12,656 nucleotides of DNA from positions 1 to 12,656 of the forward strand of contig JAYEMF010000039.1 of the NCBI GenBank assembly GCA_034717975.1, in the 5' to 3' direction. This stretch comes from Campylobacterota bacterium (GTDB lineage Bacteria > Campylobacterota > Campylobacteria > Campylobacterales > Sulfurimonadaceae). Positions within the stretch are counted from its first letter, which is position 1; every line of letters starts with the position of its first letter. The notes under the pieces were generated by a model that saw only the letters and a program-made list of their open reading frames with translations, was not told the DNA's origin and searched no databases. The translations under genes were made by a program, and so were the position numbers. Positions 1 to 12,656 of the stretch are shown here, one piece after another.

Positions 1-5
1 CTTAA

Positions 6-290
6 CTAAGCATTCAATGAAATTTTACCGGTCACAAAGCGGTGAATCAACGATGTCGTCAACGTCTGGTAAGGTATGCCCATCTCTTCCGCTTTACGCT
101 TGAGAAGCTGCCAGTCTAGCTGTGTCAGACGAAGATTGATGTTTTTCTCTTTTCGGGTCGCTTGTTTGGCATACTCGGTAAAGCGCTTGATCTCTGATTC
201 AACATTAGGAATACTTACAGGATCGTGCGTCTCAAAATATTCAATAATCTCCTGCTCTTCTTCTTTGCTCATATACTCTTTATTTTCCAT
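6..290 (-). CDS. BrnA/CopG-type ribbon-helix-helix antitoxin (type II TA)
   Basis: 94 aa; acidic N-terminus followed by 'KEKNINLRL...LKRKAEEMGIPYQTL...LIH', typical of the CopG/BrnA-like antitoxins that follow BrnT toxins. GGAGG Shine-Dalgarno directly upstream (296-300, minus strand). Overlaps the toxin 3' end by 11 bp. Confidence 0.85.
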   Translation of the reverse strand: MENKEYMSKEEEQEIIEYFETHDPVSIPNVESEIKRFTEYAKQATRKEKNINLRLTQLDWQLLKRKAEEMGIPYQTLTTSLIHRFVTGKISLNA

Positions 291-564
291 CTTTTCCTCC
301 TAAATAGCGTTTTGTCATTTTTCGACTTGGAATGACAGATTTTAAAAATATCTCTTCTTCAGTTTCAACAAATGGCACCAAATGTGCGTATCCTGCAATT
401 TCGACAATGAATATCTGTTGACCTGGATATTTCAACTGATTTGGATGATTCACAAGATCAAGCAGTTTTTCATCACTGATCGCAATCTCAACATCTTCAA
501 AACTCAACCCTCGTTCAAGTTTGAGTTTTTCATTTTTTTCATCATTCCAATTAAAATACTTCAT
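280..564 (-). CDS. BrnT-family ribonuclease toxin (type II TA)
   Basis: Start moved from 600 to the ATG at 564 (MKYFNWNDEKNEKLKLERGLSFED...HPN..KYPGQ...LVPFVE...IFLKSVIPSRK). The F.W...KN..L..ERG.SFE N-terminus is the BrnT signature. Toxin-first gene order with an RHH antitoxin. Confidence 0.85.
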   Translation of the reverse strand: MKYFNWNDEKNEKLKLERGLSFEDVEIAISDEKLLDLVNHPNQLKYPGQQIFIVEIAGYAHLVPFVETEEEIFLKSVIPSRKMTKRYLGGKDGK

Positions 565-570
565 ACAGCT

Positions 571-600
571 ATTGTATCCTTGTTGTATACCTAATGTCAA
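571..600 (-). promoter_or_regulatory. sigma70 promoter of the TA operon
   Basis: Minus strand reads TTGACA (600-595), 18 bp spacer, TACAAT (576-571), 6 nt, then ATG (564). Confidence 0.7.
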
Positions 601-631
601 TATTTATATTTCTGCAGGCATATCATGCTAT

Positions 632-647
632 TCTGAAATATTTCAGA
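632..647. promoter_or_regulatory. perfect 16-bp palindrome, candidate regulator binding site
   Basis: TCTGAAATATTTCAGA is its own reverse complement and lies in the divergent TA/topA intergenic region. Confidence 0.35.
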
Positions 648-727
648 TAACTCCCAAATTATTCTGCTAAACTTCCACTTTTTATCGCTAACATACTATA
701 TATATAGAAAAAGCTCTTTGCTCAAAA

Positions 728-850
728 CGTCATCCTCGGGCTTAACCCGGGGATCTTTTGTGAAAGGTAGGTCATTGATCTGACTTTACTCCCTAAAGTC
801 ATGCCCCTGGCATAACTTATTAACGGGAGATATCCTTCGCAGGAGTGACG
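728..850. repeat. CGTC-tagged REP-like palindromic doublet, right arm apparently interrupted
   Basis: Left unit CGTC-ATCCTCGGG-CTTAA-CCCGGGGAT-CT (728-756). Terminal CGTCATCCT is inverted-complementary to AGGAGTGACG (841-850) with one bulged base. Confidence 0.55.
783..834. repeat. 52-bp palindromic interspersed element, copy 1
   Basis: ACTTTACTCCCTAAAGTCATGCCCCTGGCATAACTTATTAACGGGAGATATC; 44/52 identical, ungapped, to 12477-12528. Confidence 0.85.
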
Positions 851-881
851 GGAGAGTCAAGTAATTACAGGGATTGATGCA

Positions 882-3107
882 TTGAAACTGATTATTGTTG
901 AGTCACCGGCTAAAGCACGTACGATCAAAAACTTTTTAGGTAAAGGGTATGAGGTCATTGCCTCTAAAGGGCACATCCGTGATCTTCCCAAGTCACGTTT
1001 TGGGATCAAGGTTGAGGGTGAGACGCTGACGCCGGAGTATAGTGTCGCGAAAGAGAACGCTGCCACGGTCAAAGAGATCAAGACACTGGCGAAGAAAGCA
1101 GATACCATCTATATCGCGACCGATGAGGACCGCGAAGGGGAAGCGATCGGCTGGCATATTGCCCATGCGATCAAAAAAGACCCGGTAACACTGCCGCGTA
1201 TTGTCTTTCACGAGATCACCAAAACAGCCATCAACCATGCACTGGAAACTGCGCGCGAGATCGATATGGACCGTGTCAATGCCCAGCAGACCCGACGACT
1301 GCTTGACCGTGTGGTGGGTTACAAACTCTCTCCGCTGCTTGCCTCGAAGATCCGTAAAGGGCTCTCCGGCGGACGTGTTCAGTCATCGACTCTGAAGATC
1401 GTTGTGGACCGCGAACGTGAGATCAAAGCTTTCAAGCCGGAAGAGTACTGGACGATCGATACTGTTTTCACTCCTGGTATCGAAGCCAATCTGGCTACCT
1501 TTGAAGGCAATAAACTCGATAAACTCTCCATCAAGAACAAAGCCCAGGCCGATGTGATCACCGAAGCGATCAAACTGGAAGCCTTCAAAGTCGCGTCCAT
1601 CGAGACCAAACAGCGCAAGACAAAAACACCACCGCCGTTTATGACTTCAACGCTTCAGCAAACGGCTTCTAGCAAGCTCGGTTTCTCTCCGAAGAAGACA
1701 ATGATGCTGGCACAGAGCCTTTACGAAGGAGTCAAAACTCCTAGCGGGACATCGGGTGTCATCACTTATATGCGTACCGACTCACTCAATATGGCTGCCG
1801 AAGCCATCGGTGCTGCGCGAGATATGATCCAGAACCAGTATGGCGACAAATATCTGCCGAAAAGTCCGAAAGCCTACGGAAAAAAAGCGAAAGGGGCCCA
1901 GGAGGCGCACGAAGCGATCCGTCCGACAATGCTTGATTACACTCCGCAGGTCGCTGCTGCCTACCTCAAACCCGACGAGCTGAAACTCTATCGTCTGATC
2001 TATAACCGTTTTCTCGCCTGCCAGATGGAAGATGCGATCTTTGAACAGCAGAGCATCACCTTTGCCGGCAAAATGGCCGAGTACAAAGCCAATGGCCGCA
2101 AACTCCTCTTTGACGGTTTCTATAAAGTGATGGGAACAGACGATAAAGACAAACTCCTTCCGCCGCTTAAAGAGGGTGAAGCGATCGCTATCGAAAGCAT
2201 CAAGCCGACCCAACACTTTACCGAGCCTCCGTCACGCTACTCGGAAGCGAGCCTGATCAAAAAACTCGAAGCCGAAGGGATTGGCCGTCCATCAACCTAT
2301 GCACCGACCATCTCGACGCTTCAGGCACGTACCTACATCAACATTGAAAAGCGCCAGATCATCCCGACTGAAATCGCTTTTACCGTCATAGAGATGCTTG
2401 AAAAGCACTTTGAAGAGATCGTTGATGCGAGCTTCACCGCAAATATGGAAGAGGTGCTCGATGAGATCGCCGACGAGGGAAAAGATTGGCAGAAAGTCCT
2501 TCACGATTTCTACTTCCCGTTTATGGAGAAGATCGAAAAGGGCAAAAAAGATATCGTCAGCCTCAAACTGGCAAAACCGCTTGGCCGGAACTGTCCCGAG
2601 TGCGGTTCCGAACTGCTTCTGCGTTCCGGACGATACGGCAATTTCATCGCCTGCAGCGGTTTCCCGAAGTGTAAATACACCGAACAGGTCGAAGAAGAGG
2701 GTGAAGAGGGAGAGAAAAAAGAGCGACCGAAACCCGAAACGACGGATGAAGTGTGTGAGAAGTGCGGCAGCCCGATGGTCGTCAAAAACGGTCGAAACGG
2801 AAAGTTTTTAGCCTGTAGCGGCTACCCGAAATGTAAAAACACGAAATCCCTAGAAGAGCAGAAAGAGTCGAAGGTCCCTTGTCCGGATTGCGGCGGTAAA
2901 CTGTTGTGGCGCACATCGCGCCGTGGAGCCTTCTGGGGTTGTGAGAACTACCCAACATGTAAGTTTATCTCCAAGTTTGAACCGTCTGACAAGAGGTGTG
3001 AAGAGGAAGGGTGTGACGGTGTGCTTGCTCAACGCACTTACCGCGGCAAAGAGGTGTATGAGTGCATCAAGTGTAAAAATCGTACACCGGTGGAGGAAAA
3101 TGCTTAA
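882..3107 (+). CDS. topA: DNA topoisomerase I (type IA)
   Basis: TOPRIM 'LIIVESPAKA', 'ATDEDREGEAI', 'SGGRVQS', catalytic 'ITYMRTDS', 'AQEAHEAIRPT', 'GIGRPSTYA' and C-terminal C4 zinc ribbons. TTG start. Confidence 0.98.
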   Translation: MKLIIVESPAKARTIKNFLGKGYEVIASKGHIRDLPKSRFGIKVEGETLTPEYSVAKENAATVKEIKTLAKKADTIYIATDEDREGEAIGWHIAHAIKKDPVTLPRIVFHEITKTAINHALETAREIDMDRVNAQQTRRLLDRVVGYKLSPLLASKIRKGLSGGRVQSSTLKIVVDREREIKAFKPEEYWTIDTVFTPGIEANLATFEGNKLDKLSIKNKAQADVITEAIKLEAFKVASIETKQRKTKTPPPFMTSTLQQTASSKLGFSPKKTMMLAQSLYEGVKTPSGTSGVITYMRTDSLNMAAEAIGAARDMIQNQYGDKYLPKSPKAYGKKAKGAQEAHEAIRPTMLDYTPQVAAAYLKPDELKLYRLIYNRFLACQMEDAIFEQQSITFAGKMAEYKANGRKLLFDGFYKVMGTDDKDKLLPPLKEGEAIAIESIKPTQHFTEPPSRYSEASLIKKLEAEGIGRPSTYAPTISTLQARTYINIEKRQIIPTEIAFTVIEMLEKHFEEIVDASFTANMEEVLDEIADEGKDWQKVLHDFYFPFMEKIEKGKKDIVSLKLAKPLGRNCPECGSELLLRSGRYGNFIACSGFPKCKYTEQVEEEGEEGEKKERPKPETTDEVCEKCGSPMVVKNGRNGKFLACSGYPKCKNTKSLEEQKESKVPCPDCGGKLLWRTSRRGAFWGCENYPTCKFISKFEPSDKRCEEEGCDGVLAQRTYRGKEVYECIKCKNRTPVEENA

Positions 3108-3185
3108 TGATTAATTTTGAATTTTTAATTGTAAACGCTCCATCATTAAACATTGAAAATTTAAAATTTAAAATTATTCAAAATT
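3104..3185. repeat. AT-rich inverted heptamer repeat tract
   Basis: 7-nt periodic units aatgatt/aattttg/aattttt/aattgta, followed by roughly complementary units cattaaa/cattgaa/aatttaa/aatttaa. Confidence 0.55.
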
Positions 3186-3206
3186 GCTCCTTGGAGCAAT
3201 TTTGAA
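3177..3206 (+). promoter_or_regulatory. perfect inverted repeat covering the RBS and start codon of the phosphoesterase
   Basis: TTCAAAATTGCTCC-TT-GGAGCAATTTTGAA with 14-bp perfect arms; the right arm contains GGAG (3193-3196) and the TTG start (3202-3204). Confidence 0.6.
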
Positions 3207-3717
3207 AATCGGCATCCTCTCCGACACCCACACCAAAAGTGACCGTTCACAAAAAGTGATCGACCATCTGCTTGAGGAAGGTGCCGAGTTTTTTATCCAT
3301 GCCGGTGACATCGGAGAACCGGAACACCTTGAGCAGATTAAAGCAACCGGTAAAAAGTATGTTGCTGTTTATGGCAACAATGATGCTCACCTCCACACCT
3401 ATCATAACAAGTATAATCTTGTTCAAGAACCCGACTACTTCAAACTGGCCAACAGCAGGTTCAAACTGATGCACCTCCCCTTTTACATGAATGCCGATAC
3501 GGAAGTGGTCATCTTCGGTCATACCCACACCTTTGAGTGTGATTTTAAGAATGGGACACTTTTTTTAAATCCTGGTGAAACGTGTGCCCGTAAAAAACCC
3601 GTTTCAGAGTGTGCCATGCTCGAGGTGACAGATAAGTGGTTTTATGTCACCCATTATGCCCGCCCTGTCAAAAGTGACACCTTTGAAGCACATCACTATA
3701 ACTTTGAGAGGTCATAA
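3202..3717 (+). CDS. YfcE/MJ0936-family metallophosphoesterase
   Basis: Calcineurin-like motifs SDTH, HAGD, GNND, HLP, FGHTH, NPGE. Start moved to TTG 3202 (MKIGILSDTH) with GGAG 5 nt upstream. Confidence 0.92.
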   Translation: MKIGILSDTHTKSDRSQKVIDHLLEEGAEFFIHAGDIGEPEHLEQIKATGKKYVAVYGNNDAHLHTYHNKYNLVQEPDYFKLANSRFKLMHLPFYMNADTEVVIFGHTHTFECDFKNGTLFLNPGETCARKKPVSECAMLEVTDKWFYVTHYARPVKSDTFEAHHYNFERS

Positions 3718-3827
3718 CGATGTTCCAAAACTTATCTGCCCCTCATGGGGCTAGCTTTAGTGCCATAGCGGCCAGCGCAGACAAATGGGCTTTGCTCATT
3801 TGGCGTTCAAAAAGAATGAGATCATAA
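3718..3827. mobile_element. putative small structured insertion (MITE/REP-like)
   Basis: Hairpins GCCCC-TCAT-GGGGC (3738-3751) and CAAATGGGC-TTT-GCTCATTTG (3782-3802); flanked by near-direct repeats GAGGTCATAA (3708-3717) and GAGATCATAA (3818-3827). Confidence 0.5.
3720..3827 (+). CDS. possible 35-aa small ORF (MFQNLSAPHGASFSAIAASADKWALLIWRSKRMRS)
   Basis: ATG begins after a 2-nt gap behind the yfcE stop, with GAGAGG upstream (3706-3711); its TAA overlaps the bioB ATG (TAATG). No recognisable homology. Confidence 0.35.
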   Translation: MFQNLSAPHGASFSAIAASADKWALLIWRSKRMRS

Positions 3828-4678
3828 TGGCTGAAGAAATTTTCCTCTGTTCCATCTGCAATATCAACAGCGGGACCTGTAACGAAGACTGTAAATTCTG
3901 TTCACAGAGTGTCAAATACAGGGCTGATATCGATCGCTACATCCAAAAACCGATTACCGATATCATTAAAGAAGCCAAGGCCGTTGAAGCTGCCGGGGCC
4001 CTTGGGTTTTGTCTGGTAACAGCGCAAAAAGGGCTCGATAATAAAACGCTCGACTTTGTCTGCGAAGTGGCTCAGGCTCTTACCAAAGAAGTACCTAAGC
4101 TGCGTCTGATCGCCTGTAATGGTACGGCTACACTTGAGCAGTTGCTTACGCTCAAAGAAGCCGGTATCAAAGCCTACAACCACAACCTCGAAACATCACG
4201 CGAATTTTACCCTCAGGTCTGTAGCAGCCATAGCTGGGATGAGCGGTACGAGACCTGCGAAAACGTTAACAGATCCGGCCTGAAACTTATCACGGGCGGT
4301 ATTTTTGGTCTGGGTGAAAGCCGGGAAGATCGTATCTCCATGCTTCAATCACTCAGAACTCTCAACCCGGTATCGGTACCGATCAACTTCTACCATCACA
4401 ATCCGGTGCTGCCGTTAAATCCAAATCCGCTAACAGTAGACGAGGCCCTTGAACTGATCACTCTGACACGCAAAACACTTCCCAATGCGGAGCGGATCAT
4501 GGTCGCCGGCGGACGCGAGTTGATGTTTGGTAATCGCCAAAGTGAAATTTTTGCCGCCGGGGCCAACTCCATCGTAATTGGCAACTACCTGACCACCCAG
4601 GGACGAGATAAAAACAGCGATCTTCAGATGCTGGAAAAACTCGGACTTGAGATCGCCACCTCGGTGAAATCACAATAA
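3827..4678 (+). CDS. bioB: biotin synthase (radical SAM)
   Basis: CNEDCKFCSQS radical SAM motif, YNHNLETS, GGIFGLGES, SVPINF, AGGRE, GANSI..GNYLTT. Start at 3827 (MAEEIFLCS) matches the short Campylobacterota N-terminus. Confidence 0.96.
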   Translation: MAEEIFLCSICNINSGTCNEDCKFCSQSVKYRADIDRYIQKPITDIIKEAKAVEAAGALGFCLVTAQKGLDNKTLDFVCEVAQALTKEVPKLRLIACNGTATLEQLLTLKEAGIKAYNHNLETSREFYPQVCSSHSWDERYETCENVNRSGLKLITGGIFGLGESREDRISMLQSLRTLNPVSVPINFYHHNPVLPLNPNPLTVDEALELITLTRKTLPNAERIMVAGGRELMFGNRQSEIFAAGANSIVIGNYLTTQGRDKNSDLQMLEKLGLEIATSVKSQ

Positions 4679-4694
4679 ACGGTATACTTTCCCT

Positions 4695-5867
4695 ATGAAT
4701 GAAGTCGTCCTGATCATCACGCTCTCACTGGTTGTCATCTTTTCGCCCTATTTCGCGAAAGTTTTTAAAGTCCCAACCACGCCCGTCGAGATCATTTTTG
4801 GGGCCGTCCTGGGTGCTTTGGGCTTTCTTTATCATGACATCTATTTCGAGCTTGTCGCCGAAGTGGGTTTTTTATATCTTATGTTTATCGCCGGAACGGA
4901 GGTCAACCTCAAAAAGGTGTTAAAGACCGGTCCCGGCCTGATGAAACGAATTTTGCTTTACATTATTCTGCTCTACGGCTTTTCCATCGGATTTTCACTC
5001 TATTTCAACCTTGGAAAGATCTTTATGGTCCTGCTGCCGCTGCTCTCTGTCGGTCTCATTGCCACCCTTTCGAAAGAGTATGGAAAGACGGACTGGCTGA
5101 CACTCTCTATGACCGTCGGCGGTATCGGTGAAGTCGTCAGTATCGGGGTATTGACCCTTGCCTCGGCCGGTTTGAAGTTTGGGTTTGGACTGGAGCTGGT
5201 AATGACCATCGGTGCCCTTGTCCTGTTCATTCTCATCATCTTGCTTCTGTTTAAAATGCTCCAGCTGCTCTTTTGGTGGTTTCCGGAGGTTTCTACCGTA
5301 CTGATGCCGCATGAAGACAATAAAGAGCAGGATGTCCGTCTCTCCATGGGGATCTTGTTTATCCTTATCGGCGTGATGCTCTATCTGGATCTTGAACTCG
5401 CCTTTGGCGCATTTATTGCCGGGATATTTATCCCTACCTTTTTCGAACATAAACATGAGCTGCCCGAGAAACTTGCGAGCTACGGCTTTGGTTTTCTGGT
5501 TCCTATCTTTTTTGTCTATATCGGTTCCACCTTTCACCTGGAGGCCCTGGCCATTGAGGGTCTGATCACGAAAGCCCTTCTGATCACTTTCGTCATGGTA
5601 ATTATGCGTGTAATCAGTGCCGGTGTCTTTGTCAAAGAGCTCGGCCACCGAAATGCCATTTTGATGGGGCTTTCACATGGTATGCCGCTTACCCTTCTCA
5701 TCGCGATGGCAACCCTCGCCTATCATGCCAGCAGTATTGATAAACTCCACTACTATGCGTTTATCCTCGCCTCACTTTTTCAGGTGATCATCGTCACGAT
5801 TGCCATCCGATTGATAAAAGGGGAAGAGGGAAGAGGAAAGAGGAAAGAGGAGAAGGCTATACATTAA
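4695..5867 (+). CDS. cation:proton antiporter (CPA2 / Na_H_Exchanger family)
   Basis: 390 aa with many hydrophobic helices; motifs 'EIIFG', 'AEVGFLYLMFIAGTEV', 'AFGAFIAG', 'GFLVPIFFVYIG'. topA-bioB-transporter order is as I recall it from Campylobacter. Confidence 0.9.
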   Translation: MNEVVLIITLSLVVIFSPYFAKVFKVPTTPVEIIFGAVLGALGFLYHDIYFELVAEVGFLYLMFIAGTEVNLKKVLKTGPGLMKRILLYIILLYGFSIGFSLYFNLGKIFMVLLPLLSVGLIATLSKEYGKTDWLTLSMTVGGIGEVVSIGVLTLASAGLKFGFGLELVMTIGALVLFILIILLLFKMLQLLFWWFPEVSTVLMPHEDNKEQDVRLSMGILFILIGVMLYLDLELAFGAFIAGIFIPTFFEHKHELPEKLASYGFGFLVPIFFVYIGSTFHLEALAIEGLITKALLITFVMVIMRVISAGVFVKELGHRNAILMGLSHGMPLTLLIAMATLAYHASSIDKLHYYAFILASLFQVIIVTIAIRLIKGEEGRGKRKEEKAIH

Positions 5868-5925
5868 AGGGCACCTCCAAACTCTGTTTTTCCCTCTTCT
5901 CTCTTTCCCCTTCCCCTTTCCTTTT
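5816..5925. repeat. polypurine/polypyrimidine inverted heptamer repeat, possible terminator
   Basis: 41-nt all-purine arm (5816-5856, AGGRAAG-like units) inside the antiporter 3' end, and an all-pyrimidine arm (5887-5925) ending in TTTT. Confidence 0.65.
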
Positions 5926-5932
5926 ACAAAAG

Positions 5933-5941
5933 TGGTATAAT
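5933..5941 (+). promoter_or_regulatory. extended -10 promoter for the AmmeMemoRadiSam genes
   Basis: TGgTATAAT, followed by a GAGGA RBS (5956-5960) and ATG at 5968. Confidence 0.65.
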
Positions 5942-5967
5942 AGACCAACTCAAGCGAGGATTAGGTG

Positions 5968-6531
5968 ATGGCGCAATCTGAACTTCTCACACTTGCCCGT
6001 GAATCGATTCAGGAAGTCCTTCAGGCAGAACACACTATTGATCGTGAAGCCCTGCTTGAGAAGTACCCTGTTCTTGGTGAAGAGATAGCCACCTTTGTCA
6101 CGCTTACCATCAATGATGAACTGCGCGGCTGTATTGGTTCACTTGTAGCGCAGCGTCCGCTCATCGACGACATCATCCACAATGCCAAAGCCGCTGCTTT
6201 TCAGGACCCCCGCTTCTCACCGATCACTACTTCAGAGTATCTTCATACCACTGTCGAGATCTCTATTTTAACACCGCCAGAGTCTATTCAATATAGTGAT
6301 ATCGATGATCTCCGCTCAAAAATCCGGCCAAATATTGATGGCGTCATCCTCTCCCTCAATGGCCATCAAGCCACTTTCCTACCGCAGGTTTGGGAACAGT
6401 TGCCATCATTTGATGACTTCTTTGCTCATCTGGGCGATAAAGCCGGCTTAGGCTCCAATATGCTGCAGCAGCATCCCGATATCTTCGTCTATCAGGTCGA
6501 AAAAGCCAAAGACAAACCAATCATAAAATAG
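5968..6531 (+). CDS. amrA: AmmeMemoRadiSam system protein A (AMMECR1 domain)
   Basis: 'ATFVTL...LRGCIG', 'AAFQDPRF.P', 'EISILT', 'DG', 'ATFLPQVWEQL', 'KAG' are AMMECR1-family motifs. Confidence 0.92.
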   Translation: MAQSELLTLARESIQEVLQAEHTIDREALLEKYPVLGEEIATFVTLTINDELRGCIGSLVAQRPLIDDIIHNAKAAAFQDPRFSPITTSEYLHTTVEISILTPPESIQYSDIDDLRSKIRPNIDGVILSLNGHQATFLPQVWEQLPSFDDFFAHLGDKAGLGSNMLQQHPDIFVYQVEKAKDKPIIK

Positions 6532-6540
6532 GGGAACAGT

Positions 6541-7527
6541 ATGCAGTGGTATCAACACTACGCTAATGGTATTACTTGTTTACTTTGCGAACACTACTGC
6601 TTCTTGACACCTGGTCAGACAGGCCGCTGTTTTAACCAGCAAAACCAAAACGGTGAACTGGTCACCACGACATTCGGCACCCCCTCAGCCCTGAGTATCA
6701 CCCATATCGAAGATCGTCCCTTTTTACATCTTCTGCCAGGATCAACAGCTTTGGCACTGGGAACTACCGGCTGCAACATGCAGTGTCCCGGATGTCAGAA
6801 TCACCAGCTGACTCAGCATTTCGAGCATATCGAACCACTGGACCTGCAACCTGGAAATGTAGTGAAACTGGCACTGGAGAACAACACAGAGAGTGTCGCT
6901 TTTAGCTACAACGATCCGGTTGTTTTCTATCCTTACGCCAAAGCGATCGGCGAGATTGCCAACGACAAAGCGCTAAAAACACTTTTTCAGACTGCAGGAC
7001 TGGCTTCACCCATGCTGATCGATGATCTGACAGAGTGGGCCAGCGCCATACATGTCGATCTCAAATCTTTCAATCCCGCTTTCTACAAAAGTGTACTTGG
7101 CGGTTCGCTCTGTATCGTCAAGGAGAATCTGAGAACACTTGCGAAAAAAGCCAACTGGCTGGAGATCACTACCCTTGTCGTCAACGGTGTGAATGACTCC
7201 GATGAAGAGCTGCAGGCCATCGCCACCTTTATAGCCGAGGAGCTTGGCCCGCATACTCCCTGGCATATCTCGGCATTTACCCCGGCCAATCACCGCCTAA
7301 ATATGAAACCAACCACTACAAGCAGTCTGCTCAACGCCTATGAGATTGGGAAGAGAGCCGGTCTGCATTATGTCTATTTCGGGAATGTCCCGTGGCTCAA
7401 TGAAACACGCTGTCCCGGGTGCGATGCCCTGCTGATCCAGCGGCGGGAGTACGAAATCCTGGAGAACAACCTCGATAACGGGCAATGTCCGCACTGTCGA
7501 CGAGCTATAGAAGGTATCTGGTCATGA
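6541..7527 (+). CDS. amrS: AmmeMemoRadiSam system radical SAM enzyme (divergent)
   Basis: N-terminal CxxCxxxC...GxC, radical SAM GCNMQCPGCQN, 'DLKSF', 'WLEITTL', 'PWHISAF', 'AGLHYVYFGNV', C-terminal CPxC...CPxC; directly downstream of amrA. Confidence 0.85.
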   Translation: MQWYQHYANGITCLLCEHYCFLTPGQTGRCFNQQNQNGELVTTTFGTPSALSITHIEDRPFLHLLPGSTALALGTTGCNMQCPGCQNHQLTQHFEHIEPLDLQPGNVVKLALENNTESVAFSYNDPVVFYPYAKAIGEIANDKALKTLFQTAGLASPMLIDDLTEWASAIHVDLKSFNPAFYKSVLGGSLCIVKENLRTLAKKANWLEITTLVVNGVNDSDEELQAIATFIAEELGPHTPWHISAFTPANHRLNMKPTTTSSLLNAYEIGKRAGLHYVYFGNVPWLNETRCPGCDALLIQRREYEILENNLDNGQCPHCRRAIEGIWS

Positions 7528-7556
7528 CTCGGCGCTTGTTAGCTATATCTCAGCAC

Positions 7557-8795
7557 TTATTTACTGCTACTATTGGCATCGTCAGTAGTTGAATTTGATT
7601 CAACTGTCAAAAGAGTATCAACACGTTCAACAGTAGAAAGATTTGATTCAGGCAGTTGAGTAATAGTGATATTCTTTTCTGTCTGCTCCTGGCCATCAAC
7701 GGCTACCATAGTCTCATTGCCTTCCACGGCAACTGTTGGTGTTGACTTGGTCTGATTACCCTCAGATACAGCGCTCATCACCACATCACGGGATGGCACA
7801 TCCCGCTTAGCTACTTTGAGAGTTTTCGGCTTTGGTTTGGGATCGGGGAACGGTGTCAAAAAAATCGTCTCTTTATCCCACAGATACGCATCATCAGCCA
7901 CACCAAGATGATTGTAGGTCATCATATGCCGCAGTGACTCGACATAAGCGTACCTCCGTTCAGAGTATTTGTCCAACGTCTCAGCCAACACATAACCGGT
8001 AATTTTTTCACCTCTCTTTGCCAGTTCCGCACGCTTTATTCGAAGTTTTTTATAGGCTCTGTGTGTATTGAGGTTCAACATATAACTCTTTACGGCATCC
8101 AGCGGTGTTTTAAAGCGTGCCAGGCCATAATTTCCCAGCTCTTTGCGCTGCTGCTGAGGTACCATCGCATTACCACTGAAGTCCCACTGTCCAAACAGCG
8201 AATTTCCAAGCATCGCAAAGCGCGAAGTTCCCCATCCGCTCTCTTCGGCCGCCTGGGCCAGTGCCAAAGAAGGGGGAATAGTATTCATCCTCAATAGCAG
8301 TTTATCCAGTTTTTTCCGGTCCACAGGCACATCATGTTTTTTACTAAGTTTATACCTTTTTGCCATCTGTTGAAGCCATTTCTTATCAGCTGTTTCAAGC
8401 GCTGGAAACTTTTTAGAAAGGGCAAGCAGTCTCTCCCGGTCAAGCAAAATAAGCTCATTCGAGCGAAGAATCAACGGCAGTACCATCTGAAAAAAGATCG
8501 CTTTTTTCACTTTGACGCTGATACGCTGAGACTGCGTTCCCCAGCGTGACGAGATATCCGTCAGATAGAGGCGCGGTATCTCACGGTCACCATTCTGCCA
8601 GCGCGTCATAGAGTAGTTGATATCATTGAAAAGGCTGGTAATATCACTTGTGGATTTTGTCTTTACTGTACGGCTCTCCGTCATGACATAAGGCGCTTTT
8701 TTGGTGCTCTTTTCTGTCTCTTTCGACTCTTCACGGGAACATCCGCCAAGGAACAACAATACTATCCCCGTCAATAACCAAATCGATCTCTTCAT
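7557..8795 (-). CDS. Bax-like glucosaminidase-domain (GH73) lipoprotein
   Basis: Signal peptide with lipobox LGGC; 'KKAIFF..VLPLI...N', 'IPPSLALAQAAEESGWGTSRFA..GNSLFG', 'SYMLNLNTHRAY..LR..R', 'YSER..Y'; low-complexity C-terminal tail. ATG 8795 preferred over GTG 8804. Confidence 0.88.
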   Translation of the reverse strand: MKRSIWLLTGIVLLFLGGCSREESKETEKSTKKAPYVMTESRTVKTKSTSDITSLFNDINYSMTRWQNGDREIPRLYLTDISSRWGTQSQRISVKVKKAIFFQMVLPLILRSNELILLDRERLLALSKKFPALETADKKWLQQMAKRYKLSKKHDVPVDRKKLDKLLLRMNTIPPSLALAQAAEESGWGTSRFAMLGNSLFGQWDFSGNAMVPQQQRKELGNYGLARFKTPLDAVKSYMLNLNTHRAYKKLRIKRAELAKRGEKITGYVLAETLDKYSERRYAYVESLRHMMTYNHLGVADDAYLWDKETIFLTPFPDPKPKPKTLKVAKRDVPSRDVVMSAVSEGNQTKSTPTVAVEGNETMVAVDGQEQTEKNITITQLPESNLSTVERVDTLLTVESNSTTDDANSSSK

Positions 8796-8824
8796 CAAAA
8801 ACACCCTTTCCTTTTGTCAAGATA

Positions 8825-8871
8825 AGTATATCATACCCATCATCAAGCTTTATGCTCCACTTTGATAAAAT
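8825..8871. promoter_or_regulatory. back-to-back extended -10 promoters
   Basis: Minus strand TGaTATACT (8833-8825) towards the glucosaminidase; plus strand TGaTAAAAT (8863-8871) towards metH. Confidence 0.45.
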
Positions 8872-8957
8872 AAGAACCTTAAAAGCTTTACTCTTTTTCC
8901 ATAAAATCGGTTTTGATCCTATGGCAAAACAGTAAAAAAACCACCTAAAGATAGAGA

Positions 8958-11900
8958 ATGTCCGTAAGAGAACAGATTTTAGCCACCATCAAAGAGCGTC
9001 CGCTGATCATCGATGGGGCCATGGGCACCCAGCTTCAAGAGCGTGATGAGAAGATTTCTGAAGCGGCCTGGGAGGGCAATGAGGGGTGCAACGAACTGCT
9101 GAACGTTACCGCTCCGGAAGTGCTGGAAGATATCTTCAGTGCTTATCTCACAGCCGGTGCCGATCTGATCACGACCAACACCTTTGGTGCCTTTCCCTGG
9201 GTCCTGGATGAGTACCAGATCGGTGACCGCTCCTACGAGTTGGCCAAAGCCGGTGCCAGTGTTGTCCGCAAGATGTGTGACCGGTTCAGCACACCAGAAC
9301 AGCCACGCTATGTACTCGGTTCTATCGGTCCGGGAACAAAACTGCCATCACTTGGACATATGCATTATGATGAGATGCTGGAGGGGTATATCATCTGCGC
9401 CGAGGGGCTCATTGATGGCGGTGCCGATCTTTTCCTCCTCGAAACCTGTCAGGATCCCCTCCAGATCAAAGCGGCGCTGCATGCCTGTGAAGCGGCCAAC
9501 AGAAACCGGGGTACCGATATCCCTGTGATGATCTCGGTCACCATTGAACTGGCCGGTACGATGCTTATGGGTACCGATGCACAGACCATCGCCACCATCC
9601 TCGAGCCGTTTGAGATCCTCTCTCTTGGTTTTAACTGCGGAACGGGGCCGGAGCAGGTACTGAAACATGTTAAAACACTATCGGAAGTGTGGGGAAAACC
9701 GATCTCGGTGCATGCCAATGCCGGTCTGCCGCAGAACCGCGGCGGCTACAGCTACTACCCGATGGGACCCGATGAGTTTGCCGATCGGCAGGAAGCGTTT
9801 TTAGCCTTTGACGGTGTCTCTTTTCTTGGCGGCTGCTGCGGAACGACCCCGCAACATATCCGTGCCTTGACCGATCGTGTCAGCTCCATTACGCCAAAAC
9901 CGGCTTCAGGGTCTCAGCCGACCGCCTTGGCTTCGCTCTTCAACACTACACCGCTGGTCCAGGACCCTGCTCCGCTGCTTATCGGCGAGCGTTCCAATGC
10001 TACGGGTTCAAAAGCCTTTAGAGAGCTCCTTTTAGCCGAAGATTATGAGGGTACGCTCAGTGTCGCCCAGCAGCAAGTCCGTGCCGGTGCCCATGCCATT
10101 GACCTCTCTGTCGGCTTTGCCGGCCGGGACGAGACCAAAGATATGAATGAAGTGGCATCACTGTACGCCCAAAAGATCCCGCTTCCGCTTATGGTCGACT
10201 CAACACAGACTACAGGGATCGAAACAGCACTTAAACTCATCGGCGGCAAGCCCATCATCAACTCGGTCAACCTTGAGGATGGGATAGAGAAGTTTGACGC
10301 TGTCTGTCAGCTTGCCAAAAAGTATGGGGCCTCACTTGTCTGTCTGACTATTGACGAAGTAGGAATGGCAAAAACGGCGGAACGCAAACTGGAAGTGGCG
10401 GAACGCATCTATCAGCTTGCCACCGAAAAGCATGGCCTGAACCCGGAAGACCTGGTCTTTGACCTTTTGACCTTTACCGTAGGTTCTGGTGATGAAGAGT
10501 ATCGCGATGCGGCTATTCAGACCATCGATGCCATTCGTGAACTCACTGCGCGTCATCCAGAAGTAGGTACTACTCTGGGGCTCTCCAACATCTCTTTTGG
10601 TCTAGACAAAGATGCCAGACCCTACCTCAACACCATCTTTTTAAACCACTGTATCGATGCCGGTCTCAGTACCGTTATCATCAATGTCAAACATATCATT
10701 CCTCTCAATAAAATATCAGAAGAAGATGAAGAGACGTGTAACAACCTTCTCTTTGACAGGAAACCAAACGGTGAAGCTCTTTTTGAGTTCATCGACTACT
10801 TTGACAAGAATGCCAAAACGAGCGGTGATGAAGTCGATGAAGCCTATCTGACGATGAGCGATGAAGAGAAGATTGCCAAACTGTTGATGGATGGCGATAA
10901 AGAGCGTATGATCCCGCTTGTTGAAGAGGCGCGCCACCACATCAAACCCGAAGTGATCGTCAATGAGATACTGATCGATGCCATGAAGGTGGTCGGCGAG
11001 CTCTTTGGTGCCGGTGAGATGCAGCTGCCGTTTGTTCTGCAAAGTGCCGAGACCATGAAGAAGACGGTTGATCACCTCAACCCTTATCTGCCAAAGATAG
11101 ACAAAGAGGTCGACACTACTTTGATACTGGGTACGGTCAAAGGCGATGTTCACGACGTCGGTAAAAACCTTGTCGACATCATCCTCTCCAATAATGGCTA
11201 TAAGGTAATCAATCTTGGTATTAAAGTACCCCTGGAGGAGTATATCGAGACCCTCAAAAACTCAACTGCCCATGCCATAGGGATGAGTGGTCTGCTGGTC
11301 AAGTCTACACAGGTGATGAAAGAGAATCTCGAAGCGATGAAGGAAGCAGGTATCACCACGCCTGTCCTGCTTGGCGGGGCGGCGCTTACACGCTCTTTTA
11401 TCGATGACTTCTGTCGTCCTTTTTATGACGGACCCATCTTCTACTGTAAAGATGCCTTTGACGGGGTGACGGCCATGAGCCGTATCGAAGCGGGCAATCT
11501 TGACACCGACCTGCATGGTGAAGAGAAGAGAGGGAAAGAGGGAAGAGGAAAGGGGAAAGAGGAGGTAGTGATCCCGCCTTTTGAAGAGCTTGAGATGCCT
11601 GATCGCAATGTCACTACACCGACACCGCCATTTTGGGGACGCCGGACTATTACACTCTCCGAGTCCCAGATGGAGATGGCCTTTGAGTGGATCAACCACC
11701 GTATGCTTTTCAGACAGCGCTGGGGCTATAACGGCAAAGGGATGAAAAAAGAGGAGATGCAGAAGCAGGTCGATGAAGTGCTGTGGCCGGCCTTCGATCG
11801 TTTAAAGGCGCAGTTCCTCGATGAGAAGCTCTTCGATCCAACCATCATCTACGGCTACTGGCCGGTGCGATCAGATGACACGACTTTGCTTGTTTTTGAT

Positions 11901-12455
11901 GAATCTGAGGGATGGAACAATACGGACGAGATCAATCAAGAGCCGCTTGATCATATCATAGGCCGTGCCGAAAAGCAGTTCACCTTTCCACGCCAGGGGA
12001 AAAAGCCCCACCGTGCACTCTCTGATTTCTTCCACAGTGATCGTCATGACCTCTTAAGCATGAGCTGTGTCACTGCCGGCGCCAAGCTGAGCGTATATGA
12101 GAAAACGCTCTATGATGCGGGTGAGTTTACCGAGTACTATATGGTGCATGGACTCGGCGTCGAACTTGCCGAAGCCCTGGCCGAGATCGCCCATAAGCAG
12201 ATCCGTCTTGATCTCAATATTTCTGATAATGAGGGATCAAAACTTTCGGATGTTCAGATGAGTAAGTATCAGGGGTGCCGTTACTCGTTTGGGTATGCGG
12301 CCTGTCCGGACCTTGAATTGAATCGTCCGCTGTTTGATCTTTTGAAACCTGAGGAGTTTGGGATAGAGTTATCAGAAACGTTCCAGATTCACCCGGAGCA
12401 GTCTACTTCGGCATTAATTGTTTATCATCCGGAAGCTACTTATTACAACGTTTAA
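8958..12455 (+). CDS. metH: cobalamin-dependent methionine synthase
   Basis: Homocysteine-binding domain (DGAMGT, GFNC, GGCCGT), pterin domain (IGERSN), cap domain 'LPFVLQSAETMK', B12-binding GDVHDVGKN and SGLL, reactivation domain 'RYSFGYAACP...PEQSTSA'. Confidence 0.98.
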   Translation: MSVREQILATIKERPLIIDGAMGTQLQERDEKISEAAWEGNEGCNELLNVTAPEVLEDIFSAYLTAGADLITTNTFGAFPWVLDEYQIGDRSYELAKAGASVVRKMCDRFSTPEQPRYVLGSIGPGTKLPSLGHMHYDEMLEGYIICAEGLIDGGADLFLLETCQDPLQIKAALHACEAANRNRGTDIPVMISVTIELAGTMLMGTDAQTIATILEPFEILSLGFNCGTGPEQVLKHVKTLSEVWGKPISVHANAGLPQNRGGYSYYPMGPDEFADRQEAFLAFDGVSFLGGCCGTTPQHIRALTDRVSSITPKPASGSQPTALASLFNTTPLVQDPAPLLIGERSNATGSKAFRELLLAEDYEGTLSVAQQQVRAGAHAIDLSVGFAGRDETKDMNEVASLYAQKIPLPLMVDSTQTTGIETALKLIGGKPIINSVNLEDGIEKFDAVCQLAKKYGASLVCLTIDEVGMAKTAERKLEVAERIYQLATEKHGLNPEDLVFDLLTFTVGSGDEEYRDAAIQTIDAIRELTARHPEVGTTLGLSNISFGLDKDARPYLNTIFLNHCIDAGLSTVIINVKHIIPLNKISEEDEETCNNLLFDRKPNGEALFEFIDYFDKNAKTSGDEVDEAYLTMSDEEKIAKLLMDGDKERMIPLVEEARHHIKPEVIVNEILIDAMKVVGELFGAGEMQLPFVLQSAETMKKTVDHLNPYLPKIDKEVDTTLILGTVKGDVHDVGKNLVDIILSNNGYKVINLGIKVPLEEYIETLKNSTAHAIGMSGLLVKSTQVMKENLEAMKEAGITTPVLLGGAALTRSFIDDFCRPFYDGPIFYCKDAFDGVTAMSRIEAGNLDTDLHGEEKRGKEGRGKGKEEVVIPPFEELEMPDRNVTTPTPPFWGRRTITLSESQMEMAFEWINHRMLFRQRWGYNGKGMKKEEMQKQVDEVLWPAFDRLKAQFLDEKLFDPTIIYGYWPVRSDDTTLLVFDESEGWNNTDEINQEPLDHIIGRAEKQFTFPRQGKKPHRALSDFFHSDRHDLLSMSCVTAGAKLSVYEKTLYDAGEFTEYYMVHGLGVELAEALAEIAHKQIRLDLNISDNEGSKLSDVQMSKYQGCRYSFGYAACPDLELNRPLFDLLKPEEFGIELSETFQIHPEQSTSALIVYHPEATYYNV
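11520..11565 (+). repeat. in-frame polypurine heptamer tract inside metH
   Basis: 46-nt all-purine run; 11536-11564 matches 5824-5852 at 28/29 nt. Confidence 0.65.
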
Positions 12456-12656
12456 TAGAACGGTTTTTATTTAGCTACTTTACTCCCTAAAAACATGCCA
12501 ACGGCATATTTTCTTAACGGGAGATATCTTTCCAGATTCACCCGGAGCAGTCTACTTCGGCATTAATTGTTTATCATCCGGAAGCTACTTATTACAACGT
12601 TTAATAGAACGGTTTTTATTTAGCTACTTTACTCCCTAAAAACATGCCAACGGCAT
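12381..12656 (+). repeat. 149-bp tandem duplication (metH 3' end + spacer + hairpin element)
   Basis: 12530-12656 is an exact copy of 12381-12507; the second unit is cut by the window end. Confidence 0.92.
12477..12528. repeat. 52-bp palindromic interspersed element, copy 2 (partial copy 3 at 12626-12656)
   Basis: ACTTTACTCCCTAAAAACATGCCAACGGCATATTTTCTTAACGGGAGATATC; homologous to 783-834. Confidence 0.85.

Follow-up and report, generated by a model that had tools for sequence, protein, structure and literature searches.

The yfcE-bioB junction

The window analyzed here, a 12,656-nt stretch of contig JAYEMF010000039.1 from a Campylobacterota genome (GCA_034717975.1), carries a yfcE phosphodiesterase gene (positions 3202 to 3717, + strand) upstream of the biotin synthase gene bioB (3827 to 4678, +). 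Both genes exceed the NCBIfam cutoffs (TIGR00040 for yfcE; TIGR00433 and PRK08508 for bioB). The longest yfcE open reading frame (ORF) begins at 3184, and the codon model favors 3202. Between the yfcE stop, which ends at 3717, and the bioB ATG (3827 to 3829) lies an insert flanked by two versions of the gene junction: the left unit, GAGGTCATAA at 3708 to 3717, and the right unit, GAGATCATAA at 3818 to 3827, both on the + strand, identical at 9 of 10 positions and spaced 110 bp apart. Read in the yfcE frame, their sole mismatch is silent (AGG/AGA), and either unit encodes R-S-stop. The left unit is the present end of yfcE with its stop, and the right unit is a relic yfcE end overlapping the bioB ATG. 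Direct reading of the sequence confirms that removal of one unit would leave yfcE and bioB overlapping as TAATG. Identity of at least 9 of 10 positions in the stop/start register was rare by chance, with 3 cases among 2162 cross-paired junctions and 2 among 441 element-free gaps.

An ORF of 35 codons (3720 to 3827, +) begins 2 nt past the yfcE stop and terminates on the A of the bioB ATG. The initial annotation had described this ORF, two hairpins, and the junction repeat with its identity and spacing, and all of these were found as claimed. The peptide encoded by the bridging ORF is unconserved and had no match in Pfam or NCBIfam, and its codon use is not gene-like (score of −0.66 per codon, versus +0.08 at the 1st percentile of genes). 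Likewise, the insert had no Rfam match at an E value of ≤1.

The insert is composed of several modules, all read on the + strand. A variable 5′ spacer (3718 to 3737) includes a segment (3719 to 3729) that is predicted in the minimum free energy fold to pair with 3703 to 3713 across the duplication start; it is a candidate antisense segment, whose pairing in this copy does not exceed chance in cross controls. The spacer is followed by hairpin A of the type I module (3738 to 3751; predicted stem of 5 bp, supported by the fold and the type I alignment) and by a linker (3752 to 3774) that is conserved in the alignment of 33 type I copies. The family core (3775 to 3806) consists of a GYAG tag, a covarying stem, a G.T-containing apical stem with a 3-nt loop, and a closing CGT, with a predicted 9-bp stem-loop at 3782 to 3802. 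An A-rich tail of 11 nt (3807 to 3817) completes the insert; family copies end 9 to 16 nt past the core. The fold of the whole insert region is modest (z score of −1.96). In four DNA sequencing runs from one study, two of which possibly represent the source, no read joint bypassed the insert, and a single contig runs through it; the sequencing runs listed as containing the insert included no RNA run.

A dispersed family of hairpin elements

BLASTN and nhmmer searches of the 2.5-Mb source genome returned 89 matches to the insert, and a structure scan found 77 cores, compared with 0 to 3 in shuffled sequences. After two of nine extra structural matches were dropped as chance and one match was dropped because it had no core, the merged family count was 95 copies, none of which has its core inside a predicted gene. 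The insert is thus a multicopy, mobile-type element, as the initial annotation had proposed. Between codirectional genes, 31 copies lie in sense and 33 in antisense orientation; a further 24 lie between divergent or convergent genes, and 7 are at contig ends. Behind a common core (GYAG tag, variable stem, G.T-containing apical stem, and CGT), the upstream modules fall into 34 type I (the kind found in the window), 37 type II, 13 type III, and 11 other copies. Among 69 distinct cores, six variable stem pairs were kept in 60 to 68 cores versus 33 to 48 expected, and G.T combinations far outnumbered A.C combinations (101 versus 12). The structure of one strand has therefore been under selection. 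Extra hairpin modules nested in the core apical loop were seen at three loci of G000 (C44:17256-17354, C108:8990-9118, and C50:14946-15010).

The strict core pattern occurred in 13 of 41 genomes, including 11 of 24 family relatives and neither of the two same-genus genomes. Listed matches came from Sulfurovum, Sulfurimonas, Sulfuricurvum, Sulfurospirillum, and other Campylobacterota, and all but one of the titled matches among those listed were from Campylobacterota. Rfam searches of 12 further family loci yielded just one tRNA and two subthreshold matches over that tRNA. Several family copies sit between tRNA genes, some of them similar or duplicated (G000 C111:33904-34596 and C34:10577-10639, L237, L265, and L299). 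Plasmid and phage collections contained no match to the element, and viral contigs gave one family match, a copy located between head genes (L423:3001-3032).

Filled and empty sites in related genomes

Comparison with relatives bore out the expectation that yfcE and bioB directly abut or overlap where the element is absent. Among 29 bioB loci, yfcE was located upstream in 26; none of these has an insert, and the intergenic distance ranges from −11 to +38 nt. A further 15 plus 10 genomes provided 22 empty yfcE-bioB junctions and 3 filled ones (G146, G156, and G127, the last with a truncated copy); no bridging ORF accompanies the family insert in any of the three. In total, 48 of 51 junctions in relatives were empty and 3 were filled, and several of the empty ones show the TAATG overlap. 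The insert in the window entered a formerly overlapping yfcE-bioB junction. In the unbridged copies at this junction, purine-rich Shine-Dalgarno (SD)-like words were noted by eye before bioB. A bare family core lies directly 3′ of the bioB stop in G022 (L011:1455-1495), a site that is empty in the window.

More broadly, 45 of 380 flanks of foreign copies corresponded to sites also used in the source genome, against a baseline of 3.6%. Where synteny could be followed for foreign copies (86 junctions), the source genome was filled at 18 and empty at 45.

Target duplication

Duplication of the target was evaluated in the source genome and at foreign loci, in a set of 393 copies reduced to 309 by removing tandem, short-flank, and near-duplicate copies. 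Flanking direct repeats were present in 39 of the 309 copies versus 2.1 expected, and exact matches of at least 10 nt starting +9 to +16 behind the core numbered 28 versus 1.0 expected. A match resembling that in the window (at least 9 of 10 positions) was found in 54 of 309 copies, compared with 3.0% in controls. The 10-nt duplication in the window starts at +11 behind the core, within the family rule. The proposed target duplication is thus a property of the family, although 270 of the 309 copies have no strong duplication, and about 8 of the 39 direct repeats are tandem repeats of tRNAs or modules, which form another class.

The 3′ end of the family lies at a fixed distance (9 to 16 nt) past the core hairpin, independent of the tail sequence, which varies among copies. 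The duplicated target stretch is itself variable, ranging from 10 to about 110 nt, and its duplication leaves the upstream gene with its stop and the downstream gene with its start. Microhomology at the 3′ join was not enriched (42 of 154 matches, versus 49 by permutation; P = 0.94). In 22 clear cases, most mismatches between the duplicate copies lay in the half distal to the duplication start (52, versus 17 in the proximal half). At thiC, the duplicates match perfectly over 51 nt, after which 12 differences, 10 of them at third codon positions, occur up to the stop; same-genus genomes differ at thiC by 4 and 6 bases in the first 50 nt. This mismatch pattern, set against the same-genus genomes, therefore indicates that two coding alleles met at thiC. 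Neither copy is closer to the same-genus genomes (5 versus 6 and 6 versus 5 diagnostic bases).

Antisense spacers and the thiC cassettes

A related thiC cassette occurs in five genera (G000, G019, G053, G057, and G669). The strict thiC pattern matched 4 of 353 family genomes, G057 was recovered by a separate search, and an order-wide pattern matched only G000 among 401 genomes. Despite their differing terminal hairpins, the five cassettes share a single nucleotide as the start of the duplication. Across the duplication start, the target is matched in reverse complement by the spacer that follows the stop, and in four of the five cassettes this spacer outperforms every cross control. The G669 cassette, which was found after the prediction had been made, pairs through two G.T wobbles.

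In 22 copies with long duplications, spacers scored 6.67 against their own target versus 5.52 against others (P = 1.5 × 10−5), and the own target ranked first in 7 of the 22, while about half ranked poorly. The pairing peaks at offset 0 and spans positions −7 to +3 of the duplication start, bases that exist on the target side only; shifted windows gave no signal. The 266 copies without long duplications showed little spacer signal (66 versus 53 expected), and prediction of their duplication start from the antisense partner was likewise weak. The target-antisense 5′ spacer of long-duplication copies and the one-nucleotide duplication start of the thiC cassettes in five genera are new here.

These patterns raise the possibility, which we regard as tentative, of self-guided insertion, in which the 5′ spacer, in the form of RNA or single-stranded DNA, would base pair with target sequence spanning the duplication start and so serve as a short antisense guide, and the hairpins would be either a scaffold for some enzyme or catalytic themselves. 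In favor of such a guide are the own-target pairing in the long-duplication copies, its centering on bases present only at the target, and the identical thiC start behind differing terminal hairpins. However, a single origin for the five thiC cassettes is possible, and an inverted copy of the target would equally be expected from a scar left by fold-back during insertion. The weak signal in the 266 other copies and the poor ranking of about half of the 22 also argue against it, as does the window copy, whose spacer pairs at −6.4 kcal/mol compared with a cross median of −7.0 kcal/mol and hence not above chance. If guided insertion does occur, the family might represent an undescribed class of roughly 100-nt, protein-free, self-targeting cassettes, each with a 10- to 12-nt 5′ antisense guide and a covarying scaffold that sets the 3′ end 9 to 16 nt past the core; each cassette would integrate at one nucleotide with a replacement gene end, differing guides would direct the cassettes to dozens of loci per genome, and relay ORFs would be selected later to keep operons coupled. 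We consider this class doubtful: a self-guided, protein-free cassette is unproven, and its support lies at the level of the family, the window copy itself having no above-chance match.

Searches for a mobilizing enzyme

None of the six Y1 transposase matches shared a contig with a family copy, and two Y1 loci had unrelated terminal repeats. Likewise, none of 13 Y1 loci from four genomes carried the core, and searches of G011 (one contig with 10 strict copies) and G019 revealed no Y1 gene. At two loci (L032 and L034), Y1 transposase genes have terminal repeats that fit the GGGGWSAS TIRtron motif as given in the available text of PMC3733652. Reverse transcriptases were not found in the four genomes searched (G000, G007, G011, and G020), and TnpB was present in one of five genomes. 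IS110 (PF02371) matches were detected in three of five genomes (G000, G001, and G007), including one without strict core matches, and none in G011 or G020; no core was found near the PF02371 matches. Small GIY-YIG genes were not accompanied by a core, with the exception of one copy about 600 bp away in G000. One such gene (L345, in G020) lies amid many CGTC-type repeats unrelated to the hairpin family. Clustering of 319 neighboring proteins disclosed no recognizable recurring mobile-element protein. A mobilizing enzyme was thus not found among the five families searched (Y1, reverse transcriptase, TnpB, IS110, and GIY-YIG); one may exist outside these.

Comparison with known repeat elements

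Mycobacterial interspersed repetitive units (MIRUs) are said to have been described by Supply et al. in 1997. According to the available portions of later accounts, MIRUs are 40 to 100 bp long and present in 40 to 50 copies (PMC3184786, PMC12548453), have 4-nt direct repeats and imperfect terminal inverted repeats (PMC3184786), and use start codons as insertion sites, their ORF being coupled at −4 (PMC12548453). Like MIRUs so described, the present family is a dispersed small repeat with filled and empty operon sites and a duplicated target, and its bridging ORFs, by coupling to the start of the next gene, would make insertion less polar. In contrast to the 4-nt direct repeats given for MIRUs, its duplications take in gene ends and measure 10 to about 110 nt; it has no terminal inverted repeats, and both orientations are equally common. 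Furthermore, 12 to 22% of its junctions are bridged, in varying frames, whereas the MIRU ORF is described as element borne and coupled at −4, and some family copies carry a target-antisense spacer. The family is thus a dispersed repeat with filled and empty sites, without the tetranucleotide repeat and without a coupled element ORF as a rule. It works like a MIRU but fails the features that define MIRUs and hence is not classed as one.

GTAG REPs are characterized, in the part of the source available, by a GTAG tag 5′ of an imperfect hairpin, an extragenic location, and occurrence as dimers and arrays (PMC3733652). The family resembles GTAG REPs, BIMEs, and REPINs, as portrayed there, in its GYAG tag 5′ of an imperfect, G.T-tolerant hairpin and in its extragenic, multicopy singles, dimers, and arrays. 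The published Sulfurovum GTAG REP examples and CGTC-2 peptides differ, a comparison made with examples rather than consensus figures in the available text (PMC3733652, PMC4690160). Unlike GTAG REPs and REPINs as far as these accounts describe them, the family has no flanked RAYT, is larger and modular, and has hypervariable but covarying stems, a fixed-distance 3′ end, and long target duplications. We know of no same-site insertion across five genera for REPs.

Integrative elements of the attP type bring in a new 3′ end for a gene or tRNA and displace the resident one, which persists as a relic. The family would share with these elements the supplied gene end and the displaced relic, and its thiC cassettes use the same nucleotide in different genomes; unlike attP-type elements, the family is about 100 bp long, has no integrase, and occupies dozens of different loci in each genome, gene 5′ ends among them. 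A further parallel, as far as the available text of PMC11208160 and PMC11208158 goes, is with IS110 bridge-RNA elements, which likewise have a noncoding segment that is complementary to their own target and varies between copies. In contrast to those elements as described, the family encodes no recombinase, two element-rich genomes have no IS110 match, and there is a single short candidate target-pairing segment. Its own-target complementarity is significant in the 22 long-duplication copies and four of the five thiC cassettes and not in the window copy. MITE features (terminal inverted repeats with a fixed-length duplication) are absent, as the ends are asymmetric and modular and the duplication length is variable. 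A literature search that covered few subscription papers retrieved no paper on this family or mechanism.

Bridging ORFs and translational coupling

The initial annotation had proposed that the element carries its own read-through peptide, which is not supported by the other copies. Of the 34 type I copies, 17 leave the frame used in the window open, 9 have an upstream start for it, and just 2 allow it to run through to a downstream start; hence, the expectation that other copies keep the ORF open holds for half of the type I copies, and the expectation that they keep it coupled does not. Moreover, sense and antisense copies are about equally common, and bridging peptides occur in differing frames and on both strands. 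This therefore points to selection on the openness of the frame and not on the peptide.

Bridging was quantified at 126 codirectional junctions (43 from the source genome and 83 foreign) against a null model in which both linkers were shifted by 0 to 2 nt. Junctions longer than 300 nt, containing N, or without clear gene ends were excluded, and gene starts were taken from our own gene caller or from homology. Tightly coupled bridges were present at 15 of 126 junctions versus 3.4 to 3.6 expected, or at 11 of 102 versus 2.8 to 2.9 when repeated loci were collapsed, and wide bridges numbered 28 versus 12.3 expected. Element-free control gaps showed no such excess (6 of 360 bridged versus 4.2 expected; P = 0.23). 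A chimera null applied to the source genome alone gave an approximately twofold excess (wide, 9 of 47 versus 4.5; tight, 5 versus 2.1). The view that the insert keeps operons coupled is accordingly upheld insofar as bridging ORFs exceed chance but does not describe most insertions, as 111 of the 126 junctions have no tight bridge.

At the window junction, the left unit provides GAGG (3708 to 3711), an SD-like site 8 nt 5′ of the ATG of the 35-codon ORF. Its duplex is strong (−7.0 kcal/mol, the 10th percentile of 500 sampled genes) and that of bioB is weak (−2.7 kcal/mol), compared with a gene median of −3.9 kcal/mol, all energies being calculated with an anti-SD motif that we assumed because the true 16S tail was not found in the assembly. 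An in-frame ATG at 3785 was considered as the bioB start and rejected, as it lies within the stem and has a weak SD. Pairing of 3703 to 3713 with 3719 to 3729, if formed as modeled, would hide the SD and start of the bridging ORF until the ribosome translating yfcE opens the fold.

Origin and role of the insert

Insertion and junction duplication at yfcE-bioB are real. From sequence evidence, we consider it probable that the insert is a mobile hairpin cassette, noncoding and nonautonomous, of a family spread through free-living Campylobacterota, and that its 35-codon ORF acts as a MIRU-like ribosome relay, for which openness would matter and the peptide would not. The initial interpretation of the locus is thus partly supported. 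Such a cassette would travel between lineages with a copy of a gene end and replace the resident end in an attP-like manner, with the old end left as a relic. Host recombination on transformed DNA would be a first guess for the homology side of this process. The relay reading of the ORF is favored because, where a downstream gene such as bioB has a weak ribosome-binding site, selection would keep variants whose open frame connects the stop of the upstream gene with the relic stop located at the start of the downstream gene. The relay ORF in the window is probably functional on these grounds. Self-guided insertion would extend this explanation and does not exclude it.

The chief alternative accepts the insertion and duplication and holds that the 35-codon frame is accidental, a stop-poor frame of the repeat that happens to meet the relic stop and has no role in bioB expression. 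Half of the type I copies are open in this frame whatever their context, the codon score is nongenic, three other genomes tolerate an unbridged family copy at the same junction, and chance alone would account for about 3.5 of the 15 tight bridges. Against this stand the fourfold family-wide enrichment with a flat control set and the strong SD of the bridging ORF next to the weak one of bioB, and we judge an accidental frame to be unlikely, if far from negligible. Less likely still is an ordinary REP/BIME family moved by a RAYT (Y1) transposase, its duplications being recombination join points. The GTAG/GCAG tag 5′ of an imperfect hairpin, the extragenic location, and the dimers and tandem arrays agree with GTAG REPs as presented in the accessible part of PMC3733652, but the Y1 genes found do not keep company with family copies, none turned up in G011 or G019, and the published Sulfurovum REP examples and peptides that could be compared are different. 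Site identity across five genera is also not known for REPs. Finally, the ORF and hairpins directly upstream of bioB could suggest a leader-peptide or attenuator regulator, which the initial annotation had offered as an alternative. This is very improbable: 95 dispersed copies lie beside unrelated genes, 48 of 51 relatives have no element at the junction, and the other 3 have family copies and no bridging ORF. A conserved leader ORF with a terminator, as expected for an attenuator, is absent, and no + strand terminator-like site was found.

With insertions at more than 100 operon junctions, frame-preserving relays at approximately four times the chance level, and a flat control set, the relay reading would make the family a quantitative natural test of translational coupling. 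It also raises a tractable question: by what route can such tiny hairpin repeats spread when no dedicated transposase serves them? Were the antisense spacer a real guide, the family would constitute a minimal system for programmable insertion, separate from the IS110 bridge RNAs, and the five-genus thiC site would offer a defined, testable target.

Other features of the window

Two further repeat families are present in the window. Purine-only repeats at 5819 to 5852 and 11517 to 11571 (+) are read in frame at the end of a cation:proton antiporter gene and inside metH, respectively, and thus form a second, gene-entering family; with the low-complexity filter off, they gave 55 and 76 BLAST matches in the genome, and a pyrimidine mirror follows the antiporter stop. 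The third family is an AT-rich repeat between topA and yfcE (3108 to 3206), with 24 genome BLAST matches and followed by a 13-pair inverted repeat. On the − strand, two small adjacent ORFs at 6 to 600 have below-cutoff Pfam matches to a BrnT toxin (E value of 9 × 10−7) and a CopG-type antitoxin (E value of 1 × 10−4) and are likely a type II toxin-antitoxin pair. Genes for an AmmeMemoRadiSam system protein A and a radical SAM protein follow the antiporter gene (5965 to 7527, +).
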